A program made the position numbers and the translations under genes. Of a stretch of 64,000 nucleotides of DNA, positions 1-64,000 are shown piece by piece. The notes under the pieces were generated by a model, which was not told the origin of the DNA, ran no database searches, and worked only from the letters and a program-made list of their open reading frames with translations. The stretch is from a virus (Duplodnaviria > Caudoviricetes), in the IMG/VR virus record IMGVR_UViG_3300031555_001441, positions 80,270 to 144,269 of that record. One strand, written 5' to 3'. Within the stretch, counting starts at the first letter, position 1; every line of letters begins with the position of its first letter.

Positions 1-15
1 CGACGCTCTTTATGT

Positions 16-408
16 ATGAAAGCCGGAGCACAGCTTGGTAAGCACTGGGCACAAGTCAGATATGAAGATCTTGATAAAGTCAATCTTCCGCCGGAGGAGA
101 TGGCTTCACTTAAATCAATGTTTGGTACTATGTACTGGGCAGATTTATCTGAACATGAATTGTATATTCCGGCTCCAACAGAACGTGAATCCGAATTCGC
201 AAATCCTTCAGATAATTATAATACTGTGGAAGAACTTCTTATTCATGAAATGGTTGTGGAAGAGAAAAAACTTACAGATTCAGATCTGTTGCAGATTGCT
301 GATATGTATGGGCTTGATTACTATGAATTGAAACGTAAACTTCCTGAATGCGAAGCTACACTGTATAAAAGATTAAAAGACAGTTTAGATCTGTATAATA
401 TGGATTAG
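16..408 (+). CDS. hypothetical protein, probably the 3' part of a gene running in from the left edge
   Basis: ORF of 130 aa; frame is open back to the window edge; followed by a bidirectional terminator. Confidence 0.55.
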   Translation: MKAGAQLGKHWAQVRYEDLDKVNLPPEEMASLKSMFGTMYWADLSEHELYIPAPTERESEFANPSDNYNTVEELLIHEMVVEEKKLTDSDLLQIADMYGLDYYELKRKLPECEATLYKRLKDSLDLYNMD

Positions 409-425
409 ATAATTGAACAAAAAAG

Positions 426-459
426 AAAAGCGCCTGATGCTGTTCAGACGCTTTTTTTT
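426..459. terminator. bidirectional intrinsic terminator
   Basis: AAAAGCGCCTGA..TCAGACGCTTTTTTTT hairpin with A and T tracts between convergent genes. Confidence 0.75.
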
Positions 460-472
460 TGTTGTATGAGAA

Positions 473-1441
473 TCAAACAGCGATTTTGTCCATCACTTTC
501 AACAGCTTTGCTGAAAGATTAGGTTCAGTTGAGATAGAAAGTCCGGGTATAACTTTCATTCGTCTGTTAAGGTCATATACACTTTCTAACTTGACAAAGT
601 AGTGCTGTTCGTAGTCGAGTGCAGCTTGAAGCAGCTGATACCGCGTTCCATGATAGTTTGCAAGATTATCCATCTCCATACAATTCATGAAAGTTTCTCT
701 CTTTACTGAAATTGTTTCATTAGCTTTGTTCTCCAACGGAGTTCCGTCTGCTATCTGATATGGGAACAGGATATCAAGCGCAGTATTGATGTAACTTTCG
801 GATGTTTTCTCCTTTAACAGATTCGCAGCAGATTTGTTGAGTGCTAGAATTGCCCTATCAACCGAAGAAAGAATCTGACTTGCGATTGCTTCATTTTCAT
901 CTTTAGTAGTTGCCAACGGAACTCGGAGGCAATATGTGTTTTTAGATAATGCTTGATTGAGAGTATTCTGACACACTACACGAATGGGTGTGTTAAGAAT
1001 AGTTATGCGTCCGTCTGATTTAGTATGATCATTTACAACAACGAAATAATGATCAACATCATCATCGACAACTTTGAACTGATCTCGAATCTTGTAGCAA
1101 GCAAACACGTTTTCACCTCTGCCTAAACTAGCAGCTGTCTCTACATCGAGAGATTTTCCTACAAGAAAATCAAAAGTTTCGAATGCATCAATGTTCTGAA
1201 TGAGCTCCGGAACTTTATTTACAAGAGCTAATACAGCATCATTATCTTCTCTGTAGATCGCATGGTAGCTCTTTATGTGATCGTGGCGATCAGTGAAGAT
1301 AGGTAACGCAGCTACGGTCCAGTCAAACTTGCCAGCTGCAACCAGCTCGCGGGCTGATTTCGGGCTTTCAGTTAATATCTGACCTTCTCGATGCCAGGGC
1401 ACTTCTCCTACGTATATCATGGAATCAATGTTTGCACTCAT
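473..1441 (-). CDS. DUF932/DUF945-family phage/plasmid protein
   Basis: N-terminal YVGEVPWH, internal TPIRVVCQNTL motif typical of this family; GGAGG RBS. Confidence 0.8.
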   Translation of the reverse strand: MSANIDSMIYVGEVPWHREGQILTESPKSARELVAAGKFDWTVAALPIFTDRHDHIKSYHAIYREDNDAVLALVNKVPELIQNIDAFETFDFLVGKSLDVETAASLGRGENVFACYKIRDQFKVVDDDVDHYFVVVNDHTKSDGRITILNTPIRVVCQNTLNQALSKNTYCLRVPLATTKDENEAIASQILSSVDRAILALNKSAANLLKEKTSESYINTALDILFPYQIADGTPLENKANETISVKRETFMNCMEMDNLANYHGTRYQLLQAALDYEQHYFVKLESVYDLNRRMKVIPGLSISTEPNLSAKLLKVMDKIAV

Positions 1442-1475
1442 GTGTGAGTACCTCCTTCATATTTGTTGTGTATTC

Positions 1476-1486
1476 TATAACGATTC
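1476..1486 (-). promoter_or_regulatory. class A phage promoter motif GAATCGTTATA (representative copy)
   Basis: Exact or near-exact copies at 8601, 29781, 31708, 38586, 40621, 41958, 51742, 55358, 58908, 61837 and 63872, mostly just upstream of minus-strand genes. Confidence 0.75.
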
Positions 1487-1520
1487 ATAAAAAAAGAACT
1501 GAGTTTTCTCAGTTCTTTCA

Positions 1521-1970
1521 TCAGTCAATATAATCTAGATCTCGTGCAGCTTGTACGACCTCTTGGAATGAATGACCGTCATTGAGTAATTCTAACACTA
1601 CATTATCTAAATCAAACTGATCGGATAGTTCGTATTCAGTGATATATTTATGCACTGTTTTGCTATCTGCGTTTTGAACAAGACCTAGTCGATCTAGAGT
1701 TTCAACTGAAAATCTATCGAGCATTTCTTCAGGCTCAACTTCTTCGTTGTTAAGATCAATAGGTTCATAATTAGATTCGCATACTATCAAGTTATCATCA
1801 TCGTCAATGATTGCGCTGATAAATGCAACATCTAGATCTCTTAACGCATTCCAGCCGACATCTTGTAACCTTTGAATGAGGATAATGTTTGCATTTTGTC
1901 TGCGAAGATCTCTGATTGTATCCTCAAGATTAAATCTGTAGAATATTGTCTCTTGTACATATTCTCTCAT
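1521..1970 (-). CDS. hypothetical protein
   Basis: 149-aa ORF with GGAG RBS, in operon context. Confidence 0.7.
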   Translation of the reverse strand: MREYVQETIFYRFNLEDTIRDLRRQNANIILIQRLQDVGWNALRDLDVAFISAIIDDDDNLIVCESNYEPIDLNNEEVEPEEMLDRFSVETLDRLGLVQNADSKTVHKYITEYELSDQFDLDNVVLELLNDGHSFQEVVQAARDLDYID

Positions 1971-1981
1971 GTTTGTTCTCC

Positions 1982-2365
1982 TTAGTTTACGGCATTCGGC
2001 AACTTACCACGTTTATCACCTGTAAGTTTGCTGTATTTAAAGTTATTGCGTAAATTAACGTAGTAGAAATGTCCCTTGCTAGGAGCTGTCACCCATTTTC
2101 TATATAGAGATATCGGCACATCATATAATACGTATATATCACCTGGACCACCCGTTTTGTCTGCTTTGAACTGAACATATACGTCACCTGTTTTATCGTG
2201 TCTATCTCGTATGTTGATGTTGTAACCCCATACATTGCTGGATTTAACTCTTACAATGTGCGTCATTATATCTTTTGTCGAGATCGACGCTTGTATTATT
2301 GATTTTCTTTCAGCCGAATCGCAGAAGCAGATTTCTGCAATTGAAGCTCGAATCAATCTTTTCAT
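1982..2365 (-). CDS. KTSC domain protein
   Basis: VKSSNV..GY...VQF...YVLYDVP...WVTAPSKGHFYY..LR matches the KTSC pattern; N-terminal MKRLIRAS tag. Confidence 0.75.
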   Translation of the reverse strand: MKRLIRASIAEICFCDSAERKSIIQASISTKDIMTHIVRVKSSNVWGYNINIRDRHDKTGDVYVQFKADKTGGPGDIYVLYDVPISLYRKWVTAPSKGHFYYVNLRNNFKYSKLTGDKRGKLPNAVN

Positions 2366-2378
2366 TTAATTTAATTCC

Positions 2379-2867
2379 TTATGTAGATGTAAATATTATA
2401 TGCAATTGAGCTGCGATGTCATCTGCAGTCATTTCGTTTGATGCAGATACTATATCAACTGCAATTGAGATAAATTGTTCTCGTTTTTCATGTGTGCGTT
2501 GAATCAACTCTGGTGTTATCTTGAACAAAGGATATTTGTTTGGTCCCGTCTGTGTTGCTTTGAAATATCCAAGATCCGCACGCGCATCTTTCAACGATTC
2601 GCCTAACTCTTTTCTGAATAACTTCTCATATGTATTGATGGATAACTTCTTGTTATTCGGCTTCACCTCATAATCATTGATGATGGATACGAATTCGGAC
2701 AATTCGTCTATCCAGTGATTCAAATCTCGAGTGCTATCATCATATATCAATACTTTCAGAAGATGCTCGTGTATAGCAGGCATTAGATGCTCAATGCGAT
2801 CCTCTACTATCTTGCGAGGATGTGCGAATGCGAATATATTTTGTTTTAATCGTATAAGTCGTTTCAT
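2379..2867 (-). CDS. hypothetical protein, weakly DUF29-like
   Basis: IHEHLLKVL...HWIDEL pattern; N-terminal MKRLIR; class B promoter motif at 2889-2898. Confidence 0.55.
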   Translation of the reverse strand: MKRLIRLKQNIFAFAHPRKIVEDRIEHLMPAIHEHLLKVLIYDDSTRDLNHWIDELSEFVSIINDYEVKPNNKKLSINTYEKLFRKELGESLKDARADLGYFKATQTGPNKYPLFKITPELIQRTHEKREQFISIAVDIVSASNEMTADDIAAQLHIIFTST

Positions 2868-2887
2868 CTGTGCATCTCCATCCTTTA

Positions 2888-3706
2888 TTATAAAAGGTCC
2901 ATCATTTGTTGACCGGCAGTGGTTTGATTGCGTAGCTGCTGCGTTTGAGAGATATTAAGACTCAATTCAGGATGTTCGTTGTAACATCGTTGAATCCAGT
3001 ATGTCTCTCTGTTCAGCAAGTTCTCCGTCAACGAAACTATCTCGATTATCTCAAACAAATAATCTGTAATATTATCGACCGGGAAGCGATCCGTTTTCAT
3101 GTGCTCTGCCCATCTGAACATAGGCATATATTTTGTTTGGCCTACATAAAACTCTCGTGTAGATTTCTTTGTTATCTTATATATGTATCCAGCTATTTTT
3201 GATGTGAACATATCGCGTGTAACAAAGAACTCACTGTCATCTTCTGGTTTCAATTTGAGTTTTTCGTCATACTTGTATTGATCTTTACACTTTGTGCAAC
3301 AGAACCGCTTGTATTTGTAGTCCTGAATATTGTAGAAATCATGACGAATCTCATAGTCCTCAAAGGCGATAGGCCTGCTGTAATATGTGGTCACATGTGC
3401 GTGACAGTTATCGCATTCAAACTCAATTCGGTTGAAATATCGCTCAGTTGTAAAGCAATGTTCCCCGATTATGATGCAATACATATCGCCGGGCTGAAGT
3501 TTCTTGCTGTATGCAAAAGGAATATTACCGTATGTATCTCGTATTATAGATTTAAATTGATCTCGACTGTCGCACACTATCACATCCATCAATAACTCGA
3601 TGTTAGATCCCTTACTAGCACTTGAGTAAAATCCAAAGGCGATCTCATCAGTTGACGAGATCGGCTCTTCAGGCACTTGATAGATTCTGTATATTATTTC
3701 AAGCAT
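2888..3706 (-). CDS. Zn-finger plus C-terminal GIY-YIG nuclease domain protein
   Basis: CDNC...CCTKC cysteines; GYIYKIT...FYVGQT...R...H...RE..WI...LN GIY-YIG signature. Confidence 0.7.
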   Translation of the reverse strand: MLEIIYRIYQVPEEPISSTDEIAFGFYSSASKGSNIELLMDVIVCDSRDQFKSIIRDTYGNIPFAYSKKLQPGDMYCIIIGEHCFTTERYFNRIEFECDNCHAHVTTYYSRPIAFEDYEIRHDFYNIQDYKYKRFCCTKCKDQYKYDEKLKLKPEDDSEFFVTRDMFTSKIAGYIYKITKKSTREFYVGQTKYMPMFRWAEHMKTDRFPVDNITDYLFEIIEIVSLTENLLNRETYWIQRCYNEHPELSLNISQTQQLRNQTTAGQQMMDLL

Positions 3707-3707
3707 A

Positions 3708-3980
3708 TTATTCGGACGCTTCCTCTATACTGTCAATGGCTGCTTGAAGCGTATCCGCGGCATCTTCAAGCGAAGAGAGCGCTTCCTCCAGGTTGGAAAC
3801 TGCGGCATCTGCTTTTTCATATCTTTCAGAATTCTGAAAACTTTCAGGAATGTTGTCGCGACACTCTTCCTCTTCATCCTTTATGGATTCAAGATCATCT
3901 TTGGTAGATTCAATATCTCCGAGTATACTTTCAATTGCACTGATTACATCAGCAAGTGATTTACGTCTTACATCGTTCAT
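3708..3980 (-). CDS. conserved small phage coiled-coil protein
   Basis: MNDVRRK..EEEECRDNIPESFQNSERYE, a helical protein type common in phages. Confidence 0.65.
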   Translation of the reverse strand: MNDVRRKSLADVISAIESILGDIESTKDDLESIKDEEEECRDNIPESFQNSERYEKADAAVSNLEEALSSLEDAADTLQAAIDSIEEASE

Positions 3981-4408
3981 TTTATATTCTCCTCATTTTT
4001 ATGTATTTCATATTCACTGATAGTAGGCCAATTTTCATCAGGCCAATCCATTCCAGGGTCATCTGCCCAAGGTTGATATGATTCTTCTTCATGAATGTAG
4101 TCAGCATACAACTGCTTCAACGAATCATCTGATTCTGAATCCTTCTGGGCAGCTCGAATCAATGTGTCATCCGAATTGACAACTGATCGAGTTGTAGACA
4201 CATCGTAGTATTCATCTTCTTCTGTATAAGGATCAATTAGATCGCTTGGATCTTCCTCAAAGTATGGACAATGTAATACACCACCAAACTCTTCATATTC
4301 TGCAAACTCGAGATCCGTCATCAGATCCTCTTTAGTGCACTCTGAATAGCCCACACTGTAATCTTTAAACAGGTGTTTGCACCTACCGCACTTGATGTAC
4401 TCAGTCAT
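3977..4408 (-). CDS. hypothetical acidic protein with N-terminal Cys cluster
   Basis: CGRCKH...C...CPYF; RBS; overlapping stop/start. Confidence 0.6.
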   Translation of the reverse strand: MTEYIKCGRCKHLFKDYSVGYSECTKEDLMTDLEFAEYEEFGGVLHCPYFEEDPSDLIDPYTEEDEYYDVSTTRSVVNSDDTLIRAAQKDSESDDSLKQLYADYIHEEESYQPWADDPGMDWPDENWPTISEYEIHKNEENIK

Positions 4409-4426
4409 TGTATCGTTCTCCTTCGC

Positions 4427-4633
4427 TCATCTCCCGCACAAGCTATCGTACTGCTTCTTTGTCATCAACACGATGTCATCTGAATGCTCTGCACGTCCGG
4501 TTTGAATCAGGTCTCGAACCTCTTCTTCGTTTATCTTAGTATCATTAAACAGGGCTACCAGATTCATCGAATACTCTCCACCGATAACTCGTGTGAATTC
4601 TATCATCATTATATGTTCAGTCATGTTGATCAT
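4427..4633 (-). CDS. hypothetical protein
   Basis: 68-aa ORF with GGAG RBS. Confidence 0.55.
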   Translation of the reverse strand: MINMTEHIMMIEFTRVIGGEYSMNLVALFNDTKINEEEVRDLIQTGRAEHSDDIVLMTKKQYDSLCGR

Positions 4634-4639
4634 CGCTCC

Positions 4640-4927
4640 TTATCTATCGCCGAAGTATTCACCGTTCTCAATGTCGCGGACGCATCTGAGCAGTTCCTCA
4701 AGTGAGTTGCTGTTCATGATATCTTCCCACTCTCGAGGGCTGAGGACCTGACATTCTCTGTATCCGACGCGGCAGATGGTTGTCCACATCCAATCCTGAC
4801 CCAGGTCAAGATAGACATCTTCGACTGTGTAAGTTGCGTTGTGCTTGCTGTCGTAAGTGAGCATCCGAGCTACTATCTGTAACTTCTTGTATTCTGGTTC
4901 GGTTTCTTTAACGATTCTGTATTTCAT
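4640..4927 (-). CDS. hypothetical protein
   Basis: 95-aa ORF with GGAGG RBS. Confidence 0.65.
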   Translation of the reverse strand: MKYRIVKETEPEYKKLQIVARMLTYDSKHNATYTVEDVYLDLGQDWMWTTICRVGYRECQVLSPREWEDIMNSNSLEELLRCVRDIENGEYFGDR

Positions 4928-5330
4928 GTTAGTTGTCCTCCTTATAGATGAGATCGGCGAGTAGCTTGTCTACGGGCTTGCCGGTTGATTTTGATTCTTC
5001 AAATAACTTATTAGCGATTTTCTCGCTCTCATTTCGCGTGTAGTTACCGACATCTTGAAGAATGTCGATAACTAACGCGAAGTTCTTAGTTGTTTTCAGC
5101 TTCATGTTCTACCTCGTCTCTGATTTCGAGGTCTATGTCTATGATTTCGTCCATTTCGACTCCGAGCTCTTCGAGCTCATGAATCAACTTTGTGACCTCC
5201 TGGCCGCCTTCAGATGTCTGATAATAATGACGAGCAGCTTCTTTGAACTGATCAATTGTGCAATCGATAGCGTTGAGTCTCATCTGCTCCATCATGTAGT
5301 TGGTTCTGAGAACCATTCGGCTCAACGTCA

Positions 5331-5618
5331 TCATATCGCCACCTCCATTTCTACGATCTCTGAAGTAGATTTCCAGAAGTCTGTGTTCTCGGGATTCTTG
5401 TATGCGTAAGCTCTGACAACGTCGCACTTGCGAGTGTAACCATATGCTTTAACTGCAGCAGCATGAAGTTCTTTGTACATCCCGGTCTTCTTCGGATGGT
5501 CACCTAAGTAAGCGATAAGAGCTTCGTTTCTGCCGATGTAAGCGATTGCAGTCTCGCCTGCGAAGTTCGGATTCTCTAAAGTTGCGATAGATGTCTCTTT
5601 CACCATGTAATACTTCAT
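5331..5618 (-). CDS. hypothetical protein, first gene after the class C promoter repeat
   Basis: 95-aa ORF with AGGAG RBS. Confidence 0.6.
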   Translation of the reverse strand: MKYYMVKETSIATLENPNFAGETAIAYIGRNEALIAYLGDHPKKTGMYKELHAAAVKAYGYTRKCDVVRAYAYKNPENTDFWKSTSEIVEMEVAI

Positions 5619-5654
5619 CTTGTAAACTCCTTCTCTTGAAGAATTGATTTATTT

Positions 5655-5722
5655 TACAAGTATATTATAAGCCCTTCTGATTAAATCAGTATTATATATT
5701 TATTAAATTTTTATAAATTTTA
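5655..5722 (-). promoter_or_regulatory. 68-bp class C repeat (AT-rich tract, CTGA-N5-TCAG palindrome, TATAAT), copy 1 of 3
   Basis: Near-identical to 35846-35913 and 45352-45419. Confidence 0.75.
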
Positions 5723-5768
5723 AAGATCAATACATAGAAAAAGCTCCGATGTATTTCGGAGCTTTGTT

Positions 5769-7241
5769 TCATATTACTCTATTGAGTGCTTTATCATACG
5801 ACCAAGGCTGTATTTGTTCAAATGCATGTGCAATAGCAAACACATCTTCATCTTGATACTGCTTTCCGATGATCTGCATCCCTACCGGAAGCCCATCGTT
5901 TGTCATACCTGCCGGAACAGATGCAGCTGGATATCCGACGAAGTTGACCAGGGGTGTTTCGGCAAATGCAATGAATCCTATATTTGGATCAATTGCAACT
6001 CCGTCTACTTCCTTTACACATCCGTTGTCTTCATTGCGAAGCGGCGGACATATTGATGTCGGAGAGACGATTGCGTAATATCCTTGATCAAATACATCTT
6101 CAAAGTTGTCAAGAATATCTGTCCGAATCTCATTGAACGTGCGCATGCTGTGAATATCAGTATCATATGCGATTTTATTGAATTTTATAAACTCTTCTGG
6201 TAGCTCATCTCTGTGATCCTTAACCAGATCGAGTCCTTGACCTCTCCATAACTCTAAGTCGAGAGCGGTATCAAGCGATATTGACCATGCCCAGCAATAC
6301 ATTATACTGTATGCGGGAAACTTGAAGTTGAAATTGACGAAGTCTACGTGTGCTCCAGCTTCTTCAAGTCGTTTAGCTGCATTGAATACTATTTCACGAA
6401 CTTCACTATCCGTTGAGAAAAGATTGAAGTCATATGTAAATGCGATCTTCTTTCCCTTGATCGGCTTCTTCATCAACTCTAAGAAATCCTTATTGTTGTT
6501 GATCGGAAGACTGATCGGATCTCTCGGATTGTATCTCGCCATTCCGTTGAGCATCTGCGCGCTATCTTCAACTGTTTTTGTAAGTGCACCATTGAAACAA
6601 TATGGATGTGTAGCTGACCAACCATCTGGCCTACAGTAACTTGGAATAGTTCCCAGCGATGCTTTGAAGCCGAAAAGATTGCACCAGCCTGCGGGAATTC
6701 GTATAGATCCACCTGCATCTCCACCTTCCCCAAGAAGAATGAGACCGTCTGCAACAGCTGCTGCGGTACCGCCAGAAGATCCACCTGACGTTCTTCCGGT
6801 ATCAAATGGATTCTTAGTAGCACCATACATCTTGTTGATGCAAGCTCCACTGAATCCAAATGCCGGCGCATTTGTTTTTCCTACCGCTATAGCACCAAAT
6901 TCTTTTGCAGCGGTGTAAAACATAGAATCTGCATCGTCAACTGCAACGAGTGATTTTACGCCGCCGTGAGAATTTGTCCACCCCTTCTTAGATGGTAAGA
7001 AATCTTTAAGGGCAACAGGAACTCCAGCAAAAGGTCCACAGTATTCTCCTGACTGAATACGCTTTTCCAGCTGACGTGCTTCCTCCATTGCATCCTCAAT
7101 CTTTGTGTAGGTAAATGCATTGATTGACGGATTTCTAGCTTGTATGCGTTCTGCAAAGTAGTTGATTACTTCCGTAGGTGAAACTTGTTTAGTGTTAACA
7201 AGCTCACCTAACTGTACTCCGGATAATCTTTCCAGCTCCAT
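5769..7241 (-). CDS. amidase-signature family protein (GatA-like fold)
   Basis: GVPVALKD, GKTN, SGGSSGG, GDAGGSIRIPAGWC and GLPVGMQ motifs. Confidence 0.9.
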   Translation of the reverse strand: MELERLSGVQLGELVNTKQVSPTEVINYFAERIQARNPSINAFTYTKIEDAMEEARQLEKRIQSGEYCGPFAGVPVALKDFLPSKKGWTNSHGGVKSLVAVDDADSMFYTAAKEFGAIAVGKTNAPAFGFSGACINKMYGATKNPFDTGRTSGGSSGGTAAAVADGLILLGEGGDAGGSIRIPAGWCNLFGFKASLGTIPSYCRPDGWSATHPYCFNGALTKTVEDSAQMLNGMARYNPRDPISLPINNNKDFLELMKKPIKGKKIAFTYDFNLFSTDSEVREIVFNAAKRLEEAGAHVDFVNFNFKFPAYSIMYCWAWSISLDTALDLELWRGQGLDLVKDHRDELPEEFIKFNKIAYDTDIHSMRTFNEIRTDILDNFEDVFDQGYYAIVSPTSICPPLRNEDNGCVKEVDGVAIDPNIGFIAFAETPLVNFVGYPAASVPAGMTNDGLPVGMQIIGKQYQDEDVFAIAHAFEQIQPWSYDKALNRVI

Positions 7242-7244
7242 AGA

Positions 7245-7982
7245 TTACACCTTCACATTGTATTTGTTGAGATATTCCGCACCGACATCTTCTTTCTTCC
7301 ACTTCCTCGCTATCTTGTAGCCTAAAGGGGAGAAGATGGCTTCTATAGCGAGTTCCAAAAGCATCATCAAGAATGAACATACAAACACCTGCTGAATTGT
7401 CCATCCAAAGAAGATGAATGATACAAACAATGCAAATATGAAGTTATCTACAAACTGACCGGCAGCTGTTGAAATGAAACTTCTTACAGCAAATCCGCCG
7501 AAAGTATCTTTCTTGTCAACAAGTTTACCTATCCCTTTGTTGACAAGAGAATTAACTAGACCTCCAAGGAACATCGCCGCCGCTGAACCGACAACTACAT
7601 ACCATGTTGATGCAAACGTGGAATCCAGCGCAGCGTTGATAGCAGCACTGATTTCAGGGGTTGCTCCGGCATAACTAGATGCCCAGATTCCGGGAATAGA
7701 AACAATTGCAGCATATAGAAGTGCAGTAAGCAAACTTATTATTGTTGCAATTGTGTTGAGTATGGTTGCAGCTTTTGGTCCAAAGCGTTTGCAAACTGCA
7801 TCCATACACAGAAATGATATCCATGAAACAAATATGCCTGCAGTCGATGCTAACCACGGAAGGTTGAAAATCGACTTGTTGGCCAGTAAATTCATGGATA
7901 TCACGGATAGAATGAATACTGCTGTTACGATACCTGGTATCGCTCTCATAGTGTCTTTGACTTGTGTTAACAATTTCTTCAT
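7245..7982 (-). CDS. VUT-family (YhhQ-like) queuosine-precursor transporter
   Basis: Multi-TM protein with NLLANK, D...K.FGPK.A and RSFISTAAGQFVDNFIF motifs; ATG at 7982 has a GGAGG RBS. Confidence 0.8.
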   Translation of the reverse strand: MKKLLTQVKDTMRAIPGIVTAVFILSVISMNLLANKSIFNLPWLASTAGIFVSWISFLCMDAVCKRFGPKAATILNTIATIISLLTALLYAAIVSIPGIWASSYAGATPEISAAINAALDSTFASTWYVVVGSAAAMFLGGLVNSLVNKGIGKLVDKKDTFGGFAVRSFISTAAGQFVDNFIFALFVSFIFFGWTIQQVFVCSFLMMLLELAIEAIFSPLGYKIARKWKKEDVGAEYLNKYNVKV

Positions 7983-7990
7983 GTTAACTA

Positions 7991-8044
7991 CCTCCATTAT
8001 TTTTATTTTAAGACGGGCTGTCAGGATGTTACAAAACCGTCTTA
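7991..8044 (-). promoter_or_regulatory. candidate preQ1-I-like riboswitch
   Basis: 8-bp stem UAAGACGG/CCGUCUUA, 20-nt loop, then A-rich tail AAAUAAAAAUAA directly before the GGAGG of the VUT gene. Confidence 0.4.
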
Positions 8045-8063
8045 TTTGCATTCTTCGTATTGA

Positions 8064-8570
8064 TTATTTGTTTCTATCTAAAACAGAAGAGTAGTCGCCT
8101 ACACGAAGATCGTTGCAGATATCTCTGACCTTCTTGAGCAGATGCCGCACATTTCGACAATCTTCTTTATTAATCAATACAGTGTATATGATAGGGCTAT
8201 CTGGTTGCAGATCTGTAAGCTTCATAGGATGATCAGATACTCTGAATTTGACTTCAACAGGTTGTCCTAGTATATCTTCAAGACCTTCATAGTACTCCGG
8301 TTTAACTGCAATGTAGTACGAATAGCTGTCCCCACTTTGATATTCGTGCAGTATTTGCAAACCATGATGCAGTATGATCTGCATCACGTTGTATATCAAG
8401 TCGTTGTATGCTGCTCTTTGTTCTTCAGTTATTTGATATTCTTGCTGAATACTAGATCGACGAGTTAAGTAATCAACAGTTCGTGCTGCAGCTACATCAT
8501 CCGAGTAATGATTCAAAATTACATCAATGCAAATCAAGTATCGTGGAGCATTCTGTGTTGATCTTTTCAT
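8064..8570 (-). CDS. hypothetical protein
   Basis: 168-aa ORF downstream of a class A motif. Confidence 0.6.
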   Translation of the reverse strand: MKRSTQNAPRYLICIDVILNHYSDDVAAARTVDYLTRRSSIQQEYQITEEQRAAYNDLIYNVMQIILHHGLQILHEYQSGDSYSYYIAVKPEYYEGLEDILGQPVEVKFRVSDHPMKLTDLQPDSPIIYTVLINKEDCRNVRHLLKKVRDICNDLRVGDYSSVLDRNK

Positions 8571-8612
8571 TCTTATTTCCTACTTCAGTTATATATATAC
8601 TATAACGATTCA

Positions 8613-9056
8613 TCAATAGTGACCATACAAATCTTCGTCAGTTTCTTCTTCCTCACTACGCCATTCAAATTCAAACGGACCGTCACATTCATATATAGAT
8701 CCACGTTTACCTACATCATAGCTGCTGAGATAGTCTTCATCAAGACATTCATCTGCAAGTTTCTTAAGCAAGTCCTCGTAATCGTCTTCGCTGTGGCAAT
8801 CTTCGATACCTTCAAGTATGTAGCGCGCGCCGTCTGCATATTTGTAGAGCCAGTTAGCATAATCAGACAGATCGTTTGCCCAGCCCTCAAGATCATATGT
8901 GTTATCAAATACGTCACCGTCATTGTACCATTTGTAAATCAACTTGTTGATAGCAGTGACGATTTGATTCATCATCTTTTCGCCTTCGCCACGGTCTGGA
9001 AGATACTTATTAAGTATATCTTCAAATTTATTGTAGTAACTCCATTCAACTGACAT
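8613..9056 (-). CDS. hypothetical acidic protein
   Basis: 147-aa ORF, GGAG RBS, class B motif at 9090. Confidence 0.65.
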   Translation of the reverse strand: MSVEWSYYNKFEDILNKYLPDRGEGEKMMNQIVTAINKLIYKWYNDGDVFDNTYDLEGWANDLSDYANWLYKYADGARYILEGIEDCHSEDDYEDLLKKLADECLDEDYLSSYDVGKRGSIYECDGPFEFEWRSEEEETDEDLYGHY

Positions 9057-9089
9057 TTGTTATTATCTCCTATTACGTTTATTTATGTA

Positions 9090-9099
9090 TATATAAGGT
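9090..9099 (-). promoter_or_regulatory. class B (putative late) promoter motif ACCTTNTATA (representative copy)
   Basis: Copies at 2889, 12802, 13683, 14450, 21550, 25519, 43191, 45821, 52507, 56077, 56978 and 60050 on the minus strand, and at 60108 on the plus strand before the plus-strand gene at 60158. Confidence 0.75.
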
Positions 9100-9109
9100 A
9101 TGCTACGAA

Positions 9110-9844
9110 TTAATCAAATTTATATTTTCTGCGAATTGATGCAAATACAGATCCGTCGTAATCTTCAAACAGCTCCTCAGGTGTTCCTTCAAACAGCGTG
9201 ATCTCCGGTGGATTTGTTTCAGCATCATGTCCTATCCAAATACGTGCGGGCATATTATTTATATTACCGAAGGTGTCCCACATGAAGTTTTCTATTGTAG
9301 ATCGCCAGTTGTATCCTTGTGAAGATATTCTGAAGTAGATAGTATCTTCTCCAACAGAATCCAATTTACCTCCAGCTCGAACCCTTAGAAAATTCTGATT
9401 CAAATAGTATGCAATCTTACCTGCAATCTTAACATCGTCAAGTCGTTCCCAATTCTCAATGATAGCGAAACTTTCATCCTCTTTCATACCTGTCATGATA
9501 TCAAGAAGAAGCGATTTTGTTGTCTCACATGGATCATAAGTATCACAGTACATGATATTGTAGAGAAGATCATCAAACGTAGCATCATAATCGGCATACA
9601 ATTCTTGTGATACACGAACATACAACCAGTCTGTAGCAGCTTTACGTATTGGACCACTTAGATCATTATCAAATATCCAGTCAACAACACGTTCAATTTC
9701 TGAATAATTATCTTGAGCTGTTCCTGGATTCGGATGATATGCGTTGTCAATACAGTTATATACATCTCCGTACTTATCTAACATCACGCATTCACCATGG
9801 ATGACGTATCCTGTAGGTGCTTTATTACACAGTATCTTTTTCAT
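9110..9844 (-). CDS. hypothetical protein
   Basis: 244-aa ORF, translationally coupled to the upstream gene. Confidence 0.65.
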   Translation of the reverse strand: MKKILCNKAPTGYVIHGECVMLDKYGDVYNCIDNAYHPNPGTAQDNYSEIERVVDWIFDNDLSGPIRKAATDWLYVRVSQELYADYDATFDDLLYNIMYCDTYDPCETTKSLLLDIMTGMKEDESFAIIENWERLDDVKIAGKIAYYLNQNFLRVRAGGKLDSVGEDTIYFRISSQGYNWRSTIENFMWDTFGNINNMPARIWIGHDAETNPPEITLFEGTPEELFEDYDGSVFASIRRKYKFD

Positions 9845-10242
9845 CAGAATAAGAATTCATACTCCTTATATGCTTTTGAGATGCGTTTGCATATCTTTTT
9901 AAAGATCAACGCAGCCCCTTCCTCTATATTATATAACGATTCTGGTTCATAAATATCGAAACCAAGTGTTCTCTCTTCAGGGCTGAGTTCTATCACATTG
10001 ACTCTTATTTTGTTGAGATATGTCGTGATATTGAGGTCTAACACCATTTCATGAACTTCAGGATCTGATACATTTTCCACATATGGCTCTCTATATAGTA
10101 AGGTGATGTATACATCGAATGTGTTAGGCGTAGTTTTGAATTTAAATGCACCGTCAAGCCAGTTATACATGTATCGACCTATCATGTTAACTTGTTGACT
10201 TGCAGGAATCTTCTTAAATGTTTTCATGTTATATCCGTCCAT
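9844..10242 (-). CDS. hypothetical protein
   Basis: ORF of ~127-132 aa in operon context. Confidence 0.6.
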   Translation of the reverse strand: MDGYNMKTFKKIPASQQVNMIGRYMYNWLDGAFKFKTTPNTFDVYITLLYREPYVENVSDPEVHEMVLDLNITTYLNKIRVNVIELSPEERTLGFDIYEPESLYNIEEGAALIFKKICKRISKAYKEYEFLF

Positions 10243-11507
10243 TCTCCATTTACATATCTATGTATCTTTAGTTTGCGTTCCCACTGTCCTGCAGATGAAT
10301 TATACTGCCATAAGCCTAGGCTTGATATCGGAACAGCTACCCAAGTTCCTGTAGTTGCATCATATTTATGTACGATTGAAGCTGCGGGGGTTTGTGACCA
10401 GTTAGAATACAGCTGTATTAAACTAGAATCCGACGGCAGCGGATCAGATGGCTGAATCAGCGTTCCACCAGGTGTCAGTGACCATCCGTCAAAAGTATAT
10501 CCAGTTCGAGTAGGTACTGGAAGCTGTCCAAACACAGGCTGTTGCCACTGTGCATACAATGTTAAATTAGCATTACTTGTATATGATTGTGCAACTGTGT
10601 ATGTGGTTCCGGTTCCGGCTGCATTAGTATTCCAATTGATAAATGTTTTGGTGTATCGTTGCGTTTCAGGAGTTGCTACATCTGAAGGCACATTGAAATG
10701 AACAAAATATGGACCCGCAGGAACATCAGGACCGCGTCTTATCAATATAGGGCCATCTAAAGATTTGACAGCTACATATGTAGAAGTGTTCCCGTCAAAC
10801 TGTCCTCCGTTAGCATTATATGTTATCACAGCATTTTCAAGTGCATCTTTTAATGAGAATGTAGATGCCCATCCCCACCAGTCAGCTCCAGAAGTGTGTG
10901 TGGTAAATTGATTAAATTTAACATACAAACTCGCAAACGCGTTCATGGACTGATACTCTGATTTAAGATAGAAATATAATCTTTCATTAGATGTATCTGC
11001 AATGAATGTAGCTGTAGCACCATCAGGAGCATCTGTATATACATCACCATCAGATAGTACACGAGTTGCTACCACAATGTGAGGAGGTTCATACATGTGC
11101 GAAGTTGGATCATATATCGAAGAATCTGTTGATGCAAATATCGCATTTATACGAGGTAAAGATGCACCTCCAATTGTCCACGAATAGGGATTAACAGCTG
11201 GAAGTGATGTGATTCCATATTGACTTGATGTTATGTGATTGTATACTAGTTCAACTTCTTTATTTGTTCCTGATGTATTGACTGCGCTATCAGGAGTTAA
11301 TATTAGATACAGACCAAATGGTCGCTGGTTGAGCCAGCGTGCATTATGTGCTGAATACTTAGATCGGACGAGTTTCAAATATGTGATATAGATTTTTGCA
11401 GGATTGGATTCGTCAACTTCTAAGGTAGCCGTAAGTCTATCTTCGCCCGTACCTCCTACTTCAGTCCCAACTAAATGATTAACTATCTTATATTTAAATC
11501 TTGCCAT
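10224..11507 (-). CDS. virion/tail-associated protein with InlB B-repeat-like domains
   Basis: ITYNANGG, FINWNT...G..Y...LTLYAQW and LPVPTRTGYTFDGWS repeats. Confidence 0.65.
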   Translation of the reverse strand: MARFKYKIVNHLVGTEVGGTGEDRLTATLEVDESNPAKIYITYLKLVRSKYSAHNARWLNQRPFGLYLILTPDSAVNTSGTNKEVELVYNHITSSQYGITSLPAVNPYSWTIGGASLPRINAIFASTDSSIYDPTSHMYEPPHIVVATRVLSDGDVYTDAPDGATATFIADTSNERLYFYLKSEYQSMNAFASLYVKFNQFTTHTSGADWWGWASTFSLKDALENAVITYNANGGQFDGNTSTYVAVKSLDGPILIRRGPDVPAGPYFVHFNVPSDVATPETQRYTKTFINWNTNAAGTGTTYTVAQSYTSNANLTLYAQWQQPVFGQLPVPTRTGYTFDGWSLTPGGTLIQPSDPLPSDSSLIQLYSNWSQTPAASIVHKYDATTGTWVAVPISSLGLWQYNSSAGQWERKLKIHRYVNGEWTDIT

Positions 11508-11536
11508 ATGTGTTCACCTGCTGTAAATTTAACTGA

Positions 11537-12763
11537 TCACCAGCCGATGCCGATAGAACCATCAGGAATATTAGGATCAGCTAGCGGTTCAGTTTTTGAA
11601 ATATATAGACGAACTGCAGCATTAGTTCCGGGATGGAATGTTATGTATCCATTCGGCATGTCTTCTTTGATAGATTTTAGATGATATCCGAGTATATCAA
11701 TAGCTTCATTGCGAGCTAGTGCATTTAACAACATTGACCATATTATATTGTGACTGTGATCGAGGTCTCTTGCTTCAATAGTTGAAGGTGAGGAAGGAAG
11801 CGACGGTACTACAGTATTAGGATTCTCTGAGATAGTATAATCAACACCATCTTCATCAGTGAGCGATAGTGCTTTGAATGTGTCACCAGATTGATCAAAT
11901 TCTACCAGCTGTGCCGGACCTTGTGTGTGCGAATATGGATCATTATAGTTGATGCTGTTGACCAATATTTCTACAGATTCTGGAAGGTACTGTAGATAAA
12001 GATTTGGTACTGTGAATATTACTTTTGCTGCCCAAGGGAATACAGCCGGACCTAAGTAGTCGCCATCTTGCGGATCTGCAGTTGTCCAAGAGTCCATTCC
12101 AGCTGTCCCATTCAGTACGCTGCTATCTGTAAATCCTGTTAATATGATATAGGGTTCACGACCTGCTTGAATTTTAGAAGTCAGTTCTAGTCGTAATACA
12201 GGAGCTACAGAGAGGTCCGGTGTAAATGCAGATACAGGCTCAGTAGCTGACTGAGGTGTCCATGTACCTGCTTGAAGAAGTATGCCGTCAAGTATCTTAG
12301 GATAGCTCTCATTTAATCTAAGACGTCGTTTCTGAAGCATCCATCCTGATATATCCGAAGACATCGGAAGTTGTGCGGGGTCTGCTACTGATCCAGATGG
12401 ATGATTATCAGGATCATTTCCAAGCATCCATCCGTAACTTTGAACTTTGTACGGAAAGATTGTTTCACCTGATTCAAATAGACCTTCGCCATCGAAGTAA
12501 GAAGCATATATAGTATTCGCTGCCCTCAATCTAGTATTTGTAGGTAGTTGAATATCTAATCGATATCTACGTGCAGAGCCTACATACGTACCGAGATCTG
12601 CAGGTACTCGTAGTACAAGCGACGTGCCCATAGCAATAGACGACGATAACCATTCCTTGGGAGATGCTGGAACAGCATCAGGATCTGTAGATTTGACTTG
12701 TTTCACATACTCTTCATAAGCATTCAAGCCCATCACACGACCTTCATCCCATAATTCTGCCAT
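11537..12763 (-). CDS. putative tail/baseplate structural protein
   Basis: C-terminal RLYISKTEP...IPDGSIGIGW typical of phage tail proteins; class B promoter. Confidence 0.55.
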   Translation of the reverse strand: MAELWDEGRVMGLNAYEEYVKQVKSTDPDAVPASPKEWLSSSIAMGTSLVLRVPADLGTYVGSARRYRLDIQLPTNTRLRAANTIYASYFDGEGLFESGETIFPYKVQSYGWMLGNDPDNHPSGSVADPAQLPMSSDISGWMLQKRRLRLNESYPKILDGILLQAGTWTPQSATEPVSAFTPDLSVAPVLRLELTSKIQAGREPYIILTGFTDSSVLNGTAGMDSWTTADPQDGDYLGPAVFPWAAKVIFTVPNLYLQYLPESVEILVNSINYNDPYSHTQGPAQLVEFDQSGDTFKALSLTDEDGVDYTISENPNTVVPSLPSSPSTIEARDLDHSHNIIWSMLLNALARNEAIDILGYHLKSIKEDMPNGYITFHPGTNAAVRLYISKTEPLADPNIPDGSIGIGW

Positions 12764-12890
12764 AATATGTTAAACCTCCTAGATTCACGATTGTATACTT
12801 TTATAGAAGGTTTACATGCATATGAATATAAAAAATAGAATGCTAAGTAGCATTCTATTAAATATGAATATTAGCAGATGAGGAATTTTG

Positions 12891-13421
12891 TTATTCAGTA
12901 GTGACGTAAAAGTCTATTACAAAGGACGTAGAATCACCCGGGGCTAATGTAACTGGTGATTCCAATACTTCACGGTACAATAAGTATTGACTGCTATTGC
13001 CAGTTGCGCCAATAGCACTGCCGGCGATAAGTTGCGATTTATATCCGATTTCACCTATTATCATATTAGTACTACCATTATTTGTGACAATAACAGTAAT
13101 TCGTTTAATAATACGATTTAGACTTTCGTCACTGATTGGAGTTGTTGATACCTTACCTGAAATATTTGAGCCTATGGTTGACTCTAATTGGTAGTCATTA
13201 ACACTCGGAGGGGTTGTACCAGAGCCTACAGACCAACCTTGTGCACTATAATTTGTAGTGAAACTATCCATACTATCGCTTGACGGATAGGCATAGCTTT
13301 GTACGGGTACAAGATATCTTTCAACTCCGCTTATATCACGAACTTTAATGTATGTCGTTTTATTATAGTTGTTGCCGAGCATAACTATTTTTGAAAGATT
13401 TATAAAGTTATTAGTCAGCAT
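12891..13421 (-). CDS. putative tail-associated protein
   Basis: VGSGTTPPSVNDYQLE...IGEIG...LYREVLESPVTL, resembling tail-fibre-collar N-terminal domains. Confidence 0.55.
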   Translation of the reverse strand: MLTNNFINLSKIVMLGNNYNKTTYIKVRDISGVERYLVPVQSYAYPSSDSMDSFTTNYSAQGWSVGSGTTPPSVNDYQLESTIGSNISGKVSTTPISDESLNRIIKRITVIVTNNGSTNMIIGEIGYKSQLIAGSAIGATGNSSQYLLYREVLESPVTLAPGDSTSFVIDFYVTTE

Positions 13422-13638
13422 TTATTATTACCTCCATTTGATTATTATTTGTGACATCTTCTGCGGTAAGTATGTGATTTACTATTGGCACAACAGTTAA
13501 TTCTGTTTGTACAGAACTACCTCCGTTATCTGTACTAAACGTTACATATTCTCCAGGATGATCGGCGTCTTCGAGTTGCACGTTATCTATATTTTGAATA
13601 ACGTCGTTTCCTAGTTTTACATTTTTCTTAGGCGTCAT
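13411..13638 (-). CDS. small putative virion protein
   Basis: N-terminus paralogous to that of the 13763-14413 ORF. Confidence 0.55.
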   Translation of the reverse strand: MTPKKNVKLGNDVIQNIDNVQLEDADHPGEYVTFSTDNGGSSVQTELTVVPIVNHILTAEDVTNNNQMEVIINAD

Positions 13639-13762
13639 ATTGTTGTTAAATAAACCTCCTCTGTTCTTATACTTGCTGCATCTATATAAGGTTGCAGTAG
13701 TAGAAAATAAATAAAGAGAACAACTAAAAGTTGTTCTCTAAACCGATGATTTTTTTGTGTTG

Positions 13763-14413
13763 TTATCTTAGAGGAAGTCCGGATTCGACATTCTCATAGA
13801 GCCAATTTATAAAGGTTTCATCTGTTATGTTTTGATCACCAGATATAGTAATAGTTTTATATAATGTACTATACCAATTATTATTGGCATAAGCTATCAA
13901 AGAATTATTGTTGTTATTATTAGTAAATCCATATTTAAAATAATTATCATAAAAATCAATATAAATAAATTCATAATTATTATATGAACTATTTTTAAAA
14001 TTTATATTATATTGACCAGAAATAGAAATATTTATATTATCTTTAAATACAATAACATCACCATCGTGTAATACTAACACATCAGTAAAATCAGCATACA
14101 ACGAAACTTCATCTGATTGAGGTGTATATGGAAATGTTACACGAGTTGATGCATCACCTTTGACGCTATTCCATCCACTAAACGACGCTGAAGGCTTCGT
14201 TGGATTGACGGGAGCCGATACAGATCCACCGGACTGCACCATACTGATTGCATATGTGTTGTCATCGTAGTTTATGAATTTAACTGAATGTCCACCCGAG
14301 ATTGTAGAGCCTAGCGAGAATGCGACATATTGCCCTGAGTTATTAGCATCTTCAATCTTTACAGTTTCTATATCATTGATTACATCGTTGCCGAGTTTTA
14401 TGTTTCTGCCCAT
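13763..14413 (-). CDS. putative virion protein with a B-repeat and an Asn-rich, low-GC C-terminus
   Basis: Likely start MGRNIKLG downstream of the class B motif at 14450; PVNPTKPSASFSGW...LYADF B-repeat. Confidence 0.6.
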   Translation of the reverse strand: MGRNIKLGNDVINDIETVKIEDANNSGQYVAFSLGSTISGGHSVKFINYDDNTYAISMVQSGGSVSAPVNPTKPSASFSGWNSVKGDASTRVTFPYTPQSDEVSLYADFTDVLVLHDGDVIVFKDNINISISGQYNINFKNSSYNNYEFIYIDFYDNYFKYGFTNNNNNNSLIAYANNNWYSTLYKTITISGDQNITDETFINWLYENVESGLPLR

Positions 14414-14508
14414 AGCTGAAATCGCTCCTAGAATATAATTTGTTGTAAATATACAAGGTTGCATAATGTTAAATGCCCTACTATAGAAGTAAGGGCATCA
14501 TCAACATA

Positions 14509-16878
14509 TTATGTTGCAGGAACTATTGTGTTTGATGTGTAGTATGTTGTATTAATTGTAGGAGTACTTTTAAAAGAACCACCTGTAATTGCAAACATCA
14601 GATATAAAGAATTGCTGTCAGTAGAGCCATTACCTTCAGAAGGGATACGATATGGTGTATTATATTCAGAAGTTTGAGTATCTGACAACTTTATGGAGGT
14701 ACAACCGTAAAACATACCATCATAACAATAATCAGCCAACGTAGTAGCAGGTAAAGCAGGAAGAGTCGTAAGAGAAGTACATCCGTAAAACATCTGATAA
14801 TAACAACTATTAGCTAACGTAGTAGCAGGTAAAGCTGGTACTGTTGTGAGAGAAGTACATCCCATAAACATATAACAGTAGCAGAAATTACCTAACGTAG
14901 TAGCTGGTAATTCTGGAGCAGTTGTGAGAGAGGTACAGCCTCTGAACATACTTTGATAACAATTCTCAGCTAACGTAGTAGCAAGTAAAGCAGGAGGAGT
15001 CGTAAGAGAGGTACAACCATTAAACATAGTATCATAACAACTCTCAGCTAACGTAGTAGCAGGTAAAGCAGGAGAAGTCGTAAGAGAGGTACAGTTATAG
15101 AACATACTGTTATAACATGACAATGCCAAAGACGTAGCTGGTAGAGCTGGGGCTATTGTGAGAGAAGTACAGTTTCCGAACATACCTTGATAGCAACGAC
15201 TAGTTAATGCAGTAGCTGGTAATGCTGGAGCTGAAGTAAGAGATGTACAACCGTCGAACATATAACTGTAGCAGTTTCTAGATAACGCAGTAGCTGGTAA
15301 TTCCGGAGCAGTTGTAAGCGAGGTACAACCATAGAACATATATTGATAACAACGGTCAGCCCACATAATAGAGCCCCTCAACGTTGTAGCAGGTAATTCT
15401 GGAGCAGAGATAAGAGCAGTACAACCATAGAACATATAACTGTAGCAGTCTAGACCCATTGTCGGGTGATTACCATCAGTTACAGTCTGATAATCTAGCA
15501 GGTTCTCAATATTTCCGCTACATGAAATATTTGACCCAGACAACACCCATCTCGAACTTAAACTATTGCTATTACCAGTTATTCCTTTATTTCCTGTACC
15601 TCTAAGGTACAGTTTATTATTAGATCCACTACTAAGCGTTGTAGTTCCATCCCAAGTATTCCATGTTGTTGTATCTGTAGAATACTCTAATGTTCCACCC
15701 CAGTGCTTTACATTGTCATAAACATTTAATGTAAATGAATTAGGACTACTAAATGTTACGTATGAATTTTGAGGAGGTTGTTCTTGATTCCGCTTCACAT
15801 ATCCATGTGATGCAATTCCCCACAAGTAATAGGTTGTATTAATTAAAGGAGTACCTGTAAAAGTACCTCCGGTATTAGCAAACATGCTGCTCAATGCATT
15901 ATTTGCATCAGTACCTGTACCGCTTAATGGAATTCGGTATGGAACTTGATAATCTCCTGTTTGAGTATCTGATAATTTCATAGAGGTACAGCCACTGAAC
16001 ATCCCATTATAACAACTCTCAGCTAACGTAGTAGCTGGCAATGCTGGAGCTGCTGTAAGAGCTTTACAATCAGAGAACATACTCCGGTAACAACTATAAG
16101 CTAACGTAGTAGCAGGTAATTCCGGAGCTTTTGTAAGAGACGTGCAGTAGTGAAACATCTCATAGTAACACTTCCCAGCCAATGCGGTGGCTGGCAATGC
16201 TGGAGCTGTTTTAAGTGAAGTACAGCCATTGAACATGTCCTCATAACAACTATAAGCTAACGTAGTAGCGGGTAATGCTGGGACTGTTGTGAGAGAAGCG
16301 CACCCATAGAACATGAAATCATAACAACTCTCAGCTAACGTAGTAGCTGGCAATTCAGGAGCTGTCGTGAGAGCAGTACATCCTGCAAACATGTATCTAT
16401 AGCACTCACTGACCAACGTAGTAGCTGGCAATGCCGGAGCTACGGTAAGAGCTGTACAGTTCTGAAACATAGCCTCGTAACAAGTGGTAGTTAATGTAGT
16501 AGCTGGTAGTTCCGGAGCTGCTATAAGAGCTTTACAGCCGGAGAACATAACACCATAACAACCACCAATCATTGTAGGATGATTTCCTGAAGCTACTGTT
16601 TGATAATCAAGAAGATTTTCTATGTTTCCTATGCAGGAAATATTCGATCCAGTTAGTCCCCAGCGACGCTTACTGACATTTGATGTTATATAAGTATTTC
16701 CTGTACCCCTTAAGTATAATTCATTATTAGGTCCACTGCTGAGAGTTGTTCCAGTCCAAACATTCCATGTAACAGTATCAGTAGAGTACTCAATAGTTCC
16801 ATTCCAGTGTTTTGTTAAGTCGTAAACCTGTAAAGTAAATGAACTAGGACTACTAAAAGTTAAATAAGGATTTGGCAT
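14509..16878 (-). CDS. leucine-rich-repeat (BspA-like) putative receptor-binding protein with two tandem LRR cassettes
   Basis: 26-aa repeat PxLPATTLAxxCYxxMFxGCTSLTxA (78-bp period); N-cap and C-cap duplicated. Confidence 0.8.
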   Translation of the reverse strand: MPNPYLTFSSPSSFTLQVYDLTKHWNGTIEYSTDTVTWNVWTGTTLSSGPNNELYLRGTGNTYITSNVSKRRWGLTGSNISCIGNIENLLDYQTVASGNHPTMIGGCYGVMFSGCKALIAAPELPATTLTTTCYEAMFQNCTALTVAPALPATTLVSECYRYMFAGCTALTTAPELPATTLAESCYDFMFYGCASLTTVPALPATTLAYSCYEDMFNGCTSLKTAPALPATALAGKCYYEMFHYCTSLTKAPELPATTLAYSCYRSMFSDCKALTAAPALPATTLAESCYNGMFSGCTSMKLSDTQTGDYQVPYRIPLSGTGTDANNALSSMFANTGGTFTGTPLINTTYYLWGIASHGYVKRNQEQPPQNSYVTFSSPNSFTLNVYDNVKHWGGTLEYSTDTTTWNTWDGTTTLSSGSNNKLYLRGTGNKGITGNSNSLSSRWVLSGSNISCSGNIENLLDYQTVTDGNHPTMGLDCYSYMFYGCTALISAPELPATTLRGSIMWADRCYQYMFYGCTSLTTAPELPATALSRNCYSYMFDGCTSLTSAPALPATALTSRCYQGMFGNCTSLTIAPALPATSLALSCYNSMFYNCTSLTTSPALPATTLAESCYDTMFNGCTSLTTPPALLATTLAENCYQSMFRGCTSLTTAPELPATTLGNFCYCYMFMGCTSLTTVPALPATTLANSCYYQMFYGCTSLTTLPALPATTLADYCYDGMFYGCTSIKLSDTQTSEYNTPYRIPSEGNGSTDSNSLYLMFAITGGSFKSTPTINTTYYTSNTIVPAT

Positions 16879-16904
16879 TATTTATCATCCTCCTAAGTAG
16901 ATAA

Positions 16905-18842
16905 TTATGCATTAGGATCTGGAGCATATATTGTGATTCCGTCGATTACTGCTATTGGAATACCTGTGGAAAGTACTTGGACTACTGTACCTTCTTGGGG
17001 CATGTTGACGTTCTTCCACTTCTGAGAAGCACTATCGTATGTGATACCTTGTCCGTCAGAAACATTGTTGATAGCAACGTCTGTTAAGTCAACAAGTGCT
17101 GAAGCACCGCCACCACCTTGTTGAATCGCTTGATAGATACCGTCGGAAGTAACTCCATTCAGACTTCCTTGAGTTGGAGTATTATCAAGAGGTGTATGTG
17201 TTAACCAAGTAACAGATCCATCAGGATTCTCAACGAGTCCATTAGGATATAATTTGCTGTTAGACGTATAAAGAGTTGTATTTATACTAATAGACTGAGC
17301 AGTACCTCCTGTTCCTTCAATCATCATATCCAAACTGTTAGAACCCGCTGTTCCTGTTCCAGACGCAGGAACTCTATATGAACCAACATAATTACCTACT
17401 TGAGTACTCGAAAATTTAATCGAAGTACAACCATTGAACATATACTCATAACAAGCCTCAGGTAACACAGTGGCGAATAAAACAGGAAGTACCTCAAGGG
17501 ATGTACACCCTCTGAACATCTCATAATAACAATCCTTAGTCAACGTAGTAGCAGGTAAAGCAGGGGGAGTTGTAAGAGCAGTACAACCTTCGAACATACT
17601 GAAATAACATCCATTAGCTAACGTAGTAGCTGGTAGGAGATCAAACGGAACATCTACAAGAGATGTACAACCACGGAACATACGACAATAGCAATTTTCA
17701 GCTAATGCAGTAGCTGGCAGTCTTACTGTCAGCGGACTTTTCAACGATGTACAATTATCAAACATGCCTTCAAAACTTCTAACTCCTACTGAAGTAGCTA
17801 ATATTTTAGGAGTGGAAGTAAGAGCAGTACAACCGGAAAACATATCAGCATAACACATAGCCCCTACAGCACGAGCAGGTAAAACATGAGGTGAATTCAC
17901 AAGAGACCTACATCCATTGAACATGAAAGAGTAACATGATATCAGAGAACCTAAATTTGTTGCTGGTAGCTCAGGAGCATATTTAAGAGAGGTGCAGCCC
18001 GAAAACATATAAGAATAGCACTCATCATGCAGTACAGTAGCAGGTAATTCTGGAGCTACTACAAGAGAGGTACAACCTTGAAACATTTGTTTGTATCCGT
18101 ATAATTCTACATTAAGTGATCCAAGATATGGAGCACCTGAAAGCGCAGTACAATTCTTAAATAAACTACGGAATGCACTAGCACTCATCTTTGGATGCAA
18201 ACCTTTTTCTACACTTTTATAATCTAATATGCTCTCTAGGTTACCTGAACATTGTATAAGAGATCCTGTAAGAACCCAAGGATAGAAATTATATTGAGCC
18301 GCTGTTACATAAGTATTACCTGAACCTCTTAAGTATATTTTATTGTTAGCACTGCTTACTGTTCCACCTGACCAGGTATGCCAATTGACTGCATCCGTAG
18401 AATACTCAATAGTTCCATCCCACGCTTTTATATTATTTGTTACTTGTAATGTAAATGAGTTGTTACTAGTAAAGACTATATAACTCGAAATTTCATTTCT
18501 CATTTGGGACAGCGAAACAGCATCAGTATTGTACTGCGTATACGGTAGTCCAGTCACTCTATTGTTTTGCATGTTGATAGTTCCTGACATAGACCCGCCG
18601 CTGAGACTCAATTTATTACTTATTTCATCAACTAACTCTTGTTTTATTTGATCTATCTCCTCAGGAGTTACACCTTCAGGAGCATATATAGAAACTCCGG
18701 CTATTTCAGCTATCTTAACGCCTTCTGAGAGTTTAGCACTTATCGAAGTTTTATCTACTTTAAGACTTCCATCGGCATTCATCTTCAGCAGAAGCGACTT
18801 AATAGCTCTATTAAGATGTTCTTCACCTAAAAACTTTTTCAT
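16905..18842 (-). CDS. LRR (BspA-like) tail-associated protein
   Basis: Same N-cap/LRR/C-cap cassette, flanked by fibre-like segments (LSLSGGSMSGTINM, DNTPTQGSLNGVTSDGIY, LVDLTDVAI). Confidence 0.75.
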   Translation of the reverse strand: MKKFLGEEHLNRAIKSLLLKMNADGSLKVDKTSISAKLSEGVKIAEIAGVSIYAPEGVTPEEIDQIKQELVDEISNKLSLSGGSMSGTINMQNNRVTGLPYTQYNTDAVSLSQMRNEISSYIVFTSNNSFTLQVTNNIKAWDGTIEYSTDAVNWHTWSGGTVSSANNKIYLRGSGNTYVTAAQYNFYPWVLTGSLIQCSGNLESILDYKSVEKGLHPKMSASAFRSLFKNCTALSGAPYLGSLNVELYGYKQMFQGCTSLVVAPELPATVLHDECYSYMFSGCTSLKYAPELPATNLGSLISCYSFMFNGCRSLVNSPHVLPARAVGAMCYADMFSGCTALTSTPKILATSVGVRSFEGMFDNCTSLKSPLTVRLPATALAENCYCRMFRGCTSLVDVPFDLLPATTLANGCYFSMFEGCTALTTPPALPATTLTKDCYYEMFRGCTSLEVLPVLFATVLPEACYEYMFNGCTSIKFSSTQVGNYVGSYRVPASGTGTAGSNSLDMMIEGTGGTAQSISINTTLYTSNSKLYPNGLVENPDGSVTWLTHTPLDNTPTQGSLNGVTSDGIYQAIQQGGGGASALVDLTDVAINNVSDGQGITYDSASQKWKNVNMPQEGTVVQVLSTGIPIAVIDGITIYAPDPNA

Positions 18843-18871
18843 ATATAAATTGTTCTCCTCTCACTGTTATC

Positions 18872-19264
18872 TCAATCATAATACCAAACAAGCTTTCCTG
18901 GGAATGAACTGTTTGGATAAAACCATCGCGTATTACCTCCAAAGCTGAACTCAGCACCGCCACTCCAAATATCTTCAGGATTAAAGCTTACATAATTTAA
19001 CTTACATAACATTTTTCCTGTTTTACCAGATTCCAGAAAATTCGGATATTCATTGTAGAAGAATACCTGATAACCGTCTTTGACATATTGATATATCTCC
19101 TCTATTGATATATCTAAGATATGATGACCACTCGGTTCATCATAGTAATTATCTATGCACTTTATTTTACCGTGTCCTAGAGACACAATCCCTTCTTCAA
19201 TATTATTCAGTCTGTCAGCTGTAATAATATCAGAAGGTCTCCAAATATGCTGTGTATAACTCAT
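18872..19264 (-). CDS. putative tail appendage protein (WxxxxxITxxxLNxIE N-terminus)
   Basis: HIWRPSDIITADRLNNIEEGI shared with the two adjacent genes. Confidence 0.6.
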   Translation of the reverse strand: MSYTQHIWRPSDIITADRLNNIEEGIVSLGHGKIKCIDNYYDEPSGHHILDISIEEIYQYVKDGYQVFFYNEYPNFLESGKTGKMLCKLNYVSFNPEDIWSGGAEFSFGGNTRWFYPNSSFPGKLVWYYD

Positions 19265-19288
19265 ATTACTTCTCCTTCACGATTTATG

Positions 19289-20032
19289 TTACTCAGCACT
19301 ATTATCAAAAATAGAGCCGATACGAACGCGATATGATCCGGGACATACTATAGGACTTCCTTCTTCTGGATAGAAGAATGATGTGAATACCCAGTTTTCC
19401 AAATTTGAATCACATGTTATTTTACACGCAGGATTGTCCACTTGATCTGTAAATACTAACCGACCGTCTTCATCACTACGACGATACAAAAATACTGAAT
19501 GCAGATAGTCTAAAGAAGCTACATTTATAACAAATTTATCTATAGGATAATCTTTGTAGCTCTCATCAGAAAATACCAGTGAAGCAGGCTGATCTGAGAG
19601 AGTGATATCTGTGTTTAGAAATTCAATGTAAGCAGTAGATGTTGAATAGATAGGCGATGCAGATAAATCTTCAGTGTAGAAGGCGTAAGTATCACCATAT
19701 TTTCCTAATTGTACGGTAGCGGACGCTCCATTATTATGTAACTCGTAACTGTATAAATCTCGTAGGTTATGATATTCTTCATTCATGAAAGACTCACGCA
19801 GATCACATTGAATCCACTTGCCTTCATTTATAATACTCATAATGTCGTTAACACTTAAAGGTAGTGAAATTGTAAATGCTGAAGTATCTCCATCAACTGT
19901 ATCTACATTGTATGCTTCAGCTATGACTTTAACTATATTAAATACAGGTTCTACTGAATTTTCTATTCTATTCAAATCTTCTGAAGTTATTAGCTCATCA
20001 GATTCCCAGTGTTTTGAAATAGGCTCTGCCAT
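19289..20032 (-). CDS. putative tail appendage protein (same N-terminal motif)
   Basis: KHWESDELITSEDLNRIENSV. Confidence 0.6.
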   Translation of the reverse strand: MAEPISKHWESDELITSEDLNRIENSVEPVFNIVKVIAEAYNVDTVDGDTSAFTISLPLSVNDIMSIINEGKWIQCDLRESFMNEEYHNLRDLYSYELHNNGASATVQLGKYGDTYAFYTEDLSASPIYSTSTAYIEFLNTDITLSDQPASLVFSDESYKDYPIDKFVINVASLDYLHSVFLYRRSDEDGRLVFTDQVDNPACKITCDSNLENWVFTSFFYPEEGSPIVCPGSYRVRIGSIFDNSAE

Positions 20033-20052
20033 TTAGTAAATCCTCCTTACAA

Positions 20053-21123
20053 TTAATCTACATCTCGTGAGAACATTTCATCTAACGAGTTCGAAAAATA
20101 ACTATATCCAGAACTGTCAGCAAATGATGTACTATATTCATGGAGTTCAGATATCTCAACAGGGAGATAAGAGTAGCTCTCTGATGGTACTCTTACAGGA
20201 ACATCGTCGTACTCAGCATACACTTCTATATGATATGTTCCCGGTTCAACATTTGTTGGTTGATGAGTCCATTTATTGAAATAACAAACGATGCAGCTAT
20301 TGCAAGTCCAGTCAAATTTACAGCACCTATAAACATCTTCGTTGTAATATACACCTTCGAGATCAGCGTGTGAATAATACTGAACTCCGTCAACTTTAAC
20401 CACCATTCTACTAGCAGGTAGAGCAGGAACAGTATAACCAATAGACGTTTGTTCTAACTGACTCCAGTTGCTTATTATAGTGTCAGATTCAGCTATAAAT
20501 GTCTGAGAAGGTGCTACAACTGTGACCCCATCTGCTTGAGTAATTTGAACTGTGTAAGTTCCAGCTGCACTAGCAGTACACCAAATTTCAGGAGCCTGCT
20601 CACCAATAGCACCATCACTAACTATAAAATCTACACCTTCAACTGTGCCACAGTATGTATACTCATTACTCGTATCTGTCCAACCTCTCGTCAGTGTTCC
20701 TGATACGCCATTAACTGATACAGTTACTATCCAATCTGACCTACCGCCCTCTTGAGTCAGAGGAATATGCGAATCTGCAGTTGCATCTGACGGGACTACT
20801 ATTGTATTATCAACAATGAGAGTTCTTGCATTCACAGACTTATTGTCGTCAAATACTGATAAAGGATAATCGCTATAAAAATTGTTAGGATTAGATGAAT
20901 CTTGCGAACGTTTCAGTTTAACAATAGTTCCACGATTCACAGCTTCTATCATTTCTCGCGGAGTAATATTCAATATAATTCGATCTGAGTCTACTGTTGA
21001 AGTAACATCTCTCACCTCAAGGTTTTGAGGATTTGCAATCTTATTTTCAATCTCGTTCAATCTAGCAGATGTTATCTTTTCACCTGGTGTCCATGTGTGT
21101 TTACTCATATCATCACACCTCAC
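20053..21123 (-). CDS. putative tail appendage protein (same N-terminal motif)
   Basis: KHTWTPGEKITSARLNEIENKI; true start is probably MSKHTW. Confidence 0.6.
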   Translation of the reverse strand: MRCDDMSKHTWTPGEKITSARLNEIENKIANPQNLEVRDVTSTVDSDRIILNITPREMIEAVNRGTIVKLKRSQDSSNPNNFYSDYPLSVFDDNKSVNARTLIVDNTIVVPSDATADSHIPLTQEGGRSDWIVTVSVNGVSGTLTRGWTDTSNEYTYCGTVEGVDFIVSDGAIGEQAPEIWCTASAAGTYTVQITQADGVTVVAPSQTFIAESDTIISNWSQLEQTSIGYTVPALPASRMVVKVDGVQYYSHADLEGVYYNEDVYRCCKFDWTCNSCIVCYFNKWTHQPTNVEPGTYHIEVYAEYDDVPVRVPSESYSYLPVEISELHEYSTSFADSSGYSYFSNSLDEMFSRDVD

Positions 21124-21512
21124 TCACTTAATATTGCAGCACCGACGTGACATTCATCAGCTACTGCTGTAACTAAATCAGTTTCTGTATCGAGGCCCAT
21201 ACTGTTTAAGAAATCAATTGTATCTTGAATATCAACAAAATCAGTATCTTCTGGAATAATAGGACGATTGTCTAGATCTAAATAGTTACCTGATGTAGCA
21301 ACAGCTGCAAAATCAGGTTTATTTGCTATGTTAGCCCAGTCAACTGAACTAGCAGATCCTCCTCCGAATACTTCAGAACCTACGTATATTTGTTTAGTGT
21401 TTTCATCAAAGTAAATTGTATTACCGTCAGGCGTAGCAGGAAGTGTTCCTCCTGTACGGATATAAACAAATTTCACTTTGTCACCTGAAATAGGTATTCT
21501 CCATATCGACAT
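21120..21512 (-). CDS. tail-fibre-like small protein
   Basis: IYFDENTKQIYVG and VDWANIANKP.FAAVATSGNYLDLDNRP fibre repeats. Confidence 0.6.
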   Translation of the reverse strand: MSIWRIPISGDKVKFVYIRTGGTLPATPDGNTIYFDENTKQIYVGSEVFGGGSASSVDWANIANKPDFAAVATSGNYLDLDNRPIIPEDTDFVDIQDTIDFLNSMGLDTETDLVTAVADECHVGAAILSE

Positions 21513-21635
21513 AATGTTTGTATTATACTCCTTACTGATGTTATGTTATTATAGAAGGTTAAACAATAAGAAAAAGAAATTGTGGGCAGCTTGTTTAAAT
21601 ACAGCTGCCCACTACATTATGTGCTTTAGTTGTCT

Positions 21636-24218
21636 TTATGTTGTTGCTTTTTCGTATGCGAGGAGGACGCCTTTGAGAGATGCTTTGAAAGCTTCCAGCG
21701 TCGAATACGCAGAATCCGTAATAGCGACCATGGTATTGCTCTCGCCTCCACTTGTACCTGTACCGACCTCTTTATCTGCAATTCTGTTCGCGCCAACGCC
21801 ACCCGTAGCATATCTTGAACACAATAGAGGTGCTTTTTCGCTGGAAGCATAACCTGTTTTCAAATCTTGTATTATACAATAATATTGATTTTGTATAGCC
21901 GTTGACGCACTCCAATTTTTAGTGCTTAAATCTATAACTGCCGTGGTATTAAAATCTATTTCTTTCTTAAAAGCCAGCAACTGTCTCAACGTACCGTCGC
22001 ACGCTTCTTTTACCTCTGTCGTATAATCAACTACACCTTTGATAGTGTCGGGGTCTGTCGGGGCAAGGTTGTCGCCTTTTAAGGCTATCTTGTGCATATC
22101 GCCATCGGTGATGTTATGGAGCGTATCTATCTCTGCTTTGTAGTCTACGGGATAGAATATCAGATTGCCCTGCGGAACGCCGTTCGGGCAGTCGAAAGAC
22201 ATTGTGCCGAAATCGTCTATTGCTACGTTCTCGGGGAAATGTGTACCTTGTTCGGTAGTTTTTGCAGAGTCGGCAAGTTCATATTCAAGATATACGCCTG
22301 ACATTGCGGTCTTAAAAGCGGCGGGGTCTGTATAGGCGTTGTTTCTCAAATAAACTGTGGAAGCGTCTCTTATCTCTATTGCTTTATCAGGAATAGAATC
22401 TGCTGATGTAGTAGAGGGCTGAATGGTATAAGCCGAGCAACGTGCGTTGCGTGTACCACCGAAATCTGACGGCATAGACGCAGGATAAAATACATCGCTT
22501 TGAGCCACATAACCATAAGTCAATGTCCCCAAATCCACTTTGCCTGTCTCTTTATGCACTACACCATCAGGCGTTTTATAGTCAAACGCTAACAGAGGCT
22601 CATCACCTGTGTCAATGTTCGCAAGTTCCTCATAGGGATAATACTGGTCGTAGCCGCTTTCGCCTTCGTAGTAGAGGGAGATTGTGGTATCATTCTTATA
22701 GGTTGTGCCATAACTCGTCTCAAAATAAAATGCCATATAACAAGCATTGTTAGGCGTCGTAAATGCAAAACCCGGGCTTCTGCCTGTGTAGGAAAGATAA
22801 TTGCCATCGGCATCATACCATATCATCCAGTATGCTGCACCAGCAGAACCGCAATATTTATAGTATGTCGTATTAGGAATAATACGAATGAGATTTTTAC
22901 ACCTTATGTTTGAACTACTACTATATTTTGCACCTGTATTTACATCATATGTGCCTTCTTCCCATTCTTCGTCCCACACATTTCTCCCTTTTGCTTTCAG
23001 ATACCTGCCGTTACAATCGGTCAAAGTACCTACATTATAGGATAAATCTCCCTGATAGTATCTGAAGAAATCTTCGGGGTGATTTAGCAGGTGGGTCGGG
23101 ATTTTGTCGTTACTGCCGAACCAGAGGGTAAGGTCAATGACGAGCGGATTTTTGATATGAATTTCAGTATTAAGACCTTCGTTTTCTATCGGGAAGATAT
23201 ATAAATTGCCAGTTGTGCCATTAGAAATAGCAGTGGAAATCCCCGAATAATGTGCAATAGAAGTAGATAATACTGCGTTAAATACAGCAACACCGCCACC
23301 ACTACCGTAATACATTCTTAATGCAAGAGCCGCTTCTGCGTATCCCTCAAAATAAAGCAAATATTTGTGCCCGCTAATCGTAGGAATACCAGTATTGCAT
23401 TTTACTCCGTTGTTCCGCGTTTCACTTGTAAAAACCGCCTCGCCGTTGGTAAATGTTGCAGTAACGCCGCCTTCAGCAGACCAGTTCGTTGAATTTATTG
23501 CTTTTGCCGCTTGATTAACAACAACTGTGTTTCCCCTTTTCTCTTTTAACTGGCAATATGAACCCGTATCTATCTTTCCTTCACCATTTGCACAGCCGGA
23601 GCCTTGTAGAATAAAAGGAGCTGACTGCGAAATTCCACTATCAGAGGAATAAGGTGTAAAATTGTCAGCATAACCAACGATCATCAATCGATAATGACCG
23701 CGCTGTTTAGCATAGATAGAAACAAGATCATCACCTATTGTAGCTTCTCTCCATCGTGCACTGTTCCAGGTTCCTGCAGTTTGTTGTATACATACATATA
23801 GTTTACGATTTGTAATCGCAGCTCCGTATATGCAATAATCTCCTGGAACATATACTCGAGTTGTATCATACAGTTCAGCGACCATTTTAAATGATGCTGT
23901 TACGGCGTCTCCTGTTGATTTGGAATCTGCAGCGTATCCTTGAAGAGTGAGAGTAGTATCGAGAGGCGTGCTTGTGTATGCACCAGCACTTGCCCAACCT
24001 GTACCATCCCAATAATAGATATCACCATGTGTATAAGAAGCTGTAGTAGTTCCTAGATAGACGTAAGAAAGCGTATGATCAGCAGTTGCGAAATCACTAG
24101 GATCTATGATAACTTTTAAGCTGCCGATCTCTGCTTTAGTTGCAAATATAGTTTTGTATTTTGCAGTAGCTTGTGTACTATAATTTTGCAAATTGGAGTC
24201 ACTTACAAAGTTAGGCAT
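21636..24218 (-). CDS. large tail fibre / receptor-binding protein
   Basis: 860 aa; DTTLTLQGYAADSK fibre motif; YVPGDYCIY..LYVC..W carbohydrate-binding-like repeat; beta-rich domains. Confidence 0.65.
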   Translation of the reverse strand: MPNFVSDSNLQNYSTQATAKYKTIFATKAEIGSLKVIIDPSDFATADHTLSYVYLGTTTASYTHGDIYYWDGTGWASAGAYTSTPLDTTLTLQGYAADSKSTGDAVTASFKMVAELYDTTRVYVPGDYCIYGAAITNRKLYVCIQQTAGTWNSARWREATIGDDLVSIYAKQRGHYRLMIVGYADNFTPYSSDSGISQSAPFILQGSGCANGEGKIDTGSYCQLKEKRGNTVVVNQAAKAINSTNWSAEGGVTATFTNGEAVFTSETRNNGVKCNTGIPTISGHKYLLYFEGYAEAALALRMYYGSGGGVAVFNAVLSTSIAHYSGISTAISNGTTGNLYIFPIENEGLNTEIHIKNPLVIDLTLWFGSNDKIPTHLLNHPEDFFRYYQGDLSYNVGTLTDCNGRYLKAKGRNVWDEEWEEGTYDVNTGAKYSSSSNIRCKNLIRIIPNTTYYKYCGSAGAAYWMIWYDADGNYLSYTGRSPGFAFTTPNNACYMAFYFETSYGTTYKNDTTISLYYEGESGYDQYYPYEELANIDTGDEPLLAFDYKTPDGVVHKETGKVDLGTLTYGYVAQSDVFYPASMPSDFGGTRNARCSAYTIQPSTTSADSIPDKAIEIRDASTVYLRNNAYTDPAAFKTAMSGVYLEYELADSAKTTEQGTHFPENVAIDDFGTMSFDCPNGVPQGNLIFYPVDYKAEIDTLHNITDGDMHKIALKGDNLAPTDPDTIKGVVDYTTEVKEACDGTLRQLLAFKKEIDFNTTAVIDLSTKNWSASTAIQNQYYCIIQDLKTGYASSEKAPLLCSRYATGGVGANRIADKEVGTGTSGGESNTMVAITDSAYSTLEAFKASLKGVLLAYEKATT

Positions 24219-24233
24219 ACGTTTTACCCCTTA

Positions 24234-24443
24234 CTATTGTATATTATTCACAATCTCAGTGATCTGCTCAGGTGTTAATGGAGTTGCACCTTTGAAAGGA
24301 AAATCACCTACATATATTGTGAGGTTAGGAGAGTCGAAATAAACGGTACTAGGATCTGGACTTACAGGCATTGACTGTCCTTGAGGTATCCATTCAAATT
24401 TAACTAGTCCTGAAGGCATACTCATTCTGTAATCACCTCCCAC
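24234..24443 (-). CDS. small tail-associated protein
   Basis: VKF...P..PD..TVYFD....IYVG, paralogous to the N-terminus of 21120-21512. Confidence 0.55.
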   Translation of the reverse strand: MGGDYRMSMPSGLVKFEWIPQGQSMPVSPDPSTVYFDSPNLTIYVGDFPFKGATPLTPEQITEIVNNIQ

Positions 24444-25228
24444 TTAGGAAGCGTAGCGATCTGACTTATAATAGCGTTGATAGCTTCGCCAGTCGCTCCA
24501 GCATCAGCAGCTACATTAGACTGAGTCAATGTAGGATCTGTTGTTCTATATAGAACAAGATTAGTACCGTCATCAGGTTGTATAGGTTCTTCCGAATCTG
24601 TTGAACTGAGCACAAGTCTCAGCTGATACTGAGTTTGAAGTTCAGAGAGATTTGCAGTATCTACAAAGTAGTAAGGTGTTGGTTCAAGAGATTCTCCGTT
24701 CCAGATTCCTTGATAATTACCTGCGTTATCATATGCAAATACTTCTACACGATATCCAGATACTGGTGCAACATCTGTAATCCCGGATGGCAGTATCGAC
24801 GTTCTAATAGCAGATTCAGATTCTATCTCAACGCCTGTAGCAAATGAAAGTGTTCCCTGGTCCCAAAGTTCAGAAGATGTTTGTTTCCAATATATATCAT
24901 TTATTATTTGTTGAACTTGCTGTTGCAGTTCAGCTACTTCCTCTTCCGGTGTAGGAGGACAAGGCGGTACAGGAGGGCATGGTGGACATGGAGGACACGG
25001 TTGTATTGCACGTGGATCTACTACTATACATGTTTGAAGATCTTCATCAGAAACCGGTATAACCTCATTTGCTGGAATTGAATTAAAATACCATCCCATA
25101 CGCTGTTCATTTTGATATGTGTACCAACCATTATGCACTATCCATCTGACATTAGGAAATCTAGATAGAAGCACAACAGTTCCATCATATAGTCGCACAC
25201 ATGTATTAGGTATTTTTAAATACATCAT
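24422..25228 (-). CDS. putative virion protein with a Pro/Cys linker
   Basis: PCPPCPPCPP linker; DPTLTQSNVAADA fibre motif; N-domain paralogous to 25241-25483. Confidence 0.6.
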   Translation of the reverse strand: MMYLKIPNTCVRLYDGTVVLLSRFPNVRWIVHNGWYTYQNEQRMGWYFNSIPANEVIPVSDEDLQTCIVVDPRAIQPCPPCPPCPPVPPCPPTPEEEVAELQQQVQQIINDIYWKQTSSELWDQGTLSFATGVEIESESAIRTSILPSGITDVAPVSGYRVEVFAYDNAGNYQGIWNGESLEPTPYYFVDTANLSELQTQYQLRLVLSSTDSEEPIQPDDGTNLVLYRTTDPTLTQSNVAADAGATGEAINAIISQIATLPKWEVITE

Positions 25229-25240
25229 ATTTTAATTACC

Positions 25241-25483
25241 TCAATTCTTAATCAAATAAATATCGTCAAGATCAGTGTCATACAATGGTTTGACTGTCTG
25301 ATCACTCATGTTTATGAGATGCCATCCACATGTTTTTCGGTTACCTCCCCAAGCATACCAACCAAACATAACACGCCACAACGTCGTTTCAAATCTTCCT
25401 AATTTGACACATTGTCCTGAAAATAATGTGATATTCAGATCTGGTAAGTATAGCGAAGGCATTTTGCATGCTGTTTCAAACAT
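25241..25483 (-). CDS. small putative virion protein
   Basis: G..V.L.RF....W.V..GWY shared with the downstream gene; class B motif upstream. Confidence 0.55.
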   Translation of the reverse strand: MFETACKMPSLYLPDLNITLFSGQCVKLGRFETTLWRVMFGWYAWGGNRKTCGWHLINMSDQTVKPLYDTDLDDIYLIKN

Positions 25484-25553
25484 AGATAAACACCATCCTA
25501 TCTTTTAATTACATTATGTATAAAAGGTTCAGATGGTGTTTTTATAGCAGATC

Positions 25554-26507
25554 TTACTTAGCGTCGATTATCTTATTGATCTGTGACATGAACTCATTAT
25601 AATATGTTAAAGCAATATCTGCAACATATTTCATATCAGGATGAGGAGCTCCTGTAGTTCCTCTAGATCTGACGTCGAAGAAATGATCCCATTCATTAAG
25701 ATAAGCGGACATTATTACTTCTGTTTTGAGAGAATTTGGCAGAATAGCTCGGGCCTGCTGCGGTTGAAGTCCCTGTTCTATCATTTCAAAATATGTTTTC
25801 TCAATGACGTCGAGCGTTTCTATGTACCGGTCTTTTGCAGCATCTGACCAGCTGTCCCAAGTTGACGGTTCGATGAATGTGAGCTCACCGCCGAACTTGC
25901 CTTGTGTGTAGTTACAGTATCTGGTAGACTCTTGTGCGAAACTTCTTCTGTGACGGACTATCTCATGAGATACTCCGCGGTCACATATGAATTTACAGGT
26001 CCACAGCGTATGATACTTGATATTATCTTTTGCGTTATCTGTATATTCTCGAAAAAGCTCCCTCATCTCGTCATCAGATATGATGCGTATCTTCCATGAA
26101 TTGAGATACACTTGTTCTTGATCTGTTTTAACACATGCTTGAAACGCCTTCATGAATCTGAAACTGCTCCATCTCGGATTGTTCAAGTGAGACAGAGACA
26201 ATGTTACCACATATGTATTGCCATCGAGCCCATAACCTCCCACATCAAGTTCCGTGATGCGCACTCGTTCCATTGTATTGAACTCATCAGGTAAATGTGT
26301 GTAACAAGGTACATCAACTCGAAAATGCACGACAGCATGTTCAAGCATTGCGAGATGCTGCCGTTTGATCAGCCCCTCGACAAATTTGTAACAGCTATCT
26401 TCAGTTATTTTGTCCTCTGACTTGTAACATGTTCTGCCGATTCGTTCTATCTTCTTATAAACATCAGATTCTAGGATCGGCTCAGCCGTTGCTTTGATAA
26501 TTTTCAT
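25554..26507 (-). CDS. thyX: flavin-dependent thymidylate synthase
   Basis: RTCYKSE, H.AMLEH, DRGVSHEIVRHR.SFAQESTRY and ARAILPN motifs; start chosen at the ATG with an AGGAG RBS. Confidence 0.93.
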   Translation of the reverse strand: MKIIKATAEPILESDVYKKIERIGRTCYKSEDKITEDSCYKFVEGLIKRQHLAMLEHAVVHFRVDVPCYTHLPDEFNTMERVRITELDVGGYGLDGNTYVVTLSLSHLNNPRWSSFRFMKAFQACVKTDQEQVYLNSWKIRIISDDEMRELFREYTDNAKDNIKYHTLWTCKFICDRGVSHEIVRHRRSFAQESTRYCNYTQGKFGGELTFIEPSTWDSWSDAAKDRYIETLDVIEKTYFEMIEQGLQPQQARAILPNSLKTEVIMSAYLNEWDHFFDVRSRGTTGAPHPDMKYVADIALTYYNEFMSQINKIIDAK

Positions 26508-26536
26508 AAAATATTTATCTCCTTTTATATTAGATT

Positions 26537-26818
26537 TCAAGTTATATCAACACGATGTGCATACATTCCCCATTTGCATTCTGTAGGTTTGAAATGCACT
26601 ACGTTGAAAGCATATCCGATTATATCACCATACAATGATTGATCTAATCCAGCACTAGTAACGATGATATTTTTCATATCAAGTCGTTTTCTAACTTCAG
26701 AAACAGTCATATATCTAGCACCTGCGTCGCGTCGAGCATTTTTATGTTGAAGCAATATGCTCTCATCATCTCTGATATGCAGAAGATGAATAACTTGTTT
26801 AAGCGTAATTCGGCTCAT
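26537..26818 (-). CDS. hypothetical protein
   Basis: 93-aa ORF coupled to the ligase stop. Confidence 0.55.
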   Translation of the reverse strand: MSRITLKQVIHLLHIRDDESILLQHKNARRDAGARYMTVSEVRKRLDMKNIIVTSAGLDQSLYGDIIGYAFNVVHFKPTECKWGMYAHRVDIT

Positions 26819-28773
26819 TCGTGCATGTAGTCCTTTCTGAAGTTTTCTTCACTTACTTTCGGAATGTTCCATTTATCAGCTTTCTGATTTTTAGCGCTGC
26901 TGCTGTTGGGATCATCAGTTATCAAGCAGAATGTGTCTTTGCAGATTTCTGCGGCCTTAAATCCATATTTAAGAAGCTCTTTTTCAAAATCTGCACGTTT
27001 AACTGATAACTTACCTGTTATCGCTACAAGCCTTGTATCTGCTTTGTCCGAAGACGTGGACCAATCTATCTTGTCCCAAATATATGCAAGACGTCCTATT
27101 TTATCTACATTTGCACAAAGGGCTTCTGCGTTTGAATTCCCGATATAGGCTGTAAGACGAATGATATCTGTCGACTTATTGTAAAGCAAATCTGTTAAGA
27201 ATAACTGAGCTTTTTCAGGATCTCTTGCGAACTTCTCACAAGTTACATCTCCGAATCTTGGAATGTTGAGAGCTTGAAGAGCTTCTTTAATTGAATACGA
27301 CTGTCGAGCTTTGAAGCTTTCTATCATCTTTCGCATCAAGCCTTCGTGACCCTCTGTCGAAAATATTGATCCGATATTTTCAGAAGTTATGTCCCTGATG
27401 AAATACATGAATGTCTCAACCGACGGATCTCCTACAGGAATAATTTTATTCATGTATTTTGCTCTGAGATCTTCCTTCAATCCGTCAACTGGAGCAAGTG
27501 TATCTAACCAAACTGTCAGATCCTGCTGTAATAGATTTGGACATTTCTTATTGTTGCACTGAAGCTGAACACCATTCCAAATCATAGTTTCATGACAAGA
27601 GGGACACTCTAACGGAATTGATATGTACGTGCAGCTTTCAAGTACCGATACAATATAGGGGATGATCTCTCCACGTTTTGTTATCTGTATCTTTGCACCC
27701 TTTCCGATCATGTTGTCCTTTATATATTGAGCGTTAAATCCTGTTGCATACTGAACAGTAGTTCCTGCAAGCTCTACGGGTTCAACTTTTACACGAGGTA
27801 TGTAATAGTTTGTTTTGCTAAGATTCCACTCAACATCAACAACTGTTGTTTCTTTTATCTCGGACGGAAATTTATACGCAACTGATTCATAGGTGATATA
27901 AGGCGCTTGATTGGTATTGATTTGTTTTGTGATAACGATACCGTCTGCGGGAAATTTACCGTACCATCTTCGCTGAAGGTTATCCATTTCTTCATCAAGA
28001 TTTGTCGATGTCAAGCATTTCCAAGATTCTCGAGGAGCTGTCCAGAAGAACTGATCTTCCAGGAAGTTCCACATCGCAGAGTCGCTGCTAAAAATGTCTA
28101 TATTAGATGAACACTCCCACCCGACTACGCTATATACCAATATATGTAAGTAAGGAAGCTCGTCTGTCGCTTCTTTACGATTGATGATACCTGCAGTTGC
28201 ATTTCTAGGATTTTTAAGTTCAGGATGTATATCAAGAAGTCGATTGAAGTTAGCATACGACATTACTATTTCGCCCCGGACAGCTCCTGTGAACCATCTT
28301 GCTTCAATGTCCTCTAGATCCCTATTGATCTTTAAGACTTTGTCTGTAATGTCAATGCCGATGTTACCGTCGCCTCGAGTCAACGCTTGAACTAAGTGTC
28401 CATGTTCATAATACAGAACAACGCTGATACCGTCAAGTTTAAGAGATGCTGTGTACTGTGCTGAAGGATCATTCGATTTGATGTTGAATGCTCTTTTGAA
28501 CTCATCGCCGGTTCTTATCTTATCAAGTGAGCCGGCAGGTCCATATTTGTGAGGAACTTTCTGTCCAGGTGTGCTGTCTTCATCAACGGAGTAGCCCCAG
28601 CCTACTTCAGTCACTACTGGATTGTCCGGGTCAAGAGTTTTGAGTTCGTTGACCTTTGCATCAAATTCAGCATCAGTCAGATTTGATGTTCCATCTGTGT
28701 AATACTTCTGTGCAGCATCTTTCACTTCATTCGCAAGAGCTACTACAATCTTGTTTGCAAGTAACTTGTTCAT
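26815..28773 (-). CDS. ligA: NAD-dependent DNA ligase
   Basis: YY...TDAEFD, KLDG, TRGDG, RGE, NPRNA, AYKF, GEIIP, C4 Zn finger and C-terminal BRCT; start MNKLL after GGAGG. Confidence 0.92.
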   Translation of the reverse strand: MNKLLANKIVVALANEVKDAAQKYYTDGTSNLTDAEFDAKVNELKTLDPDNPVVTEVGWGYSVDEDSTPGQKVPHKYGPAGSLDKIRTGDEFKRAFNIKSNDPSAQYTASLKLDGISVVLYYEHGHLVQALTRGDGNIGIDITDKVLKINRDLEDIEARWFTGAVRGEIVMSYANFNRLLDIHPELKNPRNATAGIINRKEATDELPYLHILVYSVVGWECSSNIDIFSSDSAMWNFLEDQFFWTAPRESWKCLTSTNLDEEMDNLQRRWYGKFPADGIVITKQINTNQAPYITYESVAYKFPSEIKETTVVDVEWNLSKTNYYIPRVKVEPVELAGTTVQYATGFNAQYIKDNMIGKGAKIQITKRGEIIPYIVSVLESCTYISIPLECPSCHETMIWNGVQLQCNNKKCPNLLQQDLTVWLDTLAPVDGLKEDLRAKYMNKIIPVGDPSVETFMYFIRDITSENIGSIFSTEGHEGLMRKMIESFKARQSYSIKEALQALNIPRFGDVTCEKFARDPEKAQLFLTDLLYNKSTDIIRLTAYIGNSNAEALCANVDKIGRLAYIWDKIDWSTSSDKADTRLVAITGKLSVKRADFEKELLKYGFKAAEICKDTFCLITDDPNSSSAKNQKADKWNIPKVSEENFRKDYMHE

Positions 28774-28777
28774 ACTA

Positions 28778-29731
28778 TTATTTCTTGTGCCTCCTAACGA
28801 TATCTTCCATCTCTTTAAACAGATTTTGAAAACTTTGATCATATTCTTCATCAGTCATATCGCGTACTTTATCTATTTCAAAGTACACACGATACAGAGA
28901 TTCATCGATTTTATCTAGTTTAGTAATCATAACACCTTCTGCAATTTGATCTGCATTTATCTCTCCGTCAATCTTGTAAAAAGAGACTCCATGACGCCAT
29001 GGCTTCTTATCGAATCTATATTTCTTCAAATGAGATCTGAGTGTTCTGCGTTCTTCTGGAGAAACTGGAGCGAATACATTGTATGCTCTGATAGTCATAC
29101 ACTCTACCCAGGCCTTGCAGAAGTTGATAGTTTCTTCATCTGATATAATAGAATAAACTGTGTTAGTATTGTATGTGCTATCGTAAGGTTGCCAAGGTGC
29201 ATGCTTCTCTAAGTCGAAGTAGTAATCGTCGATGAATAAGACATCACCCTCTTCCAACCATTCATGTTCTGTATCAAATAAGCGTCGGCTTTTTCTTTCT
29301 GACTTTCTAGTCAAATCTGTATATACATCTGAAGTCGGCGCTTTATCAAGTACATCTATATGAAATGCAACTGTATACTTATTCGGATTTATAGAGAGTG
29401 GTTCTACTGCATATATCATAGTGCCATATGCAATCCATTCATCATCAACAGCAGCATCAATCATGTAGGATGCTTTTCCCGTGTACCACGGGTATCTATT
29501 AAAATTGTATTTAGATTCAAGTTCCTGCAGCTCTTGCTTCTCCTCCTCTGTGTTTACTCCAGAAATGTTATATCCCCGAATAAGTATACAACGCATCCAG
29601 GCCTTACAAAATTCAATAGTTGCTTCATCAGATATGATGCAGTCAACCATGATATCGCGATTACTGAATAATGGACATCTAGAATCTATATCAAATTGAT
29701 ATTCAGATATCTTCAATATATTTTGAGACAT
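28778..29731 (-). CDS. hypothetical protein made of two tandem ~150-aa paralogous domains
   Basis: IISDEATIEFCKAWMRCILIRGYN versus IISDEETINFCKAWVECMTIRAYN. Confidence 0.65.
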   Translation of the reverse strand: MSQNILKISEYQFDIDSRCPLFSNRDIMVDCIISDEATIEFCKAWMRCILIRGYNISGVNTEEEKQELQELESKYNFNRYPWYTGKASYMIDAAVDDEWIAYGTMIYAVEPLSINPNKYTVAFHIDVLDKAPTSDVYTDLTRKSERKSRRLFDTEHEWLEEGDVLFIDDYYFDLEKHAPWQPYDSTYNTNTVYSIISDEETINFCKAWVECMTIRAYNVFAPVSPEERRTLRSHLKKYRFDKKPWRHGVSFYKIDGEINADQIAEGVMITKLDKIDESLYRVYFEIDKVRDMTDEEYDQSFQNLFKEMEDIVRRHKK

Positions 29732-29793
29732 TATCTATACCCCTTTCACTCATCTGTTGTTTATATTTATCTACACATTCTATAACGATTCAT

Positions 29794-29834
29794 AAAAAAT
29801 AGATCGGCTGTTATGGGAGTTGGAGCCGATCTAT
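29794..29834 (-). terminator. intrinsic terminator closing the ncRNA island
   Basis: ATAGATCGGCT..AGCCGATCTAT stem followed by a T tract on the minus strand. Confidence 0.75.
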
Positions 29835-29838
29835 CTAT

Positions 29839-30034
29839 GATGCCCTCGAGAATCTTTTCATCCGGGCCAGATGAATTCCAAAATAATTAAAGAAGTTATG
29901 CAGAGATTCTCGTGCTGCTGTGGAAATTGTAGGTGCCGTCCTACTGCGTGCTTCTCAAGATGCTTTGACTCAGAAGCCGTGAGGTATTTAAAGGAGACCA
30001 CAAAGAACACACTTTTTCGGTCTTAGGGAGCATC
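29839..30034 (-). ncRNA. putative structured ncRNA, ~195 nt
   Basis: Closing stem GATGC(TC)CCT/AGGGCATC with internal hairpins; no ORF. Confidence 0.4.
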
Positions 30035-30095
30035 TTGTGCCCTGACGTATGGAAAACCACGCGTATTCAAAATGAGTGGACAACGACGTTGTTGA

Positions 30096-30168
30096 TCTGA
30101 GTGAAGGGATTTGAACCCCCGACCTGATGGTCCCAAACCACCCGCTCTACCAACTGAGCTACACCCAG
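30096..30168 (-). tRNA. tRNA-Pro(UGG)
   Basis: Complete cloverleaf, loop TT-TGG-GA, T loop TTCAAAT; CCA not encoded. Confidence 0.92.
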
Positions 30169-30196
30169 ATACTGGGAAGGATTATTCTTCCCATTC

Positions 30197-30269
30197 TGGA
30201 AGGAACGGTAGGAGTCGAACCTACTTAAGTCAGTAGCGCTACTTCTGACTCTTGTCCGAAATCATCCCC
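30197..30269 (-). ncRNA. aberrant tRNA-like RNA
   Basis: Acceptor GGGGATG/CGTTCCT plus CCA; T arm GTAGG-TTCGACT-CCTAC; no proper D arm; 11-nt anticodon loop. Confidence 0.65.
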
Positions 30270-30286
30270 ATATGAATGTTGGCATC

Positions 30287-30802
30287 TTATTTTGCATACA
30301 GCGCATTGTTGACAATAGTGTATCCATGTTTATATAACGATTCATCGCTATTGATTGTATCTCCTGTAAGGAGTTCATCGAGCAGCTCCCGAATCAATCT
30401 GACTTCATTCTTGATGATTATGTCAGGAGCGTCAAGAACAATGAGTTTTGATAATCTTATATTTCTGTTATATATGTTTGCGAGCAGCCGAGCTACATAT
30501 GCAAATGAAATCATATCGTCATCATATATTCGGAGGACATCGTCTACGGGAATTTCATTGATACATACATCAGAGTAGTTATGCTCTTTTCTGAATTCGG
30601 CTACTTTCCGGTCAGCAAGCTCTCTGAAATCTTCATCGTGAGAAAAATATTCAAACACTGTATACTCCAGCTTTTCATCAGGCGTAAGCATTTTGTAATC
30701 AGTTTGTGTAAGCAGCATCTCAGCACAGTCTCTTTCGGTCATGTCCATATCAGATAGTGCGGACAGCGGAATAATCGATACAGGAAATTTGATGTTTTTC
30801 AT
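30287..30802 (-). CDS. hypothetical protein inserted in the RNA island
   Basis: 171-aa ORF with AGGAG RBS. Confidence 0.65.
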   Translation of the reverse strand: MKNIKFPVSIIPLSALSDMDMTERDCAEMLLTQTDYKMLTPDEKLEYTVFEYFSHDEDFRELADRKVAEFRKEHNYSDVCINEIPVDDVLRIYDDDMISFAYVARLLANIYNRNIRLSKLIVLDAPDIIIKNEVRLIRELLDELLTGDTINSDESLYKHGYTIVNNALYAK

Positions 30803-30839
30803 TATTTGATACTATCTCCTTATTACTATGAATATGCAG

Positions 30840-30911
30840 AGCTGGTGAATGGAGTCGAACCATCAATCCGTGCATTACAAGTGCACTGCTCTACCATTGA
30901 GCCACACCAGC
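30840..30911 (-). tRNA. tRNA-Thr(UGU)
   Basis: Cloverleaf; GTGCA-CT-TGT-AA-TGCAC. Confidence 0.92.
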
Positions 30912-30919
30912 AAATTAAA

Positions 30920-31059
30920 TTGAACCTAAATGACGAATGCGGTTATTCCAGCCTCAACACACGACTATTGTGCGCACTCACGGTGTACTATAGCGGTTTC
31001 TGTGGAGTCTGCTTGCAATCAGACGTTATCCACCATTTGCTCACTTCATTTAGATTCAA
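30920..31059 (-). ncRNA. family A ~140-nt RNA, copy 1
   Basis: 14-bp closing stem with a G-U pair on the minus strand; core shared with 33004-33138. Confidence 0.6.
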
Positions 31060-31390
31060 AGTGTAAGGACTAGCGAATCACCTTACTGTACCTATCTCCG
31101 CTTTCAAGGCTTTCGATTGCGCTCTATTAGGTAGAATTACACAACACTTTTAATTCAGATTCCTGACTTGACTCAGCATGAGTATCTGAACACCTAATAG
31201 AGAAATCAATTTAATAAAAGTTACCGTCACTTTCGCTCGGATTGATTACCGCGTTTCCTGCCTCATGGCAGTCACTCTTGTTCTGTCTTTGCAGTTGAGT
31301 TACGTCTCCCTATCATGATTCCGTTTGATCTGTCGGAGCAGCACGGAGATCGGTTAGCCTTGCTATTATTTCAAGCCAACAGTAACTTTT
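31060..31390 (-). ncRNA. ~330-nt structured RNA sharing motifs with the 1150-nt RNA
   Basis: Closed domains at 31216-31390 and 31122-31202; shared 16-mer and CGAAAGCC..CGGAGA..GGTAC. Confidence 0.55.
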
Positions 31391-31467
<77 letters not shown>

Positions 31468-31585
31468 ATGAATTTGAAAGTTCAGTCCGCCTTTCAGCCA
31501 TTCCAGTAAGGGCGATACACAGCTTACAAGTCTCTGGCATCTGATACCTACGAGAGGTAACCATAACACGCGTTGTTATGTATTA

Positions 31586-31700
31586 TAGGCTGTTCTACAC
31601 ACATTTAACTACTTCTGTCCAGTTCGTCTACTAACCCAAGCGTCCTATCCAGCAACGCTCCCGATATTCGGACGGGCGTTCATCCGCATCGTAGCACCTA
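31586..31700 (-). ncRNA. family B ~115-nt RNA, copy 1
   Basis: AGGTGCTACGA...TAAATG...GAACAGCCT handles. Confidence 0.55.
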
Positions 31701-31720
31701 CGTATTATATAACGATTCTA

Positions 31721-32101
31721 TTATTTAACTATGTCCTTGCTCAACAGATGAAAACATAAGAATTCGTAATTTTTAATCAAATGTGTATTTGTCGACTCAT
31801 CATACTCTATATAACCAGTACCGTAAGGTGTTAAATAATAATCAGACATCATAATATCTGCGATTGATTGCAAACTAGGTGATAGGACTGTCTCTGCAGA
31901 CTTATTGTCATCGTTAAGATCCGTAACAAACCCTAACCACTCACCTTCTCTACTGAATATATGTGTAGGATGCTCTTCAGATATCTGAGAAGCTAGAGAT
32001 TTATAGAAATCTTTCGGATATGTCCAACCTGATCTACGTTCGGTTTCAGTTGAGTTTAATGGCATCAATTGAAACGTGCATTTTACTTTCTCAGTACTCA
32101 T
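31721..32101 (-). CDS. hypothetical protein
   Basis: 126-aa ORF with GAGG RBS. Confidence 0.6.
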   Translation of the reverse strand: MSTEKVKCTFQLMPLNSTETERRSGWTYPKDFYKSLASQISEEHPTHIFSREGEWLGFVTDLNDDNKSAETVLSPSLQSIADIMMSDYYLTPYGTGYIEYDESTNTHLIKNYEFLCFHLLSKDIVK

Positions 32102-32111
32102 GTTGTACCTC

Positions 32112-32474
32112 TTACTTATCTAAATGACACTTATAATGTTCACTGTGATCATATATGAGTGTTGGATCATCCCTTAAGCCGAATTCTGTTTTAATTCGAG
32201 GAATAAAGTTCTCAGAAATGTTCGGGTTCATATAGATAACAGCTCTGCCCTTGTTGTCGATATCAACACGGCCTCTTGGATAGTATTTGAAATTGTGTTT
32301 GCAGCCTTTCGGCTTGACGTAGGGCCACAGTCTTTCGTGATTGTATGTGTTGCCGGACTTTGCGATTCCCTCGGTGTAATCATCTTCTACAAACGGGAAC
32401 GCTAACAGCTCGTCATCTACTATCCAGAACACGCCGCGTCTCGTTTCTTTTGCAGCTGTTATCAATCTTTTCAT
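32112..32474 (-). CDS. hypothetical protein with MKRLITAA tag
   Basis: GVFW...H...W...YYPRGRV...HYKC pattern seen in phage proteins. Confidence 0.65.
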   Translation of the reverse strand: MKRLITAAKETRRGVFWIVDDELLAFPFVEDDYTEGIAKSGNTYNHERLWPYVKPKGCKHNFKYYPRGRVDIDNKGRAVIYMNPNISENFIPRIKTEFGLRDDPTLIYDHSEHYKCHLDK

Positions 32475-32506
32475 AAGTTACGTCTTTCTCAATTTAAACA
32501 CAATCA

Positions 32507-32738
32507 AATCATCTCAAGGCTACCACTCCGCATCTACTCGCAAGCTCTAAATAAGATACTCACTTGCTCCTAGCTCGAAAGCTTTTCCTACCTCCTCGAA
32601 GTTGGGCTGATATTTCGCCTACAGACCAGTTCTCTTAAGAGTTTACAACCGTGTCTCCCTTCGGTGAGCTCTTTCTTTCTCATCAATTCGGACTCTCGAT
32701 CTCTGACCTTCGCTTACTATATAAACCTCGAGATGATT
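32507..32738 (-). ncRNA. putative structured ncRNA, ~230 nt
   Basis: 13-bp closing stem AAUCAUCUCGAGG/CCUUGAGAUGAUU (G-U on the minus strand). Confidence 0.5.
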
Positions 32739-32924
32739 AACCACGGAACTTTTCACGCCTGCTCCTGCATCGTAGGTAGCATCCGTTTCAATTCTATAAA
32801 CCCCAGCGTAGGGTGGCAATATATTTTGACATGCCGTACTCGTGCTACGCACATACCAGTGAATTTACGGTATATATCATTTCAACCGAAGGCTTCACCC
32901 TGCTAACTTAATGGGACTAATCCC

Positions 32925-32998
32925 TGGAGCAGATACGGAGAATCGAACTCCGACGATGAGATTGGAAATCTCAGGTTCTACCATTAAACTACATCTGC
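32925..32998 (-). tRNA. tRNA-Gly(UCC)
   Basis: Cloverleaf; TGAGA-TT-TCC-AA-TCTCA; CCA encoded. Confidence 0.93.
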
Positions 32999-33003
32999 AT
33001 ATT

Positions 33004-33138
33004 GAATCTGAAGAAAGAATATAAGTTATTCCTAATCAACACAACGACTATTAAAACGCACGTGCTCACGATGTATTATATAGGTTTCTCAAAGCCACTC
33101 TGCAGAGTGATATTTTTCGTCTCTCAATCTTCAGATTT
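33004..33138 (-). ncRNA. family A ~135-nt RNA, copy 2
   Basis: Closing stem AATCTGAAGA/TCTTCAGATT; core shared with 30920-31059. Confidence 0.6.
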
Positions 33139-33266
33139 TGGTGCACTCTACAAGATTCGAACTTGTCTAAACTGTCTGTAGCTTCTTCTACATATCAGCT
33201 CTTAGTTTCAGGCATCAAGAAGTATTGCCTTAGACCTTAGTGTTCTTCCAAATGAACTAAGAGTGC
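33139..33266 (-). ncRNA. 128-nt tRNA-like RNA with an enlarged anticodon/variable region
   Basis: Perfect acceptor GCACTCT/AGAGTGC-A-CCA; D arm GTTC/GAAC; T arm ACAAG-TTCGAAT-CTTGT; ~70-nt two-hairpin centre. Confidence 0.7.
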
Positions 33267-33351
33267 AGAATTGAGCCTCAGGGCGTCCCCATGTTGGCTC
33301 AGTGACAGTTGTGGTGTTCAGTCACTTCGAGTCAGTAGACTGTCAACTACT

Positions 33352-33512
33352 TAGCACAACTTTTAAGGATGAAGTTTGTGCCTTATCATAACCGCCCGTG
33401 TCGTAGGTCGCCCGCCACCTTTTTTGAACATGAGGCATGGAAGCTTCCTCAGCTAACAATGAGAGTCTAACTCATGTCTTCACCCCGAAGGGTCGCACTC
33501 CACGTTGTGCTA
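33352..33512 (-). ncRNA. putative structured ncRNA, ~160 nt
   Basis: 9-bp closing stem TAGCACAAC/GTTGTGCTA; CCC-TTCG-GGG tetraloop hairpin. Confidence 0.45.
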
Positions 33513-33528
33513 TGTTAGCATATTAAGT

Positions 33529-33668
33529 TGATGCAGGTAAGGATTTCCACCTTACATGAGCAAGTCTAAGTACACGATTTGACATTTTGTGGAATTACAC
33601 CTCTACGGGTACCGCAATCTTACTATCTCTACTCTTGTTCAAGCGTCTACGTATTCCGCCACTGCATC
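33529..33668 (-). ncRNA. 140-nt tRNA-Leu-like RNA with a long extended anticodon arm
   Basis: Acceptor GATGCAG/CTGCATC-A; Leu-type D arm GCGGAAT..GTAGACGC; atypical T loop TGGAAAT. Confidence 0.6.
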
Positions 33669-33774
33669 TGAGAGCCTAGACCTATATCACTCTCCGGTCC
33701 TCTGCAAGCTCTTTGAGGACTTTATCCGTTTCTGCGCGCATCCGACGAATACACTCGGACATTTCTAAATTGAA

Positions 33775-33895
33775 TTGTAGGCTGTTCATCAAACTCCATT
33801 TAACATGTACTGCTGCTCTATCCGATTTACGCTCAGGAACCTCCTGCATCTCGTCAAATACCGCTTACGATTCGGAAGCTTCGTAGCACCTACAA
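33775..33895 (-). ncRNA. family B ~120-nt RNA, copy 2
   Basis: TTGTAGG/CCTACAA stem with the same handles. Confidence 0.6.
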
Positions 33896-34059
33896 CTCTT
33901 GTTGTTTCTTCCCTGTGTCGTAGAGAACACACGCCTTTCACTGTAGTAGAAAAAGTAATTACTGCACGCTCGATTCTACCGTACTGACATAACGACCAAA
34001 AATGTTATGGAAATTTATTGGATCTCAGTAACTTGGAACGTCATTACCGAGAAGCGGTC

Positions 34060-34134
34060 TGGCTGAGGTAGCTGGATTTGAACCAGCGATGCAGGAGTCA
34101 AAGTCCTGTGTCTTGACCACTTGACTATACCCCA
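34060..34134 (-). tRNA. tRNA-Gln(UUG)
   Basis: Cloverleaf; CAGGA-CT-TTG-AC-TCCTG; CCA encoded. Confidence 0.93.
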
Positions 34135-34153
34135 ATATTTTGCAAGATTATAA

Positions 34154-34231
34154 TGGTTGTGAAGGTTGGACTTGAACCAACTTAATAACGTGCCTACATG
34201 TTATCGGCGTTGTGATTTCAATCACTTCAAG
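34154..34231 (-). ncRNA. aberrant tRNA-like RNA
   Basis: T arm GTTGG-TTCAAGT-CCAAC and CCA end; partial acceptor; non-standard D and anticodon arms. Confidence 0.55.
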
Positions 34232-34344
34232 AAGCAGTTTCTTACCTTACTCGAGATATTCTCAGTCTTACTTCTAACGTTGTCAGCGGAACATGCACCC
34301 GCCCGACTCGACCCTTCGCCTTCTTCACTATATCTTTTTAAACT

Positions 34345-34413
34345 AGGATTGTGTGAGAGTCGAACTCACTCCTGCAGTTTCTGAGGCTGCTGTGCGCCGT
34401 ACACCATCGCTCC
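34345..34413 (-). pseudogene. degenerate tRNA (loop CT-CAG-AA)
   Basis: T arm GTGAG-TTCGACT-CTCAC intact; acceptor stem has 3 mismatches; no CCA. Confidence 0.55.
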
Positions 34414-34484
34414 ATATAGATTGTACTTTCTTACTTACGTAGAAGAAACTTTTAAGAAGACGGATACATACTAAAAGCTTAATA

Positions 34485-35634
34485 TGGAGTTGGCAGTCTT
34501 TCCCACTGACTGCCTGAGACTCTATCTCTCATCACAGTCCTCTGTCACATTACTGTGCTCTTCGGCTTTTACCTCCACTAACGGAGGCGAGAGTCTCCCT
34601 GACATCCTTAGTACTTGCACAATCTGGCTTCACTTAATAGGAACATCGCTACGTTTCAGGTATAAGTACCAACAGCTTCGCCTCCCTCCGCAGGGACTTC
34701 CTCTGGACTCAGACCAGACTTTCCACCATTGAATACATACGATGCTATTCCATGTCGCATCCTATTTAAGTATATCGGAGTTTCACCGACACCTTACGAG
34801 AATCCGAACCCACCAATTCTCTGAGTACTACTGGCTCGCTTTAGTAATGCGATGCCTGACTGTTCCGAAGTTCGTCCGCAACTGTCTGAGTTTAACGGGC
34901 TATTTCTCCTTACTGAATCCTGAGACTCGGATTGATTACCGAGGAGAGATTCAACGGCTCTTTTTGTGCCGAAGTCTCTATTAACCTTCGGCTAAATTCC
35001 TCTCTTCGAAAATCTCTGCGCAGATAAGAGGAATACTTTAGGATGTAGTGGCAACCTCACTTTACTATAATCCACTACGTTACTCGAAGTACCTCTCCGA
35101 ATTTTTCGGCTTTCGCTAATCCAGTCTTACAACCTCGTACCTATTTACGGAGATACGCTGACCGAAGGTTTTAGTTAGAATAAGTGTAGCACCAACCTCA
35201 TTTGTGAAACTTGCTACCTACGGAGATACTTTTGCGCATTTCACGCATCCATCACCGTTCTTAGATCACTATCGTGTCTAAAGGTTGTTGATCTTAACTG
35301 GTACCTGAACCCACGAGTACCTTGGCGTTGTTGCACGCGTGTCCATCATTCAAGATATAACGGGCGACGTCCTTCCCGATCACGTATCATCGCTTTGATC
35401 AGAAGCGACTTCGAGATCAGCACCACTATTCATCTGAGGTAGATTTAATTCATCAACCACTTATCTGACTCTACGACCTTGTACTTCGGTGGTCATGCAC
35501 CTTCAGATCTCACTTTATTTCGAGCCTGTGAGCAGGACTTGGTGTGGAGAGCCTTTCTGTAGATACTTTCATGTGACTTTTTCACCTTTAGAGCGTACTC
35601 GCGAATACGACATCTTCAAGCTTCTCTAACTCCA
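34485..35634 (-). ncRNA. 1150-nt large structured ncRNA, GOLLD/ROOL-like candidate
   Basis: Begins 1 nt after the tRNA-Leu CCA; TGGAGTT/AACTCCA terminal stem; many hairpins; no credible minus-strand ORF. Confidence 0.6.
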
Positions 35635-35635
35635 C

Positions 35636-35719
35636 TGGTGCACCTGGAGAGACTTGAACTCTCACCCATCTTGGACTGGACCCTAAAACCAGCGCGTCTG
35701 CCATTTCCGCCACAGATGC
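35636..35719 (-). tRNA. tRNA-Leu(UAG)
   Basis: Class II cloverleaf; TT-TAG-GG loop; CCA encoded. Confidence 0.9.
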
Positions 35720-35725
35720 ATGTAT

Positions 35726-35836
35726 TATATCAGGCTGTTCATCCCACTCCATTTACCACTGCTGCTGCGTCCATTTACTCCGTTCCAGAAAGCTATTAAG
35801 GCGATCTGCGGTATAGGCTTCGTGGCACCTGATATA
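35726..35836 (-). ncRNA. family B ~110-nt RNA, copy 3
   Basis: TATATCAGG/CCTGATATA stem with the same handles. Confidence 0.6.
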
Positions 35837-35845
35837 TTTGATTTT

Positions 35846-35913
35846 TACAAGTATATTATAAGCCCTACTGATTATGTCAGTATTATATATTTATTAAATT
35901 TTTATAAATTTTA
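35846..35913 (-). promoter_or_regulatory. 68-bp class C repeat, copy 2, at the head of the RNA island
   Basis: Near-identical to 5655-5722. Confidence 0.75.
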
Positions 35914-36159
35914 GAGATAAATACTAATAAAATCTGTATCTTTCTCAATTATTAAAGGTCCAACGCAGATCTGATTGATGTCAATTGATTCTCAAATTCT
36001 TTCTGATACTTATCTCGTAAACAATTAAGTTCAGAAATGTACTGTGATCTTAATTCTTTGAATATGTCCATGGAATGTTTAAGTTCAACTGCTTTTTGAA
36101 TCACTTCCGAATCGCATCCGATGATCTTGTATTCTGCCACTTGAGTCTGTCTCCTACTG

Positions 36160-36540
36160 TTAATATCTTTGAATCAGTTCAAATCCGTGTTTATTGCAGA
36201 CATCTTCGACTGCTGCTTTCTGACATAACGCAATCGTTCTGAGATCTGAAGCTACTACGATTCCTTTAGCATCTAGTAATATATAACGATCTCGAGTGCT
36301 ATTGTACAGCACGATATACTTAGAAATCAAAGTAGAATTTCTGTAAGTCCGCATTGAAAAGAGACCTTTTTCAATTTTACTCTGGTCTGCCGGATCAAAA
36401 TCAAGTACTGGAAATTTCTGATGTACTAAGATGCACTTTCCTTGTGCCGGAACTTCTTTCTGTAGATTTACAGAAGAGCCCATTAGTAACATGTATCGAT
36501 CAGATCCTGTATCTTTTGCAAGTACTCTTTCGGGTGTCAT
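36160..36540 (-). CDS. hypothetical protein
   Basis: 126-aa ORF with GGAG RBS. Confidence 0.6.
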   Translation of the reverse strand: MTPERVLAKDTGSDRYMLLMGSSVNLQKEVPAQGKCILVHQKFPVLDFDPADQSKIEKGLFSMRTYRNSTLISKYIVLYNSTRDRYILLDAKGIVVASDLRTIALCQKAAVEDVCNKHGFELIQRY

Positions 36541-36735
36541 AGTGTGTATCTCCTATATTCCTAATATATTGGCGAGTATCTGTTCTTTTCCATATACGCC
36601 ATTATTGATAAGCTCATGTTTGAATCGTTCGTAGTCCTGCCAAGTTGCTTTTCGATGCTGTCGTTTCAGCTGTTCTTTGTACTTCTGAGCACGAGCTAAT
36701 ATTTCATCGGCAATAGTAGAATCTGATAACATCTC

Positions 36736-38553
36736 TCATCCTCCTATTTCTATCATTTTAGCTTCAAGCTGCTCAAGTGTTGGAACTTTAACACCGGCAA
36801 ATATCATCTGAATATCCTTCATATTCAATAACGATTCGAAGACTTTGTCGATATTTATATCGTCAAGATGATCAAACGAGTCGTCTATCATAACAAGTTT
36901 CAGAGGACACTCGGCAAACTTGATGATAGAAATGAGGAGAGCAAGATTAAACAAGCATTTCTCTCCAGAAGATAACATATCATAAGGGACATAACCTAAA
37001 GGGAAAGTTAGACCGTAAGAGAAACTATTCGATTTACCTTCTGTAACAAACGTGATTGATACATCGTCACCGAAGAATTTTTGAATGATAGGTTTCATGT
37101 CGTTAATGAGTACGTCAAATGGATTTGTACCTGAATTGTGACTCTGTAATCCATTGACACTTGTGAGTTTGTCCCACACCTTATATGCATCTAACAGATT
37201 TGAAACCTCAAACTTCTGTTTGGTCATTGTATCAATAAGATTTGTATACTGTTCATTTGCAATGACTTTCGCCTGCAGGTCAGACAGCTCAGCGAGTCTA
37301 TTATTCCAGTAACTTACATCGATATCAAGATCTGTCAATCCTTCCGGCAGTTTCAGAAGAGTAGCTTTGAGTGCATCACGTCTTTCATATCTGTGTTTGA
37401 TATCAAGCTGTTTAGCTGATGCTTCTTGAAACTTCGACGCGATGTCACGTCGAGATGTTTCAAAGTTGTTTAGATCTGAACTGCATTTATCGAATTCATC
37501 CTGCTTAGCTTTCAGCTGCATTCTAGTGTCTTCAATCATGTTACGAACGGATTCACACTCAGTCTTGGTATACGGGCAAACTCCAGAACTGTTAGCAACA
37601 TCCGTCAACTTCAAAATATCAGCGCTAAGCTGATTATATTTAGTACGAAGCGGTTCAATTTCAGCGTCTATTTGTTTAGCTTGCACTGCAAGATCAGCTC
37701 GGGCAGACTCTAGCTCTACGTAGTACGGATCAAGTTCTGCAGTTTCGACAGTACCTGCATACTTACAGAGCTCTTCATTTACTTTAGCATTTGCAGACAC
37801 TATTGCATTGTATTCAACTGCAACTTTCTGCTTAACACGAGCGTCTGTAATATCTTGTGCAAGTTGTAACTTATCTACACCGGCTGCGTCTTCATAGTAA
37901 ATGAGAGACTGAACGGTGGATGTAATTCTCTGAAGTTCTGATTTTGTTACCGATGTGAGCATTTTGAATCGTTCGTTTGCACTACGGATTTCGTCTACAC
38001 CTGATAGATTGAATCCGTTGATTGCATCTATAGTTTCCGCTATATCCTTGTCCGATACTGTGATATTGTTTTCTTCGAGACACTGACGTAATTCTGTTTC
38101 CCAATCTGTATGGAACTCCGCTGACGGTAGGAAGTTAATGAACCAGTCTTTCAGCTTGTTTGCAGTCATACCGACAAACTCAGTGAAGTTGAATATCGGC
38201 AACTCTATGGATCTCAAAATGACTTCAATATTGTATGAACCAGGCTGCACTGATATCGAAGGAAGAATGTTTGTTCCGGAACGTATCCATTCACGTGTGA
38301 CTGTTACTTCAGTTCCGTTGTCATCCAGAAGAAGCGTGATGCTCAAGAGACGCGACGACGCATGTGCAAAGATAGCAGATTTATTCTTATCAGTTCCCGG
38401 AATGTATCCAAGAAGTGCAAGCTGAATGGCTTGAAGCACTGTTGATTTGCCAGCACCATTCTGTCCATGCAGATAGTTGAAGTTCTGATCAAACTTATAT
38501 GTCTTTCTGGCTACATTGTGCAGACCTTCAATTGTTACTGATTTGATATACAT
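36736..38553 (-). CDS. SbcC/Rad50-like SMC ATPase
   Basis: Walker A GQNGAGKST, long coiled coil with a central CPY..C hook-like motif, LSSGEK signature, Walker B VMIDD. Confidence 0.88.
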   Translation of the reverse strand: MYIKSVTIEGLHNVARKTYKFDQNFNYLHGQNGAGKSTVLQAIQLALLGYIPGTDKNKSAIFAHASSRLLSITLLLDDNGTEVTVTREWIRSGTNILPSISVQPGSYNIEVILRSIELPIFNFTEFVGMTANKLKDWFINFLPSAEFHTDWETELRQCLEENNITVSDKDIAETIDAINGFNLSGVDEIRSANERFKMLTSVTKSELQRITSTVQSLIYYEDAAGVDKLQLAQDITDARVKQKVAVEYNAIVSANAKVNEELCKYAGTVETAELDPYYVELESARADLAVQAKQIDAEIEPLRTKYNQLSADILKLTDVANSSGVCPYTKTECESVRNMIEDTRMQLKAKQDEFDKCSSDLNNFETSRRDIASKFQEASAKQLDIKHRYERRDALKATLLKLPEGLTDLDIDVSYWNNRLAELSDLQAKVIANEQYTNLIDTMTKQKFEVSNLLDAYKVWDKLTSVNGLQSHNSGTNPFDVLINDMKPIIQKFFGDDVSITFVTEGKSNSFSYGLTFPLGYVPYDMLSSGEKCLFNLALLISIIKFAECPLKLVMIDDSFDHLDDINIDKVFESLLNMKDIQMIFAGVKVPTLEQLEAKMIEIGG

Positions 38554-38605
38554 TTGTTTTACTCCTTATATTTATTTACATGTTCAATAACGATTCATGA
38601 AAAAC

Positions 38606-38969
38606 TTATCTAATACGTCTCCAGCGACGTTGTTTCTGCATAAAGGAGAATTCATATGCATACATTCCTGGAATCAAAATATGAGGTTTCAATATTACTT
38701 GTCCTGACAACAATATGCTTTGAATCAAGTTTGGGAAATGTTCTATGATAACATGATCCTGGACTCGCTGTAGATCTGCGCTCTTTCGACGATGCACGTT
38801 AGGATATACGTTGGTATCAGGCAACACAGATATCAGACATCTATCTTCATACTCTGCAATACTAACTACGATTGCAACTCTATTTCGCTTTGAATCTATA
38901 TGATACGCAATACTGCGCAGCACATCAGCCGTCATTTTCGAATGATAATTGTTCTTGTTCATATTCATA
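38606..38969 (-). CDS. hypothetical protein (start uncertain)
   Basis: ORF overlapping the 3' end of the helicase gene; GGAG before MNMNK. Confidence 0.45.
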
Positions 38970-40559
38970 TAAATCTCCTGTCCATATATAAAGATGACGT
39001 TTGGCACGTGTTATACCTACATAATAAAGATTGAGGTTTTCTTCATTAGTTAATCGAAACGATTTACCTCCTACATTCAGTAACATCACTGAATCATATT
39101 CAAGACCCTTCACTGAATGAATAGTTCCTACATAAATATCTGCAAGGGCAATATCAGTCGCATCATCTTGAGCATACATCTCTAATAGCTTGTCTAACAG
39201 CTCTGATCTTCTATGAATCTCAACGTCGCTAGGAAGACGCTTTGGACCTATATGTTCAACAAATTTGTGCATGTCATACTGCGATTTGATGCTCATGAGT
39301 TCTTGTTTGTAGTTACAAAGTAGTTCTACTGTATCAACAAGATAATCAGCTTCCCACGATCTTACAAAGTCTGTTACAAACTCATCAAATGTAAGCTTGT
39401 GTTCATATATCCGATGAATATATTTAAGATAAGTTCCAGCTCGCAGTTTACTAGCCAACCATGTTATGGCATACTCTGGATCTTTCAGTGATCTGATAAT
39501 AGCTGCAGTTTGATTAGCTTCCGAATCTTTTAACGTGATAGGAATGTTGAGAGATTTCATCAAATTTGCAATTTGTTGAACTTCGGAATTTGTCCTAACT
39601 AAAATTGCACATGTTCCTCCGTTATTGACGTGAAAACGATTACAATCAATCAGTATTTGCTTCAACGTATCTAATTGATCATAATGTGTGCAAAACACAG
39701 GATCACCTTCGACACATGAATTTATCTTGACACGGTAACTTTCTTCACCGTGTTCACTGTTATGATTTGCAAAATCACAGATCTGCGATGTTGACCGATA
39801 ATTATAAGTGAGTTTCACTTTGTACCAATTGTTATCATCTGCAAGATTCTTAACAATAGATGAATCGGCACCTCTGAACGCATATATAGCTTGCAATGCG
39901 TCAGCAACTACAAATAACTTAGATGTTTGAAATGACGATACAAACTCCCACTGTTTCGGATCTGTATCCTGAAATTCATCTACAAATATGTATTCGTATT
40001 TCGCTTTATATTTCTGAATACAACTCGCGTCTTCTACAAACAGTTTACATACATCATAGCACATTATATCAAACGTGATAAGATTTCTGTTCAACAGAAT
40101 TCTCTTTGTTGCTTTATGTAGTGTACTTCGTATAAATTCTGATGCTATTTGAAGTTTCTTCTCTGATAATTTGATTCCAGACTGCTCGGCAGCCATTTTT
40201 GAAATCTCTTTCATCTCAGCTTCGGTTGCAATGTCAGGTACAGTACCATAACCAATCGCTTCTCTGACAATAGAATCTGATGCTATCAATGAATAACAGA
40301 AGCTATGAAATGTTCTAAAATTTGGAAATGTTGGATTATCTTGATCTTTTCTTCGATTGAGGTATCGAGTTTGCATTTCAAATGCGGCCGCATTAGTAAA
40401 AGTTAATACTAACATAGCCGAAGGTGAAACACCATCATTGACAAGTCTCAATATTCGTTCTATCATACAGTGTGTTTTACCACAACCGGCTCCGGCTAAA
40501 CAAAGTATCTTATCATTATTAGTGTAAACAGCTTCTCTCTGTTCTTTGTTTAATTCCAT
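38925..40559 (-). CDS. UvrD/Rep/PcrA-family SF1 helicase
   Basis: AGAGCGKT, LTFTNAAA, TFHSF, VDEFQD, QAIYAFRGA, NYRS, TIHSVKGLE and YVGITRAK motifs. Confidence 0.92.
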   Translation of the reverse strand: MELNKEQREAVYTNNDKILCLAGAGCGKTHCMIERILRLVNDGVSPSAMLVLTFTNAAAFEMQTRYLNRRKDQDNPTFPNFRTFHSFCYSLIASDSIVREAIGYGTVPDIATEAEMKEISKMAAEQSGIKLSEKKLQIASEFIRSTLHKATKRILLNRNLITFDIMCYDVCKLFVEDASCIQKYKAKYEYIFVDEFQDTDPKQWEFVSSFQTSKLFVVADALQAIYAFRGADSSIVKNLADDNNWYKVKLTYNYRSTSQICDFANHNSEHGEESYRVKINSCVEGDPVFCTHYDQLDTLKQILIDCNRFHVNNGGTCAILVRTNSEVQQIANLMKSLNIPITLKDSEANQTAAIIRSLKDPEYAITWLASKLRAGTYLKYIHRIYEHKLTFDEFVTDFVRSWEADYLVDTVELLCNYKQELMSIKSQYDMHKFVEHIGPKRLPSDVEIHRRSELLDKLLEMYAQDDATDIALADIYVGTIHSVKGLEYDSVMLLNVGGKSFRLTNEENLNLYYVGITRAKRHLYIWTGDLYEYEQEQLSFENDG

Positions 40560-40641
40560 GTTTGATCTCCTCAGTTATAAAAAAAATAAGAACATGTATA
40601 TCTTAACGATGTACATGTTCTATAACGATTCTTACTCTTGA

Positions 40642-41598
40642 TCAGATACCTCGAACGTCAACTGCGTCAACTGTGCTCTTATTCATATTTATATTGTACT
40701 TCGCTGATGAGAAATCATATCCGTCATCTTCATTCCAGTACACTATATCGGATTCGTCAACATGAAGTGTTATCTTGGCCTTCAGCTGATATCGACCTTT
40801 TATTGCTGGGATGTAAGGCAGAAGCAGCTCATCAACAGCTTCAATGACAGATGTGTTGTCCATCAGCTCGAATTCAGGATAATTCTCAGATATCCATCTC
40901 CATCCCCTATCTGTTTGAGCTGCCCAATCAGTGGATTCATATTCCCACTCATCAGCGTTCCTTACGGCTATGATAGTGTCAATGTTGATCTCAAATTCTT
41001 CTTCAGTGTTGAAAATCTCTTCAGGTTCTTCAGGATCTTCTGGACCAAGCTCATATGGATTCCACATGAATTCTTGCGCAGCATTAACATCGTTTGTATA
41101 ATTATAATATCTGCGATATTCAGCTACAGCTTCGTTGACCACCTGCGGTATGTACTTGTCAATATCTGATGGCTTCTTTATCTTGCGCATATCGATATTA
41201 AACGATACAGAAATTTCAGATTCATCGTCATTAACATCAAAGTCAACTACAACTCGGTTGTAATCTACTATGTAGATGTCCCTCATCTGTACCCATACGT
41301 CTTCGTCTTTTCTCAATTCATCTGAAATTCTTGATGCAACTTTATCACCGAATTCCATCAATTCTTCAGTAGTAAAATACTGATATGGATCTATGTCATA
41401 AGCTCCGCCGTAATTTCTGCGAGCTGCGGTGATAGGTTCATTTGATTCAGCTTCGGAAGTAGTTGCGTGACCACGTTTCTTCATATCGTCATACACGAAT
41501 TGAATACTGTCTCGCAACAGCTTATGAAAATCTAGTTCATCAACTCGTCTATCAAATTCTTCATCAGAAAGTGAAGTATGTAACACATATTCTTTCAT
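40642..41598 (-). CDS. acidic hypothetical protein, possible virion-internal polyprotein
   Basis: Internal ITAA and VNAA motifs separate three segments. Confidence 0.6.
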   Translation of the reverse strand: MKEYVLHTSLSDEEFDRRVDELDFHKLLRDSIQFVYDDMKKRGHATTSEAESNEPITAARRNYGGAYDIDPYQYFTTEELMEFGDKVASRISDELRKDEDVWVQMRDIYIVDYNRVVVDFDVNDDESEISVSFNIDMRKIKKPSDIDKYIPQVVNEAVAEYRRYYNYTNDVNAAQEFMWNPYELGPEDPEEPEEIFNTEEEFEINIDTIIAVRNADEWEYESTDWAAQTDRGWRWISENYPEFELMDNTSVIEAVDELLLPYIPAIKGRYQLKAKITLHVDESDIVYWNEDDGYDFSSAKYNINMNKSTVDAVDVRGI

Positions 41599-42572
41599 CG
41601 ATTATTTCTCCTTCCTTCTTTCTTGAATGTGTCTACTAAGCGTCGAATACTTGCTTTATCCGCCTCGGTTATATTATCTTTTTCTTTCTTCATGAATACA
41701 GTTAGTAAATACACACGATCTGTATTCAAGAAACTTACATATATAACTCTGCCACTGCGACTCTTACTACGCCCTTCGACCCTCATGCGAATCTTACGAG
41801 CTCCATTTGTGTCTATTATTAGATCTCCTGCAGTCTCGGGATCTTTGAGTATATCATTCTCAAGAGCACGTAACACATCGTCTGAAAGTCCAAGGTATTG
41901 CCAAGCAGCAGTAAACGCAGGTGCTTCTATAAACATCTTTGATGATTCATTACATTCTATAACGATTTGTTGGTTTGATCTGATGCTTCGAGTATTGTGT
42001 GCTACAATCAACTTACCTCTACGTGTAGCATCAGGGAACACTTCTCTTATTTCGTCAAGATATCCTTCAGTCTTTCTATTCAGTTGATAGCCAGCCTTTG
42101 TCGGACCTTCGTTGCCTTCGCCTGTTCCTTCATATACAGTAATGTAGACCGTGCCACTTGGTTTAACAAGTTTCTTAATATTCTGAAGGACATTCTGTCT
42201 GACTTCAGGTTCTTTGATAACATTAAGGACGTTAGAACATGTAGCCGTATCTGCACCATTGTGTTCTTTCACAAGTCGTATAACTTCCTTATTGTGGTCA
42301 GCTGTCCTATTATACGGATCATATACAAGATTGACGACATCATACTGTACTAGATATTCAGCTGCCGTATCTGCACGGCCACCACCATAATCTAGGTTGA
42401 TTGTTCCCGGTTCCCAGTTCTTTACAAGCCGAAAAACTGCAGGTACTTTGCTGAAATTTATAGATGTATTTTCAGATGTAAACTCTTGGTCGATTTCTTT
42501 TATATCATCTTCATACTGCTCAAATGATGTGTCTTCTTGAGCAGCAACTATTCGTTTATGTTTTATTCGCAT
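41595..42572 (-). CDS. SAM-dependent methyltransferase-like domain fused to a RelE/HigB-like toxin domain
   Basis: LDYGGG..YDPY..CSNVLNVI, then FIE...F...L..P..GD.I..T.GARKIR....SK..SGRVIY....YLLTVF.K.EKDNIT. Confidence 0.75.
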   Translation of the reverse strand: MRIKHKRIVAAQEDTSFEQYEDDIKEIDQEFTSENTSINFSKVPAVFRLVKNWEPGTINLDYGGGRADTAAEYLVQYDVVNLVYDPYNRTADHNKEVIRLVKEHNGADTATCSNVLNVIKEPEVRQNVLQNIKKLVKPSGTVYITVYEGTGEGNEGPTKAGYQLNRKTEGYLDEIREVFPDATRRGKLIVAHNTRSIRSNQQIVIECNESSKMFIEAPAFTAAWQYLGLSDDVLRALENDILKDPETAGDLIIDTNGARKIRMRVEGRSKSRSGRVIYVSFLNTDRVYLLTVFMKKEKDNITEADKASIRRLVDTFKKEGRRNNR

Positions 42573-42574
42573 TC

Positions 42575-42769
42575 TTATTTCTCCGTTTCTTTTGTAGCTG
42601 CCCGTCTGATTTCTCGAATTTCATGTTTGTGTTTACCTTCAAGATAACAAGCATACGAACAATAATGAACTATACTGTGATCAAACTTCAACTTATATAC
42701 ATTGAATCGAGGTTTTATGAATTTCTTCTGACAGATCGGGCACACCCATAATCCGTCAGCTGGCTTCAT
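42575..42769 (-). CDS. small Zn-finger protein
   Basis: CPIC...YCSYAC. Confidence 0.55.
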   Translation of the reverse strand: MKPADGLWVCPICQKKFIKPRFNVYKLKFDHSIVHYCSYACYLEGKHKHEIREIRRAATKETEK

Positions 42770-43155
42770 CTGTCCTGTACCTCAGTCACAATCCATTTCA
42801 GAATCTGATCTGATTCATGCTCGCAGAGCGGACAAATTCCGGATATCTTCTTGACATCTTGATCACTCTTTATAACAGCAGATATGAAGATACCATGACA
42901 TCTATCACATTCTGCTATGTAATGATCGGCAATGTTGTTATCAATTTCAATCGTCGGATCGTCTTCAGTGATATCGTCTAGTTGATCTTGAATATCTTCG
43001 ACGTCATCTGAAAGATCATCTATAGCATCAGCAGCATCTTCATCGTCTTCTAGAACTTCCTCGTCAGTGAGTTCTACATCACCGGTATCCGAGTCACCCC
43101 ATATATCATCGTCTGCTGCAGTTATAGGTACTTTACGATTTGCTGTTATTTTCAT
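42766..43155 (-). CDS. acidic protein with C-terminal Zn ribbon and MKITAN tag
   Basis: CDRC...CPLC; class B promoter at 43191. Confidence 0.65.
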   Translation of the reverse strand: MKITANRKVPITAADDDIWGDSDTGDVELTDEEVLEDDEDAADAIDDLSDDVEDIQDQLDDITEDDPTIEIDNNIADHYIAECDRCHGIFISAVIKSDQDVKKISGICPLCEHESDQILKWIVTEVQDR

Positions 43156-43221
43156 ATTACAAACATCTCCTCATATTTTAGTTATATAAATATAGAAGGT
43201 TAAACATAAAAGTTATGTAGG

Positions 43222-44118
43222 TTATTTGATATAGTTAGTAACTGCAAGCCGATCTGCAAACTGAAGCATATAGACGAGAGGATAGTTTTCATTTGCATAA
43301 TGAAGATCATTCATTTCGTTATCAGCGACATTGTATTCACCCATGTGCCATCTAATGGCAAGACTCTCTTCTTCGTTCAATCTGAAGAATTTCATGACCA
43401 TCATCAAAGAGGATACGCCATGTCCAAATGGATACACTCTGCGCTCTGTCGTTCTGTATGCTATCTGCTGCGACCACACACCTGTTGCATCGTCTTTGAC
43501 ATTCTTCATGTAGGATTCATACAATCCAATTTTGCACCAGTCGTGCACCAGAGCAAGCAGAATGATATCTTCAATGCATTCTGTAGGAAACAGACCGGTC
43601 TCAAACAGTTTAGCTGCTTCTAGAGCAACTCTCAGAGTGTGATACAATAAGCCGCCGGCTACTGCATCATGATAGATAGTAGATGCGGGCGCATCAAAAA
43701 AGTCAGTATTATGCAGCCAATTCAGACATCTTGTTACCTGCTTCATAGGAACATCTTCAGAATAATAGGGCAGCTCCTGTGCATCTACGTTTCTGTAGGG
43801 CTTTTGATATCTGAGAAGTATGCAAGCTGTCAGGAGATCATCATACAGATCAACTTGAATCCCATGCGAAAGCGGATGTATGCTGTTCATCTTAGAGAAG
43901 GACAGTAATCTATATTCAGGACGTTGCTTAAATAGTTCAAAATCGGAATCCAAGAAGTGATCATTCAGACTCAAATCTTCTTTGTGTTCTGGATCATATC
44001 TAACAACCGTACGGGTATTTGTAGCAAATGCGATCCAGCCCGTCACATCTTTGTAAAATTTATAGACGAGTTCATTCATTGTTGTGTTCCTTATCATCCT
44101 TGTCATCATGATGATCAT
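43222..44118 (-). CDS. HD-domain phosphohydrolase
   Basis: APAS..YH....GGLLYHTL.V, HDWCKIG, GHG, AIRWHMG and AD motifs. Confidence 0.85.
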   Translation of the reverse strand: MIIMMTRMIRNTTMNELVYKFYKDVTGWIAFATNTRTVVRYDPEHKEDLSLNDHFLDSDFELFKQRPEYRLLSFSKMNSIHPLSHGIQVDLYDDLLTACILLRYQKPYRNVDAQELPYYSEDVPMKQVTRCLNWLHNTDFFDAPASTIYHDAVAGGLLYHTLRVALEAAKLFETGLFPTECIEDIILLALVHDWCKIGLYESYMKNVKDDATGVWSQQIAYRTTERRVYPFGHGVSSLMMVMKFFRLNEEESLAIRWHMGEYNVADNEMNDLHYANENYPLVYMLQFADRLAVTNYIK

Positions 44119-44449
44119 TCATCAATTCATGTAATGCATTCAAGTCTATCTTTATAGACTGTATATGCATACCATTGGCATCTTGATCATGATCTTCACA
44201 CAGATCCGAATCTGTATCTGTATCTGAATCGTCGTCAGATTCGATCTCTTTTTCGTATGCAAATAGTAATGCATTTGAAAAAGAATGCTGAATGTACATC
44301 AACGTGCGAGCCTTGAACTCTTCAGGAGCACAGTTAACTAACGCGCTTGCTAAACTAGCAGCAATGTGTTCGGCATCTTGCATCAGCGTAGTCAAGCTAC
44401 CTTTAACTTTACAACTTACAGATTCTTCAGTGGCGACTATTTCTATCAT
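44072..44449 (-). CDS. hypothetical protein
   Basis: 125-aa ORF with AGGAG RBS. Confidence 0.55.
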   Translation of the reverse strand: MIEIVATEESVSCKVKGSLTTLMQDAEHIAASLASALVNCAPEEFKARTLMYIQHSFSNALLFAYEKEIESDDDSDTDTDSDLCEDHDQDANGMHIQSIKIDLNALHELMNDHHDDKDDKEHNNE

Positions 44450-44636
44450 CTTAATCGATCTCCTTGTATTCAGATTTCATGTATACTGCGATTGCGTCTG
44501 CAGTAGACTGATTGTTTGATTTTGGTATGTTGAGATGTTCACAAAGCTCAGATTCCGGAACTTCAAATATAGCATCTATCATGGAACCTATACTAAGTGT
44601 TGAAACAGCATGTTCAAACTGAGTCATGATATCACC

Positions 44637-44864
44637 TCACCAGATTCTAGACCCTTGAGTTTCAGCCATCGTTTGATAGGCTTTCAACTCTGCAAGAGTG
44701 ATGTTGTGTATAACGATTGTAAGTTCTCCGTCCCGCTTCACAATGTCGTAACGAACTGCTCTGCGTCCCTTACCTGGGCGCTTAAAAGCTGCCCGAGTTG
44801 CCTCAGTATAGATATGAGCGTATTGATTCGGATAATCGAATACAAACGGTTCTACAAGTTTCAT
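44637..44864 (-). CDS. hypothetical protein
   Basis: 75-aa ORF with GGAGG RBS. Confidence 0.55.
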   Translation of the reverse strand: MKLVEPFVFDYPNQYAHIYTEATRAAFKRPGKGRRAVRYDIVKRDGELTIVIHNITLAELKAYQTMAETQGSRIW

Positions 44865-44875
44865 GTGTTACCTCC

Positions 44876-45322
44876 TTAATATTCGTAATCGTAGTAGTAA
44901 TCAGCAATGCCGAAAGACACATTCATGCGATAGTACTTGCTCTGTTTGCCTTTTTCTTTGATTTTGTTTATGTCGTAGCCGTTGATGGCGAGATAGATCT
45001 GTTCCTCAGCAGTGAGTTCTTTGCTTACCATTTCGCGTGTTACAGTTGATACTGCATACCAATAATTGCCGCGCTTCACCATTTCTTTTGTAGGATTGTT
45101 TGTGTTGCTGACGAGCTTCCATTCGTTGCTGTAAGGACCTCCAACGCACTTGTGATCGTATTCACGAACTACTACATGTTTCTGATCATAAACTTCGATG
45201 ACCTCGTATGCGTGTCTATCGCTGTACAGATACTCTGTCATACCTGTACCAACTTTTATCTCTTCGGTGAACATGTGATTTTCTTCTAATCTGTTGTTAA
45301 GACTTCCGTACCATTTCTGCAT
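44876..45322 (-). CDS. conserved phage hypothetical protein
   Basis: VGTGMTEYLYSDRHAYEV...FGIADYYYDYEY; first gene after class C repeat copy 3. Confidence 0.65.
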   Translation of the reverse strand: MQKWYGSLNNRLEENHMFTEEIKVGTGMTEYLYSDRHAYEVIEVYDQKHVVVREYDHKCVGGPYSNEWKLVSNTNNPTKEMVKRGNYWYAVSTVTREMVSKELTAEEQIYLAINGYDINKIKEKGKQSKYYRMNVSFGIADYYYDYEY

Positions 45323-45351
45323 CTCTGTGATCTCCTTGTTTTGATTTATTC

Positions 45352-45419
45352 TACAAGTATATTATAAGTCCATATGATTATATCAGTATTATATATTTAT
45401 TAAATTTTTATAAATTTTA
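45352..45419 (-). promoter_or_regulatory. 68-bp class C repeat, copy 3
   Basis: Near-identical to the other two copies. Confidence 0.75.
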
Positions 45420-45491
45420 GAAATCAAAACATAGAAAAAGCGTCTGATGCAAGAACATCAAACGCTCGAAAGAGAGGTATAATAATGAGAA

Positions 45492-45785
45492 TTAAATGCC
45501 GTCGTAGTGATCTGTATGATTTGCATCGGAAGCAATCTTCGTTACAGCTTGATGTGCTCCCGTAGCAGCAAGCCCAGACGCAATACCGCTTGCTATTGAT
45601 GTCAGGAACGGAATTATTTCAAAAGTTTCCATTCCGAAGAAGTATACAATGATACCTAGAACAAATCCAATTATACCACACATGAGGGGTATCCATTTGG
45701 TGTTCCATTTTGTAAGTTTATAAAGCTGCCCACAGCCGAAAGCTATCGCTGTGATTGCAGGGATAGTTGCAATTCCAAGATTCAT
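45492..45785 (-). CDS. putative holin
   Basis: Three hydrophobic segments; KWIP..CG..G..LG and GIASGLAATGAHQ, typical of Bacillota phage holins. Confidence 0.75.
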   Translation of the reverse strand: MNLGIATIPAITAIAFGCGQLYKLTKWNTKWIPLMCGIIGFVLGIIVYFFGMETFEIIPFLTSIASGIASGLAATGAHQAVTKIASDANHTDHYDGI

Positions 45786-45837
45786 AACACGTACCTCCAA
45801 GTTTATATTTATTCAATTATTATATAAGGTCCTGCTC

Positions 45838-46314
45838 TTAGATGTATTCTTCTATTTCACCTTCATAGTCGAGCATTTTCTTTCTATTGTTTGGAATGGT
45901 TCGTATCTCTTTATAAGGGATAGTCCATTTAGCAATCTTCAGTATGTTAAGAGATTTGATACCTTGATCTTCAAGAGCTTTGATATCTTCTATATGAAAA
46001 CAAAATGCACGTTTGTAGTATGTGAATAGAACAATGACCAAACCATACACATGCGCTATTTTCGACTTCTCAAGAAGTTTATCGTGCTGAGAGTCAGATA
46101 TCATTGAAAAGTCAAACCGATCTTTTTCAGTTTCTTTACTCTCAATGTAGTACTCATTTGGACTTTTAAATACTTTGAAATCGGCAGGATTTCGGCTGAC
46201 TTGATAATATCCTGACATCTGTGCGTACAGCCGGTCAGTTGAATATCCGTCTTGCGGACGATCTAACCATTTCCTTATTTGAGTTTCAGCATCTGTTCCT
46301 GTACGGTCATTCAT
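45838..46314 (-). CDS. RecU-like Holliday junction resolvase
   Basis: PADF......YIESKET...F.FS.IS..Q...L PD-(D/E)XK pattern. Confidence 0.7.
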   Translation of the reverse strand: MNDRTGTDAETQIRKWLDRPQDGYSTDRLYAQMSGYYQVSRNPADFKVFKSPNEYYIESKETEKDRFDFSMISDSQHDKLLEKSKIAHVYGLVIVLFTYYKRAFCFHIEDIKALEDQGIKSLNILKIAKWTIPYKEIRTIPNNRKKMLDYEGEIEEYI

Positions 46315-46330
46315 TATAGTTACTTATACC

Positions 46331-46594
46331 TCATCCAAGATATTCATAGTCACTGTATTCATCCTTTTCATAGAGTCTGCGAACTTGTTTGAGAAGACTC
46401 ATTCGTGAAGCTTCTACATGTGATGCTAGATCGTTACATATCTCGTCCATAGGATCTCTGTGATTGTAACCAGCGTTAAGATCATTTATCTCCTCATACA
46501 GAGCTTCAAGCTTTGCAGCTATCTTATCAAGATCATAAAGTTCATCGGCAACTTCCTGATCCTCAGGCATTGATGCTTTAACATACTTTTTCAT
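46331..46594 (-). CDS. small protein with MKKYVKAS tag
   Basis: 87-aa ORF. Confidence 0.6.
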   Translation of the reverse strand: MKKYVKASMPEDQEVADELYDLDKIAAKLEALYEEINDLNAGYNHRDPMDEICNDLASHVEASRMSLLKQVRRLYEKDEYSDYEYLG

Positions 46595-46612
46595 ATTAAC
46601 TTAAGTTCCTTT

Positions 46613-46924
46613 CTACATTCTTGAATCGCATTCGCTCATCAACTCATCTATGTAAGCTTCTGTATCTAGATCCATCTCGACCTCTTTTTTGTCTACTGCA
46701 TCATATATGTAAAGATTGTCCAGAAATTTAAATGTGTTTTCAGGTCCGTCAAAAACTAGATTATCAAAAATAGCATCAGCTTGTCTTATACAGATTTCGT
46801 TTGCATTTATAAGTGAACGAGATGCACCTCGTAGAACAGACTTACCTGTGTAAGGTGATATTGTTCTGATCTCATATCTATATTTATATGGACCATAATT
46901 TGCTGTTCTTACGTATTTTTTCAA
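46613..46924 (-). CDS. small protein with MKKYVRTA tag
   Basis: 103-aa ORF with TTG start. Confidence 0.55.
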   Translation of the reverse strand: MKKYVRTANYGPYKYRYEIRTISPYTGKSVLRGASRSLINANEICIRQADAIFDNLVFDGPENTFKFLDNLYIYDAVDKKEVEMDLDTEAYIDELMSECDSRM

Positions 46925-46930
46925 TTAGGA

Positions 46931-47623
46931 TCAACCCTCCCAGCTATCATCCAATAACGATTCATCCTCATCTTCATCAAATCCGGTGTAAGAATCGAAC
47001 CACTTCCACGCAGACTCTGCACTGTCAGCAGTCCAATCTGCATAATCTTCATCCGGTGGATACAGATCAGGATCGCCAAACATGCAGATCCAAAGGTCTT
47101 CATCTTTCTTCTTATACATCGTGTAATCTGTCAAGAAGCCGTCTGCATCAGGAACTGTCTTATGCGCAACTTCTTCCCAATCATCGTAGTTAGATTCATG
47201 GACGTCTATTCCGTTCCAATCATAAGCAGATTCAATAGTGTCGTCTTTTGTATTTCCGAATTCTTGTTTGAGATATCCGACTATATAATCAACGTCATCA
47301 TCAATCGTATCAACGCTCTTAGACAGATCTTTGAATGGAATATCGACAACGTGAACTTGTTCCTTATCGGGAACAGATACCGTTACGAAATCTTTGCGCT
47401 GTTCCCAACTGAAATCGTTCATGAAATCCTTCACAGCAGCACTGACCTTTTTCTTCAGTTCACTGAAATAGTTATCGTCATTTGCGCTTGCTACAGGTTC
47501 AACTCCGATGTTAGCTGTGTTAGTTGCGGATTCAACAGCTTCATCAATTGTACCGCCGAGTTCTATTATCTTATTTTCAACAGCATCTTTGAACTGTTCA
47601 GGAGTTCCAAAATTCTTTTTCAT
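46931..47623 (-). CDS. acidic hypothetical protein
   Basis: Internal VESA, VASA and IESA motifs. Confidence 0.65.
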   Translation of the reverse strand: MKKNFGTPEQFKDAVENKIIELGGTIDEAVESATNTANIGVEPVASANDDNYFSELKKKVSAAVKDFMNDFSWEQRKDFVTVSVPDKEQVHVVDIPFKDLSKSVDTIDDDVDYIVGYLKQEFGNTKDDTIESAYDWNGIDVHESNYDDWEEVAHKTVPDADGFLTDYTMYKKKDEDLWICMFGDPDLYPPDEDYADWTADSAESAWKWFDSYTGFDEDEDESLLDDSWEG

Positions 47624-47636
47624 TATGAATTGTACC

Positions 47637-47867
47637 TCATTCCGTTATAACATTTGCAATTCTTTGCGTGAATTCATTCAGACCTGATCTGAGTTGCGCA
47701 ATTATTTCTTCTGCGGCACTCTGAGATTCACTACCAAGTGTGCTCAGATGTTCAAGACCGGCAAGTATGTAAGAGAACGTATCATCAAGTTCTCCGATAC
47801 CTTCTTTTATTCTTTCTTCTGCCGGAGTCTCTTCGGCAGCTTTGATTGGTTTCAATAATTTTTTCAT
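47637..47867 (-). CDS. small protein with MKKLLKPIKAA tag
   Basis: 76-aa ORF with GGAGG RBS. Confidence 0.6.
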   Translation of the reverse strand: MKKLLKPIKAAEETPAEERIKEGIGELDDTFSYILAGLEHLSTLGSESQSAAEEIIAQLRSGLNEFTQRIANVITE

Positions 47868-48679
47868 TCTGTTACCTCCGGAATATCAACTATATCAATT
47901 GGCTGTATTGGAACTAGATTTGATTTCTTAACACGCTGAGAACTGCCCCAATCTTTCAGCCACTTTAAAATGTTTTCTGGACGCGTAGCATATGAGGCAG
48001 GTACAACTTTAACAATGTACTGTGCTGGAGTTTGTCCTACTATCTGGACATATATGCTACCACGATATCCAGAAGACTCAAAAGGCTGCACCCTAATAAG
48101 TTTAGGCTGTCCTATCAGGTCTTCTAACTCAGCTTCATTCAGCTCCGCTTCAAAGTCCTCACGTTCAGGCCTTGTCGGTAAATCTTTATAAAATGATTTG
48201 GCATCTGGCATCGGTTTGTTGAGCATTTCTGCCCAATCGATGCTGTTGAGATAGTCAAGAGCTTTAACTGTCTGCTGAAGTGATTCCATCTGTTCGGGAG
48301 TGGTAGCGGACAGCCCTGACCAAGATGATGTTTCGCGCATAGGCACATATTGACCATCATTGTTCTTTATGAGCGAAGCATTGTAGCTCCATGCAAGTGC
48401 TACATGGTCTTCAAATTTGCGATTCTCATCACAAGATATGCGAACTTGTATACCTGGAGCCCCAAATCTACCTTCTTCAACTCTCACCTGAAACTGAAGA
48501 GCAGAGAATTTACCTAAGTTGTACTCTAACTCGGTTTTTACAGGATCTGTAATAGCACCAACAGCATCTTGATATTGACTCCAACGAGCATTCATATCTT
48601 TATCATATGTCTCTCTTGCAGCTTCATACTCAGCTTTGCGCTTGAGTATTTCCTCTTTCCTATTTGCGGTTATTTTCAT
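47864..48679 (-). CDS. hypothetical protein with MKITANRK tag
   Basis: 271-aa ORF with GAGG RBS. Confidence 0.65.
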   Translation of the reverse strand: MKITANRKEEILKRKAEYEAARETYDKDMNARWSQYQDAVGAITDPVKTELEYNLGKFSALQFQVRVEEGRFGAPGIQVRISCDENRKFEDHVALAWSYNASLIKNNDGQYVPMRETSSWSGLSATTPEQMESLQQTVKALDYLNSIDWAEMLNKPMPDAKSFYKDLPTRPEREDFEAELNEAELEDLIGQPKLIRVQPFESSGYRGSIYVQIVGQTPAQYIVKVVPASYATRPENILKWLKDWGSSQRVKKSNLVPIQPIDIVDIPEVTE

Positions 48680-48690
48680 GTTACTACCTC

Positions 48691-50538
48691 TTAATATGTA
48701 TATTTTTGATCGCTCAACAGCAGATCAAACAATTTAGGATTATTATATATATCTAGTTGACCATCTACAATGAACTGAGAAATTCCTTTCTTTGTGTAAA
48801 GAATCTCTTGTACACGTTCGTCAATTGTATCTTTTGTAACAAGTGTGTATATATTTAACGGTGCTGTAGACATTCCGATGCGATGCGCTCTATCTTCACC
48901 TTGTTCTTTATCTGAAGGTGTCCAGGGACAATCGTAGAAAATGACATTCTGTGCAGCTGTCAGCGTATGCGTTGTGCCCATTGCACCGATAGTACCAATC
49001 ATAATAGTATACGCTGGATTTGTTTGAAAAACTTTCTTATGTCGTTCACGTTCTTCAAACGTCATAGTACCTGTAAAACAGCATACCTTGTATTGCTTAG
49101 ATATGTACTTATATAAGGTTCTAAGAGGCTCAACCCAGTTAGAGTAGATTAGGACTTTTTCGCCTCTTTCATGTATTTCAACCAAGATCTCAAGCAACCG
49201 CGCTAATCGTGCATTCTTACTTAAATAATCTTTATCAACTTTCAAATCCGGATCAACTAATTCAGGAGCTTCGTTTACTTGACGAAGTCGTAGAAGTTGA
49301 GTCATAGGATTTAGTGAATGCACAATTTCATCTTTATGTGCTACAACATCTTTAAGAACATTTTCATATAATCGTGCTTGATATGTTGTGTTCTCAACAT
49401 ACTCTACTATCTGTATTTTCGGAGGAAGTTTGAGAACATCAGATTTCAAACGTCGAATCATATTATGTTGCAGTATCACTTTGAGCTTAGGAACATTCTT
49501 ATAGCCAATTACTTCATGATCACCAAAACCACCATATATACAGTATTCTTTAGACCATGTGTAGTATGATGAAGTGTTTGAGCTGTTAGTTAGTTTGAGT
49601 GGCACAAATAGATCCAAAGGAGAGTTTGTAATCGGAGTTCCAGTCATCGGCAACCACATTGCGTTGTTACCGGTACGCTTCTTTATCTCAAGAAGCTGTT
49701 TACCTTGTTTAGAGGTTGGAGATGCATTCTTATGGATTTCATCAATTATTATCATTTGAATCTGATTTCGTTGTATTCGATCTACAATTGCATCTGTAAT
49801 AGCATAAGTACGATTTTCTTTGTAATGAAGTGCTTCTATGTTTAATATCAAGAAGTAAGGTAACTTTCCTTCTTTTCCGAACATTCTTCCTGTTCTAAGA
49901 TCTTCCAGCTTTTCTCGACTGCCTCCGCTGTATCTGATTTTACCACCGCGTCCTTTTCGCATACCGAGTATGTACGGAGTCTCAGCACCATTAGTATGCT
50001 TGAAGATGTCAGCATACCAGTTCATTCTAGAACTATTAACACAACATATAACAAGACAATGTTTAAATCCATTGCGCTCTTTATTATACATTGCAAGATT
50101 CATAGATTCTAAAGTTTTACCTAAACCTTGTTCATCCGCAACAAGAAAACCATTCATGTTACCACTGCGTTGACGATGAATAGCAAATTTCATGAAATTT
50201 ATCTGATGGGGCAGTACTTCAGATCCTGCCTCTACATAGAGATGCGCATCTGAAATGTCTTCGTCAGGAATATGATCTGTAACATCTAATGAAGCATTTT
50301 GGCCAATCTGCTCATCTGATATTATCTTGATGTGATTTTCATACCGAGTCCCTTTGAGTTCATTGACCAACCATCCAAGCCGATCTTTCGGAATAAGCCA
50401 CATCTTTTGATTAGGTAACCATTGTCGACCTGGAACTTGTTTGATAGCAGCAACAACTGCAGCATCATATTTGAATTGCACTTCATACACATCTCCGTTC
50501 TTTCGAACGTATATATCTGAAGTATTAAGTGTACTCAT
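48691..50538 (-). CDS. SNF2-family helicase with N-terminal HARP-like domain
   Basis: F.YD..VV.AIKQVPGR.W, ADEQGLGKT, IIDEIH, TGTP, RRLK and QGEDRAHRIG motifs. Confidence 0.9.
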   Translation of the reverse strand: MSTLNTSDIYVRKNGDVYEVQFKYDAAVVAAIKQVPGRQWLPNQKMWLIPKDRLGWLVNELKGTRYENHIKIISDEQIGQNASLDVTDHIPDEDISDAHLYVEAGSEVLPHQINFMKFAIHRQRSGNMNGFLVADEQGLGKTLESMNLAMYNKERNGFKHCLVICCVNSSRMNWYADIFKHTNGAETPYILGMRKGRGGKIRYSGGSREKLEDLRTGRMFGKEGKLPYFLILNIEALHYKENRTYAITDAIVDRIQRNQIQMIIIDEIHKNASPTSKQGKQLLEIKKRTGNNAMWLPMTGTPITNSPLDLFVPLKLTNSSNTSSYYTWSKEYCIYGGFGDHEVIGYKNVPKLKVILQHNMIRRLKSDVLKLPPKIQIVEYVENTTYQARLYENVLKDVVAHKDEIVHSLNPMTQLLRLRQVNEAPELVDPDLKVDKDYLSKNARLARLLEILVEIHERGEKVLIYSNWVEPLRTLYKYISKQYKVCCFTGTMTFEERERHKKVFQTNPAYTIMIGTIGAMGTTHTLTAAQNVIFYDCPWTPSDKEQGEDRAHRIGMSTAPLNIYTLVTKDTIDERVQEILYTKKGISQFIVDGQLDIYNNPKLFDLLLSDQKYTY

Positions 50539-50927
50539 TCTTTAGCTACCTTTTCAAATGTGTATCCGCTTCTCTTACGACCTGTTTTAATGCTATCGCT
50601 TACCTGTGCCGGATCAATATGTAATGCTTTTGCAGCCTGTGATTGTGTATCCCAGCACTGATCAGTTTCAATACAATGTATCACATATTTAACATCTTTA
50701 CTTGTGCTAGATGATAACTCATTGATCGCAGGCGCTGCTTGGCGCGTATCGTTAGTTTCGTTGCACATCTTAATAAGTGTAGCCAACGAAAGTATCTTTC
50801 CATCTACCTTAAACGCATAACCGGCTGCATCCATTATCTTTAAAGTTTCAACTTGATAAGGCACTGTGGCTGAAACAGCGCCAAACATACATTTGTTATC
50901 AGATTTACGCAGTACTTGAAACACCAT
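50535..50927 (-). CDS. protein with a C-terminal NUMOD1-like DNA-binding module
   Basis: IHCIETDQCWDTQSQAAKAL...GYTF. Confidence 0.55.
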   Translation of the reverse strand: MVFQVLRKSDNKCMFGAVSATVPYQVETLKIMDAAGYAFKVDGKILSLATLIKMCNETNDTRQAAPAINELSSSTSKDVKYVIHCIETDQCWDTQSQAAKALHIDPAQVSDSIKTGRKRSGYTFEKVAKE

Positions 50928-51710
50928 TTATTCATACCTCGCTTTTATTTTTGTATCGTAACTAAAATATGTCCTATCTATCTGCTTATATGCTTTATAA
51001 CGATCTCCCCAGTCATGAAAATCATCTGCTCTAAAAAATGTCACATACTGAGGAATTGTGATTCCATTTACCAATACATCGTTTACGGCATTTACACACG
51101 ACTCTTGAGGCTCTTTAGATTTAACTTTAGGAGCAACTGAAAACTGATATGGTTCATATATAACATCATCTAATGACATATTATGAACGTACATGCGATT
51201 CAACACAACAGATGCTACTGCTTTTTGGCATTCATAAGATTCGGAACCTACTTCCAAAGTTACAAGAGCTGCAAGAAGTCTACATTCTTCATCTGATAAT
51301 CCATATTGACTTTGTATGTAGGGAGCTGCATAACATTCTTCCACTGCGTCGGCTTGTACAATTGAAACCGGATATTCTAGGTTGTCCATATCAATCTCTG
51401 CTATTTCATATTCGGGAATCAAAATAGTTCTAAAATATGAATCGTTGCAGAAAGTATCGGCTTCTGTTAATTCATCAGAGTGTATATTGATATGAGGCTT
51501 TGCAGGCAGCTCGTCAATCACAGGTGCATATACTACTAGTACATCACTGCCCATTTTGATCTCAGCAGTACCTGTAGACTGTTCTAACAGCTTAAATTCT
51601 GAATGTTTAGCTCCTCTGATAATTGCGATAATGATTACAGCTACTGTCAATACAACTAGTACAATATCTAAAACAGCTGCCCAAGATAATCGTCGAGGTT
51701 TATTTTTCAT
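50928..51710 (-). CDS. SleB/CwlJ-like cell wall hydrolase with an N-terminal TM segment
   Basis: LLAALVTLE......QKAVASVVLNR....VIYEPYQFS. Confidence 0.85.
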   Translation of the reverse strand: MKNKPRRLSWAAVLDIVLVVLTVAVIIIAIIRGAKHSEFKLLEQSTGTAEIKMGSDVLVVYAPVIDELPAKPHINIHSDELTEADTFCNDSYFRTILIPEYEIAEIDMDNLEYPVSIVQADAVEECYAAPYIQSQYGLSDEECRLLAALVTLEVGSESYECQKAVASVVLNRMYVHNMSLDDVIYEPYQFSVAPKVKSKEPQESCVNAVNDVLVNGITIPQYVTFFRADDFHDWGDRYKAYKQIDRTYFSYDTKIKARYE

Positions 51711-51820
51711 ATTATTTATTCTCCTACAAGTATATATGTTCTATAACGATTTATACATAAAGATAGAAGGTTATGCAATTGCATAGCCTCCTACCAATGT
51801 TGAAAAAAGGATATAATGGC

Positions 51821-52468
51821 CTAACTTTGTTTAGCTTCTACAGTTCCTAAAAGGGCTGATATTTGCTGTCCGAGCTGTTGCATCTCTGCAATATCGTGTT
51901 TATCAAATTCATCGTCTTTTATCATTTCAATGTATCCGATGTGTTTTCCTCTAGGAGTTTTCATTGCTACGCACAATGCTTGATGCTCATTTTGAGATTT
52001 CATCAGATCACACATTGCGCCACCCATCGTTGTATTCGGATCATCTATGTTGAAAATACAGTAGTCATGATCATTCAGCTCTGCAAAAAATGCAGTGAAT
52101 AGCGAGGTTGAGAGTTTATCTATTCTGTGCCCTGTAGCTGAGGCACCTAACTTGTATACCTCATAAGTGCACGTCATATATTTAAATGGAAGATATGCAA
52201 CAGACATTACAGAATTTGAAAATTCTATTACATGAATTCTAGTCGCATCAGATTCTCTTAATTCATTTGTTATTAATCTTTGAATCTGCTTGTTTATCTC
52301 TGCTCGGATATCTAGCAGTTGATCATGTTTCTTTGTAGACAGTTTGTTCTCTAACCATTTGAATCCGATACCTACAAGCTTAAATAACGCGTAGAGAACT
52401 ATTATACAGATGACTATCATCACACCATAGTCACCTATGAATTTTGCAAATGTTTGAATATCTCCCAT
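51821..52468 (-). CDS. membrane protein with one N-terminal TM and a soluble domain, possible T-type holin
   Basis: TM at residues ~15-35; GAF-like C-terminal pattern; adjacent to the hydrolase. Confidence 0.45.
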   Translation of the reverse strand: MGDIQTFAKFIGDYGVMIVICIIVLYALFKLVGIGFKWLENKLSTKKHDQLLDIRAEINKQIQRLITNELRESDATRIHVIEFSNSVMSVAYLPFKYMTCTYEVYKLGASATGHRIDKLSTSLFTAFFAELNDHDYCIFNIDDPNTTMGGAMCDLMKSQNEHQALCVAMKTPRGKHIGYIEMIKDDEFDKHDIAEMQQLGQQISALLGTVEAKQS

Positions 52469-52525
52469 ATTTATAGACCTTTCTTGTAAAGAACTTTATC
52501 CACTAATATATAAGGTGGATTATTA

Positions 52526-54049
52526 TTATGATTGTAATTTCAATAGGGAGTTTCCTATAATATCTTTCCAATCAGCTATCCATTTATCTATGAATTGTTG
52601 AATATTTGTATTGAAGTTACACTGATACACTTCGAGACAATCAATTATTGAGCTAAATATCGACTGTAAGTAACTTCCGATGTTGTCACTTGTGTACTGA
52701 ATGGATCCTGGAACTGTATTAGTACAGCATTCAAGATAAGTAAGAGGATTATCTACACTGTGTACTTGTTCAAAGCACAAACTACGCAGCTGATCGAGAT
52801 GACTATCTATTTGGCACATGGAAGATTCTATCAAATATCTGTACTCAGTTATATCATCTCCCCACAGGTTGGATTGAATTGTAATTAAGTTAAACTTTGA
52901 TACATAGTATACTGCAAACACTATGTTGAAAATTTCTTTCAAATCAATTGTATCTATGTCAGACAGTACGGTAACATCCCAGTCCTCATTATCATCAACA
53001 AGAACTACTGTTGAATCATCTTTCAACTTATCCTGAACAGATGCATCATATAGTACGGTTTGTAGTGCGTCAACGATCTCTTCGGGTGTCACTTGAGCAG
53101 ATGTTATTCTTTTCAATTTGTATTGAATTTCGTTTTCGACAGGAGTTCTGTGCACAGATGCAATGATACCTTTACGTCCATTCAAACCTCTTGCAGACGG
53201 AATCTGACCTGTTTCCATATCAAGTGCATATTTGCCCCAAGAAAGGTCTTCTGTTTCAGGTTCTTCTGAATTTTCCGATTCACTTTCTGTTTGATTCTGT
53301 GATTGTTGATCTTCAGGTGCTTGACCTAATATCTGATCTAGTGCTTTTTTGAATGTCTCCTCAGCATCTTCTAACATATCAGACATCTTTGTACAATGTT
53401 GCAGTTTTTGGTTTGTTGTTTCTGCGTCTCTGAATGCTCTTTGAAACTGTTTAGAAAGATCTTCAGTATTATCTACAGCTTCGCGTTGTAAATCATCTAT
53501 TGCATTTGAAAGTGAATTAGATTCATCTATACTCTGAACTTTCTGCTTTGCCTGTGCACATTGCGTTTTTACATCTTGAATGAAATCTTTTGCTTGTTCT
53601 ACTAACGCATCATGTTGAACTTTGATGCTCTCGGCATTTTTGTTATCTGCTGCATCCCAAGCTGCCATAGTAGATCTGATAACTTTCATTGCTTTATCTT
53701 CTGTTACATTTTCAGCTACAAAAGAATGATTGTTTAATCCGGAAACTGTTTTGATTTCTAGACTATATGTCGGAGGCTCGCCTTCACTTTGTATTGGATG
53801 AGGTTTGAGAGTTACTTCACAGAGATAACCTGATTGCCCTTTGGTCTTCTTGTATTCGTCGTTACCAACTTGCCATACCGTAGATGTCGGACCTTTAGAT
53901 ACACGACCGATATCATAACCACTTTGCATCAATCCAGATGCAAGAGATCCTAAAGATCTTCCGAACTTTCCAAGACCTTTGATTATAGCATCAATCACAC
54001 TGCTTGTTGAGCTAGATTGCGTATCGCACAGAATTACAAACTTATCCAT
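52526..54049 (-). CDS. hypothetical protein, possible virion protein
   Basis: 507-aa ORF with a central coiled coil. Confidence 0.6.
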   Translation of the reverse strand: MDKFVILCDTQSSSTSSVIDAIIKGLGKFGRSLGSLASGLMQSGYDIGRVSKGPTSTVWQVGNDEYKKTKGQSGYLCEVTLKPHPIQSEGEPPTYSLEIKTVSGLNNHSFVAENVTEDKAMKVIRSTMAAWDAADNKNAESIKVQHDALVEQAKDFIQDVKTQCAQAKQKVQSIDESNSLSNAIDDLQREAVDNTEDLSKQFQRAFRDAETTNQKLQHCTKMSDMLEDAEETFKKALDQILGQAPEDQQSQNQTESESENSEEPETEDLSWGKYALDMETGQIPSARGLNGRKGIIASVHRTPVENEIQYKLKRITSAQVTPEEIVDALQTVLYDASVQDKLKDDSTVVLVDDNEDWDVTVLSDIDTIDLKEIFNIVFAVYYVSKFNLITIQSNLWGDDITEYRYLIESSMCQIDSHLDQLRSLCFEQVHSVDNPLTYLECCTNTVPGSIQYTSDNIGSYLQSIFSSIIDCLEVYQCNFNTNIQQFIDKWIADWKDIIGNSLLKLQS

Positions 54050-54151
54050 AAGTATTTATTACCTCATCATAATATATGTATGTGTATATATAAGATTAAC
54101 GGCTGCCGTTCCCGACCGCCGCCATCTTATTCAAGAGTGTAAGTATTGAAA

Positions 54152-54556
54152 TTATTTCTTTATTGTCGGATTCTTGCGCGCGATGACTTTCTTATCCGGA
54201 ACTGCTTTTACAGACGCTTTTACAGGTTTCCTAGAAGCTTCCACCGATTTCTTAGGGGTCTTTACGCAAGACTCTACAAATTCAACGTCTTCCTCAGGCT
54301 CTACGGTGAATTCATCTTCACCGACTGCAAATACAACTGTGTCTTCATCTGCCGTTACTTCAACAGGCATACCTGTCACTTCGGCAATGAGTTCCGCAAC
54401 ATCCTCAGTCTCGAACAGAAGCTCAGAAGCCTCAGGATCTACATCGACTTCAGGTTCGCCCTCTTCAAGCTCAGGAACTTCGTCAACAACCTCATCAACC
54501 ACAGGCTCGTCGACTATTTCTTCATCAGCAACTATGCGTTTCTTTTGAATAAACAT
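54152..54556 (-). CDS. highly acidic protein with KKRIVAD tag, possible head scaffold/internal protein
   Basis: D/E-rich core; basic tail with VEAS and VKAS motifs. Confidence 0.6.
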   Translation of the reverse strand: MFIQKKRIVADEEIVDEPVVDEVVDEVPELEEGEPEVDVDPEASELLFETEDVAELIAEVTGMPVEVTADEDTVVFAVGEDEFTVEPEEDVEFVESCVKTPKKSVEASRKPVKASVKAVPDKKVIARKNPTIKK

Positions 54557-54589
54557 ATCAATTCTCCTTGTAAATTATATTGAATTTTA

Positions 54590-55300
54590 TCAGTTGAGAA
54601 CAACTAATTTGTTTTTGTGAGCTTGTAATTCTGAGCGAATCGCTTCAAGTTCGGCATTTGCTTCGCTGAGTAACGCTTCACCGTTGAGAGATACATTAGA
54701 ACCTTCGACAGTGTACTTACTGCGGCTATGCCCTTGTGCTAACTTCATGTTAGCTACACTCATTCTTACAAGATAATCTATCCAAGTATCTGAAACAATT
54801 TCAGAAACATCTTGAAGATCTGGCACATATCGAATTGTAACAGTAGCAGGACGCGGATCTCTATGAGCACAATAGATAACTTGATTTACAGTATCGAAGC
54901 GCCATTGAAAATCTGTTCCAAGTGTATTACGAACTTGTGCCATCGCCATCTCTGTCATTATCGGATCTATATTAAGTGAACTTGTATTACCGATAGCGCT
55001 GTATGTATTTACAGCGGCAGCTACCTGGAACACATTTCCGCTATCAATAGAACTCATTGTTAATCCGATACGAGGTTGCGATGCTTGTACGTACAGAACC
55101 TTCTTAGTATGAATGTTTTGTCGGACTAGATCAATTCTTGTTGAATATGGGACTGTTTTTTCTACAGGAGTTTTCATGTATCGTTTTAGCTCACGAAATG
55201 CGATAAGAACTGCCTGTTCAGGAGATAGCCCTTCGATATTTGTGTTAGCAGGTTCGCCAAGTAAAAAGCAAACTTGGCTAACAATTTCAGCCATTTTCAT
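54590..55300 (-). CDS. putative neck/head-tail adaptor protein
   Basis: G..RSKY......LNGE.L..EA..ELE.I..EL C-terminus resembles T4 gp13-like neck proteins. Confidence 0.55.
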   Translation of the reverse strand: MKMAEIVSQVCFLLGEPANTNIEGLSPEQAVLIAFRELKRYMKTPVEKTVPYSTRIDLVRQNIHTKKVLYVQASQPRIGLTMSSIDSGNVFQVAAAVNTYSAIGNTSSLNIDPIMTEMAMAQVRNTLGTDFQWRFDTVNQVIYCAHRDPRPATVTIRYVPDLQDVSEIVSDTWIDYLVRMSVANMKLAQGHSRSKYTVEGSNVSLNGEALLSEANAELEAIRSELQAHKNKLVVLN

Positions 55301-55399
55301 ATCATTGAATCTCCTGTATCAAAAACTATGATATCAACGACGAATCGCTACATACTATATAACGATTCGTCGTTTCATCTATCATCTCAAACGACTTTA

Positions 55400-56005
55400 T
55401 CAGCCGTTGCCGTCATCCTGACCGTCATCTTGACCGTCATCTTGACCGTCATCTTGACCGTCGTCTTCGCCGTTAGACGCATCAGGATCTTCACCGTAAG
55501 TATTGGTGACGCCGAGTATCATGATCGGGCTATTATCGCCATTAGCAGCGAACGTGGTGACAAATTCTGCAGCTATCATGAACTGAGCAACCTGTCTCCA
55601 ATACAGCTCTTCCTGATAATCAGAGCCAATGTCGAACGATACACCTGCGTTGGTTGTACCAGCTGCTTCAGCATCAACAGCGGCCTTGATAGCAAGATCC
55701 CAAATAGCAACTCTCGTTGTAGTGCTATATGTGGGAAGCAGACCCTTGAGGAAGCCGAGACCATCAACATTAGTAGCGTAGATGGATTTTGCTTTATGTT
55801 GAGTGTCAACGGAACCGAGCGAATCGCCGGTCAGAACATCCGGATTGAACGTGAAGGTTGTCGTGTTACCGTCAGTATATGCATCACTATCAACATAAGA
55901 ATTCTGAGGAGCGAAGAATCTTGCGATCTGCATCGCGTCAGCAGGATTTCTCGGATAGGTAATGCCATCGGTATCGCCGACATACTTTATAGTAATTTTA
56001 GACAT
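55400..56005 (-). CDS. putative virion structural protein with a (DDGQ)n tail
   Basis: 201-aa ORF; class B promoter at 56077. Confidence 0.6.
   Translation of the reverse strand: MSKITIKYVGDTDGITYPRNPADAMQIARFFAPQNSYVDSDAYTDGNTTTFTFNPDVLTGDSLGSVDTQHKAKSIYATNVDGLGFLKGLLPTYSTTTRVAIWDLAIKAAVDAEAAGTTNAGVSFDIGSDYQEELYWRQVAQFMIAAEFVTTFAANGDNSPIMILGVTNTYGEDPDASNGEDDGQDDGQDDGQDDGQDDGNG
55410..55467. repeat. 12-bp tandem repeat (CCGTCATCTTGA, about 4.5 units)
   Basis: Read directly; encodes the DDGQ repeats. Confidence 0.9.
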
Positions 56006-56110
56006 ATATTTTTCTCCTTAATATTAAGTGTAAATAGTAAATTCTGCTCTCACCCTTTGTTTACTATTGTTGAAATTATATAAGGTTAAGAAATTTATAT
56101 GATATTTAAA

Positions 56111-56923
56111 TCACCAATTTACTGAAATTTTTCTTTGAGATTGATGTAAATAAAGTTGTTGAGGACTTGCAGTAACTGTCGGCAGCATCATCTTGCGCAT
56201 AGCATATTCGCCATAAGCTTGCCAGGACGTACACGATATAACAAGATAATCTCTAACTTGCACAGTGTTGTATCTATCAGATACTACAAGTTTAGTAGGA
56301 CGTGTAACTGTCCCTTTATGACTATGTCCGACTACAACGCAATCAATACCATCAAGTATGTTGCCCCATCGTTCATTTCTGTTTACGGTAGCTCCTGTAT
56401 AGATACCTCCACCAGATCCATGCGTAACAGCAAATGTATACGTTTGTTTTGAACCTACTCGACCTTCGCCTTTGTTGCGATTTCCTACACCTATACGTAA
56501 GAATGCCGCATTCTGTCTGAACCTATCCTCAATATCAAGTTTACATGCAATATCATGTGCAGGGTCATCATCAGCATCTCTCAAGCTTCGTTGTTCATGA
56601 TTGCCAGATACAATACAAAGTATTTTATCTTTTATTGGTTTCAAGTACTCTGTCATCGCTATTTTCTGATCACGTGGACGAAGTATATCATCAAAAGGTG
56701 AACCCACAGAAGATCTAGTATTGTTGTTTATCAGATCTCCATTGAGTATGATATAAGAATCTTCCTCTTCAGAAAGTTTTTGAACAAACGCCTCCCATTC
56801 AGCCTTTTGATGATTTATTGCACCATAGTGCATATCAGCTATAGGATATATGTATACTGGCTTATCAAATCTATAAGTGATTATCTCAAAATCTGACTTC
56901 ATGTTACCTCCTATTATTCTCAA
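56111..56923 (-). CDS. calcineurin-like metallophosphoesterase
   Basis: DMHYG, GDL, GNHE, HG and GHSH motifs. Confidence 0.88.
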   Translation of the reverse strand: MRIIGGNMKSDFEIITYRFDKPVYIYPIADMHYGAINHQKAEWEAFVQKLSEEEDSYIILNGDLINNNTRSSVGSPFDDILRPRDQKIAMTEYLKPIKDKILCIVSGNHEQRSLRDADDDPAHDIACKLDIEDRFRQNAAFLRIGVGNRNKGEGRVGSKQTYTFAVTHGSGGGIYTGATVNRNERWGNILDGIDCVVVGHSHKGTVTRPTKLVVSDRYNTVQVRDYLVISCTSWQAYGEYAMRKMMLPTVTASPQQLYLHQSQRKISVNW

Positions 56924-57035
56924 TCATAGAAACTCAGATTAGATAGAATAGTAACAGGTTGTAACTACTATCATTGATATAGAAGGTTGAACATAAAGAT
57001 GACGAACTGATAATTTTTCTTATCAATCTGCTATA

Positions 57036-58886
57036 TTATTTAGTATTATTCAATGTGGAAGCAGACCATACCCACTTAATGACTCCCGAATCGTACACAC
57101 GGACAAATCCATGAGCCTCCATTATTTCTTTTTCAGTTTGATGCTCAATATCAATAGAAGCATCGTTGAATAAACTAATCAGGTTGTGTTTTTGACACCG
57201 TACTCTATGATAATATTTATTATCATCAATAGTTGTCCATACATAGCTGGGAGGTGTTTGATACATTCTACTAAATTGAAGTGTTTGATATAGATTACCT
57301 CTAGTATGCGCAACATCTGAAAATGATATTACTTTGTCAGGCTGATAATGTTTTAAGAAGTATTTGAATAATTTGCTAGCACCTCCAACAACTGAACAGT
57401 TTATCAGATTGCAGAATCGAGAAAGCTCCCATGTATTTGTTTCAGTGTGAGTTGTTTTACCTATTGTGTTTCTCAAATGATTGAATGTCATAACAGAAAC
57501 TAATTCATCTGTACTCTTTAACTTGAGTCCTATGTAAACTTTAGAAGTAAGCGCACCTTGCCGATGATTACTGTTTAGAAACTCTTTTCCAACAGCAGCA
57601 GGTATCTCGAATACATAAGTTTCACGAGCTCCTATGCGACGTGCAGTACATCCTAATAAGTTTGCAATCATGGACTTAATGACATCTTTGTGAGCTTTCC
57701 ATTCATATCCAAATATGTGAAATAAGAATATACCTTGTTCTGCCGCTTTTTCTGACTTATATTGATGGTATCGATAGTGTTTTGGTTTATCACCCCAACT
57801 AGTTCCTATTGATGAGTTATGCGTAAATGCCGGATTGCATTCAAACGCTATCTGGTATTGAGGAAGATAGATGTCAAGTTCGTGTGGTGTTATCATAGAT
57901 CTATCATTCTGAATGATCTCAACATTAGGTGATATCTGTTTGATGTAATCTACTACCTCACACTCTAACTGACTATACTGATGCGATATAATATCATGAC
58001 AATCATATTTAACTAAAATATCATATATAGTAGTATCAGTTACACCTAGATCTGTCATCAGTTGAAGCATTGTAGGCTTTTCGGTATAGTGTGTCAGCAC
58101 AAAGTCTCTTGGATCTGATTTGAATGCTGCGTACACATCTGCTTTTGACGGATCTGTCATGATATTGGCCAGTTCCGCTGCAGTGTATTTACGACCTTCT
58201 GGACCATAATGCTGACGATATGTATATGCTTTCTTAGCTTTGACTTCGTCATTCTGCATAGGGGATGGATGTCCGTATACAAGAGTACAAGTGAATCGAC
58301 GTCCATTTAGATATCTGTCCGATCTCATCACAGCAGAAAGTTTTCTTTTGATTTCAGGATGCTTAGCCGGATTGTCGACACCCATTCTTATTAAACACGT
58401 TTGTGCTCGCTTTTCTCGAACTTCAAGAGAGCTATTCTTCTTACTTATCTTATCTTTAACCTCTTGCAATTCGGAAACGTTGTCAACATTGTAACGTCCT
58501 CTAACTGTAGCAACATGCGCCGCATTGATACATTCTTGAGAGCAGTGCCGTGGCTTGTCTCTAGGCGAACATGTATATGATATTTCCTTTCCACAAACTT
58601 CACACAATGTTATGTGCGGACCTTTGCAGTACCTTTGCGAAGCTTGTACAGGTACAAACATCTTCCCGCACTCTTCACACTGACGCATCGGTTTTGACTG
58701 TTTAGATTGTGCAGCTAATTCATATGCACATTCTTTCGAACAACATTTATGCGGTTCACTAGGTCGCTGATATGCAACAGGTTTTCCGCAAACAGGACAT
58801 GGTCTAAAATGTGGACCTGGACAGTACACACCATTTCCTACTCTATCAAATTCTTTACCGCAGAGTTTACAAATATATTTTGACAT
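57036..58886 (-). CDS. free-standing putative homing endonuclease (Zn fingers, repeats, Vsr/DUF559-like nuclease, Mom-like C-domain)
   Basis: Multiple CxxC; ELDIYLP...IAFECN; WELSRFC...GGASKL...SFSD...GNLY. Confidence 0.7.
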   Translation of the reverse strand: MSKYICKLCGKEFDRVGNGVYCPGPHFRPCPVCGKPVAYQRPSEPHKCCSKECAYELAAQSKQSKPMRQCEECGKMFVPVQASQRYCKGPHITLCEVCGKEISYTCSPRDKPRHCSQECINAAHVATVRGRYNVDNVSELQEVKDKISKKNSSLEVREKRAQTCLIRMGVDNPAKHPEIKRKLSAVMRSDRYLNGRRFTCTLVYGHPSPMQNDEVKAKKAYTYRQHYGPEGRKYTAAELANIMTDPSKADVYAAFKSDPRDFVLTHYTEKPTMLQLMTDLGVTDTTIYDILVKYDCHDIISHQYSQLECEVVDYIKQISPNVEIIQNDRSMITPHELDIYLPQYQIAFECNPAFTHNSSIGTSWGDKPKHYRYHQYKSEKAAEQGIFLFHIFGYEWKAHKDVIKSMIANLLGCTARRIGARETYVFEIPAAVGKEFLNSNHRQGALTSKVYIGLKLKSTDELVSVMTFNHLRNTIGKTTHTETNTWELSRFCNLINCSVVGGASKLFKYFLKHYQPDKVISFSDVAHTRGNLYQTLQFSRMYQTPPSYVWTTIDDNKYYHRVRCQKHNLISLFNDASIDIEHQTEKEIMEAHGFVRVYDSGVIKWVWSASTLNNTK

Positions 58887-59020
58887 AAAAGTTGATCCTC
58901 CACATACTATAACGATTCAACATTATGAAAGGTTATATGGATAGGTGCATATCTTAAAATAGACAAAAAATAAAAAAAGAAATCAGCCGATTTCTCGGCT
59001 GACCCTTTGGTGTTTGTTGT

Positions 59021-60004
59021 TTAGGACCTGAAATCAGATGGTTTCATGTAGATCGCTCGGGATATTACAAACGGGACTGATACTTTGACAACAGATCCAC
59101 CCTCCTGGTTGTGTTCGCCGTTATCGAGAGCTCCTATCCAAGTTCCCGGACAGCGAATTACATCTCTTGGATTTCCAGCGCCATCATATTTGATGAAATA
59201 GACTTGTCTCATATACTGAGAAGGCAAACCCATCTTTTCAGTATCTGGATCAAAAACTTGACGCCTCCAAGCCCTTAGTGCTTCAAGCACATTTGGTTCG
59301 CAGAAGCAGTTGAGCGTCCATGTAACATCTTCAAATGCAACTTTGGACGGGAACTTAATGAGACCATTAGCGTAATGTACTGTGATGATGTCTTCAGACT
59401 CTGCGATAGCTCCAACAGTATCTGTACTCAATGTGAGCAGGTCAGCAAATTCTGTCGGAGTAGTTCCATCCATGTTGTATACTCTAACTTCAAAGTTGTT
59501 TGTTGTTAGCGGTACCCAGTTGTCGATACCTAACATATGGTTGGTCATTGTGATGTATTCGCACAAGTTCGCAACGCTTGCGCCGTCATGTAAGGTATCT
59601 GATTACATGACTGCTGAATCTTTCAATTCAGATTAGAACATATCTTCATCCGTTGTGTGAACGGAGCTGTATTTTTCTTCCACCGTAGGCGATTGTGGTT
59701 CTACTCTCCCGCAAGGAGATGTTCGTTGGACGTCTTTCATGTACACCTTTATTGGATTGTGTGTATGTAGAAAGTTCGCTGCTAAACATCCATTGTTCTA
59801 AATGTGACTGTTAGCACATCCGAAGATGCTTTTATTTCAGCATAAGTCATTCGTACACTTCTTTCTGCTTTCGCTCTATCACGCTCATCTTTTCAGATCA
59901 CGTTGTAGCTGTACGACTTTAGGAATTCAAAGCAGTTAACACAGGGTCATCACCAGTTACCTGATAATGAGGGCCAATCACCCCATCTTTAATGGTGTAA
60001 ACAT
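59021..60004 (-). CDS. T4 gp19-like tail tube protein split by an intron (exon 1 starts at 60004; exon 2 is 59545-59021)
   Basis: NNFEV, KFPSKV.FEDVT, L.AWRRQVFDP.T..MG....Y, YDG.G..W.G; the GGAGG RBS precedes only the ATG at 60004. Confidence 0.75.
59546..59980 (-). mobile_element. ORF-less group I intron
   Basis: P at 59926-59939, Q at 59775-59786, R at 59719-59731, S at 59633-59647; P7 GAACAU/AUGUUC; P3, P8 and P9 stems; terminal G. Confidence 0.8.
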
Positions 60005-60157
60005 ATCTTTATTCTCCTCCTATAAAATAAAATGATTGTTGTATGAAGATATACAAGGTGTGCGACTGAGAATCATATCATACAATAAAATATATTTATT
60101 TACAATCACCTTATATACATAAAAAAGAGGATGTAAGGGACAGGAGAATGATATCTT

Positions 60158-60802
60158 ATGAATACTAAACGAGTGTATACTGTACGAGCTAGATATAATG
60201 TAGACAATGTTGCACAACTTGCCGAAGTACAGAAGAAGAGAGTAGCAACATTTGCTGCAAAGCGCAGTATGATGTATTATGAAAAGCCTGCAATTGATCA
60301 CATCATTGATGGTCATTCTCTCACAGTATATAAGATTCACAAACGAATTGCAGATGATTGGCTGAATCGCTATCATCCATGTAAAGCTCCAAAAGGAAAC
60401 ATACTTTGTTTAGGATTGGTCAAAGGAGATCAGCTTCTTTGCTTGATGACTTTCAAGAAAGCTAGAAACAAAAAGTATGTAGCAGAGATGTCACGAATGT
60501 GGACACTCTCACATTACTATATCATTGACGGATATGATATTCTTTCACGTGCTGCATCTGAATACGGATTGTATAACATTGTAGCGTATGTTGACCTCCT
60601 GTATGAAAACGAAGAGGACTACAAACAAATTGGAATGAAGCGTACTGGTAGCATACAAAAAACGCGATGGTGGTGTTCACCTACAGATAAGATTACAGAT
60701 GCATCTCGCAGACAAAAACATCTCTCAATAGAAAGCATGAGGGAGACTGGATATCTGCCGATGTATGACTGTGGTCAAGCTGTGTATGAGTTCAAACACT
60801 AA
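60158..60802 (+). CDS. Mom-like/GNAT-fold domain protein, nuclease-less paralogue of the neighbouring endonucleases
   Basis: TVRARYNVDNV repeat and LGL....L...MTF...EMSR...YDCG shared with neighbours; own class B motif at 60108. Confidence 0.6.
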   Translation: MNTKRVYTVRARYNVDNVAQLAEVQKKRVATFAAKRSMMYYEKPAIDHIIDGHSLTVYKIHKRIADDWLNRYHPCKAPKGNILCLGLVKGDQLLCLMTFKKARNKKYVAEMSRMWTLSHYYIIDGYDILSRAASEYGLYNIVAYVDLLYENEEDYKQIGMKRTGSIQKTRWWCSPTDKITDASRRQKHLSIESMRETGYLPMYDCGQAVYEFKH

Positions 60803-60933
60803 CGCCCGTATTTATTCCAAACTTGGTACCACTAAAGGTTGTACATGTTACATGATTCAATAAAAAAGATTGCGATTTCTCGCAATCTTAATTTTTTTTA
60901 TAATTGAAACAATATGATCTAATCTCTCTACGA

Positions 60934-61419
60934 TCATAGTGTTACTAAATCATCAAGAGGTACAACAGGTATTCCTTCCTGTTCTGCATATTCAATAGCT
61001 ACTGGATTATTTGTGTGAAATACACATCTAGGACAAAATGAAAATGCAGAATGTGCTATCTTGATTACGCTATCTGGAATAGTAACATCTGAAAGTTGAT
61101 TGCAGTTAGAAAATACGTTACCGCCGATCACACTAACAAAATTCGGTACATCTACATGCGTAAGCTGTCTACAATTATAGAATGCTTGAAATCCTATATG
61201 TGTTAGTGCCTCAGGCAATGTTATTGATTTTAACTGCACGCAATTTTGAAATGCAAAATCACGTATATCAGTTACATCTGCATCTATGTTGACTTGCTCC
61301 AAGTTAACGCAATTGTAGAACGCGTATTCTCGAATCACTTCTGTATTAACTACACGCACTTCAGTAAGTTGCATGCGCTCTGCATTTGATAATATTTGAT
61401 CGGAATATTCAACAAACAT
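60934..61419 (-). CDS. BspA/TpLRR leucine-rich repeat protein
   Basis: IxxxAFxNCxxLxxIxLP 23-aa repeats. Confidence 0.85.
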   Translation of the reverse strand: MFVEYSDQILSNAERMQLTEVRVVNTEVIREYAFYNCVNLEQVNIDADVTDIRDFAFQNCVQLKSITLPEALTHIGFQAFYNCRQLTHVDVPNFVSVIGGNVFSNCNQLSDVTIPDSVIKIAHSAFSFCPRCVFHTNNPVAIEYAEQEGIPVVPLDDLVTL

Positions 61420-61465
61420 ATTTGATACTATCCTTCATTATTCAACAGTAGATACTGTATTTACT

Positions 61466-61774
61466 TTACACTTCGTGCAGTGTTCCGCCAACGAACACAT
61501 ACCATTTGAATTTACCATCTCCTTTGATGTCTATCAGCCACTCTCCGTCTTCGTTCTCATCTGCATAAGCATATAGAGGAACGCCCACGCTATCAAGAAC
61601 ATAAGCAACATTTGCAGCAACATCTGCTTTATTATCATAGTCAGGGCCTTCCATATCATATCGCTCCTCATCTGCCCTATTCCACGTGATTGTAGGATCA
61701 CCATAAATAGCATTACGTCTTCGTTGCGTAGCCGCTCTAATAGTGTGTTTTGGATGTACTACGAATTTTTTCAT
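61466..61774 (-). CDS. small protein with MKKF..TIRAA tag
   Basis: Start chosen at MKKFVVH, downstream of the promoter motifs. Confidence 0.55.
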   Translation of the reverse strand: MKKFVVHPKHTIRAATQRRRNAIYGDPTITWNRADEERYDMEGPDYDNKADVAANVAYVLDSVGVPLYAYADENEDGEWLIDIKGDGKFKWYVFVGGTLHEV

Positions 61775-61850
61775 TTTTTTCCTTTCATAATAAAATATGT
61801 TCAAAATATATTTAAGGTTCAATAGTATACATAGTTAATAACGATTCACA

Positions 61851-63806
61851 TCATGTGATGTATTCCCATAGTATTGTACCAGAATCAAAAACTTGAACAA
61901 ATCCATGTTCTTCCATTATTTGTTTTTCTGATTTTGAGAGATCAACATCTTCATCATGCAAAAATTGTTTTATGTTTTGCTTCTGAGCACTATATCTATG
62001 ATAGCTTATATCAGTACGAGCATCGACCCAAACGTATCCGGGATCTGATTTTCTTATTTCTGTGAAGCCCAACAACTTGTAAACATTTCCACGAGTATGC
62101 GCTCTATCTGAAAATGATCTAACGCGTGCGGGTTGATATGTTCTTACAAAGTGTTTGAATAGTTTATCTGCCCCTCCGACTACAGAAGTATTTAACTTGT
62201 TGCAGAATCTAACAAGTTCCCAACAATCAGATAGATCTGTATTGTCTGTACCAATGCTTGAGCGCATCTTACCGAAGGTCATTACAGATACTAATTCATC
62301 GTTATAGAACAGCCCCAGTCGAATCGGTGAATTAGCATTACCTTGTCTGTGATTTGCATTCAAGAAGGAAGCGCAGTCTGATGCAGATACCTCTTTAATT
62401 TGACATTGACGTGCATACAGCTTATGTGTATTCTTACCGAGCAGATTTCTCAACATTGATACGATGATTTCTCGGCTGTATGTCCACTCTGAGCCAAATA
62501 TATGAAATAAGAAAATACCTTGTGATTCACACATCTCTGTTTTCTTTTGATGATAGTTGTATTTGATCGGAGGCTCATTCCTTCCGAATGTGTTCATAGA
62601 TGAATTATGAGTTGATGTCGGATTGCACTCAATTCCTATTTTGTATTCCGGCAGATACAGATCCAATTCATACGGCGTGATAACACGATGTGTATTTCGT
62701 TCAATGTTCAGATTAGGATCAATACTCAGCAGCGCGTTATAAACTTCATTCTCCATATATGAATAGACGTATGCAACCGCGTCTCGCATGTTATTATCTT
62801 CAAGTATTTGAGCTGTGCTTCCTTCAAATATTCCAATAGATGCAGCAAGTTGCCTCAATGTAGGTTTGATTACAAACTCTTCCGAAATATACTTGTGCGG
62901 ATCTTTTCTAAATCGAATCAAGTTATCAATTTTTGATGGATCTGTCATACGAAGTTGTTTCCATTGTGCACTTTGAGAAAACCATCTAACTCCATACTTC
63001 TCTTGAAACGCTTGTTCTGTATTTGCAACCCCTAAGTCAGATTGAAGAAAACACGTATTGCCATATCGAGCTAAACATGTTGCTCGTGTCTTTTCTTTTA
63101 TTGCTTCGGATTGCATCGGATTCTCATATCCGTATTTCTCTAACCAAGAGGTTCTTGCCGATTGATATATTTCGTCACTCTGATATGGATAGTGGACACC
63201 ATAATGTGCAAACAGAGTCTCTTTAGACATCGCCCGGACCTCAGGATTCGCAAATGGTTCTCTATATCCTGTTTTTGTCTCATAAGTATTGTGAGCTTTT
63301 TCTCGGATCTCAGGAACGGCTAATACACAACTTTTTCCATATTTTTCTAAATTAGTTTCTTCAATAGACGCAATAACTCGTTCTTTATATTCTGAGTCTG
63401 CCCATTTCTCTGACATCGCACGACGACTCTCCTCAGTCTGTGTATGCCAATCGCAGCCATACTTTTCGCGATTAGTTGTCTTAGCTTGTTCGACAACATT
63501 AGCATTCTGCATTGGATGCTCGGTACCAAAGCGCTGCAAATTAGTAGCTACAATCTTTGCTTGCACTTCTGAAGAACATGCAGGGGCTACACCACCGTAC
63601 ACTTTCATATTAGTAGCTTTACGAACAGCAGCTTCACACGTCTTAGAACATGTGCGCTTGCGATCTTTCTCAGTTAATCGTGACCTCGGAATCTCAAACA
63701 ACTTTCCACAATTGATACACTTGTCAAAGTGCTGCCCATTACAGAAACGCTGACGTCCTGTATTTGTTTCAAACTCCTTACCGCACAATTCGCACACCTT
63801 AATCAT
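61851..63806 (-). CDS. free-standing putative homing endonuclease, paralogue of 57036-58886
   Basis: CxxC motifs; about 9 T.L.KYG..NP.Q repeats; ELDLYLPEYKIGIECN; WELVRFCNKL..GGADKL. Confidence 0.72.
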   Translation of the reverse strand: MIKVCELCGKEFETNTGRQRFCNGQHFDKCINCGKLFEIPRSRLTEKDRKRTCSKTCEAAVRKATNMKVYGGVAPACSSEVQAKIVATNLQRFGTEHPMQNANVVEQAKTTNREKYGCDWHTQTEESRRAMSEKWADSEYKERVIASIEETNLEKYGKSCVLAVPEIREKAHNTYETKTGYREPFANPEVRAMSKETLFAHYGVHYPYQSDEIYQSARTSWLEKYGYENPMQSEAIKEKTRATCLARYGNTCFLQSDLGVANTEQAFQEKYGVRWFSQSAQWKQLRMTDPSKIDNLIRFRKDPHKYISEEFVIKPTLRQLAASIGIFEGSTAQILEDNNMRDAVAYVYSYMENEVYNALLSIDPNLNIERNTHRVITPYELDLYLPEYKIGIECNPTSTHNSSMNTFGRNEPPIKYNYHQKKTEMCESQGIFLFHIFGSEWTYSREIIVSMLRNLLGKNTHKLYARQCQIKEVSASDCASFLNANHRQGNANSPIRLGLFYNDELVSVMTFGKMRSSIGTDNTDLSDCWELVRFCNKLNTSVVGGADKLFKHFVRTYQPARVRSFSDRAHTRGNVYKLLGFTEIRKSDPGYVWVDARTDISYHRYSAQKQNIKQFLHDEDVDLSKSEKQIMEEHGFVQVFDSGTILWEYIT

Positions 63807-64000
63807 AAGGTAACCTCCTTCATTATATGTAATGTGTACATATACATATAAGGTTAGAAATATCCATATTCTATAACGATTCTACAAAAAAAAATAAAAA
63901 AAAGAAAAGCTCGCATTTTGTTGCGAGCTGAATTTTCTTTTACAATGTAACAAGAGGGTGAGAGATTCTTGTTTCTTTGTTGTGAGATCAGAACGTGCCG

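What the first reader, a model, noticed from the sequence alone, without database searches (positions are those of the whole stretch)
31586..35836. Family B: three ~110-120-nt RNAs with constant handles and variable interiors
Seen: 31586-31700, 33775-33895 and 35726-35836 all read stem-AGGTGC(T/C)ACGA-variable-TAAATG-variable-GAACAGCCT-stem. The outer stems differ in sequence but stay paired (TAGG, TTGTAGG, TATATCAGG). Copies 2 and 3 also share GTAAAT(C)GGA, GCAGCAG and TAAATGGAGT. Copies 1 and 3 are the first units after a promoter motif. Inference: a protein-binding handle presenting variable sequence, as in guide or antisense RNAs, or GGA-rich sponges for CsrA-type proteins. No cognate protein is identifiable in this window.
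Basis: partly seen in the sequence, partly recalled or inferred. Interest (0 to 1): 0.76.

Follow-up and report, generated by a model that had tools for sequence, protein, structure and literature searches.

The report
Phage tRNA-array structured RNA family
The three elements are real copies of an uncatalogued folded RNA, 70-200 bases long, that hundreds of gut and rumen phages carry among their tRNA genes; its invariant 20-base core points to a binding or catalytic role that is still unknown.

Summary
Three minus-strand elements (35836-35726, 33898-33772, 31701-31585) share a closing stem P1, an invariant 5' pentamer, a second long-range helix P2 and an invariant junction of about 20 nt. They are the only copies in the 144 kb phage genome.

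They belong to a large family. P1 and P2 covary strongly. No Rfam 15 family matches, even permissively, and I found no paper describing it. The scan had noted the same motif in another genome.

The family sits in phage tRNA arrays, always on the tRNA strand. It is often only 1-8 nt upstream of a tRNA, so it is packed like a tRNA gene. The "variable interior" is a peripheral domain of covarying helices, 23-160 nt long. It shows no complementarity to the phage genome above chance and no GGA enrichment, so the guide and CsrA-sponge readings are not supported.

Best reading (about 0.35): a stable small RNA co-processed with the tRNAs that acts in trans through its invariant junction. Main rival (about 0.2-0.25): a new self-cleaving ribozyme with pistol-like connectivity. 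Copy 1 lacks three invariant bases and is probably degenerate.

The parts
35726..35836 (-). Copy 3, the best family member (single-U subtype). P1 35836-35827 with 35735-35726; P2 5' strand 35826-35822; variable interior 35821-35762; invariant junction 35755-35736.
   Evidence: CM R1 78.3 bits, E 5.6e-17; coordinates; the constrained fold forms P1 and P2.
33772..33898 (-). Copy 2 (double-U subtype, with the interior UUUGA loop motif). P1 33898-33888 with 33782-33772; P2 5' strand 33887-33883; interior 33882-33809; junction 33802-33783. The 3' strand of P2 carries a 3-nt insertion.
   Evidence: CM R1 70.9 bits; coordinates; the interior resembles that of L036.
31585..31701 (-). Copy 1, a divergent and probably degenerate member. 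P1 31701-31696 with 31590-31585; P2 5' strand 31695-31691; interior 31690-31614; junction 31607-31591. The junction is 3 nt short, lacking the invariant GGA, and has further substitutions.
   Evidence: CM R1 42.0 bits, with the alignment showing the deletion; coordinates.
35636..35719 (-). tRNA-Leu(UAG), starting 6 nt after the P1 3' strand of copy 3. This is the typical family arrangement, with the RNA packed directly 5' of a tRNA.
   Evidence: ARAGORN and Rfam tRNA; family-wide gaps of 1-8 nt.
35853..35880 (-). Promoter-like site upstream of copy 3 (9/12 match to the sigma-70 consensus).
   Evidence: It is weak on its own; the family-wide enrichment is.
31715..31744 (-). Promoter-like site upstream of copy 1 (9/12 match). 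It lies just after the stop codon of ORF 31721-32101.
31392..31467 (-). tRNA-Asn, the next tRNA downstream of copy 1 (117 nt away, with another unassigned RNA-like stretch in between).

Best explanation
Shown: the three elements are genes for members of a large, previously uncatalogued family of structured RNAs of gut and rumen phages. The fold is as follows. A closing stem P1 of variable sequence and length ends in two invariant G-C pairs and an invariant U-G pair. It continues directly on the 5' strand into a 5-bp helix P2. Next comes a conserved purine-rich internal loop, then a variable peripheral domain of one to several helices. On the 3' strand, P2 and P1 are joined by an almost invariant, apparently unpaired junction of about 20 nt. 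The RNAs lie on the tRNA strand inside phage tRNA arrays, with the same few-nucleotide spacers that separate tRNA genes.

Inferred: they are co-transcribed with the tRNAs. RNase P cutting at the 5' end of the next tRNA would free the 3' side. On the 5' side, the end is set by 3' processing of the previous unit or by a nearby promoter. The product would then accumulate as a stable small RNA of about 70-200 nt.

Most likely mode of action (inference, about 0.35): it acts in trans. The invariant junction plus the internal loop would form a binding surface for a partner conserved across many hosts. My first candidate is a component that handles tRNAs: tRNA itself, a tRNA-processing or tRNA-modifying factor, or a tRNA-directed defence nuclease. 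The variable domain would only be scaffold. Copy 1 has lost three invariant junction bases and is probably inactive.
For: Family and fold. There are 123 distinct instances. In a 100-sequence alignment, 96.9% of P1/P2 cells are paired, and 242 cells are changed on both sides against 71 in shuffles. Slid controls give 12-57% paired. The top mutual-information pairs are the P1 and P2 columns. About 30 core columns are at least 97% conserved.

Gene-like packing. The 111 loci (1.0 Mb) hold 659 tRNAs. Every tRNA is on the motif's strand (713 to 0). In 30 of 120 instances a tRNA starts within 15 nt downstream, mostly 1-8 nt. This matches tRNA-tRNA spacing, where 27% of gaps are 15 nt or less. Tandem and interleaved arrangements occur in L025 and L066.

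Not a cis-regulator of one gene class. In tRNA-less loci the downstream genes are unrelated: NT5C, resolvase, HTH and unknowns.

Invariance across phages binned with Clostridia, Bacilli and Bacteroidales MAGs argues for a universal partner or for self-contained chemistry.

Neighbourhoods are accessory or anti-defence: tRNA arrays, Tad8, and ROOL and RAGATH-33 RNAs.
Against: There is no expression or end-mapping data. No partner is identified, and the phage encodes no Ro/TROVE or RtcB. About a fifth of instances sit right after a promoter, and several start 4-8 nt after a stop codon; both placements would also suit a cis-acting leader or 3' element. Near-invariant unpaired nucleotides in a junction between coaxial helices are more typical of ribozymes and riboswitches than of protein-binding RNAs. 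The link to tRNA handling rests on genomic association only.
Confidence: 0.35

Rival explanations
1. A new class, or a circularly permuted distant variant, of small self-cleaving ribozyme. P1 and P2 flank a strictly conserved G-U step on one strand and a long conserved junction on the other, which is the connectivity of the P3/P2 region of pistol ribozymes and of pseudoknotted hammerheads. Cleavage at or near that step would cut polycistronic phage transcripts or remove the 5' triphosphate leader.
For: The unpaired junction is extremely conserved and the peripheral helices vary freely. The junction on the 5' strand has a fixed length. One phage carries several copies. The genomic setting is shared with ribozyme-associated RNAs (RAGATH-33 and ROOL) and with the tRNA-flanking theta ribozymes of gut phages (PMC10879173). 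Pistol is defined by three stems, a 2-nt GU junction opposite a long junction, and a pseudoknot (PMC4604425). In the double-U subtype, an interior loop motif (29 of 52 against 5.3 expected) could pair with the first five junction bases as a pseudoknot.
Against: No ribozyme model in Rfam matches, even at E up to 10 on single copies. The hammerhead core is absent. The U of the G-U step is opposite an invariant G and may simply be paired. The candidate pseudoknot has no covariation and is missing from the single-U subtype. The element is far more often directly 5' of a tRNA (30 cases) than directly 3' of one (9 cases), so cleavage near its own 5' end would rarely mature a tRNA. Most phage-associated candidate motifs tested in the past did not self-cleave (my recollection of Weinberg et al. 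2015).
Confidence: 0.22
2. A cis-acting leader or spacer module of untranslated phage transcripts. It would either bind RNA polymerase to make it terminator- and Rho-resistant (put-like processive antitermination), or protect flanking RNAs from exonucleases and guide processing.
For: A sigma-70-type promoter lies 15-25 nt upstream of the core in a subset (22 of 97 against 4-10 of 97 in controls). Clear cases are L053, L169 and L117. The element precedes long ORF-poor RNA islands such as window 29800-35900. A universal target such as RNA polymerase would explain the invariance.
Against: Most instances are internal to arrays: 70 of 120 have a tRNA upstream on the same strand. Several copies can lie within a few kb on one strand. 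A purely protective role would not need about 30 invariant bases. No similarity to known antiterminator RNAs was tested or found.
Confidence: 0.12
3. A riboswitch-type aptamer: P1 closes a ligand pocket formed by the junction.
For: The architecture is aptamer-like, with a closed P1, conserved junction nucleotides and a variable periphery.
Against: There is no expression platform: no terminator or sequestered ribosome-binding site follows P1. The downstream units are tRNAs or unrelated genes. Several copies occur per array.
Confidence: 0.06
4. One reading: a protein-binding handle that presents a variable guide or antisense segment, or a GGA sponge for CsrA-type proteins.
For: A constant core with a hypervariable interior; one invariant GGA in an unpaired junction.
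Against: The interior is base-paired and covaries and varies seven-fold in length. It has no above-chance complementarity to the phage genome. GGA is not enriched. No effector gene is adjacent.
Confidence: 0.03

Closest known systems
Pistol self-cleaving ribozyme (Rfam RF02679; PMC4604425)
   Same: It is small and phage-associated, and found mainly with Firmicutes. Two helices are joined by a fixed, very short G-U junction on one strand and a long conserved junction on the other. A helix is followed by a U-A-A-A-U-type segment. Peripheral helices vary freely.
   Different: The connectivity matches only after circular permutation. The pistol pseudoknot and its conserved nucleotides are not recognisable. 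The Rfam model gives no hit. Activity is untested.
ROOL, GOLLD and RAGATH motifs (orphan structured RNAs of phages, often next to tRNAs)
   Same: The genomic niche is the same: ROOL and RAGATH-33 lie in the same arrays as family members in L010 and L018. All have strong covariation and unknown biochemical function.
   Different: This family is much smaller than ROOL and GOLLD, has a different fold, and matches no Rfam model.
Theta (minimal HDV-like) ribozymes of gut phages (PMC10879173)
   Same: Both are short RNAs embedded in tRNA clusters of uncultivated gut Caudoviricetes, some of which carry suppressor tRNAs (9 CUA anticodons in the related loci).
   Different: Theta ribozymes sit immediately 3' of tRNAs and cleave at their own 5' end. 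This RNA sits mostly immediately 5' of tRNAs and has no HDV-like nested pseudoknot.
Stable RNAs of the phage T4 tRNA cluster (species 1 and 2, rnaC/rnaD; from my knowledge, not tested here)
   Same: They are non-tRNA small RNAs encoded inside a phage tRNA cluster and are released by the tRNA-processing machinery. Their function is unknown.
   Different: No sequence relationship was tested. The T4 RNAs belong to coliphages; this family was found only in uncultivated gut and rumen phages and not in GenBank phages by BLAST.
Bacterial Y RNA-like YrlA
   Same: The ends pair into a conserved stem module, and the interior is variable. In six members the interior contains a T-arm-like hairpin.
   Different: RF02553 does not match the copies. 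There is no Ro/TROVE gene in the phage. The T-arm-like hairpin is present in only 6 of 35 motif-bearing interiors.

Membership tests
Any Rfam 15 family | Covariance-model match at the gathering score, or at least a suggestive E-value | tested here: not met
   There was no hit on the three copies at gathering, at E up to 5 over 29800-36200, or at E up to 10 on copy 2 alone and on the 69-nt minimal member. In 14 related loci no hit overlapped the motif.
The new family itself (model R1) | P1 and P2 helices with the invariant 5' pentamer and the 3' junction | tested here: met
   Copies 3 and 2 score 78.3 and 70.9 bits. Copy 1 scores 42.0 bits with a 3-nt junction deletion. Covariation is shown.
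Pistol ribozyme | Two helices joined by a 2-nt G-U junction opposite a long conserved junction | tested here: inconclusive
   The topology is equivalent only after circular permutation. The U faces an invariant G and may be paired.
Pistol ribozyme | 6-bp pseudoknot between a hairpin loop and the long junction | tested here: not met
   The only candidate is a 4-5-bp pairing of the interior loop motif with the start of the junction. It is seen in the double-U subtype only and shows no covariation.
Pistol ribozyme | Site-specific self-cleavage | not testable with these tools
   Needs an in vitro assay.
Hammerhead ribozyme | Three-way junction with the conserved CUGANGA and GAAA core | tested here: not met
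   The positions before the GA of the junction vary freely (columns 191-192). P1 and P2 stack without a three-way junction. There is no Rfam hit.
Y RNA / YrlA | Ro-binding stem, tRNA-like domain, and linkage to an rsr (TROVE) gene | tested here: not met
   RF02553 gave only a 21-bit hit over the tRNA-Pro region, not on the copies. TROVE is absent from the 144 kb genome.
T-box leader | Stem I with specifier, antiterminator/terminator switch, and a downstream aminoacyl-tRNA-related gene | tested here: not met
   No Rfam T-box hit. No terminator follows P1. The downstream units are tRNAs or unrelated genes.
CsrB/RsmZ-type sponge | Many GGA motifs presented in loops | tested here: not met
   GGA per interior is 1.66 against 1.70 in shuffles. 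There is a single conserved GGA, which copy 1 lacks.
Guide or antisense RNA (crRNA, omega RNA, trans sRNA) | Unstructured variable segment complementary to targets, with an effector gene nearby | tested here: not met
   The interiors covary as helices. The longest complement in the phage's own genome is 11-12 nt, equal to shuffles. The neighbouring ORFs have no effector domains. Host targets could not be tested.
Riboswitch | Aptamer plus expression platform upstream of a consistent gene class | tested here: not met
tRNA | Cloverleaf detected by ARAGORN or RF00005 | tested here: not met
   Neither tool calls the copies.

The most novel reading that the evidence does not exclude
The family is a new class of nucleolytic ribozyme with pistol-like connectivity, in a natural circular permutation that carries a large variable insert. 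It would cleave at the invariant G-U step between P1 and P2 and be used by gut and rumen phages to cut tRNA-array and early transcripts. A less likely but also unexcluded reading is a trans-acting tRNA-binding RNA whose junction contains a T-loop-like pentamer.
Probability: 0.2. Interest if true: 0.9.

Novelty: new variant of a known kind. Interest (0 to 1): 0.66.

Why it matters
Phage tRNA arrays are now seen as counter-defence and translation-takeover modules, and they are dotted with orphan RNAs such as ROOL, GOLLD, RAGATH motifs and theta ribozymes. This family adds a compact member that should be tractable in the lab. Its minimal form is 69 nt, it has hundreds of natural variants, and its architecture is clear, with about 30 invariant bases. 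If it is catalytic, it would be a new or permuted ribozyme class. If it binds a host factor or tRNA, it would be a new kind of phage RNA effector travelling with tRNAs. In either case it marks the ORF-poor stretch 29800-35900 of this phage as a dense RNA-gene island rather than junk. It also gives a covariance model that annotation pipelines currently lack.

Tried and rejected
- RNA evidence: no RNA holder listed for window 29800-36000. The DNA holders are animal faeces metagenomes.
- GenBank phages (INPHARED) by BLAST with three members: no match, or only chance-level hits to AT-rich interiors. No cultured phage carrying the motif was identified.
- Literature: full-text searches for the core strings and for descriptions of such a motif found nothing relevant. 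Supplements of the two large candidate-RNA catalogues were not held, or had no match in the first 200 of 408 files, so I cannot exclude that an unnamed entry there covers it.
- Single-sequence folding: not informative (z-scores 0.01 to -1.2). The structure rests on covariation.
- Alternative pairing of the segment just 3' of the P2 5' strand with the middle of the junction: proposed by RNAalifold for one subfamily, but not supported family-wide.
- tRNA-mimicry idea: only 6 of 35 interiors with the loop motif form a T-arm-like hairpin with a 7-nt loop. P1 length is not fixed at 7 bp.
- Double T-loop idea: I recalled that the L1-stalk T-loops read like the interior motif. I checked this on E. 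coli 23S rRNA and it does not hold. The junction pentamer only fits the loose generic T-loop pattern.
- Small ORF starting at the junction AUG: rejected, because that codon is AUG in only 65% of members.
- DNA-level readings (promoter, inverted-repeat mobile element): rejected, because the outer stems covary instead of being conserved and the element is strictly co-oriented with tRNAs.
- Chance: four of the 41 hits of the first pattern scan were chance matches (L016, L017, L033, L039) and were left out.


Full report
**Observation**

The stretch 29800-35900 of the window is ORF-poor and carries six confident tRNA genes and one weak one, all on the minus strand. The two "handles" occur exactly three times each in the window, always together. 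The combined pattern occurs three times in the whole genome, which is a 144 kb IMG/VR virus record estimated 96% complete, and never in the reversed-pattern control. Single-sequence folding is uninformative.

**A large family**

An exact-pattern scan of viral contigs returned 41 loci. By inspection, 37 of them share much more than the pattern. Most of these MAGs are labelled Clostridia; some are Bacilli or Bacteroidales.

I extracted 123 distinct instances, 69-201 nt long. A covariance model built from 100 of them finds 112 hits in 98 loci. In the window and the whole genome it finds only the three copies, at 78.3, 70.9 and 42.0 bits.

The scan had already noted the same motif in another genome (e1-5665239, e1-5665249).

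**Architecture**

- P1 varies freely in sequence and length (5-14 pairs). It always ends in G-C, G-C, U-G.
- The next five bases on the 5' strand pair with five bases about 25-160 nt downstream, forming P2. The middle pair is U-A in 52 sequences, C-G in 31 and A-U in 5.
- Over P1 and P2, 96.9% of cells are paired, and 242 cells are changed on both sides against 71 in shuffles. Sliding the partner by 1-3 columns drops pairing to 12-57%.
- Selection required two P1 pairs beyond the invariant ones, so part of the P1 signal is circular. P2 played no part in selection.
- Mutual information recovers the same pairs and adds one more pair that extends P2 across a bulged base.
- Beyond P2 lies a purine-rich internal loop that is conserved on both strands, then a variable domain.
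- On the 3' strand, P2 and P1 are joined by about 20 nt that are 97-100% conserved except at three positions.
- There are two subtypes. Members with two U at the start of the junction carry an interior UUUGA loop motif (29 of 52 against 5.3 expected). Members with one U do not. Copy 2 is of the first kind and copy 3 of the second.
- Copy 1 lacks three invariant junction bases and has further substitutions.

**Context**

The 111 related loci (1.0 Mb) contain 659 tRNA genes. Every tRNA in a locus is on the motif's strand (713 to 0). In 30 of 120 instances a tRNA begins within 15 nt of the P1 end, mostly 1-8 nt. In 9 instances a tRNA ends within 15 nt upstream. tRNA-tRNA gaps in the same loci are 15 nt or less in 27% of cases, so the element is packed like a tRNA gene.

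In the window, copy 3 is followed after 6 nt by tRNA-Leu. No particular tRNA identity follows the motif.

About a fifth of instances lie just downstream of a strong sigma-70-type promoter (22 of 97 against 4-10 of 97 in controls).

In loci without tRNAs, the element follows or precedes unrelated genes. In four related phages it begins 5 nt after a Tad8 (Thoeris inhibitor) gene. ROOL and RAGATH-33 RNAs occur in the same arrays.

The window's own flanks are replication and repair genes: an NAD-dependent ligase and an SbcC-like protein. The two small ORFs inside the island have no family.

**Known families**

No Rfam 15 model matches. This holds at gathering thresholds, at E up to 5 over the island, at E up to 10 on single copies, and on the motif in 14 related loci. 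Full-text searches for the core strings and for descriptions of such a motif found nothing. BLAST against GenBank phages found only chance hits. The phage has no Ro/TROVE or RtcB gene.

- Interior helices covary within subfamilies.
- Interior length varies seven-fold.
- The three interiors have no complementarity to the phage genome beyond shuffled controls.
- GGA is not enriched.

The guide and sponge readings are therefore not supported. Host targets could not be tested.

**How it most likely works**

Shown: a conserved fold with an invariant junction; strict co-orientation and tRNA-like packing in arrays; no consistent downstream gene.

Inferred: co-transcription with tRNAs, and release of the 3' side by RNase P cutting at the next tRNA.

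I rank the readings as follows.

1. A stable trans-acting RNA that uses the junction and internal loop to bind a partner conserved across hosts, probably in tRNA handling or tRNA-directed defence (0.35).
2. A self-cleaving ribozyme (0.22). After circular permutation, the P1/P2 region has the connectivity that defines pistol ribozymes (PMC4604425) and pseudoknotted hammerheads (PMC11300833). The degree of junction conservation is ribozyme-like. However, the pistol pseudoknot and its conserved bases are not recognisable, and the placement mostly 5' of tRNAs does not fit a tRNA-maturing cut.
3. A cis-acting leader, for antitermination or stability (0.12).
4. A riboswitch (0.06).
5. The guide or sponge reading (0.03).

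The remainder is unassigned.

**Verdict**

This is a real, widespread and apparently undescribed structured RNA family, and two of its three copies here look intact. The function remains open, with clear and inexpensive experiments available to settle it.

Noticed in passing
window 34485-35634 (minus strand): An ORF-free stretch of about 1150 nt directly downstream of tRNA-Leu, with many local hairpins and no Rfam hit. Other first-stage notes call it a giant ornate RNA candidate. A family member's locus carries ROOL in a comparable position (L010 7641-8241).
   Followed up: no
window 34345-34413 (minus strand): A weak tRNA-model hit (29.6 bits, just above the gathering score) that ARAGORN does not call. 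It may be an aberrant or degenerate tRNA.
   Followed up: no
window 31468-31584 (minus strand): About 117 nt between copy 1 and tRNA-Asn that look structured and unassigned. The string TATAATACAT follows the P1 3' strand of both copy 1 and copy 3.
   Followed up: no
L072, about 7153-7218 (+), just after the family member at 7005-7146: A tRNA-like sequence of about 66 nt with acceptor, D and T arms but only about 10 nt where the anticodon arm should be. ARAGORN does not call it. I saw it by eye in the output.
   Followed up: no
L015:5356-5637(-), with homologues in L031, L009 and L172: A protein of about 90 aa matching Pfam Tad8 (type II Thoeris inhibitor, E 2.9e-22). Its gene ends 5 nt before the RNA element, so the element also occurs in anti-defence neighbourhoods.
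   Followed up: partly
L007, L018, L019, L025, L043 and five other related loci: tRNAs with suppressor-type anticodons (nine CUA, one UCA). This suggests that many motif-bearing phages use stop-codon recoding.
   Followed up: no
L018 7215-7340 and L010 7641-8241: RAGATH-33 (123.6 bits) and ROOL (309 bits) RNAs lie in the same tRNA arrays as family members.
   Followed up: no
window 31721-32101 and 32112-32474 (minus strand): Two small ORFs (126 and 120 aa) embedded in the RNA island, with no Pfam or PHROG family.
   Followed up: partly

Follow-up and report, generated by a model that had tools for sequence, protein, structure and literature searches.

Between the tRNA genes of an uncultured phage lies a 1150-nt non-coding element that we tentatively read as an accessory, possibly modular, structured RNA of the tRNA operon, analogous rather than homologous to ROOL and GOLLD, an interpretation that we favor as possible while stopping short of calling it probable. 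The element is located on the minus strand of the window, by which we mean the whole 64-kb stretch of DNA that was analysed, corresponding to the final 64 kb of a 144,269-bp IMG/VR record with an estimated completeness of 96%. Counted in support of this reading are the non-coding character of the stretch, its place in a co-oriented island, its raised GC content, its paralogous hairpins and repeats, a shuffle test of its folding energy, the contents of the equivalent slots in related phages and its recovery from at least 10 samples.

The phage genome has a GC content of ~39% and carries nearly all genes on the minus strand, as does the tRNA island, which comprises tRNA-Pro, Thr, Asn, Gly, Gln, a weak tRNA-like element and tRNA-Leu(UAG), i.e. 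seven co-oriented tRNA or tRNA-like genes, and for which no minus-strand terminator is predicted. The island is preceded by genes encoding an SbcC-like ATPase and a UvrD helicase and followed by an NAD-dependent ligase gene. A candidate promoter ~130 nt upstream of tRNA-Leu sits within a ~90-nt AT-rich element (35843-35932) that we noticed by way of a contig from the same strain (L127) and that has further copies at 5652-5741 and 45340-45438. The three window copies are 85-91% identical and the repeat is 84-89% identical in two relatives (L003 and L057), and on these sequence grounds it is likely a class of phage promoter. Another motif, GAACAGCCU followed by a TATAAT-like sequence, occurs in exactly three minus-strand copies (31587-31595, 33779-33787 and 35732-35740), all inside the tRNA island. 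The last copy was considered as the tRNA-Leu promoter and rejected because its end is separated from tRNA-Leu by 4 nt, too short a distance; the motif may form the 3' terminus of a small RNA that is repeated.

All sequence features that a first-pass annotation had reported for the 1150-nt stretch are present (Table 1). Its description as ORF-free was confirmed, as each of the six frames contains 10-30 stops and the longest ORF on the gene strand spans 34 aa. Its GC content is 45.7%, compared to 39.2% for coding sequence and 24-43% for the other gaps, and its G content is above that of both coding and intergenic DNA. The stretch indeed starts 1 nt after the tRNA-Leu CCA, with the single base G35635 separating the CCA from UGGAGUU. 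The 3' hairpin, which had been called strong, abuts the closing helix and is predicted to stack directly on it, yielding a minihelix-like end; its 9-nt loop is not a T-loop. The annotation had also called the element closed. Pairing of the ends (UGGAGUU/AACUCCA) is real, but a closed architecture is not established, because the position of the complement to the first 7 nt was itself used to set the 3' boundary, such a complement turns up somewhere within ~1300 nt with a chance of ~8% (arithmetic estimate) and a random sequence of 1150 nt would be expected to contain about ten perfect 8-bp helices.

Table 1. Coordinates of the element, its predicted substructures and flanking features in the window
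Feature	Position	Strand	Basis
1150-nt non-coding element	34485..35634	-	no Pfam/PHROG/Rfam family
Closing helix, 5' strand UGGAGUU (proposed)	35628..35634	-	sequence; partition function p=0.93 for 6 bp
Closing helix, 3' strand AACUCCA (exact complement)	34485..34491	-	sequence; partition function p=0.93
Terminal 3' hairpin, 7-bp GGCAGUC/GACUGCC, loop AGUGGGAAA	34492..34514	-	p=1.00
GUAUCUCCGUA, copy 1	35219..35229	-	predicted local pairing with ACGG..GAUG (RNA positions 377-415)
GUAUCUCCGUA, copy 2	35146..35156	-	predicted within local hairpin CGUAUCU/AGGUACG
CGGAGAGGUAC, proposed 'acceptor'	35089..35099	-	sequence; 6-bp complementarity to the 11-mers
Paralogous hairpin 1, stem GUAGCA/UGCUAC, loop end AAAUGAGGUUGG	35186..35217	-	repeat family D1; p=0.73
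Paralogous hairpin 2, stem GUAGUGG/CCACUAC, loop end AAGUGAGGUUG	35045..35078	-	repeat family D1; p=0.98
Hairpin CUCGG-UAAUCAAU-CCGAG	34926..34943	-	p=0.72; 16-mer E=0.001
Hairpin UCGCUU-CUGAUCA-AAGCGA, loop with 6-nt palindrome UGAUCA	35390..35408	-	sequence; MFE structure
~70-nt tail between element and downstream tRNA-like RNA	34414..34484	-	no similarity to L057
tRNA-Leu(UAG), CCA encoded	35636..35719	-	ARAGORN; Rfam tRNA model 46.3 bits; 87.5% identical in L057
Weak tRNA-like element	34345..34413	-	Rfam tRNA model 29.6 bits; 89.7% identical in L057
Candidate sigma-70-type promoter (CTGACA, 16 nt, TAATAT), ~130 nt upstream of tRNA-Leu	35853..35880	-	consensus scan; function inferred

Repeated motifs are a prominent trait of the element, and the 11-mer, GAGGUUG and 16-mer repeats described here are far above chance. 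The 11-mer GUAUCUCCGUA is duplicated as reported, with exactly two copies in 64 kb against a chance expectation of 0.01. The motif CGGAGAGGUAC, to which both copies had been proposed to pair, is likewise present, but the complementarity is confined to 6 bp (UCUCCG/CGGAGA); the idea of two donors for one acceptor in assembly was not upheld, given this 6-bp match and the competing, stronger local pairings predicted for both 11-mers. The two paralogous hairpins retain the loop motif and differ at two stem pairs, each changed on both sides (C-G to U-A and A-U to G-C), and this duplicated pair with its two compensatory base pairs is the best internal evidence for structure. Outside the two hairpins, the 144-kb genome contains no exact copy of their loop motif AARUGAGGUUG, (U/C)GAGGUUG is found in three copies within 150 nt, and duplicated modules are present in the middle of the element. 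The 16-mer of the UAAUCAAU hairpin recurs unchanged at 31236-31251, within the ~330-nt spacer that follows tRNA-Asn. From sequence alone, the three GAGGUUG motifs and the UGAUCA loop are candidate contact motifs. Contigs from three independent assemblies (JGI 3300028242, JGI 3300019378 and ENA ERZ27248457) all end exactly at 35395 (RNA position 240), where a near-palindromic hairpin has its loop, and this break may reflect an assembly-graph branch from a variant with a different 5' part.

Folding of the full-length element gave an MFE of -349 kcal/mol (z=-2.85 versus 40 dinucleotide shuffles), the native fold being more stable than 40/40 shuffles. The antisense strand scored z=-3.47, four coding controls of the same length scored z=-2.26, -0.47, +0.29 and -1.60, and 200-nt windows were mostly unremarkable, with z-scores near zero. 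Partition function calculations returned ~30 helices with p of at least 0.6, nearly all of them local and downstream of position 270, with few confident helices in the first ~270 nt, and hairpins with GNRA and UNCG tetraloops were not enriched in the element. We count against our favored reading that the z-score lies close to the strongest coding control, that the antisense signal is equally strong and the local windows are mostly near zero, that tetraloops are not enriched and that the first ~270 nt are poor in confident helices. Judged from these predictions, the intrinsic structure signal is suggestive but weak.

Of the bacterial and phage RNAs without an assigned function, GOLLD and ROOL rank among the largest, and both have recently been found to assemble into RNA-only nanocages. 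ROOL is a large non-coding RNA that phages and prophages encode, often near tRNA islands (10.1101/2024.12.08.627333; PMC5737381), and GOLLD is a phage- or prophage-encoded RNA of >800 nt whose gene lies within or next to a tRNA array and in some cases immediately follows a tRNA (10.1101/2024.12.08.627333). The 1150-nt element resembles ROOL as a candidate large phage non-coding RNA near tRNAs, and GOLLD in that it is non-coding, viral, longer than 800 nt and located 1 nt after tRNA-Leu. By contrast, it is about twice as long as the ROOL mean (581 nt), shows no demonstrable conserved multistem junctions or pseudoknots and has no match to the conserved 3' domain on which the GOLLD model is built. 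Membership in either class, which had been raised as a possibility, was contradicted by cmsearch: neither the GOLLD model (RF02032, gathering score 150 bits) nor the ROOL model (RF03087, 574 positions, gathering score 99.1 bits) matches at E<=10 anywhere in the 144-kb genome, and the positive controls were recovered with 285.1 bits (ROOL, related genome G012) and 174.5 bits (GOLLD, related genome G002). Rfam 15 at gathering thresholds returned tRNAs only, and a permissive cmscan (E<=10) of 7 kb and of the 1225-nt stretch alone returned nothing credible. Group I and group II introns, RNase P RNA, tmRNA and rRNA fragments had no Rfam match at E<=10 in the 1225-nt stretch, nor did ARAGORN report a tmRNA, and no tRNA-like or tRNA-chassis shape was detected inside 34485-35634 with ARAGORN or Rfam RF00005.

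The setting of the element is nevertheless of the GOLLD/ROOL type, as the annotation had pointed out with regard to the neighboring tRNA. The stretch is non-coding and sits in a co-oriented tRNA operon, and related phages hold genuine ROOL and GOLLD RNAs in their tRNA arrays. Four relatives of the SbcC-like protein share ~50% identity with it and hundreds share ~40%, and among 52 IMG/VR loci taken with 10-kb flanks many have a tRNA array downstream of the SbcC-like gene. On the downstream side of that gene, one of them encodes a genuine ROOL (285 bits, L015:15800-16365, i.e. G012:C1:112861-113426), separated by 21 nt from the preceding tRNA-Ser and by 26 nt from the following tRNA-Gln. A 253-kb relative has a genuine GOLLD (174.5 bits, L140:1501-1937, minus strand, i.e. 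G002:C1:18935-19371) in the midst of a dense tRNA array, and a tRNA-Arg falls within the GOLLD span; the tRNA arrays of two relatives contain a tmRNA (L024:9818-10257, 78.8 bits; L019:18903-19360, 64.1 bits). Moreover, a ~1-kb ORF-free RNA that we refer to as class X occupies a whole inter-tRNA spacer in L025-L033 and L040 (for example L027:16705-17678; partial in L009:12754-12944) and begins right after tRNA-Leu in several genomes. RNAalifold assigned 245 pairs to class X, 25 of them with compensatory changes, including a covarying long-range helix; no Rfam family scored above threshold, the only signal being a 42.8-bit sub-threshold segment resembling RAGATH-36. The 1150-nt element resembles class X in filling an inter-tRNA spacer, in measuring ~1 kb, in being ORF-free and in belonging to the same phage group, and differs from it in that class X has 25 covarying pairs and the element has no RAGATH-36-like match; an nhmmer profile of class X found no match in the window. 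As a candidate for a new large phage RNA, class X is stronger than the 1150-nt element.

The nearest informative relative (L057), whose SbcC protein is 50% identical and whose tRNAs are 87-92% identical at the nucleotide level, lacks the element, which we also count against our favored reading. In this phage tRNA-Leu is followed by a 176-nt spacer, the tRNA-like element, a 67-aa ORF, tRNA-Gln, 31 nt and then the sequence that comes after tRNA-Gly in the window. The 176-nt spacer is unrelated to the 1150-nt element at the same place, and the idea that it is a reduced version of the element was discarded, as local alignments score no better than shuffles. The element and, separately, a 1.06-kb block together with tRNA-Gly are indels between close relatives; the element is therefore accessory and, on this sequence comparison, appears to be dispensable for the lineage. 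Three other close relatives (L002, L003 and L056) are uninformative on the slot, since their contigs stop at or within tRNA-Leu, and the spacers of L016, L019 and L020 align poorly and offer no usable structure. A weak similarity to L014 9270-9761 (z=4.8) rests on a gappy alignment and was not trusted.

Two other stretches of the island were noted in the course of these comparisons. The 1.06-kb block (32999-34059, minus strand) is a second ORF-poor stretch, located between tRNA-Gln and tRNA-Gly and absent from L057, and it has fragments resembling tRNA-Leu and the sequence upstream of tRNA-Leu (33643-33662 and 33779-33805). Just after tRNA-Gly, a non-coding segment (32740-32909, minus strand) is 86% identical to L057:7686-7851, compared with ~50% identity for proteins of the two phages; it has no Rfam match and, judged by this conservation, is probably a small RNA.

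Homologues of the 1150-nt element itself were not found in any collection searched. Against 50,697 GenBank phages, blastn matched the tRNA alone, and neither nhmmer and blastn against 54 related loci nor BLAST against 41 whole related IMG/VR records matched the element. Motif scans yielded only chance matches in coding DNA or tRNAs in IMG/VR, and no match in one scan and 29 chance matches in another of GTDB genomes; a scan of JGI metagenomes with the duplicated 11-mer, which is poorly suited as a query, gave 57 matches, all in unrelated tandem repeats. As a protein proxy, we compared translations of three frames, read through stops with X, with ~15 billion predicted proteins, seeking spurious ORFs on homologous DNA. 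This yielded only contigs of the same strain, eight with retrievable DNA (L067 and L127-L133, from JGI and ENA) and others without DNA. These copies are 99.95-100% identical to the window and come from at least 10 samples; the strain is widespread in these samples but clonal. Only clonal copies were recovered, and no homologues with compensatory base changes were found, the sole internal case being the two pairs between the paralogous hairpins. The first-pass annotation had named the lack of covarying homologues as an outcome that would speak against an ornate RNA, and this is currently the situation; we likewise count the lack of a homologue, and hence of covariation evidence, against our favored reading.

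How might such an RNA be made? Phage T4 offers a comparison in the stable RNAs of its tRNA cluster (species 1 and 2, rnaC/rnaD), non-tRNA species that are co-transcribed with tRNAs and released by tRNA-processing enzymes. These are ~100-200 nt long and tRNA-shaped, and the element differs from them in that it has no internal match to a tRNA model and its 3' loop is not a T-loop. On the basis of the shared orientation, the promoter-like repeat ~130 nt upstream and the absence of a predicted terminator in the island, we infer that the element would almost certainly share a minus-strand transcript with tRNA-Leu and the tRNAs that follow, and that its RNA would be bounded and released by the enzymes that mature the flanking tRNAs. 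The 3' end of tRNA-Leu(UAG) would fix the 5' end of the element, which 3' trimming of the tRNA would generate, and RNase P cleavage at a candidate site, the 5' end of the tRNA-like element (34345-34413), would set the 3' limit, giving a product of ~1.15-1.22 kb that may include the ~70-nt tail. The predicted fold of the released RNA consists for the most part of ~20 local hairpin domains arranged in a chain, with duplicated modules among them, and the predicted stacking of the 3' hairpin on the short terminal helix could shield the RNA from exonucleases. Its role would be that of a trans-acting RNA during infection: since the inter-tRNA slots of related phages hold ROOL, GOLLD, tmRNA and class X, the same broad purpose is expected for the element.

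The rival that survives best, which we regard as rather unlikely, is that the element is non-functional filler, i.e. DNA that recombination in a rapidly changing tRNA array brought in or enlarged and that is transcribed only as a precursor spacer and then degraded. Its absence from the nearest relative, whose spacers are compact, its status as an orphan in every collection searched and the weak and strand-symmetric thermodynamic signal all fit this explanation. On the other hand, the phage is gene-dense, with minus-strand ORFs of at least 90 aa alone accounting for 82% of the window, and the GC and G content of the element exceeds that of both coding and intergenic DNA. Filler would also not account for duplicated hairpins that retain pairing through compensatory changes, and no remnant of a decayed gene, tRNA or rRNA is detectable in the element. 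Its identity across at least 10 samples points the same way as weak evidence, because the samples hold the same strain.

We judge it unlikely that the element represents a new class of giant ornate RNA, folded into one integrated and closed unit by long-range helices and perhaps forming multimers through its repeated or palindromic loops. The terminal helix and the abutting hairpin have high pairing probabilities, the full-length fold outperforms every shuffle, the GAGGUUG motifs and the UGAUCA loop could mediate RNA-RNA contacts, and integrated folds of ~0.6-1 kb (ROOL, GOLLD and class X with its covarying long-range helix) occupy the slots of relatives. However, the closing 7-mer has a chance of ~8% and 8-bp long-range helices are also expected by chance, the z-score is barely beyond that of the coding controls and there is no sense-strand advantage. 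Without homologues there is no covariation to speak for a single fold, the 5' quarter is poorly structured, and the coincident break of three assemblies at RNA position 240 hints that the 5' part may be separable. The more specific claim that the element founds a single-lineage class of >1-kb ornate phage RNA, with the slot and role of ROOL and GOLLD, a closed fold and self-association or partner capture via repeated loops, is one that we find quite improbable; the loops in question would be the three Shine-Dalgarno-like GAGGUUG elements and the palindromic UGAUCA loop.

That the stretch acts at the DNA level is very unlikely, be it as an origin of replication, as a site of packaging or recombination or as a non-autonomous mobile element bounded by terminal inverted repeats of 7 bp: its ends are inverted repeats and it is an indel relative to L057, but it is present in one copy only in the genome, lacks both iterons and tandem repeats, is rich in GC instead of AT and shows no visible target-site duplication, and a 7-bp repeat is within chance. 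A protein-coding identity, be it a gene in an alternative genetic code or a recently broken one, is effectively refuted, for even though one of the plus-strand frames contains just 10 stops and is called as a 166-aa ORF with TGA=W by some gene finders, TAA, TAG and TGA occur in all six frames so that no stop reassignment opens a frame, table 11 reads the neighboring genes normally, Pfam and PHROG families have no match on any frame read through with X, and the only related ORFs among ~15 billion predicted proteins are spurious ORFs of the same strain.

ROOL, GOLLD, tmRNA, class X and the orphan 1.15-kb element lie in equivalent inter-tRNA slots of one phage group, a pattern which suggests that large RNAs are exchanged as cargo in these slots and that there are more classes of such RNAs than the two named ones. 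Should the element turn out not to be stable as an RNA, it would caution against presuming an ornate RNA wherever a kilobase without ORFs lies next to phage tRNAs. If it did found a new class, the tRNA arrays of this phage group would be a reservoir of interchangeable giant RNAs. As a stable RNA, the element would add a third, longer type, and the present phage and the L057-type relative would form a natural presence/absence pair for asking about function.

Follow-up and report, generated by a model that had tools for sequence, protein, structure and literature searches.

A group I intron in a phage tail-tube gene with a 5' cut most likely one base before the usual U, as known from IStron ribozymes

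The stretch of DNA analysed here (64,000 nucleotides, hereafter the window) corresponds to bases 80270-144269 of a 144,269-bp IMG/VR virus record with an estimated completeness of 96%. On the strength of its sequence and of covariation in its relatives, we conclude that a region on the minus strand of the window is a real group I intron that splits a tail-tube gene, at a junction that leaves one base too many under the textbook splicing rule. This odd junction is most likely a rare quirk already known from IStron ribozymes, that is, a cut one base before the usual U. We consider it probable that the 5' splice site lies after G59981 and, with omega-G59546 at the other end, yields a tube protein of 182 amino acids (aa).

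Results

Layout of the gene and of the split junction

All features below lie on the minus strand, and the sign ^ marks a splice junction. A ribosome binding site, GGAGG (60016-60020), can be read directly in the sequence 11 nt upstream of the ATG of exon 1. Exon 1 (59981-60004) has eight codons, MFTPLKMG, and ends in G59981 under the favoured reading; its frame runs ATG (60004-60002) TTT ACA CCA TTA AAG ATG GGG and then meets a TGA whose T is position 59980. The intervening sequence is an ORF-less group I intron of the IA2 type (59546-59980, 435 nt), identified by an Rfam match and by a family alignment with covariation, whose limits under the same reading are U59980 as first base and omega-G59546 as last base. 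Its 3' end reads ...CACAAUG; in the DNA, CAATG at 59550-59546 is directly followed by ACC AAC CAT ATG, in a frame that is open to the stop codon at 59021. Exon 2 (59021-59545), TNHMLGIDNW... to the stop codon, encodes the tail-tube protein, and a terminator-like hairpin with a T-run (58980-59005) is found just after that stop codon.

We computed the products of the two obvious joins. Joining G59981 to A59545 gives MFTPLKMGTNHML..., a protein of 182 aa. The textbook join, U59980 to A59545, leaves one surplus U: the ligated exons would read ...GGGGUACC..., and the product is frameshifted, with a stop after 26 residues. Direct reading thus bore out the coordinates, the sequence features and the +1 frame problem given in the initial annotation, and the frameshift that it had predicted for cleavage after U59980 is the one that ends in this 26-residue product.

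Identity of exon 2 and gene calls

The name of tail-tube gene, which had been given at the outset, was upheld by two comparisons of the exon 2 product. Against PHROG it matched phrog_4542, 'tail tube protein', with an E value of 3e-11, and its AF2 model (pLDDT 68, 17 sequences) matched the tubes of the Klebsiella phage KP1 (9ev2) and of T4 (5w5f) with E values of about 1e-6 and a TM score of about 0.6; the fold matches of the same score include contractile injection systems. Judging from the sequence match and the predicted fold taken together, exon 2 encodes a contractile-tail tube protein (T4 gp19-like), while a tube-initiator paralogue may be an alternative identity for the product. The gene call stored with the record is a 150-aa fragment (P0004, 59021-59473), 100% identical, that starts at an internal Met. 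The intron-bearing relatives have been called as products of 170, 174, 175, 176 or 197 aa, with false starts.

The ribozyme core

The Rfam family RF00028 matched positions 59989-59614 with 33.3 bits (E = 2e-6) when the region was searched and with 26 bits (E = 8.4e-6) when the whole 144-kb genome was searched; the score does not reach the gathering threshold of 50 bits, so that the match falls outside the family by the curated cut-off, yet its E value is significant. IMG/VR, ENA and Logan assemblies supplied further alleles of this gene that carry an intron, and we aligned the window intron with 11 phage introns and the CbISt3 ribozyme (13 sequences). All the classical core blocks are common to this alignment, and RNAalifold predicted P1, P2, P3, P4, P5, P6, P7.1, P7.2, P8, P9 and a terminal hairpin, with compensatory changes in 54 of the 72 predicted pairs. 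P7 is missing from the predicted fold because it is pseudoknotted. It is perfectly complementary in each of the 13 sequences and occurs in four versions, GAACA/UGUUC (window), GAUCA/UGAUC, GACUA/UAGUC and GAUUA/UAAUC, with an invariant G-C pair. In the window its 5' strand, GAACA, is at 59720-59724, and its G belongs to the invariant pair, the candidate guanosine-binding pair; its 3' strand, UGUUC, is at 59636-59640 and is the complement of 59724-59720, the pairing being compensated in the relatives. The covarying core and this pair confirm the group I intron with an intact G-C pair that had been proposed in the initial annotation.

P1 (59970-59984), as read from the sequence, pairs the 5' strand GGGGU (59984-59980) with the guide GCCCU (59974-59970), and the U59980-G59974 wobble pair is directly followed by a P1 loop of 5 nt, GAUUG. 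This GGGU/GCCC layout is common to the other intron alleles at the site, with a one-base bulge in L006. The P2 hairpin (59947-59970), placed by the family alignment, has a 10-bp stem and a GUAA loop; all 10 predicted pairs are variable across the 13 sequences, and in nine the variation is compensatory. Between P7 and P3' (59680-59719) lie P7.1 and P7.2, the hallmark of subgroup IA2, as covarying hairpins at 59719-59705 and 59698-59680, and P9, P9.1 and P9.2 are also present. On the basis of these predicted elements the intron is assigned to subgroup IA2. The loop of the last peripheral hairpin, GUUGCGAA (59568-59575, columns 555-562 of the family alignment), has a core, UUGCGA, that is invariant in all 13 sequences, CbISt3 included; the GCGA inside it fits the GNRA tetraloop pattern and may be engaged in a tertiary contact. 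No endonuclease gene was found in the intron, whose longest open frame is 54 codons, and a search of the genome with a DNA profile of the family (nhmmer) gave no second copy, meaning that the intron is present in single copy.

The frame of the intron-less homologues

We looked at the junction in homologues that have no intron. Among 726 database homologues, most of them 181-182 aa long, the uninterrupted ones begin MF[TS]P[LI]xMG-TNHML, and 113 proteins fit G-x-x-[HF]-[MI]-[LVW]-[GN] with 'TN' after the G, as compared with a single one with 'SN'. At the DNA level, eight intron-less loci (L002-L005, L007-L009 and L012) read ATG GGN^ACN AAY, and a ninth (L013) reads CTA GGC^ACA AAT. With some 100 intron-less homologues showing MFxPLxMG^TNHML, GGG has to be joined to ACC for the mature protein. 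The G59981 join restores this frame exactly, with 182 aa as against 181-182 aa in the homologues. As for the ends expected of a classical group I intron, namely a 5' exon ending in the wobble-pair U and an intron ending in G, G59546 is present and the exon does not end in U, because the frame of the homologues requires it to end in G59981. Alignment with intron-less homologues had been suggested as a check in the initial annotation, and what it gives fits the first of the in-frame options listed there, a join after GGG.

The codons of exon 1 differ synonymously among the intron alleles (CCA, CCG or CCT; TTA, CTA, CTG, TTG or CTT), and the peptide is therefore under selection, translated in the protein and fused in frame. 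A second in-frame option, an alternative P1 that would give MF-TNHML, conflicts with the conservation of TPLxMG, with synonymous changes, in both intron-bearing and intron-less alleles. We also went by hand, in the window and in L016, through other U...G splice pairs near the junction, which lose or gain conserved residues or have no start codon, and through alternative starts in the textbook-ligated mRNA, which show the same faults.

In the window and in L014, an allele from another sample whose protein is 87% identical and whose P1 loop and 3' tail are different, the last G of the intron completes an AUG (59548-59546 in the window) that is in frame with exon 2. This AUG is probably a coincidence, and it accounts for the gene calls of 175 aa (e.g. 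P0001). One could take it, together with these calls, as the real start of the tube protein (MTNHML...), the intron being unspliced or irrelevant, and we find this very improbable: there is no Shine-Dalgarno sequence upstream of 59548, the other lineages are without a terminal-G AUG, exon 1 keeps its ribosome binding site and a peptide under purifying selection, and the ribozyme core covaries.

Relationship to group B IStron ribozymes

Among 50,697 phage records, the best DNA match of the window intron (blastn, E = 1e-13) is to positions 128252-128575 of Clostridium phage c-st, an unannotated stretch immediately 5' of the IS OrfA/OrfB genes. We took this stretch as the CbISt3 ribozyme because it lies directly 5' of the OrfA/OrfB pair; CbISt3 is the c-st IStron listed with both ORFs (PMC4227781). 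All core elements of the window intron align with it, as they should for homologous ribozymes. Group B IStrons insert after AGGG, TGGG or GAGG (Tourasse, Stabell and Kolsto 2014, PMC4227781), and in their P1 the U-G pair abuts the P1 loop (PMC4227781). For one of them, BcISt1, RT-PCR established that splicing occurs after the G and that the intron begins with the U of the U-G pair: the cloned products were ligated exons without the U and a full-length intron circle with it, and circles without the first base were obtained as well (PMC4227781). Splicing after G is proven only for BcISt1. The window has the corresponding layout, UGGGG^U, in which GGG pairs with CCC and the U-G pair is next to the loop, and by comparison with the intron-less homologues U59980 is probably intronic. 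The join after GGG thus agrees with the published experiments on group B IStrons as well as with the intron-less homologues.

To judge from these alignments, the window ribozyme and those of group B (IS607-type) IStrons come from one and the same lineage. The window element itself is not an IStron, only a relative of its ribozyme part, because it is without transposase and without a CGG end: the 435 nt of the intron contain no IS607-family ORF A or B (longest frame, 54 codons) and no sign of the long AT-rich inverted-repeat stem, and they do not end in the CGG of group B IStrons.

The favoured reading can be put in terms of group I chemistry as follows. P1 would dock one base out of its usual register, so that exogenous G would cleave between G59981 and U59980. 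The last exon base would be G59981, paired to C59973 of the guide, and the wobble U (U59980-G59974), which adjoins the P1 loop, would become the first intron base. Next, G59981 would attack after omega-G59546, and the product, ...AUG GGG^ACC AAC..., would be the mRNA for MFTPLKMG-TNHML, 182 aa. The scheme is chemically coherent, with a shift in the docking register of P1 alone and a normal role for omega-G in the second step. By analogy with BcISt1, the window intron presumably self-splices, and presumably does so at G59981.

Junctions of the related intron lineages

L014 has the same junction as the window, GGGG^U...G^ACU (in DNA, ATGGGG^T...ATG^ACT). Nine other sequence-distinct alleles, with an intron at the same site and three Gs (L016, L032, L046, L031, L043, L010, L006, L050 and L174), read GGG^U...G^[U or C]ACN. 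By the textbook rule exactly one surplus base is left in the window, in L014 and in each of the nine three-G alleles, and a cut before the U gives Gly-Thr in 11 alleles out of 11. All the related lineages but one (L019, see below) carry the +1 surplus, among them at least eight further intron lineages at this site and the one six bases downstream. From these comparisons, the one-base surplus is a family trait and is systematic.

These data bear on the idea that the fourth G at 59981-59984 arose in sequencing, as raised in the initial annotation, or in assembly, the true junction being GGU^ACC. With three Gs the textbook join would indeed be in frame; however, both the four Gs and the G^ACN recur in L014, which was assembled independently from a different sample, and the three-G lineages carry the extra base at the 3' side instead, which makes the surplus a trait of the family. 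An error is therefore extremely improbable. Since the window, L014 and the nine three-G alleles all carry the surplus, both this option and the alternative P1 that would join MF to TNHML can be disposed of. A search for further four-G junctions in metagenomes, made in two scans, gave nothing or chance matches only.

A second lineage of the same ribozyme family is inserted six bases downstream (L011, L020-23, L025 and L176; intron coordinates, L020:1020-1496, L011:1605-2075 and L176 about 805-1196, with the exon 1 ATG of the latter at 776). It reads ACG AA^U...G^A CAU AUG and also has one surplus base. In this lineage a shift at the 5' side leads to Lys where the homologues keep Asn, and the Asn is kept only if the 3' cut falls one base beyond the terminal G. 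The guide is perfectly complementary to this Asn product, the pairing with exon 2 being 4 bp in L020 and a palindromic 6 bp in L176. When we looked for more downstream-site alleles with a degenerate scan, the tail-tube gene was present in 0 of 117 loci, among the matches listed. A second group I intron is seen further in the tail-tube gene in L011 (2125-2500, before FEVRIY) and in L050 (550-940, after GVD).

The exception, L019 (1098-1453), is a single short contig. Only the textbook rule keeps it in frame (GGU^CAC ACC, with one added His), whereas the one-base-early rule puts it out of frame. Misassembly, a dead allele or a variant with the textbook register could each account for it. Its junction resembles that of the L046 type with two extra bases. 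As for the pairing of exon 2 with the guide, the first three bases of exon 2 in L014 pair with it in the textbook register, adjoining the wobble G. P10 is strong in L031, L043, L006, L020 and L176 and absent in the window, and it does not separate a shift at the 5' side from a shift at the 3' side at this site.

We thus weighed two other ways of removing the surplus base. In the first, the 5' cut would be the textbook one after U59980 and the 3' cut would fall after A59545, giving AUG GGG UCC AAC and MFTPLKMG-SNHML; this is the 3' site one base later that was listed among the in-frame options of the initial annotation. The computed product is in frame, and the same rule keeps Gly-Thr in the three-G lineages and Asn in the downstream-site lineage, where the guide complementarity and exon 2 pairing of L020 (4 bp) and L176 (palindromic 6 bp) are those of its product. 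Moreover, Ser is found at residue 9 in one natural homologue, P0114; its codon is AGC and not UCN, however, so that it is no footprint of such splicing, and Thr is near-universal at this position (113 'TN' against 1 'SN'). The intron would furthermore end in A (U or C in the relatives) and not in G. To our knowledge, all known group I chemistry requires a terminal G in the G-binding site. In BcISt1, the shift was demonstrated at the 5' side (PMC4227781). With Ser in place of a conserved Thr and an intron end other than G, we consider this option improbable.

In the second, both ends would be cut by the textbook, GGG U ACC would be kept in the mRNA and a +1 ribosomal frameshift would recover the frame; or else cuts at the G and at the U would both occur, so that only a part of the mRNA would be productive, as a control of dosage. 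In all lineages but one there is exactly one surplus base at the junction, and if it were skipped, the conserved residues would all be regained in each of the three lineage types; in addition, the L014 guide pairs contiguously with GGGGU^ACU, and the BcISt1 circles without the first base mean that the bond after the U is also reactive (PMC4227781). On the other side, the junctions (GGG-U-ACC, GGU-U-ACN or GGU-C-ACN, AAU-A-CAU) have no slippery or hungry-codon motif in common, the anticodon loops of the phage tRNA-Gly and tRNA-Asn are of the normal length of 7 nt, an inefficient frameshift fits poorly with a protein that is needed in very many copies, and the ligated exons of BcISt1 were without the U (PMC4227781). 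We judge this possibility quite improbable.

The cut after G59981 remains the favoured reading, and several points can be set against it. From the sequence comparisons, the same rule would give Lys for a conserved Asn in the downstream-site lineage, L019 would be in frame only by the textbook, and the exon 2 of L014 would pair with the guide in the textbook register; because these three cases do not fit, the 3'-shift and retained-U explanations are kept alive. The window intron is also without the CGG 3' end and the transposase of IStrons, and its Rfam score is below the gathering threshold.

Genomic surroundings

Two large paralogous genes (57036-58886 and 61851-63806) flank the tube gene and match homing-endonuclease and HNH PHROGs, DUF7487 and, weakly, the Mom family. 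Of 13 intron-bearing loci, 12 have genes of this type next to the tube gene, as against 5 of 10 intron-less ones, these loci being phylogenetically non-independent. The pattern is compatible with free-standing endonucleases that would mobilise ORF-less introns. Two genes upstream of the tube gene, a 161-aa protein (60934-61419) has leucine-rich repeats of the BspA type (PF13306, E = 5e-32). A tRNA cluster (30094-35719) contains six ordinary genes, for Pro, Thr, Asn, Gly, Gln and Leu, and there is a seventh, weak tRNA match at 34345-34413 (Rfam). Quadruplet decoding was considered and rejected, the six tRNAs of the window being ordinary and tRNA-Gly(UCC) and tRNA-Asn(GUU) having anticodon loops of 7 nt.

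Discussion

If the favoured reading holds, the consequences for annotation are direct. Gene callers miss the start of the 182-aa product, and textbook intron rules would annotate a frameshifted pseudogene, whereas the one-base-early rule would lead to correct tail-tube annotation across a large group of uncultured phages. The 5' register of IStrons, described in Bacillus and Clostridium, would also exist in free, transposon-less introns of phage structural genes, which speaks for the view that IStrons took up an intron lineage already present in phages or Firmicutes. The family moreover offers many natural variants in which to study how P1 docking leads to the choice of the cut site.

Both the downstream-site lineage and L019 hint that the family may choose its splice sites more loosely than a single rule would allow. 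There is a slim chance that the tail-tube introns of this phage group do not all follow a single rule; in that case either neighbouring phosphates would be chosen between at both ends, which would be an undescribed looseness in the choice of group I splice sites, or a mix of productive and frameshifted mRNAs would be made and would set the level of the tube protein.

Several known introns can be compared with that of the window. The td intron of T4 shares with it a P1 of the GGGU/GCC type and the IA2 architecture. The td intron is cut after the U and carries the gene of the I-TevI endonuclease. The introns of Twort orf142, which were reportedly the subject of work by Landthaler and Shub in 1999, use an ordinary U-ending 5' exon. 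According to PMC11878797, orf142 of Staphylococcus phage Twort has three self-splicing IA2 introns and was later recognised as the gene of the tail tube. Twort and the window have in common ORF-less IA2 introns in a myovirus tail-tube gene, and the multi-intron orf142 resembles L011 and L050, each with two introns in the tail-tube gene; the tube proteins of Twort and of the window are only distantly related. The initial annotation had thus overrated the novelty of an intron in such a gene, since orf142 is an intron-bearing tail-tube gene (PMC11878797) and the one-base shift was published in 2014.

A stand-alone IA2 intron of Turicibacter, which is IS-less and related to CbISt1 and CbISt4, has a homing site ending in GG (PMC4227781). 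It differs from the window intron in being bacterial and in its host gene, and the two are likened here by description. The group B IStrons (BcISt1 of Bacillus cereus; CbISt1-4 of Clostridium botulinum and of phages c-st and D-1873; PMC4227781) are of subgroup IA2 like the window intron, and share with it a target ending in GG (UGGGG in the window) and a U-G pair abutting the P1 loop. In these IStrons U is the first intron base and the 5' exon ends in G, as would be the case in the window. The DNA of the window core resembles the c-st element taken as CbISt3 (E = 1e-13), with the same invariant UUGCGA in the last hairpin loop. Unlike group B IStrons, the window intron has no transposase ORFs, ends in ...AAUG and not in CGG, and is an ordinary ORF-less intron in a phage structural gene. 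Altogether, the window intron is a further example of a known oddity and not a new mechanism.
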